Shown here piece by piece: positions 1 to 64,000 of a stretch of 64,000 nucleotides of DNA. Origin of the DNA: Leidyana gryllorum EB-2025a. Taxonomy: Eukaryota > Protista > Apicomplexa. The stretch is from the NCBI GenBank assembly GCA_048772705.1, contig JBLWGC010000104.1, forward strand, positions 620,001-684,000. Direction: 5' to 3'. Under the pieces are notes generated by a model. The model ran no database searches. It saw only the letters and a list, made by a program, of their open reading frames with translations, and was not told the DNA's origin. Both the position numbers and the translations under genes were made by a program. The first letter of the stretch is position 1. Every line of letters starts with the position of its first letter.

Positions 1-1239
1 GTTTTGAGAACTTATTCTTCTCGAGTCATAATGCCACCGTTCGAGTCACGCCCGAACACGTCATAGCCAAGGAATTGCAGATGGAGGATCTAATGGGAAG
101 CGCTCAGACGGATCACGACGGTCAACCCAAGAATAAGGTTGCGCTTAACGATCTCAAGATAACCAGATCTCTCTTTGAGATGGTGGTGGAGGAAGGAGCG
201 GACTTTCCCATCTATACGGCCGCTGTTCCGAAACGCGTTGAAACTTATAAAGGTTATGTCACCGAGTTGGTACCGACTGCAGAGTTTGTCAATGATTGTG
301 AACGGGAGATTATCCGCCGGGATGCTTGGGATGTGGGAGCTGCGGTGGCACAGATCAGTGACCCGGTATCCTTTCCTCCGACTTTCCCGCCGGTCAAACC
401 TTTTGAGCACTCTGCACTATTCTGGTCTTTTATTTTCAACAAGTTGAGGGAACAACGACTCTCTCGAGATGTAAGTCAATTTGTGTCGTCACTTTGATGT
501 CGGGCCACAGGACTTGGAGCAAGCGTTCAAAGACGTGATTCTTCTAAATCGATACCAACAATATGAGCGAGAGTCCCGTCGGAAAGATCGAAAGTATCAA
601 GAAGCTCTGGACCGTCTGGCAGCTCTATTCGCGTCTCCAGAGGCAGAGCATAAGGGAACGTGGCCGGTGGCCCCGGTCAAATATGCAGACTGCGACTGTG
701 TGCTCTGTCGAGAGGGTGGAGTCGACTCGCCACGTCATGGGCGCCTGACAAAGAGCAGTCGACACGGACGACACCATCGACGGACACCCTCCACGGCCGT
801 CCCTCACTCCCAAACTCCGGCTAACAGTCGCCGACATCACCATAGAGGACATCATCGTCACACTCCAGCGGATGATGGAGTAGCGGAGCAACGCCCTCGC
901 ACATGTCGTCACAGAGCACGAGCGATGAACGACATGTCTCCGCAATCTTTCGGAGACGGTGGGTCAGATGGATTTGTACGACGGCGGTCATCCACGAAGA
1001 GCGCGCGATTTTGGGACCGGGCCGAAGTCGCGGCTGCAGCGACCCGTCTTGCCGAAGTATGTCTGGCAAAGCCGAATGATATTGCAGCTGATCAGACCAG
1101 CAGCCCTGGCACCGATCTGACGCCTCCACCCGCTGGTGCACCGCTCTACTTTTATACTGGCGGTGTGCGACGTATGCCGGGCGACGGGGCTGCGAATGTA
1201 GAGTACCCACTAAGCGTTTCCGCGTATGGAGCGTACTGA
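1..1239 (+). CDS. Hypothetical protein, 5'-truncated; at least 2 exons, His/Arg-rich low-complexity C-terminus
   Basis: Frame open from position 3. A 40-nt phase-0 intron 471-510 (GTAAGT...CACAG) joins the 75..497 and 481..1239 frames. Stop TGA at 1237-1239. Confidence 0.7.
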
Positions 1240-1266
1240 ACACACATCACTCCTTTCTGCACGTTC

Positions 1267-4200
1267 ATGTCCGTGGATGAGTCTAAGCCCGATATATCCT
1301 TTTTAGGATATGGGGACAAACCAGAGAAGGTGAAGGTGGACAAGGGCGACCGATTCGGTCCTTCCACCATCACTCGAGTTGCGGCGGGTCTCAGCCACTC
1401 TTTTGCCATTTGCACCCGTCACAGTCGCCCCCAATTATTCGGATGGGGTCAGAACAACAGCAATGTATTAGGAATAGGCGAAACAGTGAGCGGTCGTTAA
1501 TCGTACGTCCCATTTCTCTATGCATACAGTGGGCCGAAACTACAGTTCCGGTTTGGGTGGAGATGCTGAAAGATATGGAGCTCTTCCAAGTCGCGACTGG
1601 CAAAAGTCACACTATGATCCTAACGAAACGATTCGAGAGCTCTGGAGGCAAATTATGGTCTTATGGGTTGGGAAAGCAAGGGCGGTTAGGTTACGTCAAA
1701 AACAGTGAAATCGGCCCTCCCCCCAATGCCAACGAGGAGGAAGCCTGGTTCACCCTCAAACCAGGCCGTGTTCGATTCCCAGACCCCAAAATGAAGGTAT
1801 CTCGAGTCGCCTGTGGAGCTGATCATACACTCGCCGTCTCTGAACACGGAGAGCTGTACGCTTGGGGATACGGAGAGAGTGGCGCACTTGGACTCGGACA
1901 CTCAGGCACACAGTGGGAACCAGAAAGAGTACACTTTCCCCAAAGCGGCGAGTTTGTTGCTCACATGGCTGGTGGATCTAAACACAGTATTTGCTGTACC
2001 CGCAGTGGCGGGGTGTACACTTGGGGACACGGGGGGAATGGACGATTGGGGCTCGGACACAATAGGTATCGTTACTCTCTTCAAGAGTCAGTCACCGAAA
2101 CGTCTCTCCTTCCAGGCCGACCACCTCGCCAGTGAAAGTTGAGGGTCTGGCAACAGAGACAATCATCTTTGTGTCCGCGGGCGACGCCCATTCCGGCGCT
2201 ATCGACAGATATGGACGAGTTTGGATGTGGGGGTGTGGCTCCGGGGGACGGCTGGGATTGGGAGATGAGACAGATCAGGACGAACCCCGGATGGTCTCGG
2301 CTCTCGCTGGAGTGGTTATTCGAACCATCGCGTGTGGAGGGAATCATACACTCGCTATCGATGTTGATGGTAACCTTTACGCCTGGGGATCGGGACCGCC
2401 TGCCGGACTGCCGGCTACCGGAGTTCAAATGTCAGCCCTTCCTCTCGCTATCCACACACCTGAGCCCATTGTCAACATAGCAGCCGGGTACGATCACTCC
2501 ATGGCAATGAGTGTCCGTGGTGACAGTGGAGACATATTGACATGGGGACGTGGTGACCGAGGCCGACTCGGACACGACGACAACGCCAACGAGGTGAGAT
2601 ATAAGTCTTTGCAGTCTTTGCAATCTTCATTCCTCAAAGTACGCACCGCGAGCTGTGGCGGACCTGCGTGGACGGGCAGCTGTCTTTGGAATAAAGCCGC
2701 TTAAAAGTGATCAAAGAGGTGCAGCACAGAGAGAACTGGAAGATCAAACTCAGCGAGATGACGAGAAGGCAGCCATTGGCTTCTCGTGTGGGCGATCCCA
2801 TACCCTCCTGCTGAGCACTTTGTATGAAGCTTACGCATTCGGATCAAACGTCAAGGGACAGCTCGGGATAGGAGAGGAAGACGACCTGCAGGACAGTGTG
2901 ACGGAACCAACCAGAGTCAAAGTGCCATTGGGCACAAAGATCAAAAAGATAGCGGCCGGTGAACGCCACAGTTTGTTGCTGAGTGTTGACGGCTTCGTCT
3001 ACGTCTGCGGGACGTCGGACAAGGGACAGCTCGGAACCGGAATGGCAGCGAAATACTACGAGCCGGTCCGGTTGCCAAAGATTGTTGGGGCGATCGACAT
3101 TGCGTGTGGACCAGATTACTCGGCTATCATAGCGGCTACTCGGGGATCCATTCAATCGGGAATGGGTATCGATATCACAGAAGGCGAAGTGTGGACGTTC
3201 GGCTGCTGTGAATCCGGGAAGCTTGGACACCCCAACCTCACAACAGACAACATTCTGGAACCCAAGAAAGTTCAGCTGCCTCAATTGGTGACTCGCATAG
3301 CGTGTGGAGAGAGCCATATGCTCGCGATCCTCGCCAATGACGAGATTATGGGATGGGGTGCGGGGTCTCATGGACGATTGGGAAATGGAGTTACAGCAAA
3401 CTGCTATTCACCGTCTCCCGTTCAGGTGCCGCCGGGCCATCAATTCATCGATGTCGTTGCGGGCGCGGCACACTCGATGGCACTCACCCGGAGCGGAATT
3501 GTCTTTGTCTGGGGATATGCCAAAGCTGTTTGTGCACCAATTGATCTTCTCACCCCTCAGAACTTCACGTTACAGCTCGATTTCGGACAGGGCGCTCCCA
3601 GTGTTGCCCAGATCTTCTGTGGTCCCAACATCTCTGGTGTTGTGACGGGGATGGGAAAGCTGTACTTTTGGGGAGAGAACAAATGCCACGTGTTGGATCC
3701 CAGCGGGCAGCTCGTCAATGCAAAGGATGACTGGGTGATCTCTCCGGCCGCACTCCAAGAGTTCGAAGCCATCGACGCCGTCGCAGTTGGAATCGATCAT
3801 ATTATAGTCTCCACCCGCAAGGGTGAGATCTTCAGCTGGGGGAACTCAGAAAGAGGGAAACTTGGAGTGAACGAAGGTGGCCGGAGAGTCATTGACGAGC
3901 CCGCTAGATTGCTGATCACGTGGCCATTCCGAGATCCCAACGCAGTTGATGTGTCCCAAGTCCTCCGTCTACGTCACAAGTCGGCTCGCTACGAAGCGGG
4001 TCCAGACGAAGTGGTTCACGAAGTATTCAAAGAGCCCGACCCAGATTTGGGCATCTTGCAGAACGCGCTCAAGAATGAGCCCGAAGCCTTCGGAGAGCAC
4101 CGTTTGAGAGAAGTGGAGGAAGCTATGACCACCGTTTACTCCAAGTTGCTCGGCAGTCTTCAACTTTTGAAATCCAGACAGGCGCATCTCGAACGCCTGC

Positions 4201-7134
4201 GTGATCTCTATTCTGCTCGTGTTACGAGACTGGCCCTCTTTACCGGCGTCCGACCTCCATACTTTGCCAAGTGAGTTAGTTAGCTCTCTCTGTTCATCTG
4301 CACAATACTGTTTCCTCCAATATTCAGAATTCTGAACCCGACCATATCTGCTCGCAACCCGAGAGGAGTGGTTGCAAAGCCGTACAAACGAATCTATGAG
4401 ATTGTTGATTACCTCAATCGTCATTTGAATGAGTTTGCGGCCATCGTCAAGGCTCTGGGAATCCAACCTGCTTACTTTGTCAATCTGGCTCGGTACGTGA
4501 CGCCAGCTTCATCCTTGTCGGCTCAGGCTTTCGTCACAACACTGATGAACATCTACTCGGACGGAGGCAGTCGACATCAGAATGCGTATCTACTGACCAT
4601 ATTACGCGGAATAGCGGTCCAGGAGGTTCAGCTCGCACCTCGCAAGGAGCAAGAGTTGAACCTGTTCGACCCTGAAACCTCCATTTTTGCAGCTTGCATC
4701 GCTCACACCTTCACCATGGACTCCGATCCGGTGTATCACGTCTGCAGTCGACTCATCATGTTCAATCCTGAACGTCGAATTGGGAAACAAGGCGGCGCGG
4801 CACTGGGAATATTCCAGCCTCCAATTGCTCAGTGAGTCAATGTCGCTTCGAAATGAACCGATTGACACCGCTATATTCCCCTCCCTCTCTTCAGAAGCTT
4901 GCTGGAGATCTTCGCGACTGCTTCGTCCGGCACCACTGATGCTGCATTCATCTTCTTCGCCAACACGCAGGAAGAATATAACCAGCTTTTGCAGGAATAC
5001 GAACAGCGTAGATCAACGATGCCGCCAGAGGTATTGGCCAACTGTCCCACCGTGGAACCCTACTTGCAATCTCCCAAAGCGATGAGAGAGCTTTTCGCGG
5101 CTTCCTGTTCAGTCCTGGACAATCTCGTACGCACACTGCCCAGCACGGGAGTGTTCGAAGTTCCTTCAACACTCATGTGCATATACCGGGCCTGCGTGGA
5201 AGAAATGGGAGAGATGCCCAACACGCAGTATGACCCCAGCACGCCTTGGGGTAAGTGGAGACACATTATGAGAACTTATTTCGAGAGTGTCGTCGCACTC
5301 ATTCTCCACAATGCGGACTATTACATGGACTTGCTGGGCTTCGTCACCGTTGAAGAGTCCAAACTGGATTCAGTGCGCCTCAAACATAATATGGAGTTCT
5401 TCGCCGTTATGATGGTCCAAGGCTGTGAAATGGAACCACAGGATATCCGTGAGTAGTATGTGGCAGATTAGCTTCTCGATGATCCTCCCACCAGATCCAG
5501 CGATATACACGCGTTTTCGTGTCTTGATGGAAGGTGTGGCGATAGCCTTCGAAAACGAGGTCATCAGAGCCGAAGAGGAATTCGCCCCTTACGACCCGAG
5601 AGACCCCCTGTCAGCACCCAGCGACTTTTTGGACACGCAATTGACCCTCAGCTTCTACATGTCTCACATCGAAAGTCTCGATGGTCCCAAGAATCTGGTT
5701 ACGGTAAAGTGGTGGGGACTGATGGAGTTGGCCAACGTGGTGAAACGTAGCGGCCCGAACCTTCGAAGTCTCTCGACATACGACCCGCTCGTCACAAATG
5801 TGAATCTATTAGCTGTCAAGGACAGCTGTTTCCCTCAAGAAGACGTGGAACTGATGCAGAACTTCGCGGAGAACCCGTTGAATTATCCCATCAGTATGCA
5901 CCCGATGATGTCGGGAAACTTCTCCGTTGATTACGCCTTCCTTTTCGAGTGAGATTCGCCAGATTTCTCAATTAGTTCACACCCTCCTTTTGCAGCACCA
6001 AGAATATTGTATTCGACTTTCAAACACACGCTCCCGTACCTCAACAGTATGCTCAACGACAGAGTGCAATGAAAGTTCAAGGCCGGGCTGTGCTCCATTA
6101 TATCAATCGACTGCCACCTTTGGCGGACTATGACGCCGAAAAATTGAAGATCGTTGAGGCTCTGGCCAACTCAGCACCCCTTGAAGCCAAGTCTTTCGCT
6201 CAACTAGCGCAAGCGCTCCAGTACAGTCATGAGCAGATCCTCCGCACTGCTCCAGTCGACCATGACAAGGCTCGCATAGTGGCCGAGGGGATGGAGAAAG
6301 CTCGTGATAAGGCCAATTTTGAACGGGCGGGATCCGTACAGTCGTTCATGCTGGAAGTTTCTGCTATGCTCAGGAGGCGAAAGTCCCATTTCTTTTACCT
6401 GGAACGCTTGAAACACGGCGCAGACTTCCTCGAAGACCTCGACAGAGGAGCTCGAAATGCTCTCGCAGACAAGGTTGCCAAGTTCCAAGATCGAATACTT
6501 CATATAAATACCTTGACCATCGATGGCACTGAGGCAGCTCTCGTCGAACACAAATTCTTCGAACCGTACATGTGGTCATGGTACAAAGCGTGGGGAACTG
6601 CGAATTGGCATATCATGGAGGATCTCGATCCGGAACGCGAGGCGCAACTTGACCCCAGGAGTGTCAAGGTCCGCTTGACCATTGGCGAGCTCTTACGAAT
6701 TCGGGTGAGGTGGACTTTGATAGGAGATAGATCGGCAGAACATCGCTTTTCAGGCTGTCATGGAGACATCGATTGTCGAGCGTCAAATGTCACGTCAACT
6801 CATCGTCACCCATCCCAACATTCTCGAGCTTCGAACCACTCCTTTTCAGTTGGAGTATCAAGGGGTAAGTGGCATGCCCATGTGTGTACATTGTTCATTC
6901 AACAACATCCTGTCTACGCAGAGGCTGAAAAGTGTGACATACGACCAGCTCCTCAAATGGGGAGACGAGCCATACTTTCAAATCGCTGTCCTCGAAGACC
7001 AAGGCGCCGGGTTCCATCATGTAGAGGGCGGATGGCCGATTTTCTATACTGGACCATTCCGCTGTTTGCTCATGCGCATCATTGCCATGAACAGCACGCC
7101 TCAAAATGAGAACATCATGGCTGACAAACTCTGA
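1267..7134 (+). CDS. Large multi-exon protein: N-terminal RCC1 repeats followed by an IQGAP-like RasGAP-related domain (GRD) and RasGAP_C-like terminus
   Basis: Many RCC1 repeats (VACGADHTLA...YAWG.G..G.LGLG; IAAGERHSLL; IACGESHMLA) over 1267-3920. Consecutive + ORFs are linked by GT-AG introns (e.g. 1487-1530, ~4271, ~4832). The C-terminal half has IQGAP-like motifs (TLMNIYSDGGSRHQNAYLLTILRGIAVQEV; RLKHNMEFFAVMM; VTYDQLL). RCC1 call is strong, GRD call is moderate. Confidence 0.75.
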
Positions 7135-7329
7135 TCAGCGCCGCGTCGTGCGAGCCACACACATAGACACACACACCAACACACCCGAAGTTGGGTGAGT
7201 GAGTCAATTGGGGGCATCGGCTTGAGGTTTTCGTTCTGTTGCAGTCAGCGCAGGAGCAGTGTCGGGTTGTACGATTGTCGCCTCCGGACTGTTGCCAGTT
7301 TTTATACATTCCTTTCATCAAAGCATAAT

Positions 7330-9798
7330 TCACCATCCCTCATCATGGGAGGATCTCACCGTCAAACGATTGACATACTCCTGTCCCAGACCGTATCGCG
7401 CGCACAGCGTCGCGATCATTTGTTTCACTTGCAGCTCTTGTATACCGTAACAGGTCATTGAATACGCTGGGACGAGTGATATGGAATCATCAGATATCCC
7501 ATTCAGGAAGCCTCTTACCAAATACACACAGCGCCGGCCAACAAGGATTGCGCTTCTTGAACATCTTTTCCAGTGACTCCATTGTGCCCTTCCCTTCTTC
7601 GTCCTCGAGTGACGACCAGGCGCGTGTCAGCTTTGTTGTCAGCGAACGATTCACAATGAGATCAAGATGGTTCTTACCATTTGTTTCTGCAGATCCTCAC
7701 TAATGGTGAGCAGGAAGGCCTCTTCCCAGAATTGAACGCGATTCCATAGAGGATGTTCGTACAGAAGACTCCCTTGCTGCATCGAAGAGGTATTGATAAA
7801 TCTTGTTAGCCCAGCCGGATTTAACTCACGTGTAATCTGCGAATGCTGCTCTCTTGTGGAGAGCTGGGCGTGCTACTGCTGGGAGCTTCACCATCCGCCG
7901 CTTTGGCATCTGAGTCCACAGTTGCCGGTGTCATTGTCACAGCCGCCTCCTCAGTCTCGGGGAACCGCCAACTGAGATCGTCGTCCAGCCCCACTCCGCG
8001 GGCAAAGATTCTCTGACTCAATAACATCAGGAATCTGGCAGTCCAGAAGTCATTGTGAGCATCCGAGAGATCCAAGGCCTCTTTGAATATCAGAGCCATC
8101 GCATTCAATGCGTCCCTATTGACGCCAACTCGTCACACACACTCGCTCTCAACACTCACTTGTTCTTCAACTCGTAGCCTTTCTGCTGGGTCTGAGTTAG
8201 GAGTGCCTGGCATAGTACCAGACGGTTGAGGGAATGATTCAACTCGTCGGTGATACTTCGCAGCCCCTTCCTCCCACAAAGTTTCCACGCCGTCGCAAAA
8301 TCGCCTTCCCAAATCGCACCGAGAATCCTGGAAGGAACGATACTATTGCGGATTGATACAAAGAACGTCTACTCACGATCCGCAACCCTTCTCCAACTCA
8401 ACCACATAGGGTGTCTGATCAAACTCCGAGAGGCTTTGCGCCTTCTCCACCAGGTCCCGCAGCGTCAGAGGTTTCTCATTAGCGGAGTGAGTGCGAGCCT
8501 GGTCACCTCCCGGAGTGGGGTCACTTAAACCGCCCAAATCTCGTAGTTGCGCTTGCGCAGACTGTACAACGTTCTCGAAAGGTGTCTGTCGAAGGAAGTT
8601 CCGGAGGGCAGCACTCGTACGATCTACAGCGGTAGCAGTGGGGTGCGGAGGAGGCTCGATCGGGGTAGTCAAAACACGCTTCTCGATCTCCTGCCAGTTC
8701 AGAGGCTCAACCGGCTCAAGCTGAGGCTGAACGGTGAAGCGGCGCAGAAACTCCTGCTGATCTTCCCTAGGCTCGATCTTGTGTAGGACCTATACAGCAA
8801 TGGAATGGATCTTCTCCAAATGGAACTCACCTCAATGCAGTGATTAGTGTCATACTCATTGTTCCGACTTTGAGCAGTCCGATAGACGTAGCTTTTCACT
8901 AGGGAATCCCGCAGGCACTCGATCCGTTTTCTGTCCATATCTTCTAGCGAGCGTAGCAAGGCTGCCAACCGTCTCGAGTGCATCGCCCGGATTGAATTGA
9001 GATGCTGAACCCTATAGTGTCGACATGCTCACAATACATACCGTTATACTCGTCTGATACCTCTGTTCAGCGTGTTGGGCCTCCACAGCTGCTTTCAATG
9101 CCCTGCGGGTAAGCGTTGAAACGGTGTGTCATCACTACGAGAGCCTCACGCCAAATGGAGTCGTGTTCGCTGTTGCGCCACTGCCGAATCCGCACCTTGC
9201 GCTTCTATCGCCGCCATTATGGCCTTTTTCCCGGTGTCATCGACTGCCTTCAGCGCCTACACAACACCTCTTACAATCAGCAGAGAGTAACCTTGCAAGT
9301 CACCTGGCGATATCCAACTTCGGCATCGCGCAAGCTCATTGTCACGGCATTGCCGTCCCCCTTTAACTGCTTGAAGACTTGCGAGTGGTTGGCTGCAGTG
9401 TTATCCACTGTCAACATGACCACATCGCCTCTCACGGCTCCCGCAAATTCGTCAGAATGGTGCGCTCGCTTGTGCAACTCCTTCTTGAGAGCTTCAACCG
9501 CCGCTGTGACCGTACTACATGAAATATCATCGTCGCGACCAATCATCCCTCACCTGCTTTCGGAAACAGGTACTCGCAACTGGCCTGCTAACCCACGCAA
9601 CTTCGCCGCGTAATCCGATTCCAACCGCTCCAACCCCCTAATTACTTTGCCAACGTCTTCCAGCAGCTGACGGCCCTTGTCTACACGCTCGACAGCACTC
9701 TGCCACTCATGTATACATGCTTCAGCAAATGTTAGCTTGCTCGCTTGAGATATACCACCATCCTGCTCAGCCACCGTCTCGAAAGACTCCACACTCAT
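7330..9798 (-). CDS. Multi-exon protein with N-terminal F-BAR/FCH-like coiled-coil domain
   Basis: ATG at 9798. FCH-like N-terminus (WQSAVERVDKGRQLLEDVGKVIRGLERLESDYAAKL) and later F-BAR-like helix (LEDMDRKRIECLRDSL). Minus-strand ORFs 9550, 9277, 8699, 8373, 7821 and 7330 are separated by GT-AG introns. Confidence 0.6.
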
Positions 9799-9880
9799 GA
9801 CTTCTGGACTCTTTTTGCACCTTTGAAGCCATGTCGTCCGATCGAACGTGTGTTGTCACGGAGACACGACCCGGTCAAAC

Positions 9881-10944
9881 ATGAAAGCATACATTGTACT
9901 ACCGCTTCTCTGCCTTGCAGATCCATCGCCCACTCCCATCGTCAATGACCACCCCACCCTTCATGGAATCACTGAACTACTACCGGTGGGTCACCTGCTA
10001 CGACATAATATTGCCTTCCCTTGCCTTACAGGAATTATCGATACTAAGGGAGGTCTATCGCAAGACCGAAATGAAATTCAAGGTAGAACAGTCACGTGAT
10101 ACTACCATTCTGATGCCAAACAACGATGCATTCGGCAAATTCGATCCTCGTGGAGTGAGTATAGACATTTATAGAGCTATCACATGAGTACTTATATGTA
10201 TAGATGAGCTATCCGCAGCTAGTTCAGATCCTCAACTACCACAATTTCCCAGAGGTGGTCAAATTTGGCGAGCTGAAAGATGGCGATCATTCGATCGAAA
10301 CAGTCGAGGGGTCTCACATCAACGTGACCATCAATCACAAGGCGGAAAAGCCTAATGACCGCTTTGTCCTCAACGGGGTGGCCCACATACAGGGCGATTT
10401 GCACAATACTGTCAATGGTGTGGCCTACGTAGTTGACCGCATCTTGGTCCCGCCTGAACTGGCTGCTGAGGTCCAAAATGCTCGAAAGTCTCCCAAGACT
10501 ACTACTGCAGCCCCTGCCAGTGCGCATCCCCTTGAAGGATTGGAAGTCCCGGAGCATGTGGAAGCCAGCAACCGGGAGAACAATCGATATGATGAGAGCC
10601 CGGCAGCCATCGAGCATCCTAATGTCAAGGATGACGCTGATGATGCTTCCGACGACGCACCTCGTGGTGTGGTCGGAGGGTCGAGACGAGCTCGTAGGTC
10701 GGAGCGAGAAGGCCGTTCGGATAAGGCCGACAGGCATGAAGCACACGGCAAAGGTGGCCTACCCCTGAAAGAGCTCCGAAGGACCAAGAAGATAGGAAGT
10801 GAGCACACCCGCTTCCTCCCGTCTCGACAGCGTTTCGGTGATCAAGAACATACTGTTCGGGTCTCACATCCTGTCAACAATGGGCCTCACACGGCACCGC
10901 ACTCCGAACTTCATGGTCGTCAAGCCAAAGGCCTCTTGGTGTGA
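9881..10944 (+). CDS. Secreted fasciclin (FAS1) domain protein, 3 exons
   Basis: Hydrophobic N-terminus MKAYIVLPLLCLA. FAS1 motifs TILMPNNDAF, ILNYH and NGVAYVVDRILVP. Introns at ~9986-10031 and ~10155-10203. Confidence 0.8.
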
Positions 10945-10960
10945 AGTGGTGGGTCAATCC

Positions 10961-13900
10961 TCAATCTGGTCGAGATTGGTTCGATTTGGACTGGGCGGAT
11001 TCACGCGGACGGTGAGTTTCACCTGCAGAGAAAGACGAATGCATTATGTGGACTTGCGCATTATGACTTACTTCTTGATCAAATCCAACATATACATCGC
11101 TCATTACATACACTCGGAGATCAAGGTCCCGAGTTTCTCGAACGTCGACGAGGGGGGCTTGGAAAAGGAATGTGCATCTTCCACGCGACATGTAACCCAC
11201 ACTGTTGCCCTTATTGTTACGAAGGCCGAGGCGTCGGAAGCCGACTATCTCATCAGTATTGGGGTCACCGATCATGCACCACCAAGCGGCCTGTCGGGCT
11301 TTTGGATACTGAGGGGTGTAAGCTTGATCGAATCGTCGGAGACGGCGCACATTGGTTGGAAGGTTGACGCAACCATACTCCGCATTGATAGTGATATTTA
11401 CCATCAAGGGATCCTGAGCTGTGACCTCAAAGAACATTTGTGGGAATCCATTATCATAGGTGATTTTGGGTTTGATTTCTTGAGCGTCTGGGTCGTTGGG
11501 GACGAGGGCTTTGTGGAGGGAGAGGTGGATGTACGGCCTGGGCAGTTGAGCGCAGGCTTGCATGAGCTCGGTCCATTCCTCGTCAGAGAATCCGATTCTC
11601 TTGAGTCGATGGTACACTTTCATGGTATCAGCGAAGAGTAATTGTGAGGGGGCATGGATGTCAAGGTCTCGGAAAACTTTGAGATGTTTGGCCGTGGTGA
11701 TATGGGGTAAGCAGTAGAGAGGCGACCTGAAGGGGTTGGTAGCCTGAGAGACATACTGGAGGACGTGGCAAGAGCTCATGGCGGCTGAGAGGCTGCCTTT
11801 CTCGGCGGCGACATCGGCGAATGCTTGGATGAGACGGATGGCGTTTTGAAGTACAGTTGCGCAATCGACAAAGTAGTCGATAACGGGGGGTTTGAGTCTG
11901 AACATTTGCATTTGGAAGAGCATAAATGCCTTGACATGTCCGGACCCAATTCTTGATTGGTCGACGGGTAGGGGGCATTCCTTGGACCAATTTTCATTAT
12001 GTATATCTTCGTTGTGGCGAACGGGTACTTCGAAGAATTCGTCAAGATCGGTGAGTGTTTCCATCATATCGACGATTCCGAGGTGTGGAGTCTGAGAGAT
12101 CTTCTTTGCGATGTTATGAGCCGAACAATAACGCATATAATAGAGGGAGGCGATCTTGCCGATGGGGGTGGGTGTGAGTAGAATCCGTGCAGCAGGATCA
12201 TCATCTTGGAGGTCGGTGATATTTTTTGTCCCATCGAAGGGAAGCTCTTCAATGAAGACACAGCCCGCCTCGAGTAGGCTCACGAGGGTTCGTGAAACCA
12301 AATCTGCGACGAATTGAACGATTTCTTTCTTGCGTTCCTCCAGTAATTCGTGGGGACTCAAATGTTTGGTGCTTCGTCCTAACTCTACGAAACCCGATCC
12401 TCCAACACCGATGGTTGGATCATAATAAGATGGATTCGCATGAAGGCGGCTGGGTGGGAATGGAATGTTTCTAAACCTTTCTGAGTTTGATACTTACCGG
12501 AAGAAATATGTCCAGGTGAGGAAGTCGATGGCTTGGCGCTTATTTTTGATGGACTGTGACACGATTTCAGCGTTAAGGTGATCAGTGAAGTGCTGGTGGA
12601 GACTTGACTCGACAGGGAAAGGCTCATATAGGAATCGTCTGTAGAATTGTTTCTTGGGTTCGTGTATGAAGATGCAGGCGACGGCTTGATCATCGAATTG
12701 TGGGCGGCCCGCGCGTCCGATCATTTGCAGAACATCGGTGATGGGCATATCAACATAGCGGCACTTTGGCTTATCGTAGAATTCAGTACCTTTGAGAATG
12801 ACCAGACGAGCCGGGAGATTGACTCCCCATGCCAGAGTTGATGTTGCGACCAAAACTTGGATAGTGCCTTTCTCGAACAACTGCTCACACAACCGTCGAT
12901 CTCCTGGGGATAGACCGGCATGATGCATTCCAACTCCCCATCTCAACGTATCTTGAAGATGTTCATCCTCAACCGTAGCTATCACATTCGCCTCCCACTC
13001 TTCCGGAGACATATCCGTGTGGAGGAAGTCGACTGTCGCTCCTCCCGTGGGTCCACCAGTTCTGGACAGCATGACCAGTTCCTGAGCCGTTAGTCGAGTC
13101 TGTCGTCTGGAAGACACGAATACCAACACGGGTTTGTCAGGAGAGAAAGCCAATATCTGTTGAAAGGCGGGTCGATTCATTGTACCCATTCGAGGACAAT
13201 AGGCTTTCTCTGTGAAGCCAGCGACGTATACTGAGCACGGGACCGGTCTGACGGCGGGACGGAAGTTGAAAAGACCACTGCGTCCGATACCCAACCAGTC
13301 AGCGATGTCTGTGGCATTGGCCAAGGCGGTACTGAGCCCGACAAAGCGAATGGGCATATCGCAGACGGCACTGACGTATCGCATTCGACTGACGATGACT
13401 TCGAGAATCGGGCCGCGATCCTGACCTAAGAGATGGATCTCATCAATCACCACCAGACCGACTTGACGAACATAACTTCTGTGTTGCCAATGACGGGAGA
13501 TACCGTCCCACTTTTCAGGCGTACTGATGATGAGATCCGAGTTCTTTAAAGCCTCGACATCCGGTGTAAAGTCACCAGATAACTCGACAACGGACTTGTT
13601 GAGTCGCTTCAGCCTCACAGTCCAGTCCTCCAGACGCTCCTTTGCCAAAGCTTTCAACGGCGCAATGTAAACAACCTTTCGCTTAGGGTAAACTTGGAAC
13701 AGTCTGAATATGGCGAACTCAGCGCAAACGGTTTTTCCGGAACCCGTTGGCGCTCCAATGAGAACATTGGTATCGGTGTGATAGAGGGTGTGGAAGACTT
13801 GAGACTGGATGGGATTGAAGAAATTCCAGCGGAACAGCGCCTGCATTGATGGGTTCTGTAAAGCCGTAACGGGCACCGGATTCAAAGGTAACAGATTCGT

Positions 13901-16900
13901 GTGGGCCGATTCCTTTGTTGGCAACAACAAGTGATCCAGAGCAAACGGAAAGACCGCCTTGACCCCAACCCATCTGCACAGACAGAGTCGTTGTGATGAG
14001 AAAAGCTCAGATTCTCTCTGCTTACCGTTCCGATACGATTGACAATACGTATTGGGGCGGTCGAGGCTCGCGGATCGGAACAGCGAAACTCAGCACCACC
14101 TCATACTCTCTTTCCTGTCCTTCTCGCTCCAGACGCGTGTAGCCATGAGTATCAGCTCCGGGCAAGAAACACTTTGGAACTTCCTTCACTGAGGCCTTTT
14201 TGAGCATAAAGTCCTCAACGTGCAACAGCGTCCCCCGGTGGGGGTCTTCGAGCCACACTTTGAAAGGTTCCCCTTTCCCATGCCAACGGTCGGACCATTC
14301 AAAGATGGGGAGAATGAAACATGTGACTTTGAGGATACTCTGAGTCACAGGTTGAATTGTGGCTCTCAGCTGCAAATGCGGAATACGTCGCAGATAAGTG
14401 TAAACTTTCGGAGCCACAGCCGGCAATCGAATGATCGAAGCAATATCACTCGTCGTCATATAGAGCAGATCGTCAAAGGAGTACCCCTCCAACTTGTCCA
14501 CCACAGTCGTCTTGAGGACTGCCGAATTCTCCGATCCACCGCCAGCACCCGGAGCTCCTTTAGTACTCCAAAGCTGGTTGGCCGGCACACAGAAGTGGCG
14601 CAATAAGCTCTGATTGGGCCATATCCGCCGCTCAACCACTTTCGCCCACTCCAGCAAACTCGAAGCCAATGCCGACACATTGATCTGCCGAACGACTGCA
14701 ATCTCTGCGAACGCTCGAAGCAGTCGACCGAATGACTGAGTTATGAAAAACGTATCGGAGATCAACGAGAACGAGTTGAGCGGTAGTCTGCAAAAAAAGA
14801 GTGTGAGGGTGGACTTGAGGACTCACTTGCTGATGTAAGCTTGAACGAGGACGGCGACTTTTCCTTTGACGTCGTCCAACATTGAGGCTGGGAGTCGAAG
14901 TTTGGACCGCGAATTGAGAGCGGATAACTCGGAGTGTTCCTCGTCTCGCACTTTGAGTTGAGCGAATTCTGTGGCATCAGAGACCAAAAGCAGTACGTCA
15001 ATGTCTCGGAAACCTTCTCCGCCCTTCTGATCCAACGCCTTATTGAAAACGTGTGCGGTCTCGTGATTCACGTAATATCTGGCGGCTATGCGTCCCAGAC
15101 CTGTATCAGCAATACACTTGGATTGGGGGGGACATTTCTGGTTACCGGTAGCCGAGAAGGTGAGATTGTTGCCAATACGGATGAGATGCTCATTGTACAA
15201 TTTCTTCGCAGCTTCCAACACCACCTTTCGTCGTGACTCAAAGAGTGCGGGATCTGCCATGAGCTCTTCGGGCTCCACGTGATATAACCGGGGGTTCCTT
15301 CGCATTCTCACGAATGCAAAGGTGTGACGGAACCACTGAGTAGCACTCTCGACATCACTGACCGAACCGATGGCAACTTCGGCGTTCAGGTGATCAGGCA
15401 GAGCCGACAAAAACTTGGACTCGAGTGGAAGCTGCAAAGGGTTGGTGGGCTGTAGGAGGAGCTCATACACACCTTATTGAGGAGTCGGTTGGTATAGTGC
15501 GTCATCTTATCGTGAGAAGTGATGAGGACCGCTCTGCCCTGATCGTCGTACTGTGGACGACCAGCGCGACCAAAGATTTGGAGAACGTCGATGATCTCCA
15601 GATCTGTGAATCCGCCCTTGTCCGGATTGAAGACATTTGTGCCTTTGATGACAACCATCCGCGCTGGAAGGTTGACACCCCAGGCGAGGGTCGCTGTACA
15701 CACGAGCAGCCGGCATCCACCCTACAATTGCGCAATGAAAATAAATTGATACAAGTTGGCGGCGAATGGCTTACATCGCGAAACAGATTCTCGACGAGCC
15801 GCCGATCTGTTCGTCCGATTCCGGCGTGATGCACTCCAACTCCATTCTCCAAGAGAGTTCTGAGTTGTTGATGGCCGCACTTCCCAATCATTTTCATGCA
15901 GTGCTTAGCACCCGTCTGTCACAGTCAGCAGTTTTAGAAAGGGAATTGATCCGAAATATACCTTCATTGGAAGAAGAAAGAGAGTGTGGAGATCATCACC
16001 TTTGGATCGCGCGATCTCCAAGATGGCTTCTGCCGTGACAAAGGTGTCTCCTCGACTGTGTACGAAAATCATACACTGATTGCCTTCTTTCAGAGTCTCT
16101 TTGATCCGATCGTAGCAGATGTGATTCATCATCGAGTTGCGCTTCCGAGGGTCGTCCCCTTTGACTCCAATGATAGTTTGTTGGAGCGGAATGGGACGGA
16201 ACGAATCATCAAAGATGTATGTGTTGCGTGGCAACACCTCCAGAAAGTCGGCGACGTCTCGCCTGAAAGACGGCAGAGTCAATTACATTTCGACTAATCT
16301 TCTTCAACTCACCAGTTGGGGAGTGTCGCACTGAGAGCGACTATCCGATGTCTCGTTTGACTGGCCAACATGTGACTGAAACTTCGGGCCACAACGGCTT
16401 CGAGTACGGGGCCCCTATCTTCGCCAACAAGATGGACCTCATCGAAAATCAGCAGCTTTATCGAATTCAAAGCGTTACTGTTCTCAGCACCCGGGGGCGA
16501 GTTACGAGTCAATACGTCCCACTTCTCTGGAACCGTTACTATGAGATGTATAGTTTCGAGTTCAGCTCTCGTCAAAGGCATATCGCCCGTAAACTCGGCA
16601 ACTTTCATCCCGAGGGGTTCCAGACGGGCGGAGAATTTGTCGGCAATCTCCGCAACCAATGATTTCAGAGGAGCCACGTACACAATCTTGAAACTCTTTG
16701 AAGACGGGATTGTCCCTCGAGTTTCCAGAGACGTACTGATCGCCCTCAGCACAGTCAATAAGGCCACATTGGTTTTGCCCGCCCCCGTCGGAGCCGACAT
16801 TAAGAGGTTATCGTCACACTTGAAGGCGCATTCGAACACTCTCGACTGAATAAAGTTGAGAGTTGGGATCCCATTGAACACTTCTTGACCCCATTCCGGC

Positions 16901-18243
16901 AAAACTTCAGAAACTTTGAAGAGGGCGTCTGCGTCGGGCTGAAGGGGAGGCGGAGAGAGAGAGAGTGATTGACGGGACAATGGCTTCTCTTACCACAAAC
17001 GGTTTCCTCGCAGGGATCATCACTTCAGTGTACTCCTTGCGTTGTGTGGTGACGGCATCGGCGGGGAGTGCCGTGGCCACTTCGACGGTTAATTTATTGT
17101 TAGCGTCAGTGGTGACGACGTGGAGTGAATTGAGTTTGGCTTCGCCTCTTTCGGCAATCCCCAGAGATATGAGAACATCTTCGAGTTCATCAATCTGATC
17201 CAAATCCTTCCCAGACCGATTGGCGATATCTTGACGCACTCTCTGTTTCTTCTTCTCAAATCGGCGTTGCAGATCAGTCTGAACTGTGCCCGGCACAAAT
17301 ACCGTTTGAGAGGGCGAGTTGTGGAGCTTCTGGAGGTTCGGGGCCGACTTTCGAGATGAGAAGGCCTCTTTGTGAACTGCTAACTGGCGTAGCAGCTTGT
17401 CAGCCCAGGCCTGCATATCGGCAATGATCTCCGTAGCTTCGAGCCCCAAGTCATCCAAGAGCCGATTGATGATAGTCGAGCGTCCCTCATAGTCTGTGGT
17501 CTCCAAATTCTGGAGGGACTGCAGATCTTTCAGCAGCCGCTTCAAGACGTCTGTAAGAGAAAGGATACGTCCCGCGTTGGGGTAGAGTAACTCACCGAGG
17601 TGTGTGATGCATCCAGGGACTGCTAACACTTGAGCTCGGGCCGACAGCCACCATAGAGACCCCTCTGTCTGGTCTGCGAGGAGATGTTCCTTTGATTGCA
17701 GAACAGGATGAGTGGTTGTGGCGGTCGTGGGTGGTTGCGTTTCTGGGCTGAGGGCCAAGAGGTCTTTGACTGCGTTGACAGATGTGAGAAAGAAGCGAAA
17801 TTGGAGGAGCAGCAGTACTTTGTGAGTGAAAGGCCGCTTGTTGTTCCGTCGGCTGGGAGCTACTAGGGGCTTGTTGGTGCGGCGACTGACTGCCTTGAAC
17901 TATGTCGTGCACTAACTGAGTGAAATCAGGCGAAGGCGGAGGGGGCTTTGGGAAGTCAGCCACCAACTGGCTGAACAGAGTCGAAGCATTCGACGGTCTT
18001 ATTGCTTGGAGTGCCTGGCGAACTGTGCGTGTGAATATGTATACGTGGTGGTGACCTCAGGTAGTACTGACCTGACGGGGGTGGAGGAAGTGATTGTGAC
18101 TTGTACAAAATGGTTGGTGTCGAGGAGAGACATGTTGTTTCGAATGATGATTTCCAGTGGGTGGGGTCAGAGGTCGTTGCCAACAAGAGCAATGAGGCTC
18201 TCTGACTGGGCGAGAGTTGGGCGAGTAGGGGACTTGGCCACAT
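10961..18243 (-). CDS. ASCC3: ASCC3/Slh1 Ski2-like tandem helicase (two DExH-Sec63 cassettes), multi-exon
   Basis: Cassette 1: [34 protein letters not shown]. Cassette 2: [38 protein letters not shown] (ASCC3-type rather than Brr2-type). Sec63 motif PVRHNED. The start at 18243 is the likely ATG but is less certain. Confidence 0.9.
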
Positions 18244-18268
18244 AAAGTGTTCTTTTTTTTGGTGAGTG

Positions 18269-20697
18269 ATGCACTCTGGGATGGAGCAACGTAAGCCGAG
18301 GCAGCGCCCTAGGCGTCGACCCGCGGAACAGCGAATCGCTAAGCAGCAAGAGACCCTCAAGTCTGATCCCCGTGTTCTGCAGGTATGTAAACACACACAT
18401 TGGTATCGACCTTTTTGGATGCTCGGTTGCAGTCGATCCAGAAGCAGCGAGATCTCCAAGCGGCCTTGGGAGGTGTTGTTTCATCCTCCAGTAGTGTGAC
18501 AGTGACCGCTCAGGTCAGAGCCGAGGCTGATCGTTTGCGCGATGTTTTGGGACAATTCGGATATACATATGACGACATTATATTGCTGGTGGTCAAGCAC
18601 GGCCCTGCTTCCGAGGCCCTGGCATCGACTGTGACTCAACTCATCGAAGATCATCTGGAACACCCCGATAAAACTGTGGAGTCTGAGTGGCAACCCGCCA
18701 AACGACCACCTCCACAAACACGTCGGACACAACGTCCTCCACGTAATGTCCGACAGCACGAATACGGCGGCAGAGACCACTACCAGAACCGCAACCAGCC
18801 TTCTGGTACGGATCACCATCGCCTACACCCCCAAAACCCGTCGCAACCGGCCGTGACGAATGTCGCTGCGACGAGAAAGACTGACACCCTGGCGGCTACA
18901 CCGCCCATGAGCAAAGAGGGCGAAGAGCTTACAGTGCCCCCCGTGACCGAGGAGACGGCTCTGCCACCTCCGACCTCCGTTATGGACACAGCTGAGCCAA
19001 GTGTGGAAGCTGTCGGCGAGAAAGCGCCAGAGGCGGCGACCAGCGAACAGGGCGCTACACCTTCTACTGAGACTCCGCCGGAGAAACCGCCGACAAACGG
19101 AAGCGGGAGTGCGTGGCGAGGGTGGCAGAATAACAATAATGGGGAGGCAGCGACTCGGAAGACTTGGGCCGAGATGGTCAAGAACAGAGCAGCTCCCGCG
19201 CCTGTTGCTGCTGCACCCCCACCCCCGCCCCCGCCGCCTCCTCAAGTCGAACCTGAAGCACCACCGGCGCCCCCACCACCTGTGGTGGAAACTGTGACGG
19301 CAGCCGTCGTGTCACCTCCCGAAGAGACAACTACTGCGACTCAAATCACGAGCGCTGAGACAGCGCTGCATACATCAGCACCTGAAGAGAAGAGAAATGT
19401 CATTTTGAGAAACCGCCGTGGCTCCCAGCAGCAGCAACAACGGCAAACGCGGCGCCCCGCCCTCAAGAGTAATACAACACCTGCAGCTGAGCCCGAGACG
19501 GCTCCTCCAATGGTCAAGCCAGCTACAACCCCTCCAATTCGAAGAGCACCGGCTCCTCCTCCTCCTCCTCCTGCGGCTGCGGTCCCGCCGCCTTCCTCGG
19601 CTGTACCGGAGGAGAATCAACCCCCGGCTGGCGCCGTAGTTATCCCTCCGTCAGCTACAGCTTTCCATGTGCGATCGCTGGGCGGTGCAGGAGGCGGCAG
19701 CGGCCCGAACAGCAATGCCAATCAAACGGCCAATAAACCCTCTGTTACACTGCCGGCCCATCTGGGTGGAGGAGGGCCACCCAGCTCTACCACTTTCGGT
19801 ACCTTGCGGTTCGACAATCAGCGAAACCTAAAGGCCTCACGGGAAGCTTCGCCAAAGCCCGCTCCATATATCTCGCAAACCTTCGGACCCCCTCAGCTAC
19901 AGGCTCCTCAGACTGGCTCCTATGGCGCTTACTATAACACGTATCACAATCCATACGGTGCCGCGACCGCAGCAGTCGCTGCTCAGCGCCACCAAGACAC
20001 GCGCCAACAACCGCCCCCCCAACCACAGCCTCAATTGGAATACTGGCGACAGGTGGAGGCCTACAGCAGCTACGTGGCTGATGAAACTGCTGCTGGCCGA
20101 ACGGGAGTCGATCGTAACGCTTCCAAAATGCCGCCACCCGGGCTGGCGGCACAACAGGTCCGCAATCCAATGGGACCATTGGGTCCTTTCGGGCCTCGAA
20201 CCATGCCTGGGCCCCAATCCGCGGCCCAAACAGCAGCCGTCACCGCTGCTGCTGATTACTCCCAACACTATCGCATGGTGATGCCACCCCCCGCTGCTTA
20301 TCAACAGACCAGTTATATGACTGACTCTGCGGCTGTTGATGAGCGGACTCGGCAGTATCTTTTGGATCTACACAAACCCACTTGGAAACGTGATCAAGAT
20401 TGGCTCCCACCGCTCACACGCGAAGATCACCGATACCGTCCCACCTCTGAGTTGGATCATCAGGACACCACAGGGATCCATTCTTCGATGGCTAATCCCT
20501 CAGCTGCGGCAGCCGCTGTACCCCCCAGGTGAGCCACAAATGGTCATCATTGAACGTCTAAACTCTCTGTTCGCCGCAGCCACTTCCCTCCAGCGGCCGC
20601 GGCCTACCCTCAGTACGCTCCCGCTGGCTCGCCCCCAGGTCTGCCTTATGGCTACCCCGATCCCACGGCCGTGCAAATGGGCTTACGTCAGTTCTAG
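18269..20697 (+). CDS. UBA/CUE-like N-terminal domain plus long Pro/Gln/Ala-rich disordered protein (UBAP2L/Lingerer/Def1-like), 3 exons
   Basis: Introns ~18383-18431 and 20529-20579; the last exon ends QMGLRQF* at 20697. Helical domain ending ESEWQPAK, a KTWAEMVK motif, a TFGTLRF motif and a Q/Y/P-rich tail. Confidence 0.55.
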
Positions 20698-20745
20698 TAA
20701 CACTTTTGTCGCTCATATATTACTATAACCAGAAGGTAGCTGAGC

Positions 20746-23700
20746 TCATGAGGAAGACCGCAGATGGTCAAAGTTGAACCTACGCAGCTTGAACCGAGCG
20801 CCCACTACACCACGCATCAGAGCTGCCATCCGCTCACGTAACTCCTTTCCAGTCACTGACCGATGGGAGGCCACGAGAGGCAATAATTCATGCTTTCGCT
20901 TCGGATTGGTCACCACCAACGCCGTCGACCATGTCGCTGTCAGAGCATTCTTTGGCTGCAATCAAACAGAAACATTCGTGCACACCCGCACAGTGACGTG
21001 ACAAACGCCACTCTCAACTTACCAACAGAGGCCCATTCATCACCAGGAAGGGAGCGCTGGCTTGTCGGTGTGTGTTTGGTGGTGTCGTCGAACCCAACTC
21101 CGCGCTCCCAATTCCTCCAGCCGAGGGTGAGGGCGGCGACGCCACCGGAGACGCTCCCGCTGGCGCCTTTAGACGCCTCTCTGCTGTCGGGGAGGGGCTC
21201 TGTTTGAGCATTCGTGTCAGAGAAAAGGGGGATTTCGCTTGAGGCGTCGCAGGGCTCGCCACCTTGGAGGCAAATAAGTGCTGCGCCTTTTCGCCCCCGA
21301 GTTCTAACAACTCGCCTTCATGGCTGACGCATAGGAAATCAATTTCTAACTCGTAGTGGAGTGTCACTGCACAAAGAATCGCAAGTGGGAGAGAGACAAC
21401 AAAGTCGAACACGTGTGTGTCGTCGCTCACCCATTTCGGTGGTAAAGAAAGCTGGCAAGTCCGAGGGAATGTCAATGCCAATGGTGGCGGTCTGATGTTG
21501 GAGTACCGAATGGACCGTTCTTTGCAGCACTTCTCGCCCTTGCGAAACAAAAGTGCGCGGCTGATGGGGTTTCCCCTGTGGTCTCTGTCGGTCTTGAGAA
21601 TTAGCGTGGACGGGAGTGTGGGTGGCTGAGATCTCCGATGATAAGCCGATCATGCTGCTGAAAGAAGCACTTTCCCGGAGGGCGATGGATTTCCGCCCCT
21701 CGCGATCGCGGAAAGCCACCCACTGACGCGCTTCGGCCACACTGAGTGGTGGGGCGGTCAATGTTTCCACGGCCACCAACCGGGTCTGTATCTCGACCAG
21801 CGTAGCTCGGCTTTCGGAGAAGTCAAAGTTCAATTTTAGATATTCGCCACTGTTCACAATCAACTTTGTGGCGTGCGACCAACTTATTTCACGTGCTGGG
21901 CGCGTGTAGTCGCGAAGTTGAGGCCAAATGCATCTCTCATCTTCAGGGCTGAGCATTGAAGCACCTTCTATTGTCATTTCGCAAATGAAATGCCTCCCGA
22001 TCGACACTCGGATGGGGGCTGAGAGCGACGTTGACGTTTCAGCAGGAAGAGCTTACGGGAAGACACTCTGCCAGGCGGATCAGACACTTCGGCGGTACAT
22101 CGAAGGGCACTGGCCATTTCTGGTGTGGCTTCGATGTCAAAGTCGTCTTGTCGCCACCACAGAGCTCGAAGATTCTGCAGTTTCTGCAGATCGATTTGAG
22201 GATCGAAGGCATGAGGGAAGCCGGCGAATTCTATGTGTCGTCTCGTGCCATCTGGATTGCAGTCGTTAGCTTCCGTCTGACTGGTTGAACGGCCGAGTCC
22301 ACTCTGTGCCCGTTGCAGCCACGTCGTCGCGGCGACGACGGGTTCCAGAGGTTGTTCGACCAGATCCTCAAAACCTCCCAGACAGGTGCAGAATATTTGG
22401 TCTGCCTCGTTTGTCAATACCTTGTTGGCCTCGAGGATGTCTTCTTCCGACAAGAATGAGGCCACTAAAGCAGAACCGCAGCCCGAGTCTCCAAAATTCT
22501 GTTTCATGGAGGCAACAGGGCTACGGAGAAGGAGTGGGTGAACAAAGAACTCTGCAGCGCCTTACTCTCCGAGATTTATGCTGTGATCGGTCATGCAAGT
22601 CATCACCCATCTGATATAGTCATATCCCGCGTCCGCGCGGGCCAAATCGTCGGCAATCTCATTAGGGGAATGATGGTTGACAGCTCTGTAGATAGAAAGA
22701 GAGTGAGCGATTGATCTATCTATTGGAGGCGCCCACCTCAGCGGCAACCGCATTGGGGGCTCCTGTGAGTCAGTGACACCACCTCCGAGTAGTCGATGCC
22801 ACAACAGGAGAGAAGGGGAGTAATAAGTTGCTGGCAGGGGAGGGTAGACGGCTGGGGAGGGAATTAAGAATGAAGAGACGGGGTCAAAGGAAGCACTCTC
22901 CGTCAAGATCTGAGATGGGGGTACGAAGTTCTTCCTGAGAGAGGGGGAAGAGTCGAAAAACAGCCGGCCGGCGCGCCTGCTTCAAAGCTCACGCTGATGC
23001 AAAGACCCGCAACGGGTAGGAAGTTGTGAAGAGAGTGACATAACGGTCAACGCCCTCGTTCATTTCCCCATCGTACCGGATCAGGGAGACAGTCAATATG
23101 TACTCATATCTGTGAGAGATTCGACTCTTTGTTACCGGCCTCTGTTTGTCTCTCACGTGATGGTTGAGGAGGTGTAAGAGGGTGGGAGAAAGGAAGCGAT
23201 CGATCCATACAACGGGACTGACAATGTGCAGATTACGAAAGAGAGAGAGGTCAAAAGATTGGCACCCACTGCTACGATACGCGTCCGTTGACGGCTGCTT
23301 AGGCACCGGACGCAGACGAAACTCAATCGGGTCAGAAAGAGCAAAATGGCGACTTCGTTTCGTGTCATCTGTAAGCCGCCAGTATGTGTGACAAACAATT
23401 TAGACTCTCTCATCAACATACTGTCCACAGTAGGATCGAAAGGGGGTACGCAGAGGTGATCGAGCTCGCCTTCAATTCTTTGACGTAGACTCCGGGCGGG
23501 CGTTTCAGCCGCCTGTGGGGTTGTGTTACTGGGCTGTGAGGGGACGCTGTGTCGAGTAGCAGGCGCCGGAGACGACAATGCCCGTTCAGGCTCGGTATTC
23601 GGTGTCGTCGGCCGACTGTCCGAATCATTGGCGGCGTTCTCGGGACGTGTCACTCCGAGGCTCCGCGGTGAGCTCACACCCGAATGCGTCCCAGAAGGGG

Positions 23701-24010
23701 GGGACAAATCCGCAACACTGAGCCGCGATCCTGAGTGAGTCTTCGGTTTGCGCGTACGAGCCGCTCGCAGTCTTTGGGGGAGTGTGTGGTCTGTCACCAA
23801 GCCCGCATACCGCAGCCTCAAGAAATAAGCGGGCTCACGGGCTCCAGCAACTTCTGTCTCATCGGACCATAAATAGTTCTCAGAGATCAGCACTCGACTG
23901 TTGAATCGTCGACCAACTGATATGGGTCGACTCAGACATTCCCAATAAAACAGACGCGAAGGATCAGCTGCTAACTCGCTGCTTTCCAGGTTTCCCCCCT
24001 TTGTCCCCAT
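20746..24010 (-). CDS. Hypothetical multi-exon protein (may be more than one gene)
   Basis: Chain of minus-strand ORFs (23153-24046, 22562-22906, 21974-22507, 21339-22007, 20746-20961) with plausible GT-AG junctions. First in-frame ATG at 24010. No recognisable domain. Confidence 0.45.
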
Positions 24011-24248
24011 ACTCTCACACGCATCACCAAATATTTCGTCTCCCAACCCATTCTCTCATCTTCTCTTCCCTCTCGACCCTTTCTACTGTGTTGCCAACTG
24101 TCCATTGTGGTGCGATACAGACATTTTATCTGACTGCTTCATATTTTAGAGGGGGAGTGTACCAGAGAAGCCAAACGAAGTGAGCGTGCGTCTCTGACTG
24201 CCTCCACATTTCCCACCCTTGCCAACTGCTACCTATATTACCCGGACT

Positions 24249-25385
24249 ATGTACAAAGACGCTCTGCGACCCGCCTGGGCGGAGATCAACCTGTCCAACC
24301 TGGATTTCAACATCAAAAGTATTATAAAAAAGGCACATGGGGTGAAGGTGGCCGGTATCATTAAAGCCGACGGTTACGGCCACGGTGCGGTCGAGGTCGC
24401 GCGAGTCCTGCGGGACAACGGCATCACTTCCTTTGGCATTGCGACTCTGCAGGAAGCAATCGCCTTGCGTGACGCAGGTTTTCAGCAAGAAGAAATTATC
24501 ATGCTGGGTCTAACTCCCAGCATGTTCGCGTCTACGTTGGTGGAATACAACATCACGCCCGTAACCTGTTCACTGGCCAATGCCCAAGCTATCTCCGACG
24601 CTGCCGCCGCCTGCAATAAGGTAGTGGAGGGCTTCGTGGCCGTCGACTCGGGCATGGGCCGCATCGGGTATCTGGCTGGTGATGAGGAAGCGGTCAAGGA
24701 AGTTACGCAGATCGTACAGCTCAAAAACTTCCGGATCAAGGGACTTTTTTCCCACTTCGCCACCGCCGACGCAGCAGACAAAGCCTACGCGCACCATCAG
24801 GAAACTCTGTACCAAACTTTCTGCCAGGCCTTGGAACGTGCTGGCGTGAACGTCCCGCTGCGCACTTTCGCGAACAGTGCCGCCCTAATGGAAGTGGAAA
24901 CCGCACACTACGATATGATCCGTCCCGGTATCGTGCTATATGGCCTGTATCCGTCCCATGAAGTGGACCCGTCCCGACTGACTTTGAGACCGGTTATGTC
25001 GGTCAAAGCCAACATCGTACACCTCAAAAAGGTGGGCCCAGTTTTCTCTATAGGCTATGGACGGAAGTTCGTTTCTGAACGCGAAAGCCTTATCGCCACG
25101 CTGACCATAGGTTACGCAGACGGATACCCACGGGCCTATTCTCAGCACGCCAAAGTCATTGTCAATGGTCACTATGCACCAATCGCTGGCAATATCTGTA
25201 TGGATCAGTGCATGGTTGACGTCACCGATGTACCAGACGTCAAAGTGGGTGATGAGTGCATTATTATGGGCTCAGATGGCACCAACACTATTCTGGCGGA
25301 CGACATCGCCGACGCAACCGGCACTATCAACTACGAAATTGCATGCGCTTTTGGGCAACGCTTGCCCAAGGTCTACGTGAAATAA
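24249..25385 (+). CDS. alr: Alanine racemase, bacterial-type PLP fold III enzyme, intronless (378 aa)
   Basis: RPAWAEINL, PLP-lysine motif IIKADGYGHG, DSGMGRIG, SHFATAD, ANSAA, MIRPGIVLYG, catalytic Tyr in SIGYGRKF, IGYADGY, ICMDQ, TINYEI. ATG at 24249, TAA at 25385. Confidence 0.95.
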   Translation: MYKDALRPAWAEINLSNLDFNIKSIIKKAHGVKVAGIIKADGYGHGAVEVARVLRDNGITSFGIATLQEAIALRDAGFQQEEIIMLGLTPSMFASTLVEYNITPVTCSLANAQAISDAAAACNKVVEGFVAVDSGMGRIGYLAGDEEAVKEVTQIVQLKNFRIKGLFSHFATADAADKAYAHHQETLYQTFCQALERAGVNVPLRTFANSAALMEVETAHYDMIRPGIVLYGLYPSHEVDPSRLTLRPVMSVKANIVHLKKVGPVFSIGYGRKFVSERESLIATLTIGYADGYPRAYSQHAKVIVNGHYAPIAGNICMDQCMVDVTDVPDVKVGDECIIMGSDGTNTILADDIADATGTINYEIACAFGQRLPKVYVK

Positions 25386-26266
25386 GTATAATGCTAATCC
25401 TTTATCGCTGACGTATCGTACCATGACGTCCTCAGCATCTGGCACCTATTGAGGTATTCTGACGGCTTATATAATTCGGGAGAGGTACCCAGACGTTCTC
25501 TCAAATCACTTTTTTCCTGATTCCCTTTTTTCCTAAGCAATTAGAGGTACATAGAAGAGAGCCCCGACAGATGTCGGAATGGCTTCTTCAGTAAGAAACT
25601 TGCATCGTCAACTCCGTCATTAAGGCGGAATATCCCATCCTCAATGCGTCCGTCACTCACTTAGCAGTAACTCCGGTCGACAACACCCACAGCTAGTTGG
25701 GACCGAAACTTGGTCTGCCTAATCCCGACGCAACTCCCAGTGAACGTGAAGGGCAGGCAGATCGCATCCTTTGTCAGCGACAACTTGATCGAGTCTTTCC
25801 AGTCTAAGAAGAACGATACAGTAACCTAAGCAACGCGTTGCTTGACCACTGGTAGCGCGGTTGGTCGAAAGCCCAGTGCTGCAAAGCTTGCTTTCAGTAG
25901 TGCCACAGCCAGCTTTATTTAAAAGTCTCAAACGAATGAAGCGTTGTCTATTACCAAAGTCAGGGAGGTACAGTGCAGGAAGAACTGCTGGACTAACAGC
26001 CACCCGAGAGAGGGGTGGATGGGCATTGCACGTTGCAGCTGCTAACAGATCCGAATCAAAGTATCAATGACTGTTGGGAAAATGGATATAACGTTATTGT
26101 CGATGTCTCCTCCTTTTGGTTTGCTGGAAAGAAACATTGAAGAATAGAAACACTGTCAGTCCCAAAAAAATCTTTTCGACACAAACCTTAGGGGGCGTTA
26201 TCTTGGCTCACTGATAGCTCCACTCCTCTACTACTTGAACCTACTCTTACCTTCAACACTACTACA

Positions 26267-26519
26267 ATGCCATTGAATATTGCTGTAAGCCCCTGGGCTC
26301 CTCCCGTACATCTATTGCCACAGGGAGGAAAGAAGAAGCCGCTCAAGTCTGCTAAGAAAGAGACTAAGGAGCTCGACGAAATTGATAAGGCCGAATTGGC
26401 AAGACGTCGCACTGCTGAAAAGTGAGACTTTACCTCACATACATTTTACCGGGGAGATCGTTTCGAATTTCAGGGCCGAAGCAGAGGCCAGAGCAAAACT
26501 GCTCAAAGGCAAGAAGTGA
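26267..26519 (+). CDS. TMA7: Translation machinery-associated protein 7 (53 aa, 3 exons; absent from ORF track)
   Basis: Exons 26267-26284, 26324-26421 and 26474-26519 splice via GT-AG introns to MPLNIAGGKKKPLKSAKKETKELDEIDKAELARRRTAEKAEAEARAKLLKGKK*, with the TMA7 signature GGKKKPLK..KK..KELDE.D. Confidence 0.9.
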
Positions 26520-26684
26520 CATACTGTTTTCCATCGATTGTGAGATTTTGCCGATTCACAACATGTCACGCCTCGTCACCAACATTTAATCAAACTTAAA
26601 GTACCATTAAACAGCTTCTCAGTGCCAATCAACAAAGTAGACCGCCACGTGATCAAAACCTGGTTCTTTTATTTTCGGCATCAA

Positions 26685-27215
26685 ATGACCAAAAGAAAGG
26701 ATGCTTCGCGTGTAGGCGACTTGAAGGTCAAACTCTCTCCTGCGGAGCAAGAGAAGGCGAAAAGCAGAGCTGAACGATTCGGAATCGTCTCGGAAGACGT
26801 CAAGGCCAAACGACGAGCAGCTAAATTCGGCACCTTCCATCCTCAATTATATTCGGAAACTCTCAAGCGTCGCGCCGCTCGCTTTGCTCCGCCTACCACC
26901 ACCGCAATTGGGCCCGTCGACCACAATGTGACCGCCGAGGAACGAGAACGGAGGATTCGCCGTGCGGAACGCTTCGGAACCTCAAATGGTAAGAGTTCGG
27001 AGCATGTTCTTTCTGGAATCTTTCTCTTTGTAGCTGATTTGGAAGATGAAAAGAAGAAGCGCCGAGCCGAGCGATTCAATGCAGGCAATCAAGCCACATT
27101 GGAACAATTGAATAAACATCTGACTGAGGAACCAGATAAACCTGTGGATCCTGCGACCCAAGCTGTAGCACGTGCAGCTGCGGACCCGCCCCTTGATCAC
27201 CAGGATGTCTGCTGA
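26685..27215 (+). CDS. Tho1/SARNP/MOS11-like protein (repeated R-A-E-R-F-G motifs)
   Basis: Five repeats: SRAERFG, RRAAKFG, RRAARFA, RRAERFG, RRAERFN. Probable in-frame 45-nt intron 26989-27033. Confidence 0.75.
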   Translation: MTKRKDASRVGDLKVKLSPAEQEKAKSRAERFGIVSEDVKAKRRAAKFGTFHPQLYSETLKRRAARFAPPTTTAIGPVDHNVTAEERERRIRRAERFGTSNGKSSEHVLSGIFLFVADLEDEKKKRRAERFNAGNQATLEQLNKHLTEEPDKPVDPATQAVARAAADPPLDHQDVC

Positions 27216-27457
27216 AAAGGCGGCCAGGTGATTCCAGGAGCCGGTATAGATTGGAAGAAGTAGCTAATTGGTCTCTGATCCATCATCGGGGGAGCCAGGA
27301 TTGAATCTGGACGACGTTGCTGCTGAAGGAAACTCGGCGCGCTAGGAGTATTCACTGGAGTTAATGTACATTGACACGCTCGTCCACCTTGATTTGCCGG
27401 CTCGTAGATACCCCCCTGACCGGCCACGAGGCCCACAAACAATGTCGTAAGCTTCAT
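27197..27457 (-). CDS. Small putative secreted protein (86 aa)
   Basis: ATG at 27457, signal-like MKLTTLFVGLVAG and a CQC motif. Preceded by the T-tract motif shared with other gene starts. Confidence 0.5.
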   Translation of the reverse strand: MKLTTLFVGLVAGQGGIYEPANQGGRACQCTLTPVNTPSAPSFLQQQRRPDSILAPPMMDQRPISYFFQSIPAPGITWPPFQQTSW

Positions 27458-27499
27458 CGTAATACGCAAAAAAGTCGGTGCCAAACACGTGTGCTGGTT

Positions 27500-29966
27500 C
27501 TATCGGTCTTTGCTCTTGAAGTATGTAGACACGCGTTCCATAAGATCTGCTTTCTTTCCCGAAACCTGTCACACTCAAATGTGGGGGTCACCTCTCCTTT
27601 TCCCCACCTGCAAACCAACGGCGACCAGAACCGTCTTCAATTGAGGCACAGTGAGCGTGGCCAATCGGTTGGCAGCAACCAAACCCTGACAGAGGATAGT
27701 TGGATGCAAAGAAGCCTTGACGATTCACACTCACACGGACTTGCTCAAGATCCATCAACGAAGCACTGCCGGATGCTGTTTTGGTACCTCCCAGTGCGCG
27801 TTTCTGGCCTCGTCCTATGGCAAAGCTGAAGTAGAGTTGAAAGATTCACTTTAGTTCCATTCAAACCTACAGTTCAGCCAACTTCTCCAGATCTTTTTGT
27901 ACGCTCTGGAAGATAGCAGCGTCTGGCTGCAGATCGTCCACAATCTCTGGTAGTTGACTTTCGCCCAATGCCAGGGCCTCAAGTCCAGCATAATGCCTCA
28001 CCAGTGCCGGATTCCTGAAGCCAGTGGGATCAACGCCGTGGTCTTGGAGATCGAGTTTCTCCAACACTTCGACAAGACGGTCAATGGTGTTTTCCTCCGC
28101 AGCTTTAACACCTTGCTCGCTCACTTGAACGTCGAAGTTAAGGTGTCGTATTTCTTCAGCGTATGGGAGGGCAATCAAGAAGAGTCCGGCTGTTGATTGG
28201 CCGTCTGCTGTCACGTCCAGTTGCGGGACGGCAGCGTACAGTCGCGGTGCCGAAGTTGCACGGAATTGCCAGCAAATAACTGCGATGCGTTTTAAGTTCC
28301 ACAAGGACTTGACCAGGCCATGGAAGAGGACAGAAGAACCATTCACTTCTGCTTCCAAGGGGAAAAGGAAATAGACCTGCATCCGAAGGGCATGGCGGGT
28401 CCGATCCAAGGAGTGCAATGGTTTGAAGCCCAGTATTGTCATTCGCACATTCTTCTCGTCTTCCTGATCCTCGAAAACCTCATAGTGGGGGCGCGATTGT
28501 ACGGCCTTCATTTCGGTGAGTTCTTCATCGGTGAAACGCACTCTCAAACCTTCGAAATCGTAGTATCGTTTGAGCTCATCTCTAGCGAGTAAATCGCCGG
28601 TGTTGGAATCGATCCTGAGACTGTTGAACAAAAAGGGCACAGCCCGATGTCTGCGTACCATTTCGTCTCGCTGTAGAGAGGCTTGTGATCTTCCGCACGC
28701 AGCAGCACTGGGTTGGGCTTTTTGGCTTCGCTGATGACGAGGAATACGGCAACTGCGATAGTCAGTCCGGGAGCAACCCGAAGGAACGTCTTCTGCAGCA
28801 CTCTGTTAGGGGTGGCGCGTCGCCTTTACACAGAGAGGGATTGGGAAGACTACATGTTGATCTCACTTCAGGTCGGCCTCCAGCTCGGATAGCATACTTG
28901 AAGCAGCTTGAGTGCTGACTGAAGCACAAATAGTGTGTGAGCAACAAGTGTGAGTGCTTACTGAGTGTGTTCTCTGACTGCAGCGCGTCGTCGGGTTCTT
29001 CCAGAACGTTTCCCAGGCGCAGTCGGGCGCTATGACTCAGGAGCCCCTCATAGTATATTTTGATATCAAATGGCTCTTCTTCGTGCAGCGTGAGGGGGAA
29101 CAAGTCGATGGTCACCCCATTCCCGATCAGGTCCATCCCACTGAGGCAATCACTTGTTGAGCAGATCCGGTGGTTGGCTTACAGCTGGCGGGAAATGCTC
29201 AAGTCTTGAGGAAGGCCGGCGCATGGGTTGGAACGATGTGTAAAGAAGAGGAGTTTGCGAGTGAACTTGAAAGGAGGTGCGTACACACGGAAAGCCTGAG
29301 CGGAGACACACGGAGTGGTCGGCTTTGTTGGGGCGTGTGGTGGGCTTACGCGCAGACAATAGCGGAAGACCGCACTGACCGGGCAGGTGCTGGACTTTTG
29401 CTTCTTACTGGCAGCCCGTACGTCTGCCAGGGATCCATATTTGGTGGTGAAATCCGAGAAGCTGAGTTGGGCCAGGTCCATCAACTTCTTGATGCTTTGA
29501 ACCGACAAGAAGTCTATGGGTAGAACCTCGTATAGATCTTTGGAGAGTTAGTGGGATGTCTGGAAGAGAGGCACCGCTCACGTTCCATGCGGTACTCATT
29601 GTGGGTTTGCTGAGTGCCGTAAAGCAGTAAGCCAAGTTTGTCTGAGCCATTGGTGATAATGCTCGACTTGGCGAGGCTGGTGAGTGCGTTGATGAGGGTC
29701 TGCGTCAGGGAGTAAGGGTTGTTGTTGTCTCATTGGATGGGTGGCAGGGTTACCTGCCATGTGATAGCTTCTTTGTTGTTAGTGGCAGCGAAAAGGTCGC
29801 GTATCGCATGGCAGTCTATACAGAGAAGCAGAGCTTGGCGAAAGGGTTGTTGTCGGGGGCGTTGACTGGTGGGAGAGGTATCCTCGTCTTGTTCAACGTT
29901 ATTGTCATCGGCATCATGTTCGAGGCCAATATCATGCTCAAAGGCAGTTGGGTCGAAGGCCTCCAT
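27500..29966 (-). CDS. KU70: Ku70 (vWA, Ku core, C-terminal SAP domain), multi-exon
   Basis: vWA start LLLCIDC and IDLFPL. Core motifs ILGFKP, YFLFP.E..V.GS..LF, GLFLIALPYAEEIR, FRNPAL..HY..LEALAL. SAP domain LTVPQLK..L..VGL..SGKKADL..R. Stop at 27500-27502. Confidence 0.9.
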
Positions 29967-30041
29967 AGTAAAAACAGTGCTACCCAGGTGTTCAAATGTT
30001 GCACATATCTAGTCATGGACAATTCAGTTGGTAGTGCTGTC

Positions 30042-32495
30042 CTAGTAGTGCCACCAGCCACTTGGCTCCGCAGAAGGATACCCACCCCGATAGCCCGCTA
30101 TGTAGCCGGGACGACTGACATAGTCTACATAACTCCCTCGGAGCATGTCTTGGCGACGAAACTCTGCGTTTCGCGCATCGTTCCACATTGCAGCATTCAT
30201 CTGGTGGTGGTAGCTGGCCGCCATTGGGTCACAGTACATACTGGCGTGGATAAAGTCTGGATGCGGGGGAGCAGCAGGTGGCGGCTGAGGCTGCTCAGAT
30301 GGCGGGAAGGCGGACTCAGGACGCGAGTAAAATCCTTGGTAACGCTCTTTATAGACGTTGGACTGTTTGTCTACCAAATCAGCTGTTGGTAAACTGCCAG
30401 TCAACCACCAGGGGACGGTGGGCGAGGGTGTAGGTGCCGGGGGCGGTCGAAAGTCCGATTGAGTGGATGCTCCGTTGCCTCTGACCACGCCCACTTGACC
30501 CCATTGTCGGTTCTCTGGCTGCTTTGCGTATAATTGATGGGGGGGTTGACCAGCAGGCCCGGCGAACTCCGACGAAGAGCCGCTTTTCTTGCTCAATGGC
30601 GGTTTAAACGGCAGTGCATCCATAATCGCGGGCCTTGGATGTGGCGGTGGAGTAACCAAAGGGGTACCGGACCGAGTTGAACTGCGGGACCGGATGTGAC
30701 CACCACTTGCGGCAGTAGTAGGCGGTGTTGTGTGCTGCTTGAAGGGAGTCGGAGGGGGACCTTGCGTATCCCTTTGTGCCACTTGTAATGCTCGAAAGAA
30801 TTCATCAATGGTGCGTCGTAGTCCACAGCATACTATTTTGTGCTTCTTGAGGTCAAACCTGCACACACAACCAGATCGGCCATCACTTCCTCCTCAACAA
30901 ATCTTTACCATAAAGAATGCAAATTGTGTCGGCTGGCCAGATCTTTGGCTGGCGACGATTCACTGGTCATCCATTCAATGAAGCGCTGAGGTCACAGTTG
31001 ATTTTCCCCAAGTACGGAGACGTGACACCCTACCGAAGTACTTTTGGCAGGGATTGGGACTTCGTAATATTGATACTCCAGTTCTCCCCGTGCTCGTCGT
31101 AGCTGCACGTAAAATTGAGTTTAGAGGCTGCCGTCTCCTCGCGACAGACTCACCTTGATTCCGTCATTGCCGTACAGCCGAACTCGACGGACGCCAGCTT
31201 CATCGGGAAAGACTCTGATCTCCACCTGGAAACGTGTGGTGTGTGTCATGGGGCGCCAGAGGGGGCGGTTGGCTGCTTACTTTATAGAGTCGCGCCACAC
31301 GGCTCAGATTCTCTCCCTGTTTCCCAATCACTGATCCCACCAAGGTCTCATGAACAAAGAATTCAACTTTTTCGGCGTTGTCTTGGCCTGAATTGTGGGG
31401 TGGTGTTGAGGAGGGAGACGCCAACTGCCTCCTACCCTCTAATAACTTGAGTCGTCGATTCCGTCGTTCTTGGAACCAACCGGCGTCAGAGATGGATCTC
31501 ACATGACTTGAGAAAGAATTCTGGGCTCTGTGGTGTGAGGTTGAGAGTACCCAAGCGTCGATCGAGTGCGAATCAAACTTACAGTGTTACACAAGCCCGG
31601 CTCCCAATCAGGCGCAGTGTACTGGGTACCTTTTGCTTGTCGCTCTCGGATCTAACTAAGAGCGTAGCCTGAGAGTAGTAGGTTGAGTCTGACTGACACC
31701 ATTGAGCCTTTAGCATTACCAGCAAGACACCGGATCTTTCCCAGATCCCTTCGCTGAGAAAAGTAGTTCCGGCTTCCGATTTGGTCAGCCATTCCACAGC
31801 GTCTTCCGGAACATTGACGTCTTCGCATATAACTTCTTCATTCCCAAACCAGGACGAAATTGAGGGGGTGGATTGGGGTATACGAATTGAGGCATAGGAA
31901 GTAACTACAGCCTGCGTGGGGCAGTATGCGTCCACCGTAGTGGTGATAATTACCGTTTCATTGGGGTCGTGATCGTGTACGAACCACACCGGCTCCTGCA
32001 TATTTCCTGACCATTCGACAACACGACCTCTCAGCCATTTTCGGGGTCCGATGAGCGCTTCTACTTGTCTTCCCACCGTAAGGTCGAGTTTCTGCAGCGC
32101 GATCAATGGTCGAGTCGGGCTGACCACCAACGGACCTGTTCAATTCGAGTAGGTCTGGGATGCTCCGTCCCTGTTTCTCGTTGTTAGTGGTCTGTGGTTG
32201 ACTGGACGCACCTAGAGGGTCAACTATCCGGCAAGCGTTCAGCCTTTTCGGCGACCAGTACGCGTTGGAGGCCACAATAGAGGCCAGTGTTTCTCCTCCG
32301 TCGAGACGCACACGAAAGGTAACATCCTTGACCTTGACCACCTCTGTGTATGATACGAGGGTCGCAGTGTGGCGTTTTCATACCTGAGGGCTTTAGCGGC
32401 GCGTCCTCGAAACAGACGGAGTCTAGAATAGCGAGTGTACGACAGGAACAACCATCTTGCTGTGTGGTGACCTCCAGACTCCACCCTTTGAGCAT
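30042..32495 (-). CDS. FMR1/FXR-like RNA-binding protein (Agenet/Tudor-like region, KH0, KH1, degenerate KH2, low-complexity tail), multi-exon
   Basis: VGRQVEAL...WLRGRVV (Agenet-like). KH1 VEFFVHETLVGSVIGKQGENL...RRVRLYG. Spliced linker RRARGELEYQYYEVPIP. Pro/Tyr/RGG-rich tail. Confidence 0.6.
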
Positions 32496-32594
32496 CTGAG
32501 ATCTTCCTTCTCACAGCACGAAATTCCCCCACAAATTCACTTTACGCACACTATTCGCTCTGTGAAAGTCCGTGCCACCCCCAAAAACGACATC

Positions 32595-35500
32595 TCAACG
32601 CAACCCAAACCCCTCGGCCCCCTCAACGGCGGCCCGTAGCAGCCGCTCGAGCTTGTCTGCATCCTCATAATGTGGTAACAACAAACAGTTGAAGCAAGTC
32701 ATGGCCGTTGGTAACCGGATCGTCGGCTCTGAGCCATTCTTCTGAATCACCAAATGCAATTCCTGCAGCCCGCCAACAGGACTCCGGTCGGAACCCGTGC
32801 AGAAGTGCAGAAACTTGCGTTTCATCAACATATCCCACCCTTTCAAGATTCGCCAGAAAGCTCGGATGTACGGCATTTCGTCTTTATACCCTCCCTCATA
32901 TCTGCATTCATTCATTCATTAGAATACCGTAAACTCAATCCGACATCACTCACCGGGCTCCCTTCTGGAGGTCATCAAAGTTTAGGTCCTGAGATCCCAC
33001 CAAGAGAGTTTGCAGCTCCTTTGGGGTCAAAACCTTCAGAAGGTCAGTGTTCCAGAGACACTGAAATCCCGCCTTGAAGTCGTGGAAACTGCTTTCGACT
33101 CCTTTGTTCAGATAAAAGTCCGTCACCAAATCAACGTATTCCTGACGATTCTCGGGGGTGAGAGTGATCTCAGCACCATCTTCTCGAAGAGGGATTTCCC
33201 GTCTCTCGCCGAAAAAGTCAATTGATTCCGTGAAGTTCATCATCCCGAATGACAGCTCAAACAGTTCCCGACCCTCCGGCGTAGAACAGTCCATCTCCAG
33301 CATCTTACGCATCCCGCTCGCCCGTGCCGGACAAACATCAAACAGATCGTCAAAGTCTGTTGGAACTCCTTGAATCTTCTTGTACAAAGCTGGAGCTAAC
33401 TTTAGATCCAGAATCACATCTAACCGGCCACAATATCAAACTTCAACTCCAACAACCTCACCGTTGTACAAAGCCAAAGCCAACAGAATGCCAACCAGCG
33501 CAAACTCCATCCCTTGACCTTCCACTGGTTTCAGCGTGAACCACAGACAACGCGAGTCGGTGTCGTATGTGAACATTCCAAACTCCGGATCGAACAGCTT
33601 GTCGCAGATCAGCTGTTAGGGGGGGGAGAGAATTAGATGGACAGCACAAAGTGGGGTTCAAATCTTCACTTACTGAGAAGAATTCGCGCTTCAAACCTCC
33701 TTCGTCCACCCCCTCTTCGCCAACAAAGTGCACACGCAGCGGTTTCAACAAGGCCGCGCCATGATGCATACTGATTTGTTGCAAAGCATCCTGCACGAGG
33801 GGGAGACAGTGAACCTGAGCAGCCGATCCTCTCTCCCAAAAGCTCACCTGTACCACGTTGTCGCGTTTCACCACCAAGTCCAAATGCGGATGCAGTGTTT
33901 CACCGCTCATGAATGCCCTCGCCACCGCGGCGTCGAGGCTCTCCAATCGCTTTCGCTCGGCTTCCGCTCTCAGCACATCACGTTTGAAGGTCGTCGGCAG
34001 CAAGTTTGAGTGGGCCAAGAAAAATCTGCGTCCAGCGAACATTGATTGACTGCAACACGAAGTCGCCGGAACTGACCTATGAGCGAAAGGGATGGGCCCC
34101 TCCACTCTCAGTGTATCGGAGGGGGCGAATCTCCAGGCGCACCGATCACTTCCTCCGACTTCGTCCTCTTCTTTGCTGGGGATACTGGCGGCGATTATAC
34201 TCGGATCATTCAATGGATTGGTGCCGGCAGCGTCGGGAGCGTTCCCCATTCGACGTTGAGCTCGTGTGAGACTGGCTGACTCGAGCATTACTCGCAGCTC
34301 TGACATTGGGTGTATAGCTCTGTTTACGGGAAATTCTACTGCGAAGGCATCATCTGCAATCTTTCCCGGGCGTCTGGAGCCCTCGTCGACTCGTCTCTGA
34401 GCAGCCGTGGTCTCGTTGGAGAGATAGCACATCTCCAGGAACAGCATGAGGTCCCTGACATGTCACGCAGAGAGTGGCGAGAGAAGCAGCAGCACTCACC
34501 AGAGATCCTCAACGGCCGTCAACACTTTCCCGACATTGCGTTGCAGTATAAAGGCCACCAATCGTCGACAGGGATCCACCAGACGAACTTGAAACTCTTT
34601 GGCCGGGTAGTGATTGGTGATGATCTCAAACACTTCTCGCCGTCCACTACAAGCCATCTTGCGGAAAACCGTGTAGAAGGCATTCAGGCAGGTTCCAACC
34701 GCCTGGGGCAGCGGATTGAGCGAGAAGACCGGACAATGTAAAGCGATCAAAAGGAACCGAATCTGCGGCGATTTGATGGGTCACAAAGCGGTGGAGTCAC
34801 CTGATCCGCTTCTCTGAAGTGCTCAGCTGTGGGCATAATGTCCTCAACAAGGTGTTGAAGAGCCTTGAGAATGATCGCCATGAGATCTGGATGAATCGGT
34901 ATCGGCGAACAGCTCAACTCTGCACTCACTGTTGCTCTCCAGAGCCTTCTCATCACATCCATCAGGGCCCAGCAGCTCTGTGTAGAAAGCCTCGAGTCCC
35001 GCAACATCGAGCTCGGGGTCTCGCTTCTTCAACAAAAAAGAGCAGTTCAATCTGGTCGCATTGGACTGAACACCCTTTAAGTCCCACTCAGTAAAACGAC
35101 TCACGAATAATGACGAAATCACTGATCGGAAGTGTTCCAACTGATTGGAACTCTTGCATTTCTGATATAACTTTATCAATTCTTCCGCCCGGTAGCCCGC
35201 TGAGAGTGAGTGTGTGGTAAACAATCGCAATGCGGCCAGGAAGATTCACCTTGTGGGGGCACAGAGATCCCTCTGCCCGTTTGTTGGAGGATCCGCACTT
35301 CCACAGTTGGAACGCGCACTAGCTGATGCCCCGAAGACGCGGCGTCCATACTCTGGCGGAACGCTTCACCTGACCAGGAATCTTGCAATGGCCACATAAC
35401 GCGCTTTGACCGCTTGCGAGGCCGAACATCTGACTCCTGTCTAAAGAGGGGAACACTCGGGACACCTGGTAGCCAATCGTCCGCCGTAGTTGAAGGTCGT

Positions 35501-37221
35501 TGCTCCAGCTCGGCGCTCCACGGTTCACCGGGGCTCGATGGTGGAGTCGTTCTCACAATCGACTGCAAACGGACCAACTCGTTCATCTTGGCCGGCTCCA
35601 GGGTTATAGGAAGCGCGGCCAGCACAGTATGGTAACCTCCTGCAGCGCACCCATACGCGAAAAGCTGCGTTGAACGACCGGCTGATGAGGAGACACCACT
35701 TTTACAGAGAAACACTCTCCAACACTCACGCAGCGTCACCGGTTGAGGCCGGAACTCGAAAGCGGATGTTCTGCCGATGCCAAGCTGACCTTCCACATTC
35801 CGCCCAAAGGTGAATGCTTGACCCTGAGAGAGACAGAGAGCGGCACTCGAGTCTTCGCCGACGTCACCAAAATGCTCACCGTGGCGGATATCAGACATGT
35901 GTGGGCCTGGCCAGCTGCCCCCATCAGCCATCGGAGACCCTTGGGCAATCCTTCAACTTTCTTGAAACTGTACAGTCGGGAGTAGTCGCCTGTGGGGGAC
36001 AAAGCCAGTGTTTTTGGTCAATGCGAGGACTCCCGTTCGACCCACCTGGATCGTGACCGCATTGACCGGCAGTGTTGAGACCCGTTGTCCAGATCTCCCC
36101 ATTTCCAGCAAACAGGATCGAGTGATTAGCGCCAGCAATGATCTTCTTGGGCCTGGACAGGATGTAACCTTCCACAGGCACTCGTCGAGGTTCCCAGATG
36201 ATCTTTGTCAATTCGGCATCAGACTTGTCTCCAAGGCCTAATTCGCCGTTGGTACATCGCCCCCATACATAAAGCCGGCGCTCCAGGCTTAGAGCCTGAT
36301 GGTGTCCGGTGGCGATATCAATTACAGTGTTCCCTACCCTACCAAACAATGATCGTCACCACACGCAATCTGGACGATGGGACTCGCTGCTAAGGCTGGA
36401 ATGCGCTTGGGCTCGGCACTGCATAGCAAAGCAAGGCAGACAAGAATTCCAGACCGTTTCAGAGTAGGCTCAAGTTACCTCATTTTCAAAGACGCAATTC
36501 CCAGACAGCCATTGGAATTGTCGCCACACGCATAGACCTCGCCTGTTGAGCACTGTTAAACGCCAGCGACTACGAGCGCTTACCCCACCGCGTGAGAAAC
36601 AATGTAAAGTAACGACCACACGCCACAGTGCACACACCTCCTCGATGGATCAAAGAGTGCACAGCACCCAGCTGGCGTCTAAAGAACTATTTTTCCGCGC
36701 AAGTCAGCACCAATCTCGCTATCTTACGGTTTGAGCGAGATGGCGTTCTCGCCTTGGCCCAATTGGCCATATTCATTGGTACCATAGGAGACAGCAGCCC
36801 CGTTTTCCAGAACCGCTACTGTGTGCTCAGCTCCGGAATCAATATAGCGCACGTCCATAGTCCCGAACCTCTCCAAATTCACCGCTCGATTGACTTTATG
36901 CATATTCTCATAGCTGTCGTCGTCAGTGACAAGAGATATTTGTCCATAGTCATTCGAACCGCCTCCGAGCACATCGCCTTTCTCAGTCAGTACATATGTC
37001 GTTTGAGGCCCACACGCCAAGTATGCGACCATTTGTTTGCTGATACGGGGTGCTCGGATGGGGTTTGGTACATTCAGCGCAGTCTGTTCATTCGCCAATA
37101 GTTGGCCTGCCGTGTTATCTCCAAAGGCATACACGAAATACTCTAGAGGTGGTGCTGGTGGCGAACTGGCCGGCGTGACCCGCCCATCGACTGCTTGTGT
37201 TCGCTCCAGCCGTCCAGACAT
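32595..37221 (-). CDS. Small HERC-type E3 ubiquitin ligase (RCC1-like domain plus HECT), multi-exon
   Basis: N-terminal RCC1 repeats (YAFGDNTAGQL, IDSGAEHTV, IIAGANHS). HECT motifs LRVHFVGEEGVDEGGLKREFF, KFLHFCTGSDR and catalytic LPTAMTCFN. Ends EGFGLR*. Confidence 0.9.
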
Positions 37222-37337
37222 TGGGTCCGCCTCCCTCCTCCTTCGACTTGGCAGACAGCACAGCTTGTTCACTGTGGGCCTCTTTTTGATAACGTGTGGG
37301 CTCCCCACCAACGCCAACACCTGCTTTTTTCTGGGAC

Positions 37338-38719
37338 ATGTCTGGTCAACCTGGTACTGCCGAGCTTTTCAGCAAGGAGGAGGCCCTGGATAAGTTCCAG
37401 GCTGCAGGAGATGTTGCCAACCGAGCCATTAAGGCCTTGATGGCCAAATGTGTGGCTGGAGCGGATGTTGCTACTCTCTGCGAGGAAAGTGACGAGCTCA
37501 TCAAGTCTATGCTCGCTAACATTTACAGGAAGAAGACGGTGAGTTCACAGGCCATCTCTGTCCTCATATTCGACCGCAGTACCCACGCGGAGTAGCTTTC
37601 CCAACCTGCATTTCCATCAACGAAGTTATGGGACATTTCAGTCCGATGACTACGGGTACTGTACTTAAGGACGGGGATGTCATCAAACTGTAAGAAGCTT
37701 GTGTGAGCGGTCCGAAATTCTGCCTCCAGTGACTTGGGCGCTCAAATCGATGGGTTCCCGGCTTGGGTTGGACATACCATGGTGGTGGGAGATGAGAAGG
37801 TCCAGGGACGGAAAGCTGATGTGATAGCGGCCGCGCAGACAGCGATGGACGCCGCGATCAAAACCATCCAGCCTGGAAAGACCACCAACTACGATGTCAC
37901 CAAAGTATTGGAGAAAGTGTACGCTTCCTTCGATGTTCGAGGTGTGCACGGTGTCCTTTCGCACGAGTGTGGCAAGAATCTGGTCGACAGCGGTGAGAGA
38001 ATCATCCAAAACCGAGAGATTCCCGACGAGATGGTGAGACGACGAAACGAGGCTTGTGTGTGTCACTTTGTACATTGCAGCCCGAGGAATTCACCTTTGC
38101 GCCGTATCAATGTTTCCTCCTCCAAGTGATGGCTTCCACTGGAAGTGGCAAGCCCAAGGAGACTGAGTTCCAAACGACCCTCCACAAGCACGATGCTGAC
38201 AACTCGCATCCCATGAAGACTCCGTTCACCCGGCAGTTCGTGTCAACTATGTTACGCAGTGAGTTTTTCTACTCGGGAGAGCGAGCACCGAATCTCACCC
38301 CCTCTTACAATTACAGATCACCCCGTGTTCCCCTTCCACAACCGCGAGTTTGATTCGAAGATTCGCACCGTCGGTCTGGCCGAATGCATCCGTCACTACA
38401 TGGTTCAAGCGTTCCCCGTGGTTTCTGAGGCTCCCGGCGAACTTGTGGCTTCCTTCACATCCACGATCGTCCTTCACAAGAGTGGAACTGTCAAGATCGT
38501 CAGTGGTAAGTCCACTGTCTGTCTGTGTCTGTGTCTCTCGCCGGCCCGCGGCTGCTCCTTTTGTGCCGTCTCACCTCTCCTCACCCCATTCGTTATTGCT
38601 CTTCGTTAGGAATGCCCGCTGATCTGAGCGTCATGGAGCCCGAGCACAAAGTGACTGACGAAGAGTTGCTGTCACTACTGTCTCCAGCAGGGAAGAACAA
38701 AAGCCAGAAAGAGCAATGA
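37338..38719 (+). CDS. PA2G4: Proliferation-associated protein 2G4 / EBP1 (inactive MetAP fold), multi-exon
   Basis: LDKFQAAGDVAN, GVAFPTCISINE..GHFSP, DLGAQIDGF...GHT, GRKADVI.AA, GVLSH; several GT-AG introns. Confidence 0.9.
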
Positions 38720-38829
38720 GAGTTGTTTGTATCGAATACAGTGGTCTCTGGACCACGCAAAGATCAGGCTCTGTGTGTGTTTTTGTTTGGGGAGCGAGAG
38801 GGTGTTGTGAGTGAGTACAGACTAATATT

Positions 38830-39702
38830 CTAGTCACGGCCACGAGCACCTGGGGGACCGTTGTCGATCTTCACCAACAGTGTGCGTCCTTCGTGATCTT
38901 TCTCGTTCAGGTGGACTGCAAAAGACGGTTTCCGATGGGTGTATTGAATCGATTGTACTTACGAATTGCCTCCTCCGCAGCCTCCTTTGTCTTCATGATG
39001 ACAAAACCGAATCCTCTGGAACGACCGTCCTGGTCCGTGGCAACATCGGCTCTCTCGACCATATCCGGGCCGCCGAAGAGGTCCTTGAGGTCTCTCCAGT
39101 TCACCTTCCACGCCAGCTGGATTAGACAAAAGTACGTGATGTGGGGCCAGAAAGAGTGTGTCAAAGACTTACGTTGCCGACGTAGAGCTGACGGCCCATG
39201 GTCTCCTCGTTCAAGGCAGCACGAGGGGCGCGGTTCTCGAATCGGGGGACAGAGTCGGGACGGTTACGTCTTGGACGGAATCCATCAGGGTTGTTGGCCT
39301 CGCGATCCTCACGAACAAAAATCTTGCGATCTGTGTTATAAGGGGCAATGTACACGGGATCTGGTGCTCTGACTAAAATTATATCTTACCGAGGAGAGTA
39401 GAGTCATTAAGTTCAACTTGAGCGCGGGCAGCGGACTCCGCATCGACGTATTCGACGATACCGCAACCCTGTGTAATGAGTATTACACTTGTGTAATAGT
39501 TGATGGAGCTTACCTTAGACCTGCCATTCTGAGCCCCAATGATTTCTACGAACTTGACTTCTCCAACAGTTCGCATGTGGTCCTTGAGGTCCTGCCACTT
39601 CACCCTCCAGGCGAGATTGCCGACGTAGACACGGCGGCAGCCCTCTTGTGGCATGTTTTCAGGCGTTCTCGTACTGTCAGCCATCCTTGTGCTATCGGGC
39701 AT
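38830..39702 (-). CDS. GBP2: GBP2-like two-RRM RNA/G-strand-binding protein, multi-exon
   Basis: RVYVGNLAWRVKWQDLKDHM, GRSKGCGIVEY, RKIFVREDRE, LYVGNLAWKVNWRDLKDLF, GRSRGFGFV. Spliced end at 38830. Confidence 0.85.
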
Positions 39703-39744
39703 GCCACTCCTAGTACTGTCGGGTCCAGAAATTTAAGGGTTGGG

Positions 39745-39760
39745 CGCAAAAAAAGTCGGT
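39745..39760. promoter_or_regulatory. Candidate core-promoter motif CGC(A)6-7GTCGGT
   Basis: Lies in the 76-bp GBP2/RRS1 divergent spacer. A near-identical copy at 27465-27479 sits just upstream of another gene start. Confidence 0.45.
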
Positions 39761-39778
39761 CGACTACCATAACGTGCA

Positions 39779-40418
39779 ATGGTCATCTGTTTTCATCATC
39801 TAATAGCCCTCAATTCGGAGGCAGTTCCCTCACCCGAGACCAATACGGAGTGAGTATTCTTTTTGGGTATCCCACATTCTCTCATACAGAGACTATTTGA
39901 CACACTCCCGCTCCAATGTCAAGACAATGCTCCATACCATCTTCACTGAACTCCCCCGCGAGACCACTGATGAAGGTGTTGTAGCTGTCCTGCCGCCTAT
40001 TCACGAGGCTAAGGTCAAGTTGCCCCGCACCCTTCCGGTAAGTGTTGACCCACCTGCGAGACCCTTCGCAATGCCATTGCCCTCTCAGATGCCGACACCT
40101 AAGCCTAAGACTCGCTGGGAGAAGTTCGCCAAGGAAAAGGGAGTGCAGAAAGTGAAGAAGAACCGGTTGGTGTTCGACGAGGCTGATCAAAACTGGAAAC
40201 TGCGATATGGAGGCCGCTCCCTGAAGAAGACCCAAGAGAAACGTGAATTCCTCATAGAACATAAAGCTGGCAGCGACCCTATGATCGATCCTTTCGAGGA
40301 GCGTTCCAACGCCAAAAAACTCAGAATCGCCAAGCAAAAGATGCAGGAAGTTCACAACAAGGTTCAAGCCGCTGGCTTCCGTTTGGGACGCGCTGGCAGA
40401 CACAAGTCCGCCAAGTGA
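39779..40418 (+). CDS. RRS1: Ribosome biogenesis regulatory protein RRS1, 2 exons
   Basis: PKPKTRWEKFAKEKGV.K.KK..LVFDE....WK.RYG signature. First exon from ATG 39779, intron ~39850-39889. Confidence 0.88.
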
Positions 40419-40511
40419 ACTTTTTTCGCAAACTGTCCGAGCGGTGCTCGCGACCTATAAATATATATGTGTATTTGTATACCACAGTCGCTATTCACTA
40501 CTCTTCTCTTA

Positions 40512-40826
40512 TCATCTTCCTTTCAACTCCTTGTCGAACTCCTTACCAATGTGTGTAAACACATCAAACAGATCAGCGATGGCGCTGTCCAGCACCTCCA
40601 AAGCGGGCTTATTCACGGTCTGCAGCCTCAAGTTGATCTCGGCTTTCGTTGGGTGAGGTATGGTGTATCCAGCAAACTCCACATCCACTCTTCGGCACAA
40701 CATTGCCCTCAACGAGTTCCCCAGAGAGTGGTCCTCGTCCGATACGGTGAATGTCATGTTATTACTAACTAACGCATTGTCATGAGCGATGGGGTCTTGA
40801 GTTTCGACCAAAGGTTGGAAGCTCAT
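40512..40826 (-). CDS. POLR1D: RNA polymerase I/III subunit AC19 (RPAC2)
   Basis: TF...DEDHSLGNSLR..L.....VEFAGYTIPHP....INLRLQT. Confidence 0.92.
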   Translation of the reverse strand: MSFQPLVETQDPIAHDNALVSNNMTFTVSDEDHSLGNSLRAMLCRRVDVEFAGYTIPHPTKAEINLRLQTVNKPALEVLDSAIADLFDVFTHIGKEFDKELKGR

Positions 40827-41040
40827 CTTCGAATATCCGGCCGAAAAAATAAAAAAAGCTTGCTGTCAAGTGGCTACCAATCCATAGCCACTGGGCAACA
40901 TTCAAATCCCCTCGAATCCAATCAACGATCAATCTCTGTCGAAAGGATACTCCTTTGGTAAAATTACCCTATTGCGATTTGAAACACACAATCCTTTCGC
41001 ATTTATCCCCACGCACACACTTTAAGATCACATCTGGATC

Positions 41041-43122
41041 TTAATGTTTCCGCTCGTGGGTTTCTGGACTGTGTGTAGCTTCAGTCGAAGTGGAAGTAGG
41101 TGGCGAAGTGGGCAGCTGCCCGGCAGCAACGCCCGCCTTGAGGGCTTCCTGTAGTGCAGCAAACTCCTCAGCACCGTAAACTGTCACTCTTCCGGCATCG
41201 GCACTCTGCAGTATGACCTCCTGGAATCCCTCCTGGTACCCCTTTTCCATAGCCTCCTCGCGTAATTCAGGTGTCTCCACACTGTTTCCGGGAGCCCATT
41301 GGAGGAGACACACGCGGAACAAACCAGTGGAGGCCATATGGACATTTTTGAAAATAAGGAAGCCCTGAATACAAAGGATATGCAGTGCGCTGATCTGCAT
41401 CACCTCACCTTGCTGTGGGTCCCATCGGGTATATCATAGATATCTGGTTGCATAATGTGTCCAGGTTGACCGTCTGCCAGTTGCAGAGATTCGCTGATGA
41501 GCTTCACAAAGTCAGCATCCTCAGACAGAGTACACGGCGTGTGGTAATTGACGATCAGCAAGCGTACACACCGGGAGGGATTATCAACAGGTATACCCTA
41601 AACAAATATTGACATCGTCGCCTCCCGAGTATCAGTTACTCACGATAGTATTCTCCTGGGACCCGGCGACCATCAAATAATGGCCTCCGGTCAGTGGTCG
41701 GATGTCACCACATCTGAGGGTGTTGGCTGGGCACTGATAGCGTGCAGCGTCATCGAACGGGAAACATTCGGCCAATTTGTCTGTCCCTCCCTTCACAATC
41801 TTCTCTTCCGTTGATTCGGGTTTGTAACAGTGCTTCGGAGACTTGGGATGCCCCGCACAGTCTCGGGGATGGCAGATCATGGGACACTGCATAGCCCTCA
41901 ATACCGCCATGTCATTGATGTCTCCGCCATTCTCCGCAACTTGTGTAAGATTCAGCCGGACAGATCGCACCTGGACGGGGGTCGATAAGAAGTCCCGGAC
42001 TTCTTCGCCAAATAATTGATCCTGTTTCTGATACACTTCTTTCAGTTGCCCCTGCAGCTGCTCTTCCTGATCGTGCAGTTTTTCTGCTTCCTCCTTCCCC
42101 ATCTCAACTTTGATCGCCTTTAATACACTCCGAGCGGTCCCGACTGACCGTTCCGCAACTCCCATTAGCTGCCGGAAGGCTTCGTGATTCTCAGGAACGC
42201 CTTGAGTCACATCTTTACTTCCCACATCGCTCTTCGCTGACGCGTGCAGCTCGTTCTCCACTGCCGTATTGCGGTCAACAGGCACCACCACCGGGGCGAT
42301 CCCTGCTGCACCCGCTACCGAAGCAGCTCTGGCCGCGGGCGCGGAGTTGAGAGCGATCGGAATAGTCTGAGGCGAAACAGTGCTCGCCGTCTGCATATCG
42401 GTACCCTCAGTCGTCGAGAGACCCGTCTCCAGAACTCGTCTGGTTTCCTCCTGTTGATCTTTGGCTTCTTTGTCCAATACAGCTTCCACAGGGTTCGCGG
42501 TGGTCGACTCTGATACCCCAACACTTGTAACCGTGGCGGTGGACGATGGTACTGCCGTCGTCGAAGACCCTCCATTGGTACTGGTCACCGTGTTGCTCGA
42601 GCTGATCTGAGTGCTGGGAGCAGCAGGCGGGATGGCGGTGGTCGACTTTGCCGCAGCAGTTGTAACTGTCGCCAGGGTGGCAGGAGGAACCTTTGTAGTC
42701 GTGGTGGTCACACCCTTCGCTTTAGTCTTCTTCTTCTCAGCAGTCTTTGCAGTGGTTGTTGTCGTCGGTTTCTTCGTCGTTGCTTTCTGAGTTGTCGCCT
42801 TCTTGGTAGCCGCCGTCTTCTTGGAGGCGCTTGTCGAGGACACTGCTGCACTCGGTGCAGCTCTGGCTGCTGTTGCCAGCGCTACTGGCTTCACCGTCGT
42901 GGTATTGACAGCCGCTTTATCATCTTTGGCCTTCCCTTTGGCTGCCATCAGCCTTCGTGGCGGCGCACCACCACTGAATCCGGTGAGCAAGTTGCCAGAA
43001 TGATCAGGAAGTGCCTCTGTTGGTGCGGCAGCATTCCCCAAACCAGGGCTAGAAGACGAGGTTGGAGCCGCCAGGACACTCAACAGTGTCGTGGCTGACA
43101 GAATGCATAGGGAGCATCTCAT
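41041..43122 (-). CDS. Secreted mucin-like (Thr/Ser/Ala/Lys-rich) protein with coiled coil and Cys-rich C-terminal domain, 3 exons
   Basis: Signal peptide MRCSLCILSATTLLSVLA, poly-Thr tracts and Cys cluster CPMICHPRDC...CYKP...ECFPF...CPANTLRC. Introns near 41600-41643 and 41365-41409. Confidence 0.7.
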
Positions 43123-43240
43123 GGGGCCCTACGTACTTGTAGCCTTATCTTTCCGCTGCATGCAGCCTTTACGTGTTGCAGAGCGGTCTATGTGATGTCC
43201 ATAGTACATTAAGATTATGATCGTCTCATAGTGTTGTAAA

Positions 43241-44385
43241 TTAACGCGCGTGGGCCTTCAACCACTCAGCAGGAGATAACACCTTTTTCTTAAGTGGCGA
43301 CGGCTTCACATCCTGGGCAACTGCAATGTAACGGGGCTCTTCGGCCTCGGATACTTCATCTTCGTAGTCGTCGTCCGACACCAAACTTGGTGGCGAAGCG
43401 AAGTGACTGACTTCCGTAACGGTCTGAGGAGGCAGTGCACTCACATCCACGCCATGGGCCGCCAAAGAAGCTGGAGACGGAAGCTTACGGTTGAGCGCAA
43501 GGAGGCCAGCCGTGAAATCTTTGTACCGCACCCGACTGCCCGCACGACTTCCGGTGAGCTCCACCAAGTTGGACACGTCAGCCGCAGATACGGGGTCGCC
43601 CAGTGACGACATGACGGTCTGCAGAGCGAATTCGCTGATGGTACCATCATTCTTGACATCCAAAGTCTTGAACGCGGAAACGAGGAATTCCTGATCTTGG
43701 TCTTCAGTATGCGCAATAGACTTGATGAATGCGTCGAACTGCTGTTCGTTCACAGTACCACCGGCATTCGCCAACCGCTTCTCATCTTCGACTGATGGAA
43801 CAAAACCCAAGTGGCGTGCCAATGCCACCGCTGCAGCCGGCTCGAGTCCGCCCTTGCCACCAGACATGGCCTTCCAGACTTCCTCGCGATAGGCAAGCAT
43901 CTTCGGCTCTTCCTTGAAGGCAGGAGGCTCAGCAGGCTTTGCCGGACGTGCTTTGCGTGTGCGCTTCTTGTCGCCATGCTTACGAGCGCGGCGGCTGATG
44001 ATCTTCTTCCGCCCAGGCCACACTTCATTAGGGTCCGGTTGAGGACCGGGAATGGGGCCACAGAGACATACATATGCTGCCCATCCAAGGTTCTAGCAGA
44101 TTGAAAATGTGTGCGGTGCTCGTTCGAGACACTACTCACCGTTTGAGGACCACGTTCGCGACCAGTCATCCATTTGAGTTCGTCATAGGTGATCCGCTGG
44201 TAGGGATTGTACTCGTCCTGGAAGTACTTCTCCTGTTCCATAGCCTTGCGATCAGACTCAGACAGAGGGGCTCGAACTTGACTCCGTTCATGGTGCTTTC
44301 TTTCTTTGGTGGGTTGCGGAATATGATGTTCAGCAATAGCGGGGCTCGGAGCCGCTGCAATTTGCTCAGGCGTGTTCGAATCCAT
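43241..44385 (-). CDS. Myosin light chain / calmodulin-like EF-hand protein (apicomplexan ELC-like core) with N- and C-terminal extensions
   Basis: ALARHLGFVPS, AFKTLDVKNDGTISEFALQTVMSSLGDPVS, RVRYKDF. Likely intron near 44095-44139. Confidence 0.7.
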
Positions 44386-44456
44386 GTTTCACTGTATCAA
44401 TCAACTGCACGTAGCTTCGTACCTGTTGGCACAATTGAACGAATGTAGACACATTT

Positions 44457-47298
44457 ATGGGTCGCCAGATTCTTATTAAGATAATCAATCGCTCATCGTA
44501 AGAACTGAGCATTTCTGAGCGATGTGACAGTGTAGACTGGTATGGTATCGAACCCAGCATTCTCTAAGCCATGCAAGTTGGGCCTCCCAACCGGCTGAGG
44601 CTCTGAGTAAGCGAACCACCCACCGAGTAATGTGACGTCCCGTTCCTACAGAGCCCAAGACCTCCGTGGAGTTCCTACTGAAGGCTTCGAGCGATATGAC
44701 CTGCATTTTAGCCTATGGCTTTGTTCTGCGCAATGTACACTACACTTGCGTTATGGAGATTTTGTGCAAGAACAACACCATCAGCGCTCGGCTGGTGCTG
44801 ACGCAGAGCAAAGATGGGGACCACGGGGTCTACAAGGCGACAGAGCTGGTAACGGCTGAACGTAATGTTGATGAGAATGGGGTACGTACGGACTTGCATG
44901 CGGAGAACAACCCGAGATGCCTGCCTCAGCCACAAGTGACCTTCATGTTGGGATTGACCACTCAAGGTCAACAATATGTGGAGGGTGAGTGCGCACTGCG
45001 TCTTCTCGCTGAGTTCCTTCCAACTAATTCTGTACAGAATGCATGGAGGAATTGATAATGAAGGAGCAACGGATGCTGTCTCAGTGGACAAGTTCCTTGA
45101 GGCACCCTCCCCCCGAGACCAGCATTGATTCTCGGAACAGTAATGCGTTGGAGAACGATCCCGACTTTGTGCCCGTGAACGCTGGAGACGATGATTCTGC
45201 TGTGAGCAGACAGTCCTCAACAGCTTCAAGCGACGATGAAGAGATTTGCGTGCTGGATGGATTAGCTCCATACAAACGAGTTCTACGAACTGTCGGTCAA
45301 TGTCCAAGTTTATTGCTCAATCGTCTCTTGATGGCCAGTCTGCGTCGACGCGTCCCCAACAGCTTCGCTTGGTGTGTTGATAATCACTTGTGGCGGGTAA
45401 GGCGGCGCAGTGCGTGTGCCCGAACCCATAAATCTTCCCCAGAAACGATTGAGGACGGGCAAACAGTCGATATTGATCCGGGTGGTCAACAATACGCCGT
45501 AAGATTGTTATCCGACGCGCCCACTCGCGCTAAAACTGTCTAATTACCAGCTATATCTTTGCGTGGTTCACCGGCCGCGATGAACTGGATGACTGCGCTT
45601 GGGCCGAATTCCCGAGTACCCTTATCCCTCCCCATTGTGCCAGTGAATTCGGCATCACCAGTCCGGCTCTTAGAGGCTACAAAGGGGTTTTCCAGTATAC
45701 TATCGAGGACGATAGAGAACGAGATGTTGGCCGCTTGAGCTTCAATTTCGAATTTGTATCGTCAACATTGAAACTGAGGAGCTCTGGCCGTTTCGTACCC
45801 TCTGATACCGTTCGCGATGTCAGTTTGATTATTGAGAAGTGAGGAATGTCATCAAGTCACTGCTCTCTCTCTCAATCCCAACTCCCTCTTCTCCTGTCAG
45901 GTGTTCTGAGAATCTCAATGAAGCCAGTCTGATCTTCCACGTGACAGACCTCGACAACCGACCGTATATTCAGATCACTAACGCCTTTGCTCTTCCGAGT
46001 GTGCCAAGTTTGAAAGCGGCTGGCGGTCACCGACCACACTTTGGGGCCGACGACTATGAGCAGAGGTTGCCCAAGTGGATCGATGCACATACACACAATG
46101 GTCTGAATCTGAATATCAAATTAAACGACAAAATCCTCGCTGATGCCACACTTACGGCGGCCCGGAAGCGGAGTTTGGCATCAGAGTGCGCCGACCGGGC
46201 AGCAGGGCCTCCCACACTCTTTGTCGCCGATCGAAGTGCTTTTTGGTTCCTGAGTCTCTTCGATCTGCCTCAGCAACCTGGTCGTGGGTCTGCTCAGGGA
46301 TCGCAGGAGCGGCTGACAGGCAGACTCACAACGGCACCCAATCCCAGTCCTCCGTCTTTGATGGATCCGCGAGCCCTCAAGTTGGTGTTCTTTCAGCACT
46401 GGCGCGTTCCATCAGTGCGTGCCCTGCTCACCGATCTCGGGGTCGGGGGGAAGTCTTACAGAGCGCTTTACTTGGAGTATAAGATTGGGCCGGAAGTGTT
46501 TCGCAACGTTTGGGACTACTTTGACCCGGTTGACCTCAATAGTGCCAAGGCCGGAGGCGTGAACGAAGATCGGCCACTGCTCTTGTCGAGCAGTTTTGTC
46601 GACTTCCGATTGTCTCTCCCTCCGCCCACTTTAAGCCACCTGGTCCAGTGGCAGGACGCATTGGTTCAGGGCACCCTTACAGATCAATTGGCTTTGGCCG
46701 CGGAAGCGGTGCACGGGTCAACACGAGCGCGACGACTGCGGGAGACTACTCATGAGGCACTGCGGACGTTCTCCAGCAATCTGCAAGAGAGACTGGTGCA
46801 GACAATACCACATGAGCACTCCAAGGGCAGAACCCTGAAACAGTGGATACAGCAATGTCAAGTGCCCAACAAATTCATCTGGGAACAATACGGACGTCAG
46901 GTGGTCGATTGTGAAGGATTGCTCTATGTGATGGTGAGTTCCCGTCGTGGTCGTCTGTCTGTGTCCCTGTTGACTGGAGGATTTCAACTTAGGCACACTT
47001 TTGGAGCGACGGGTTGGATGTAATCTTCCCCGAGGGGAGAGACATTATTAAGCCTCTGGGAGTTTTGTCATCGTTCTGGTCGTCTCAGGATATGAGTCAG
47101 GTGGATGAGGAATTGGTCATCAAAGCATTGCAGAGGGCAGAATTGATTCTTAAGCGGTTGGGTGATCCCGAGGCCGCGGTGGAGATTGCAAACTACCGTC
47201 AGAATCTGCAGAGTGAGCCTCCACGGAACCCCTGCAAGCGCAGTTTGGAAGGGTTGCCCGGTGTTGGCTGGTCTCTGACATCAGGATATGACGGTTAG
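44457..47298 (+). CDS. Multi-exon hypothetical protein with aegerolysin/Cry34(ET79)-like beta-sandwich repeats
   Basis: ATG 44457. Introns 44498-44535 and 44607-44651 give MGRQILIKIINRSSLVWYRTQHSLSHASWASQPAEALKPKTSVEF. An exon at ~45551-45838 (not in the ORF track) encodes LDDCAWAEFPSTLIPPHCASEFGITSPALRGYKGVFQYTI. The gene is well supported; the fold call is tentative. Confidence 0.55.
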
Positions 47299-47356
47299 CG
47301 GGCTGGTCATGTGCACGTGGTCTCCCAGGACACCAGCCGCTCAGCTTGCATGCAAG

Positions 47357-48896
47357 ATGGAACACAGTTGTTGTGAAGGGGGGGTAGACAATGGGGGCCC
47401 TTCACCCTATGCCCCCTTCTCCTCACGTCGCTGTCACTCTGTCTCGGCCCCGCACATCCGCAGACCGCCTCCGTTTGCGTTGATGCCCAACTCGAAACGG
47501 GAGTATCCCCGCGAAATGTCCTTTGTGCGGATGTACAGGTGAGCAGTGTCATCCGATCGTATGGAGACAGACTGTGGAATGCAGAAATGGACGAAATGCA
47601 ATAACTAATTCAAACCAAGCGATTCAGGTTAGTCTGCCGTTCTCGCATGTGCTCCACTCTCCTCTCCAACAGAGAGAGAGAGAGAGAGAGACTCGGTATC
47701 TACTTGTTACACCACTCACTCTGTAAACGTGTGTGTCTATGCAGGATTTCGCCGCCGCGTTGCCTGGTCGACTCGACCGACTGGGACGGAAGATACGGAA
47801 GAGACTGACTTGTGCTCACTGGCTGGATGAGGACAGTGAGTTTGGCGGGTTTGATCGAGTTGGAGATGCCCTGGTGGACTGGGAGAATTCCGTCCTAGTC
47901 ACACCTCTGCGGAGAGGCAGGGGTACAGATAGATATCGGGACCGCGATGAGTCTCAGCCTCACTTTGGAGGCGACGACCCGTATGATGATGACGATCAGA
48001 ACTCATTAGCGACCACACGCTACATCTCACCCACCAGTCGCAGAACATCGCGATCCTCAGCAGCCACTTGTGCTCAGCACCAATGTACGTGTCCAAATTC
48101 CACAGGCACAGGCACTTTCTCGAAAAATCGGTACCTATCTCCCACTCCTGACGCAACTAATCGCTATCTCTCCCCGAGTCGCGAAGTTACCACAGCGAGT
48201 GGTGGCCCTCATCAGAGACGAGTCTTCACCACGACCGCGGGGTCTGCTCCCAGCACCCATAGGAGTCAGCCGCCTCCGCCTCCATCACACCCAGATCCTC
48301 GGTGCACGTGTGAACACGTTTACGCGCCCGAGAGGATTGCAATACCTCGGGAGCGTCTGCGTGAGCCCCCCAATAATAATAGCAGCAAAGAAGACGTGAA
48401 GATACATAGTGCATTTATAACACCTTCAATCAAGTTCCAGGCGGAGAACGAAACCATTACGAAAGAGTTACCACGTTTCCAGGTGTACAGCGATGGCAAA
48501 CATTTCTTCACTTCGCCGCCCGGACAGGAGGTGAAAGCTGAGATTGACATTGGGAGTGAGCACGCATTGCATGCGAACAGTGAGGGTACGAACAGAGAAG
48601 ACAATAACAACATCGAGATGGTGAGCCCCAATCAGCCGCGTACAGAAGTATGGCCCATTGAGGAGAACAAGATGTATGAGATCGCGCAAGGTCCACCAAC
48701 GATTCAAGTGATTCCCTTGGGTCAACAACAACGACGAGTGTTTTCAACTAACAAGAAACTTTGTCCCTGTGACGGTGGTTTAGTCTGGAGGAGAGTGACG
48801 GGACGGAACGCAATGGACCTGATACAATTGCCTCAGTCGGCTGGATTGCCAGCACCGCCGCCGTTACATCCCCATTTGGCACATGACCGATATTAA
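47357..48896 (+). CDS. Hypothetical low-complexity protein, multi-exon
   Basis: Long final exon ~47745-48896 after a TGCAG acceptor. Duplicated NRYLSP motif. 5' exons uncertain. Confidence 0.5.
47671..47690. repeat. (AG)n microsatellite in a probable intron
   Basis: agagagagagagagagagag read directly. Confidence 0.9.
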
Positions 48897-49260
48897 TGAC
48901 TACCGAAATAGGTGTCTTCTTCGCGATTGGTTCAGCAGCACGTCCGAACAATTCAAGAGTAAATGAGCAGCACTTATCGCTATGTGTGATTTGAGTGTGT
49001 AGTTGTTCCGTTCTTTCGTCGGCAGCTTTTTCGGCCTCTCAACTGTAAGTATTGATAATTTAATCTTCCCAAGTCGTAAAAACGCCCTTCCTCTGGCTCG
49101 ATTCAACATCAACCAGCTGTCAGGGGTTTCGGATGGCGCGGGAAGCTTTTCACTACCCACACTCCTACTAATCCATTGCATTCTTACAACTTTCCTCCGC
49201 AGATTCTTCCAGCTAATGGCCTCCAAAGCCTCAAACGGGGAACGGACCCCCTTCTCCTCC

Positions 49261-50369
49261 TCAGTGCTTCTTGAGTCCGAAGACGTAGATGTTGCCGTTG
49301 GAGCTACCCGCGTACAGGTACTCTCCATCAGGAGACCACGACAGGGCAGTGCACCACGGCAGGTGTCTGGAAGGTCTCGGGTGCTTCTCGAACACGTGCA
49401 TGGGAGCGCTGTCCTTGCTGGCGGCCCGCTTCTGGTCCATCAAGTAGACGAACTGAGACTCGGGACGGACGGTCAACTTGACGTCAGACAACACACGCTT
49501 CTTCTCGAGATCCCAGATCTTGATGCCGGACTCGGTGGCAGCACAGAGCCAGTAGTTGCAGGGAGAGAAGCAGAGAGAGTTGATAGGAGCGCCAGCCTCC
49601 AACGAGTAGAGGTGGTTGCCATCAACAACATCCCAAAGCATAGCCCAACCATCGTGTCCACCGGTGGCACAGAGAGATCCATCGGGGGAGATAGTGACGG
49701 TAGTGACGGGGGCGGTGTGACCGCAGAAGTCGTAAACGAGACGGCCCTTCTTGAGGTCCCAAACCTTGGTCATCTTGTCCCAACCACAAGAGACGACGGT
49801 AGCCTTCTCGGTCTCCGGGGAGAAACGAACAGAGCTGACCCAGTCAGTGTGGCCATCCTCAACAAGATGGAACTTCTGCTGACCCAAAGTGTTCCACAGA
49901 CGAATAGTCTTGTCACGAGAACAAGAAATGATCTGACGGTTGTCAGCGGACAGGGCACCACCGTACACATCAGAGGTGTGACCAGTGAACTTTCTGAACG
50001 AATCACCAGTGTTCACATCCCACAGACGCATGGTCTTGTCCCATGAAGTTGACAACAGGTAGTCACCGTAACCACTCATCACCACATCAGAAACGGGTTG
50101 CTTGTGCTTCGACAAGGACTTCATAGCGACGCCAGCCTGACCCTCGTTCGTCATGGACGACTCGGGGTACACATGCCAGACAATCACGTTGCAGTCTGCA
50201 AAGTCAACACAAAGTCTCAGCAGCATCTAGAGTATAACGTACCGCGTGAAGCTGAGGCAATCCGATGGGGAGCATCAGGAGTCGAAGGGGGCACCCAAGT
50301 AGTGGCAATGCTGGTAACCCAGCCGGAGTGCCCTTGGAGCAGGCCCTTATACTCTAGGGTTGCAGACAT
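49261..50369 (-). CDS. RACK1: RACK1/Asc1 WD40 40S ribosomal scaffold, 2 exons
   Basis: LEYKGLLQGHSGWVTSIAT, SWDKTMRLWD, SADNRQIISCSRDKTIRLWN, GHTDWVSSVRFSP, SPDGSLCATGG, FSPCNYWLCAAT. Intron GTACGT...TTGCAG near 50195-50239. Confidence 0.96.
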
Positions 50370-50682
50370 GCTACGCCGCGATATCAAAACAAATTTTTTA
50401 TCCCTCTTTTGTGTCACCCAGCGCGTTTCGTCCCCTTTAAGTCTGGACCCCAATTTTTATTCACTCCAAGACCAACCAGATACATCACAGCAGCTTCCAG
50501 CGCCCAACAGCCCCATCCACAGCTGTCTGGGCTCCTTTAAAGCTGCAATAACAACCTCCCACTGTTTGAGCGGCTCTGACTCTGTAGCAGACGCCGTATA
50601 GAAAGCTGGGTACAAAGCCTGACTTACTGCACAGACTTCTCCATGTCCTGTCAAATGGAGTGAATCATGGATATGCCTGCCT

Positions 50683-50823
50683 TCGAATGATGACAATCAC
50701 TTTGCCTGTCCGAATCTGGGGCCCCAACTGCGAGCGAACGGTTTTATACCTGTTAGCTTGGCAGAGTGGACAAGCCCGCGGCAGATAATGGGGCGCTACT
50801 TGGCTAAGAACGGCTCTGATTCG
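50683..50823 (+). ncRNA. Box C/D snoRNA, copy 1 (18S rRNA antisense elements)
   Basis: Box C ATGATGA 50687-50693, box D CTGA 50816-50819, terminal stem CGAA/TTCG. GGCTAAGAACGGC upstream of box D is complementary to the conserved 18S sequence GCCGUUCUUAGUU (two G-U pairs). Duplicated at 50931. Confidence 0.85.
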
Positions 50824-50930
50824 TAACATATGCATTGCGGCAATCCATTCCATCGTTCGCACCCTGCGTGTCTCGTGTGTACCGAACTCCTTTTATCGCT
50901 TGCGTGTCCCATCTTCTGCTACAATGTGAC

Positions 50931-51067
50931 TGGATGATGACAATCACTTTGCCTGTCCGAATCTGGGGCCCCAACTGCAAGCCGGAGGATTAAACTCCTC
51001 GTTCGTAGAGTGGACAAGCCCGCAGCAGATAATGGGGCGCTATTTGGCTAAGAACGGCTCTGATTTG
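50931..51067 (+). ncRNA. Box C/D snoRNA, copy 2
   Basis: Box C 50934-50940, box D 51060-51063. Near-identical to copy 1 except for the central hairpin. Confidence 0.85.
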
Positions 51068-51202
51068 AGATAGACTTTGTATTTGGACCTACAAATGGTT
51101 TTGGTAGTACTTTATTGATTGCGCACTAGTCCTCAAAACCCCCTCATCAACTCCGTCTGATAGGTGCTGAGAGTGTAGGATCCCCATAAATTCATTCCAA
51201 GA

Positions 51203-52778
51203 ATGCTCATACTGCTGGTCTTGGTCTTGTCAGGCCTGTCACTATGGTTATACGCCCGCCACCACTCGCGGGTGGGGCGTCATTACTATGTACTACATCC
51301 ACAGGCTGGAGCCGGTGGTGGGGGTGAGAAGTGCCTTTGGGCGTTGATGAGTCGACTGGGAGAGGTGGCCAAGAGAGAGCGTCAAGTTATATCTGCAACT
51401 TTGTTCGTGGACGGTCAAACTAGCTGTGATGCGACCTCTCTACTGTCCAAGGCGTCAAGCCACTTTGGAGTCGATCTCTCGATGTGGGATAGCCTCTTCA
51501 ATATTAGCATTGTGCCGCTGAGAAGTGGGATACTTCTCACGTATAAGTATCCGGCCCTCACAAGATTGCTGCAACTACTTTCAGGGGTGCTTGTTGGATT
51601 CGAAGCAGCGGTGAAGTCTCGAGGGGGTGGAAGTGACCCGATTCTGGACTTGAGTGGCTCTAACAGTGCCGCCACATCTTTGTGCCTCTTTACTTCGTTG
51701 GGTTTCCGGTCGTGTTGTGCCTACGTACATTGGCCTTTCACTTCACTGGAGGTCGTACGTGCGAGTCTTCGGGAGAATCCGAGCGGTTTCAGAGCTCACT
51801 ATGATGCCATCGTAGCTTTCTTTTACATATTGGTGGGTGGGAGACTACGACGACCCATACTGTTCAATTCCACGTTCACTGAGAAACGGCTGGCTGAAAT
51901 TTGGAAGCTGAAACCGCTGGACTATACGAAGGTCTACCCACCAGTGGAGCTGTTTGAGTCCTCGGACTTGACTCCCCAGAGTGATCGAAAAGACAAAGTG
52001 ATCTCTGTCAGTCAGTTCCGACGAGAAAAAGATCATTTTAAGCAAATCGATATAATTCGGGAGGCCATCTTCAACCACGTTCTGCCAGATCATGTTGAAT
52101 GGAGTATTTGTGGCAGTTGTCGGCCCAATGTCACTGACGATATCGAGTATCTCCACGAAGTGTACGAATACGCCAAGAAGCAATGTCCGGGCGACCGTTG
52201 CCGAGTGAGGATAGAGTTGAATGGCATGGAGACGGGGGAGACCAGGTTGGAGCCGGTGGCGGAAGAACTGGTCCCAGAGAAAGTTGTTCATGACGTTATC
52301 TTCAAGATCAATCTGCCATCCAAGCAGTTGCGGTCAGAGATTACTGAGAGCAAGGTGAGCTGGTGGAGGGGAGATTGATTTTGACGTGAGCGGTTCTCCC
52401 TGTGTGGATCAGGTTGCCCTACACACTATGAAGGATGAGCACTTTGGAATTGTGGTGGTAGATTTTGTCGGGGCAGGATGCTGGGTTGTAGCACATAATT
52501 CTGGTGGGCCACGGGACGACATTCTGCGAGGGCCTCAGGGTGACGAGAAGAGTTTGTTGTCCTCTGATGAGTCATCTTTGAGGTCAATTGGACATCTGGC
52601 AGACTCGACCGCAGACTTCGCTTTGGGCGTAGCAAAGGGGTTGATGGGGGACAAGGAGGTTGAATTGGCTCTGAAAGTGGGCCCGAAACTGTATCAGAAT
52701 CGCTTCTTCGGGGCGCAGAAGTATGCGGATCAGCTCATAGAATTGTGGGGATTGTTGGGTGAGAGGAAAGAGCAATGA
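51203..52778 (+). CDS. ALG11: GDP-Man:Man3GlcNAc2-PP-Dol alpha-1,2-mannosyltransferase, 2 exons
   Basis: N-terminal TM segment, HPQAGAGGGGEKCLW, YVHWP, NSTFT, VYPP, SVSQFRREKDH, LHTMKDEHFGIVVV, AHNSGGP. Intron 52354-52412. Confidence 0.92.
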
Positions 52779-55700
52779 AAAAAACCCCGCTTACTCCGCG
52801 TGAAGCCTTTGAGCATCTCCGGCGCCTGAGTAGTCTAACATGTCCACCCCTACAGCGCCGAGCGGCCATAGACAGGCTGAGTGAGATCGCGGATATGCTC
52901 GGCACAGAACGTGTCAAACGGGAACTTCTACCATATCTGAGTGGTAGGCAATGAGAGGACACGTTCATTCGAGAGCACACTCCTCCTCCCACTCATCGAT
53001 CAGACCTCATCGAGAGTCAGCCCGAGTTTCCTCTATATCCATTCGCCGCTCCCGATGATGCGATCGATCCTCCGAGCAATCACCCTTTATATGAATTGCT
53101 GGAGAATAGGCGACGACCGCCACTACCAGCCCTGTCGGTAACGCCAGAAGGCCGACAAATTCTCAGCAAATGCGGCACCACGGCGTCGGACTTCGACTAC
53201 ATATTGGAATCTATAGCGAAACAGCTACCCCACTTCATCCTACCAGTTTTATTCGATGTGGAAGGCTTGGGGACGCTGGGTACGTTTTCTTCTTGAGGCT
53301 ATGCGTAGTGCGGATATTCGCTCTTGTCGCAGTAAATATATACATGAACTTGATCTGCTGCCCCGAAATGTCTGTCCGACTTGAAGCGGTGAAAGGCTTA
53401 GTCGGTATCATAAGTTGTACGGAGGACGAAGTTGGCATACGACCAGGTGTCATAGAAACAGTGGTGACTCTGGCCACGTCCGACATGTAGGGGACCACAC
53501 TCTGTCGTCACTGCCTATTCGAATCTATTCATTGTCGCAGACCTGTGCCGTACGTAGCGTACAAACGTGCTTCGATAGCGTACGTAATCGCGCCAATCTT
53601 GAATCACTTCAATCACCGGGCGGATGTCGCTTGTTGGCCGCTACAAGTTGAATTGTGCAAGTGAGCTCTTTCTGGCACCCCGACACGGAGGGAGACACAC
53701 GATTTCCGCACTATTTCAGACACTACTTTGACATCGTCCAGGCTGGGCATCCGACTATTTTGAGACGAGCTTACGCTGTTAACTTCCCCGTGAGCCTTTG
53801 ATTGACCAGTCAAGGCGTGGAAACTGAAACGCGGACCTGACAGATGGTACTGACAGCGCTAGCGGCTCGGATGCAGAGGGCGAAGCGGAGAGACGATTTT
53901 CCGCTCGCTCTAGAAGGTTTGGTGGACAAACCTGACAATGTAATGTCTAACGTCCTACGTCCATTGGGTTTGGAGCGGTGGGAGCTTGAAGTGTGTTGGG
54001 GTCCCTGGAGTTTCTTGCTCGACGCGGCGGTAAGAAGCGGTTGACTGGAGGTATCACTATGCTCAAAGGGGAATCCTGTTTCGGGCAGATGGGCCGATTT
54101 GAAGAATATGGCAGTACCAATGGCAGTAAATGTTTTGATGCTTTACTTCAATCGGTGGGTGAAGGCTGACCTGGACGATCTGGATTGTTTTCCGACGCTG
54201 AAAACTTTGATGAGGGAACCTCACGCCCCGTTCCTGAAGCACCAACACCCACAGTTCGTGGAGGGAGAGCGGACTGCTTGGACTTGCACGAGATGTTGGT
54301 TCGGCTTCACACAATCTTCGCTAGTAGAAGGGGTCTTCTCGCTGGCGATATCTAATACCTTCGCCAATATGTTCCACAGTTACCACGGTTTGACGGGACG
54401 GCTACATCTGTCCAAGGCGGCAGAGAGTGGGCTTCACAAATACAAACGGTTCGTCAGTGACTGGGCGGTACCAATTTTCAATCGTGCGATCTGTGAGTCC
54501 GTCAAGTCTCTTCAAATGGTACTCTCTCCCCCCGACAGTGGAAGACTCGCCCTCGCGAGCGCAAATTATGGACGCAATGCCTTTCCTCATTGAGCTCTTC
54601 ATTTCATTCCTTCCCTATAAAGAGGCTGTGGACTTCTTAGAAAAAGCGTGGCTGGTGGCACTGGTGGAAGACGAGAATGTGAGGACCCCTCACTCTCTCC
54701 TCCCACATCTTCTTCTCTCCAGGCGGATGTCCGGTTCGCCGGTATTCAAAGACTTCCCATCACCAGTTGGACGTACAGTCAGTCCTGCTGCCGAATGCTT
54801 TTGGAACCCGGCAACACCCCGACTAACTCGGACACTATCACCCCCTTTGATCTCGCGAGAAATACTCCTCCCATGACTCTCAGTGACCTCCGACACTTTG
54901 TCGAGAGAGTGGGCGCTATTCTCCAAGCTGCAAGCAATGATGAAGAGCTGCGATTGCAGTGTGAGCTCCGATACATCGCTTCTCTCTCTGCCAAACAGCT
55001 TCGCAGTGGTCGCTGGCGAGTGTGCCGTAGCGCTCATGGCCTCCGTGAAGGATCCAAAAGTCTTCGCTGAACATCTGACCTCGGCTTACGTGAATCTGCT
55101 GGTGTAAGTCCTGCTGCCACTCGCCGCAATCTAATCTTAAACCACAGAGATCGTACCCTGCCAGTCAAACTGGATGCTCTGGCAACTTTGCGGCTGCTAA
55201 CGACCATTGAGACGCCATCGGAGGCGGCTGATATCCTCTCTTTGGGTCCTCGACCACCTGCAGGGCTCGCTAATCCTATATCTCCCCCCCTAATGTTGGA
55301 TCAATTCGTTCCCTTTGACGCAAAGACCACTCTGAATCGTCTTGAAGACGCTCGAGCCGTTTATGAGGCCGCCAATAATCTTGCACTGCCCGTGATCTCC
55401 GATTGTTTGACCGCTGTCGCATCTGTCGCCATTCAAGGCGAAGGTACTGTCGACGTCCCACATTGGAGAATTCGATGTGGAATGTTGCACCTTTTGCCAA
55501 CTATGGACAAGTTATTCAGCCTCAGTGAAGCCATAATAGTAAGTCCATTCTCTATTTTCGTAAGAGTTTATTGCTTCCACAGAAACGTCAGTCACCCGGC
55601 CAACTCAGTATGGAGCATTATGAGAGATATCTGCAATGTTTCCGAGGGTGTCTGCACGATCGAGGTGAGCAGCATAACCCGTGTCTCCTTTTCAGAAACG

Positions 55701-56177
55701 TGTGTGTCTCAGCGGCCACGGCAGTGCAGAAGTGCGCAGCTGAGGTGCTCGTGCAACTGGGAAAGGTCAGTGATCACTGTGTTGGGTTTATACATTGGAA
55801 TCTCATCTAACAGAGCGCTTATCCGGGATTCGTGGAGGAAGTTACCCGACCGATCTACGATTTGATCCTAGCGGGATCGGCATCAATCACTGTGCGTCAT
55901 GTGGCACACTATGTTGGCATGGTAATATCGCACTCATCCATTCTCTTCCTGTCAAGTTCCTCAGGCTTTGTATGAAGCGTTGCGGAGCACAAATGGCAGT
56001 TTGCAGAAGGCTGCATTGATGGCCCAATTGAAGAAATGGGGATGGAATAGTGAGATTTTCAAGCTGATGATGCGGGTGAACGAGATGATGCAAGCTGAAC
56101 GAGTGGGTCCGTTGCGTGTAGCGGCGACTGGAGTGGTGGAAAGGATGTCTTCGTTGGTCGGGGAGAAGGTATGGTAG
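52775..56177 (+). CDS. PP2A scaffold A-like / PP4R1-like HEAT-repeat protein, multi-exon
   Basis: The first exon (not in the ORF track) encodes RRAAIDRLSEIADMLGTERVKRELLPYL, matching PP2A-A HEAT1. Later motifs EMSVRLEAVKGL and PHWRIRCGML...P. Many GT-AG introns. Confidence 0.7.
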
Positions 56178-56180
56178 TTA

Positions 56181-59100
56181 CTAGCTGCTGCTCTTTGGGT
56201 CGGGAGAAGGGGTTGTGGATGTGGTGGTGCTTTGAGGGACTGCTGGTCGGGGTGGAGGAGTGTTCTGTGACTCTAAATGCTGATGAAGGAGAATGCGGAT
56301 ACCCGATGGCGGAGTTTGATTAACTGTTGAGGGGACTTTTTCAGTTGACAACCGCCGATCGTTGCGTCTGACCAGTGCTTCCAGGGCGTCTTCCGGTTCT
56401 TCCACCGGCTTAATCAAACTGGGCAAGTAGTAGTCAGCAGCTGAGGCAGTAGTCAACCGACTCAGGTTCGTACGGAAGGGTACTGCATCCAAACGAACTT
56501 TTTTCGTTGGAGACAGATTGAGAGGCCCTTCGGGGGAGTTTGATTCGCTTGCGGCAGATGCCGTGGGGGTGGATGTTCGAGCCCGTCCTGGATTATCCGT
56601 TGTTTGGGACAACTCACCACATTGCTGCAACTTACGCTTGAGCAACCCCATGCCACCTTGTGTGGGCAGACTTTTGGCCCCTTGGCCCCGATTGTCGCGA
56701 GTTGCTAATTTATGCGGCGCGTGCTGGCTGCTGGCAGCCGCGGCAACCAGGGAGTGAGGGGAAGCATTCACTTGGGCTCGTTGCAGGAGCTTTCCGAAGG
56801 TATCGATACCACAGTATGTAGTATACATTTCATTCAGCTCTGTGAACATGGGTAGGTTTCGTTCGACCAGTTGTCTGGTTAGAAGCTTTGTCTCTTCGTG
56901 ATTGCGGAGAATAGCCCCAAAGAGATCCAGGAGGGCGGCTTCTAGCGCACTGCCTTGATGTTTGCGTTTCTCAAATACGATGGCAGAATATGTGTCGCTC
57001 TCCGTGCTGGCTGGAGAGTCGCTTATGCGTTCGTGGGAGGGTGTCCAGAATCTCTTCTTGGACCGATGCACCGCAGACCGGTCCTCAAACATACTCACAC
57101 TGGCTTCATCACTTGACGTTCCAGTGAAATCTGTCAGTTCCACCTCTGTCTCAGATTCCGAGTCACTTCGGGCTGCCTGATCTGCCAGTGCATTGAGATC
57201 AGTGGGTCCCAACATGACGACCAAACTTGATACGGGATCTTTGGGAGTGCCATATCGTACGGTTGGTTCTTGATCGACCGCGAAGATCTTAATAAACTTG
57301 GTGGTATTGAGCACTAACGCCTTGAGCCCCTGTCCGAGGGGACGTCTGCGGGACTTGCGCTGTACGCTCAATACCATTTGGACCAGTCGTTGCTGGAGAT
57401 GGCTATGGACGAACCGATAGTTCATACGGCTGCTCTGTTTCAAGCGACTGCAATGGCACAATAGCGACAGAATTTGAGATTTGGCGAAAAGCCTTCCTTC
57501 GACCTCTGGGCCATTTGGCAGAGGTTCGAGGAGTATCTCGATGAGTGTATCCAGGATACCCTTGTCGAAGAACATTTCAAGTACATCCGCTTGCTCCATG
57601 TCGTTGCTGAACACGTCGGACTTGAGGAAGTTCTTATAGGTCTCAGCAATTTGCACCAGAACGGCATGATTGTTGGAGGTCTGGAGCACGCGAGTCAGTG
57701 CCAACCATAAGGTCGGAGACCGTGTCTGGCTAAGCTCACTACTCGCCAGAAAGGCTTGATGGACATGTCTCGGACACAGATTCGAGCAGATGTGGAAAAT
57801 CTCGGCAGCTAGGGTCACCGGCCTTAGACTCTCATAGTGATTGGCAGAGCTGAATAGGCCAAAGTCGACTTGGCGGTGTACTCGTCGCATCTCTTGCAGC
57901 TCGGCGTGCTGTGCTTCCCAAGCACGGACAGCATCACAGTCGCCGGTAAAGTACCCCTCCAGTCCCAAGAGAGTATTGGGGTTCGCGATGGCTTGCACTC
58001 CAATCGGCCCTCGTTCGGGTAAGTTCAAACCCATCGTTTTCATTCCCCTTAACATCTGTAGAAGGAAGTGGCATACATTAACCGAGTTCGGGATGGCCTG
58101 CTGCATCTTGGACACACAGTTACGATCCGACTTTAGTACTCGACATAGGAATACATTCAAAGAGCCGATCAATAATGTTATACGCTGAGATTGAGGGGAG
58201 AGTGAGATTCTGGAACTGCTCCCCCAACGCAAAGCTTACATTGATAGCGGCGTCGTCCAACATTCGGGGGAGTACCACATCTCGAACATAGCTGAGACGG
58301 GCTATCCAGGACAGAGTGGCACTGAAAAGTCGCCGTTCCGGACCGGACCCCATACACTGCAGCAGGATCTCTTCCCCAGTGAATGTCATCTGCTTCTGCC
58401 AGAATTGCACATGGGGAATCACTACGTGTTGACTCTGTTGTTGAGGTAGTCCTGTCGAGAGGTCGATCAATACTGTGGAGGTAACGTCCCTTTCCAACTT
58501 ACTCTCGAGTGTTAAGAGGGTGTTACCAAAATGGTAATTGCTCATCAGCAGACAGATGGGATCGAGATAGTTATACATCCAACTCGGCAGCCCCAATTGC
58601 TCCGCAGCAGCCGCGAGACCCGCCCAATCCTCTTTCACGTACTCGTGGCGCACATGCAGTGACGGTCCGACAATGGGAACGGGATCCAGTACCATATCTG
58701 TGGTGTCTTCGTTCTCCAACTCGAAAGCCCAACTCATAAAGGGCGCCAGCTGCTCCACAGGCAGTATTTGTGCCGAACGAAGACGGCATCCCACATTGAC
58801 TGAGCCAAAGTTTCTAAGTGACAACACCTCGTTCTCACCTAATCGAATCAGTAACTCGGAAGCCCGAAGCAGCGTGACCTCGTCGTTGGCTGCGACAGCG
58901 GTGTTCACCAGTGACCAGAGTGAATCGAGCCACGACGGTCGCATGAGGGAGTTGACCAATGACCGAGCAGCAATGAGGGGTGTGTCAGCCGAGGGTCGAA
59001 GACGTTGCCGTAAGCCACCCTGCTGAAACATCGTGAAGAACGAGTCTTCGAGAGCCTTAAGATTCCCGATATACTCTGTCAAGTTGCAGGTTCGCGCCTC

Positions 59101-60091
59101 ACAAATGCGCAGAAACTCCAAAGTATCCGACACAATGGTACCCGAAATGGGACCCGACTGGCTGACACCCTCCTCCTCCTCCTCCAGTTCCAAACCGTTC
59201 TCCCCAGTCGGTGATAGAGGGCCGGAGGGCCGGAAGAGGTCAGCCGCCTCTTCAAAGGCCTGCTGATCCTTGAAGGAATAAGCAACGAAACTGTCGGGCC
59301 CTTTGAGATACAGCACACCTGCAAACGAAAGCGTATAGGAGTATTTGAGATCTCTCTGCTTAGTCATAAGTACCTTCTTGGGCTGCATGGAACTTGAAGT
59401 TACTCAAATCGATGGTGTGAAGCTGTATTTCCTCCTCTGCCGCACCTCTGTTCTCCTCGTCTCCGAGTTCCGTCGAAGGGATATCCTCCGATGCATCTTG
59501 CAGGGGTGACTTGATGTTGGCAGCAGCCGCGGCCACTAAGGCCTGTTCATCCTCATCGAGCATATCAGCCGTTAGATGGCACTTTGGGGGCGGAGTGGCA
59601 ATGTTGTCGGAGTCTGGTGTCGGCGAAGTGGGTGTCTCATCCTCTTCTTCGCCTTCGCCTTGGCCCTCGGCCTCGCGTTCGCCGTCTGTTGGCCCCTCTG
59701 CACCGTGGGGCGGCGTTTTGACACTGTATGTTAGCTCCCTGGAGGAGTCTTCTTCTTCTCGTTCGTCTGGTGAGGACGGCGAATTATTATTAGTGTCATC
59801 GTCGTCGATGTCCTCCTTTGAAGCGGAGTCGTCCAGACCCATGGCGATGGCATGAGCCCGTTGTGCTACCTGGAGCGCATTATGCTCCTCTTGCTGTCGA
59901 GCTTGAACTTGAGCGATGATCTGTTGCGGTAGACTATTGAGTACAATAAGTTTTGGTGACTCATTATCAACATGGACCCGTAGCAGGGCCCCAGTGCCTA
60001 CGGTCGCCCAGTCATCCGACTGAGTTGGACAAACCTGAACTTTGACCTCCTCTGCCAAAATCCTACATGGCTCTCCCTCAGCCACGCCCAT
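56181..60091 (-). CDS. PP4 regulatory subunit 3 (SMEK/Psy2)-like protein, multi-exon
   Basis: EVH1-like start VKVQV......W...GTG, VAYSFKDQ and SMK-1 motif ARLSYVRDVVLPRMLDD. ATG at 60091. Confidence 0.75.
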
Positions 60092-60110
60092 CGTGTGGTT
60101 TTTTTGAATG

Positions 60111-63100
60111 TCACCCCGCAAATAACCTCCTCAACTCGTTGATGTTCCACGCTTTCGTCGACGCTGCACTAACTCCACCGCCGGCATCCAGCACCGATCT
60201 GTATACAGCAATGGAAATGACCCGTTGGTGGGTGTGTTAATTATCACTCACTTGGCTTGCGAGTCCTTAAACTCGTGCATTCTCAGTATCCTTTCCTCGA
60301 TGGAATCCCTCACATACAGCCTGAAGATAGTCACCGGCAACGTTTGTCCAATCCGATGCACCCGATGCATCGCCTGCTCCTCGGTCGCCGGGTTCCACCA
60401 GCTGTCCATCAAGAAGAGATAAGCTGCGGATGTCAGATTCAGACCAACACCTCCGGCTTTCAAAGAGGCCAACAGCACCCGGGCGTCACCCTCAAAAGGA
60501 GCACCCGGCGAACTCTCATCCGACATTTCGCCACTCTCCTCGAAATCAACGTCAAGCCGCCGCTCAGCGTTCATCTTTGAGGACGGGGGCATGTTGAAGA
60601 GGTCTTCGGCTGACAACGGGTCGGCTTTGTAAGGCACAGTCGGGGGTGCTGTGAAGACCTCAACTTCTTGTCGCCGCTTCTCGGCGCTCTGAGACCCATC
60701 TAACCGGGAAAATGGTATCTGCCAGAGGACTCAGAATGCGGAGTCACACAGTCTGGGGACGACTAACCTTTCTCCACTTTAGCATCTCCTGAATGACATC
60801 GAGATACGTCACCCATTGGGAGAACACCACCACTCGGTACCCCAGCGGCAGAATTCGACGAAGCATCTCGTCCAGACATTTGAGCTTTGAGCTAAAGTTA
60901 AAGTCGCCGCTTTCCGAGAAACACAGACGCTTCAGCATCACAGGCCACACTTGCTCCTCTTCTTGCACAGCCTGGAGCTCTTGCATCGTTAAGGCCGAGA
61001 ATTGTGTCCGACAGACCGGACACGGGGCCACTTTGACCTGTCTCCGGGGCAGTGCAACTGCGCCCGTTGCACCCGTCGGTACCGCCGCCGTAAGCCGAGA
61101 CAGAGTGAGCGCTCGCCCTGCACACTCCTTACACATCACATGACCACAGTGTGTCAAGACCGGCAACTCCCTGAAAGCAGAGTGGGTGGAGATGATAGCG
61201 ACCGACTGCATGGCAACTTACGGTGTATCCATACAGATGGGACAGGTTTCAGTGGCTGTCTCGTCTGTTGACTTGTCGAGGGTACCCGCTGCCTTCCTCG
61301 GGGCAAAGCGACGGATTTGCTTTCGGATGAAGGCTTCGGTATCAGTGTCCGTCTTTCCACAATGAGTTGCGAGAGACTTGGCGAACTGCTTCACTGTGTT
61401 CTCAATATCGGCCTCCGATCTTATGGGCCCCAACAGCGTATTGGCGTTGGATGCTGTCCCAGAGTATACAAGTATGGGGTGACAACAGGCTTGTCTGAGC
61501 CTCAAAAGCAGCTGGAGTACTGAAGTATAATTCTTCGACACCAATCCCTCAGCGACGAAACTGTTAAACTCCGATTGAGCGCGACTGAAGATCGCTTTGT
61601 AAAAGTCTCTCTCAGTCTCACTCTGGGGTATCTGTGACTGAAAGACACTTTAAACACCTGAAAGCTTACAAATTGCAGCCAGACGGCTAAGATTGTCTTG
61701 GGCGGCAGTGTTAGAATTGGTTTGTTAGTTTCCGGGTCGATGGTTTTGATGGTTCGTCGGAGTAACAGTCCTCGGGTGACGAGCTGAACCTTCTGAGCGG
61801 CTTCCGATGGCTCTGCCGACGTCAATTTGATCCACCAGGACCAATGTCCCCAAGGCTCCATCTTCAGAAAATGGAATAATGAGAAAACATCATTCAAAGT
61901 ATTCTGGATGGGTGTCGCAGTCAAACACCATCTCCGCTCAGCTTGAAGGGCATAAATCGCACGAGCGGTTCGTGTGTGACGAGACTTGATGAAATGAGCC
62001 TCGTCCAAAACCACTCGTCGCCAACGAATTTGGAACAGAGGACTTCGCGGATTTGAGCTCTCCGACAAAACGGTGCCATATGTTGTCAGAACGATATCGG
62101 CCGTGTTACAGAGGTACGACAATGATTTGGAACGCTCAGTCGAGTAATAGTGATGCACCTTGAGATCGAGTCTGCAAAAAACAAAGGTGTTCAGATCTCT
62201 GCCAAGAGAGCACAAACTCACTTTGCGTTACAATTGAAGTGACGCTCAATTTCAGACGCCCACTGTGCTATGAGACTAAGAGGCATTACGATTACTGTCC
62301 CGCCGTTCCACTGATGATTCTGTTGGGAACTTCGCCTCCAGGCTCTACCCATAGTCTTGGCGTCAAAGTCCCGGGATATAACACTGAGCATTTCCACCGT
62401 CTTGCCTAAGCCCATCTCATCAGCCAGAATTCCGCCAAAGCAGTCACTCTTCGCTTCTGGCGCGTCGAGTTGTAACTCGCCCGACATGTGATTCACAAAC
62501 AAAGCGCGACTGGAGTCTGGGATCGTAAACTCGTCCCACATGGGATGGATTACTTCTTCGTGCCGCGGGGTACCGACGTCAGCCCAGATGTCTTCCTCTC
62601 GTTTTTGCATCCAATTGAAGGCAATCAATTGATATCGCCTCAAAGATGTCCGGAATACCCGCGCGTCGGGTGACAACGGACAGTCTGTCGTCCCATCCTC
62701 CATGGTGCCCGTGCCGAATACTTCGTTATTCTTTCTCTGCATCTCGTCCGCATCCAATTGTGCGTCGTCCGCCTCAGCCGGTTCTGGCAGATTTGACCCA
62801 TTCGCGTTCTCGGAGTCCGGGTCATTGGCCAATTCGATCTCTTCTGGTGCGCCATCGGCCCCGCCGCCAGTCAATGACCATAAAACTGAGGCTTTCGTTG
62901 GCTTCCATTTGAGCACCCGGCTGAACAGACCCATAATGGCATTGCGAAGGACAGCCTGTGCTTCTCCAATCAACAACTCGACAAACAGATGCTGTTGCAG
63001 AGCGAATGGACTCAGCCAAACATCTACCTGCAGCTTGAACTGACCACCCAGTTCCAGCCCCAGAGGAGGCGAATCCGTCAACTTGAAACTTATATGTGCC

Positions 63101-64000
63101 AACCGCAGGGCCAGCAACACCGATATAGTATTCGACACGTCCGCCTCAACCTTACCCAAGTCTCGACCTTTGTACATCACCCGAACAAACGCATTGCCCG
63201 AGAACGATCCAAAGGAGGAATTGCCAACAAACTCTGACTTTTTAACAGCGCCCCCAACGGCAAACCGCTTCGACGGTGCGATCAGTAGGAGAACACACGA
63301 CATGAGATCTTCGGGACGGTTGGAAACCAGTTGAGTAGCCACATAGCTTTCAAATGTGAGGCCCTTCAAGCCCCCAGTGCCATCTTCCAAGACTACCGCT
63401 CCTTTCTTCTCAACCGCACCTTTCTTAGGCGAGGCCGCTGTCCCCGTACTGAGGCGTCTCAAGCGGTCTGCGCAACGCTTCAACAAGTCCTTAGCCTCCA
63501 CTCCAATGAGAGGTTCAGGCTTCTCGGAGTCCAGCGTCACCCGCAGTAATGTACCCGTGGTGATGGCCGATCGCCCATTGATGCGCAAACTGCGTTTTGA
63601 CAGGAAACGGGGATAACTGATACTCATGTCGCACTCGAGTTGCTCCTACACGCCACAGTGACCACCCACCAAACGTAGACACACACGCGTTACCACTCAC
63701 CCCAGCCTGCCATGTCTGGACTCCTCGTGTGTTCGAGGCACATTCTAACTGTGATCGTCCCAAATAGAGCCACGATGTTAATATGGGGGCAGCCGCCACA
63801 TAAGTCTTGGATATCGGCTCTTCTGTTACTGGTAGCGGATGTGAAGGATTGAGTACTTTCGGCTGTTGTTTTGCTGGCTCAACACACCCCACATTTTCCA
63901 AAGCATCTGGCAGCAGTATACTCCATGGGGTTTCGCGATATATCTGTTCTATTATGTTTCATCCATCAACTATCACCGACCCACTGACCTCTGCCAAAGA
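60111..64000 (-). CDS. RAD5: RAD5/HLTF-like SNF2 ATPase with HIRAN-like and RING domains; 5' end beyond the window
   Basis: [56 protein letters not shown]...CGHVMC..C...[42 protein letters not shown]. Spliced stop at 60111-60113. Confidence 0.9.

Follow-up and report, generated by a model that had tools for sequence, protein, structure and literature searches.

A clostridial-type alanine racemase gene, probably acquired by horizontal transfer, between spliced genes of a gregarine-like apicomplexan

The closest described relatives of the gene examined here (alr) are the bacterial alanine racemases (Alr; TIGR00492; PLP fold type III), with which its product has in common the full length, the catalytic pair, the PLP contacts and the inner entryway. 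It differs from these in lying on a eukaryotic chromosome and in lacking a Shine-Dalgarno sequence; moreover, because no D-Ala-D-Ala ligase was found in the host, it cannot serve peptidoglycan synthesis. The transfer of racemase genes into eukaryotes is already well documented, and the present gene overturns nothing. Fourteen transfer events involving Ala_racemase_N have been described, five of them in SAR, including Cryptosporidium, and Adineta vaga is also among the recipients (PMC5169069). For S. pombe and other eukaryotes with a bacterial racemase gene, catabolism of D-alanine via L-alanine has been proposed; transferred Alr is reported to be used to catabolise D-alanine in S. pombe and M. 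maripaludis (PMC3960212), while euglenozoans have been proposed to use Alr on cell-wall D-alanine (PMC7052976). The present gene differs from transfers of the S. pombe type in its host group, its clostridial donor, a probable operon relic and a predicted coupling to metabolism via alanine aminotransferase (ALT); of these, the donor, placed to family level, and the probable relic are distinctive.

Genes annotated as 'alanine racemase' in apicomplexans often encode the single-domain YggS/PLPBP protein. Both Plasmodium and Toxoplasma have been stated to possess an 'alanine racemase' (PMC7909243). Trypanosoma cruzi, a protist parasite likewise associated with the insect gut, has a proline racemase and a putative alanine racemase (PMC12153322), and so resembles the present host in having both types; however, the two lineages are unrelated, the Alr described here has no secretion signal, and the pairing is one of genome content only. 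Two further groups of racemases have the same fold as the present protein. The serine racemase VanT has an Asn696 and a membrane domain that are absent here, while Lyr and Bar, of the broad-specificity group, are also without Lys129; nonetheless, Lyr, Bar and BsrV carry Thr, Ala and Pro at the Tyr354 position, where these residues, like Asn696 of VanT, open the pocket and the present protein retains tyrosine. No paper linking gregarines with alanine racemase was found in the library searched.

Structure, setting and origin of the gene

The window, a stretch of 64,000 nucleotides, corresponds to C104:620001-684000 in assembly G000 (15.5 Mb, 237 contigs), within a contig that is at least 684 kb long. 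The host is an alveolate, as shown by 16 alveolin-family (IMCp) matches in the assembly, and is probably a gregarine. Only a single copy of alr was present. Its coordinates (Table 1) and strand were correct in the preliminary description, as was its extent; the frame comprises 378 codons plus a stop, remaining open throughout without internal stops or introns. Its identification as a bacterial Alr was upheld by a profile search (TIGR00492: 358.2 bits against a cut-off of 168, E = 4e-107, profile positions 1-368 of 369), and all of the motifs previously quoted were located: KADGYGHG (residue 39), FVAVDSGM (129), MIRPG (223), GYG with Tyr270, and GNICMDQ (314). The closest solved structures were clostridial-type alanine racemases, 4y2w and 4lus. 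Residues 1-9 were identical in 7 of the best 120 bacterial matches; therefore, the ATG at 24249 corresponds to the bacterial start and a targeting extension is absent, in agreement with the earlier statement that the protein has no signal or transit peptide.

Table 1. Coordinates of alr, its neighbours and selected codons in the window
Feature	Position	Strand	Basis
Upstream host gene, without Pfam match, divergent from alr, spliced	23153..24046	-	Relative's contigs reach 23998
Candidate GT..AG intron of 40 nt in the 5' leader of alr, with branch-like motif	24110..24149	+	Sequence inspection
alr CDS, 378 aa, intronless, intact, Anaerovoracaceae type	24249..25385	+	ORF and profile match
Lys39, PLP Schiff-base lysine, predicted catalytic base	24363..24365	+	Conserved without exception in 120 close and 144 distant homologues
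Ala131 at the usual carbamylated Lys129 position	24639..24641	+	Ala in 120/120 closest, 32/144 distant
Tyr270, predicted second catalytic base (Tyr265' equivalent)	25056..25058	+	Alignment
Asn315 at the entryway Arg309' position (GNICMD)	25191..25193	+	Asn in 118/120 closest, 28/144 distant
Tyr362, alanine-specificity tyrosine (Tyr354 equivalent), kept	25332..25334	+	Alignment
Probable GNAT N-acetyltransferase pseudogene relic	25686..25993	+	Frameshift-aware and HMM scores
Host TMA7, first intact gene 3' of alr	26267..26519	+	PF09072; covered by relative's contig
Host Tho1/MOS11-like gene, intron 26989-27033 confirmed	26622..27215	+	PF18592; spliced joint

In addition to TMA7 and the Tho1/MOS11-like gene, Ku70 was found downstream of alr. 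Contigs from one public run covered both flanks, leaving alr and the gap behind it uncovered; these contigs mismatched the window throughout and so belong to a related organism. They skipped GT..AG introns at 22686-22736, approximately 23218-23269 and 26989-27033, which substantiated the intron-bearing eukaryotic flanks that had been claimed on both sides of alr. The lack of cover over alr may reflect absence of the gene from the relative, low or silent expression, or filtering. The run itself (X1) was filed as 'DNA?', although since its contigs skip introns, it is probably an RNA run of a related gregarine. A search for synteny in other gregarines based on Tho1 returned no usable orthologue.

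The purine-rich Shine-Dalgarno sequence seen in the three bacterial homologues inspected was absent 5' of alr in the window. A scan for bacterial promoters and terminators gave matches at chance level only, and no convincing target-site or terminal repeats were found flanking the insert. Besides the candidate intron listed in Table 1, the leader contained, at 24180-24204, a second strong donor-like GTGAG and a repeat of that intron's branch-like motif (direct repeat D1), with no acceptor before the ATG.

The best 120 matches to the protein showed 66-73% amino acid identity, and those with names came from Anaerovoracaceae and related Clostridia, the nearest named clusters being Sinanaerobacter, Anaerovorax and Aminipila. 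All genomic contexts fetched for these matches were bacterial, and there was no eukaryotic orthologue among the matches found. A metagenome search for closer relatives gave nothing above 41% with the query used; some of its hits, in records labelled as human-gut metagenome, were bacterial alr loci and were set aside. Phylogenetic analysis with IQ-TREE nested alr in an Anaerovoracaceae-type clade with support of 100/100, and together with the best matches this narrowed the Clostridia-like source suggested previously to Anaerovoracaceae. The tree comprised bacterial Alr only, and vertical descent is excluded solely because alr nests tightly among bacteria. Its nearest neighbour was the bacterial protein P0014 (94/85), within a subgroup with long branches. 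An alternative placement with the Sinanaerobacter/Anaerovorax subclade, which is linked to an N-acetyltransferase gene (GNAT; see below), was not rejected (AU p = 0.35); given this and the long branches, the donor is fixed to a family-level clade only. Near-identity to a bacterium in DNA sequence was checked and did not emerge: nucleotide identity to the best bacteria was 66-68% (73% at most for amino acids), and four-fold degenerate sites were 26-32% alike, which is near saturation, so that none of the bacteria sampled is the immediate source. A codon-usage test of amelioration was uninformative, the value for alr being 0.035 (host genes -0.004 to 0.050) and GC-rich donors fitting equally well.

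With this nesting, and with spliced host genes on both sides, alr is most plausibly a horizontally transferred clostridial gene, and this interpretation, which had been put forward for a eukaryote resembling a gut parasite, is favoured over contamination. It is highly improbable that the gene is an assembly chimera or a contaminant from a co-sequenced gut bacterium. Such an origin would suit an intronless gene, given that gut parasites are sequenced along with bacteria, and would suit its GC3s of 0.62, slightly above the host range of 0.47-0.58. However, the GC content of alr was otherwise similar to that of the host, both joins were clean and lay between host genes, and no bacterium exceeded 73% identity; furthermore, Ddl was absent assembly-wide, and the locus offers a single intact bacterial gene, stripped of its Shine-Dalgarno sequence, with a neighbour that is decayed rather than intact.

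A probable acetyltransferase relic behind alr

In the most similar bacteria, a GNAT of 154 residues follows alr on the same strand at a distance of about 30-130 bases; this order was found in loci L003, L004, L010, L089, L090 and L097-L100, while the downstream neighbour of P0014 is an amidohydrolase and not a GNAT. In the window, alr and TMA7 are separated by a gap of approximately 880 bp. When compared with this gap, the L004 GNAT aligned on the same strand with 25715-25993 (95 aligned residues at 25% identity; E = 3e-5 for the gap), a core in which there are 4 in-frame stops within approximately 93 codons. A frameshifted piece at 25686-25739 lay upstream of this alignment in the order and spacing expected, and a possible 5' fragment was identified at 25391-25442. 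The GNAT of L107, an unrelated member of the family, aligned in the same register (E = 1e-5), and among 2075 bacterial ORFs compared with the gap, the top match was GNAT.

Scoring against groups of GNAT sequences gave a range of results. An HMM of 19 sequences placed the gap first among 870 tile-frames, with a score of only 5.8 bits. The mean frameshift-aware score with 19 GNATs, which are non-independent, was 39.0, compared with 29.7 ± 1.8 for 440 host tiles and 29.0 ± 1.6 for 700 shuffles; this was reached by none of the tiles or shuffles, although the best host tile came close, at 38.5. Where long insertions were allowed, the score rose to 44.9, against 32.5 ± 2.5. A profile of six GNAT sequences produced a p of only about 0.02 on the gap. 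At the DNA level, the relic had no match, either with nhmmer or in a search of 401 Anaerovoracaceae-family genomes. On balance, these comparisons suggest that the relic is probably real.

Other candidate relics were rejected. There was no match for a relic of the short-chain dehydrogenase gene found upstream in donors or of the amidohydrolase of P0014. The second-ranked match to the gap, a MogA-like ORF of L055, was due to chance and in a different frame; single scores of around 57 arise by chance. A 16-bp palindrome at 25828-25843, inside the probable relic, bore no sign of function.

If the relic is real, then a two-gene piece was integrated long ago, which is inexplicable by a contaminating read, and the open frame of alr would signal selection, since 378 codons with the stop density of the relic should contain approximately 16 stops. 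An old transfer, in which two genes arrived and only alr was kept, is favoured. The decayed neighbour would then be an unusually direct record of the trimming of transferred DNA, with one gene retained and the next lost. There is little probability that alr, although integrated, is silent or nearly neutral, and a passenger heading to loss. The relative's contigs skip the gene and three invariant columns are altered, as might be anticipated for such a passenger, but its codons have stayed open beside a relic interrupted by stops, and its changes cluster in variable columns: among 145 near-invariant columns, alr departs from the consensus in 3, against 89 of 137 columns that are less than 85% conserved.

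Active-site residues and substrate range

Residue equivalences were mapped by motif and through alignments to solved relatives, and the roles of active-site and entryway residues were taken from previous work (PMC3146814, PMC3485190). In addition to the residues in Table 1, the PLP and substrate contacts Tyr43, Arg138, His169, Arg225 and Cys317-Met318-Asp319 were kept. The inner entryway, as defined in PMC3146814, was complete (Tyr270, Tyr289, Tyr362 and Ala173), and the middle entryway retained Arg295, Asp174 and Ile360, with Asn315 replacing the usual arginine. Ala131 takes the place of the carbamylated lysine, or of the asparagine plus chloride that may stand in for it; the carbamylated lysine and the entryway arginine are typical of Alr but do not define it. 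By the features tested, the predicted protein is an alanine racemase, and the best explanation is a cytosolic PLP-dependent homodimer that would operate a two-base mechanism with Lys39 and Tyr270.

The same two replacements had led the preliminary description to propose that substrate range could differ, and here it was not sustained. Ala131 was present in all 120 and Asn315 in 118 of the 120 closest bacterial proteins, so that a host-specific change to the active site was ruled out; judged from these alignments, both residues are inherited from the donor clade. Of the 30 best-matching Anaerovoracaceae-family genomes, 18 had one Alr match, and 16 of those 18 combined Ala131 with Asn315, on counts from draft genomes, where a further copy could have gone undetected. 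The sole Alr of a walled bacterium should be obliged to make D-alanine.

It is improbable, therefore, that the enzyme is broader or different in substrate, accepting serine, lysine or other amino acids, when Tyr362, Tyr270, Tyr289 and Ala173 are all retained and 16 of the 18 genomes with a single Alr match, all from bacteria that require D-alanine, have this type. The tyrosine equivalent to Tyr362, Tyr354, is known to restrict Alr to alanine (PMC4542195, PMC3485190). Both the asparagine of VanT and that of Lyr/Bar, which substitutes there for the carbamate, were absent, the latter being replaced by Ile139 after the PLP arginine, Arg138. Profiles of other racemases scored below their cut-offs: 332 (cut-off 460) and 208 (cut-off 900) for the VanT profiles NF033131 and NF033132, 215.6 (cut-off 600) for the catabolic DadX and 34.3 (cut-off 480) for ornithine racemase Orr. 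What speaks for a wider range is that the carbamylated lysine is also missing from the broad racemases Lyr and Bar (PMC3485190), that one entryway arginine is replaced, that some donor genomes contain a second Alr, and that no characterised member of the Ala131/Asn315 subfamily was found.

An Alr subfamily that has neither the carbamylated lysine nor any residue known to substitute for it was widespread in Anaerovoracaceae (loci L116-L145), often as the sole Alr. Among these loci, L135 has Asn at the specificity tyrosine, as in VanT, and L130 has Ser in place of the PLP arginine. How Arg138 is held without a carbamate is a matter for the enzymology of this bacterial subfamily, rather than of the host. 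The present gene is amenable to complementation and assay, and a common type of Alr, devoid of the carbamylated lysine, would thereby be characterised for the first time.

D-alanine metabolism and other racemases of the host

The draft assembly was searched exon by exon, without joined gene models, and on that basis contained no D-Ala-D-Ala ligase and no class IV/D-amino-acid transaminase (PF01063), controls being detected in both cases; for D-amino-acid oxidase, there were only weak DAO-family matches, the two best of which were fumarate-reductase-like and GMC-like flavoproteins, plus three short matches. With no ligase, transaminase or oxidase found, the racemase is the only visible link of D-alanine to metabolism. 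Two ALT-like genes were identified (L147 and L148, on G000:C205 and C33), where a review that did not consider the present genome limited ALT to coccidians among apicomplexans (PMC7909243). A D-aminoacyl-tRNA deacylase was present. A search for D-proline reductase was blank, but its controls likewise gave no signal and the result is uninformative. In several eugregarine groups, on evidence from genomes other than the present one, mitochondria are reduced and anaerobic and pyruvate is used for substrate-level ATP (PMC8051059).

Under the best explanation, a gut-dwelling, gregarine-like apicomplexan would have acquired a short piece of Anaerovoracaceae DNA, probably alr with the downstream GNAT. 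The GNAT would have decayed, while alr would have lost its ribosome-binding site and come under host control, with purifying selection persisting. D-alanine from bacterial walls in the host gut would be taken up by the parasite and converted by the racemase to L-alanine, which would enter protein or, via the alanine aminotransferases, pyruvate. The outcome would be an oxygen-independent salvage and detoxification of D-alanine in a cell where D-amino-acid oxidase was not detected. Scavenging of D-alanine, a role raised at the outset, is plausible in view of the enzymes present and not found; that no D-alanine transporter was identified counts against it. We infer that alr is expressed, that its product has alanine racemase activity, that D-alanine is taken up and that the flux is from D to L, this direction not being readable from sequence because the racemase is reversible with an equilibrium near 1. 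Retention of the donated gene for D-to-L salvage, considered as a whole, has a slightly better than even chance of being correct. A gregarine would thereby gain access to a nutrient of bacterial origin in the gut, where oxygen is low and a D-amino-acid oxidase, being oxygen-dependent, would work poorly.

D-alanine is known as an osmolyte of invertebrates. The same transfer and the same enzyme could sustain a net flux from L to D, providing D-alanine as an osmolyte, as fermentation overflow or as an effector on the host or gut bacteria; this is rather unlikely, but merits consideration. Besides the reversibility of Alr, it is consistent with the two ALT-like genes, which could supply L-alanine from pyruvate, with the failure to find an enzyme consuming D-alanine, which would accumulate or be exported, and with a proline racemase having both catalytic cysteine motifs, as in T. 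cruzi (PMC12153322). Conversely, the Alr protein lacks a signal peptide, neither a ligase nor another user of D-alanine was found, and the characterised precedent in microbial eukaryotes is catabolic.

Two further racemase genes were found. The first instance concerned an Alr-family gene at L002:1387-2550 (-) (G000:C211:70070-71065), where the frame was intact and 28% identical to the window alr, but the PLP lysine is replaced by Ser and the catalytic tyrosine by Phe. It most resembled non-clostridial (proteobacterial-type) bacterial Alr clusters, which indicates a separate acquisition and not a duplicate of the window alr. The second instance was the proline racemase at L115:1489-2523 (-) (G000:C173:134213-135211), which is intronless and scored 439 bits against PRK13969 (cut-off 556); it was only 46% identical to Anaerovoracaceae-family proteins, and so does not indicate a donor shared with alr. 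These genes invite a bolder scenario, in which alr was acquired twice, the dead proteobacterial-type copy being repurposed and the clostridial copy active, and in which the carbamate-free Alr, with the proline racemase, would set D-alanine levels in the gut. This is distinctly unlikely; if true, it would describe an apicomplexan with a borrowed D-amino-acid system acting on gut bacteria or on its host.

Two minor observations were made during these searches. PF01063 had zero matches in the whole assembly, which means that no branched-chain aminotransferase was detected either. Finally, the fumarate-reductase-like flavoprotein at L005:1303-3165 (+) (G000:C194) is a soluble type encoded by a single exon, with a predicted N-terminal membrane anchor, and would fit anaerobic redox balance.
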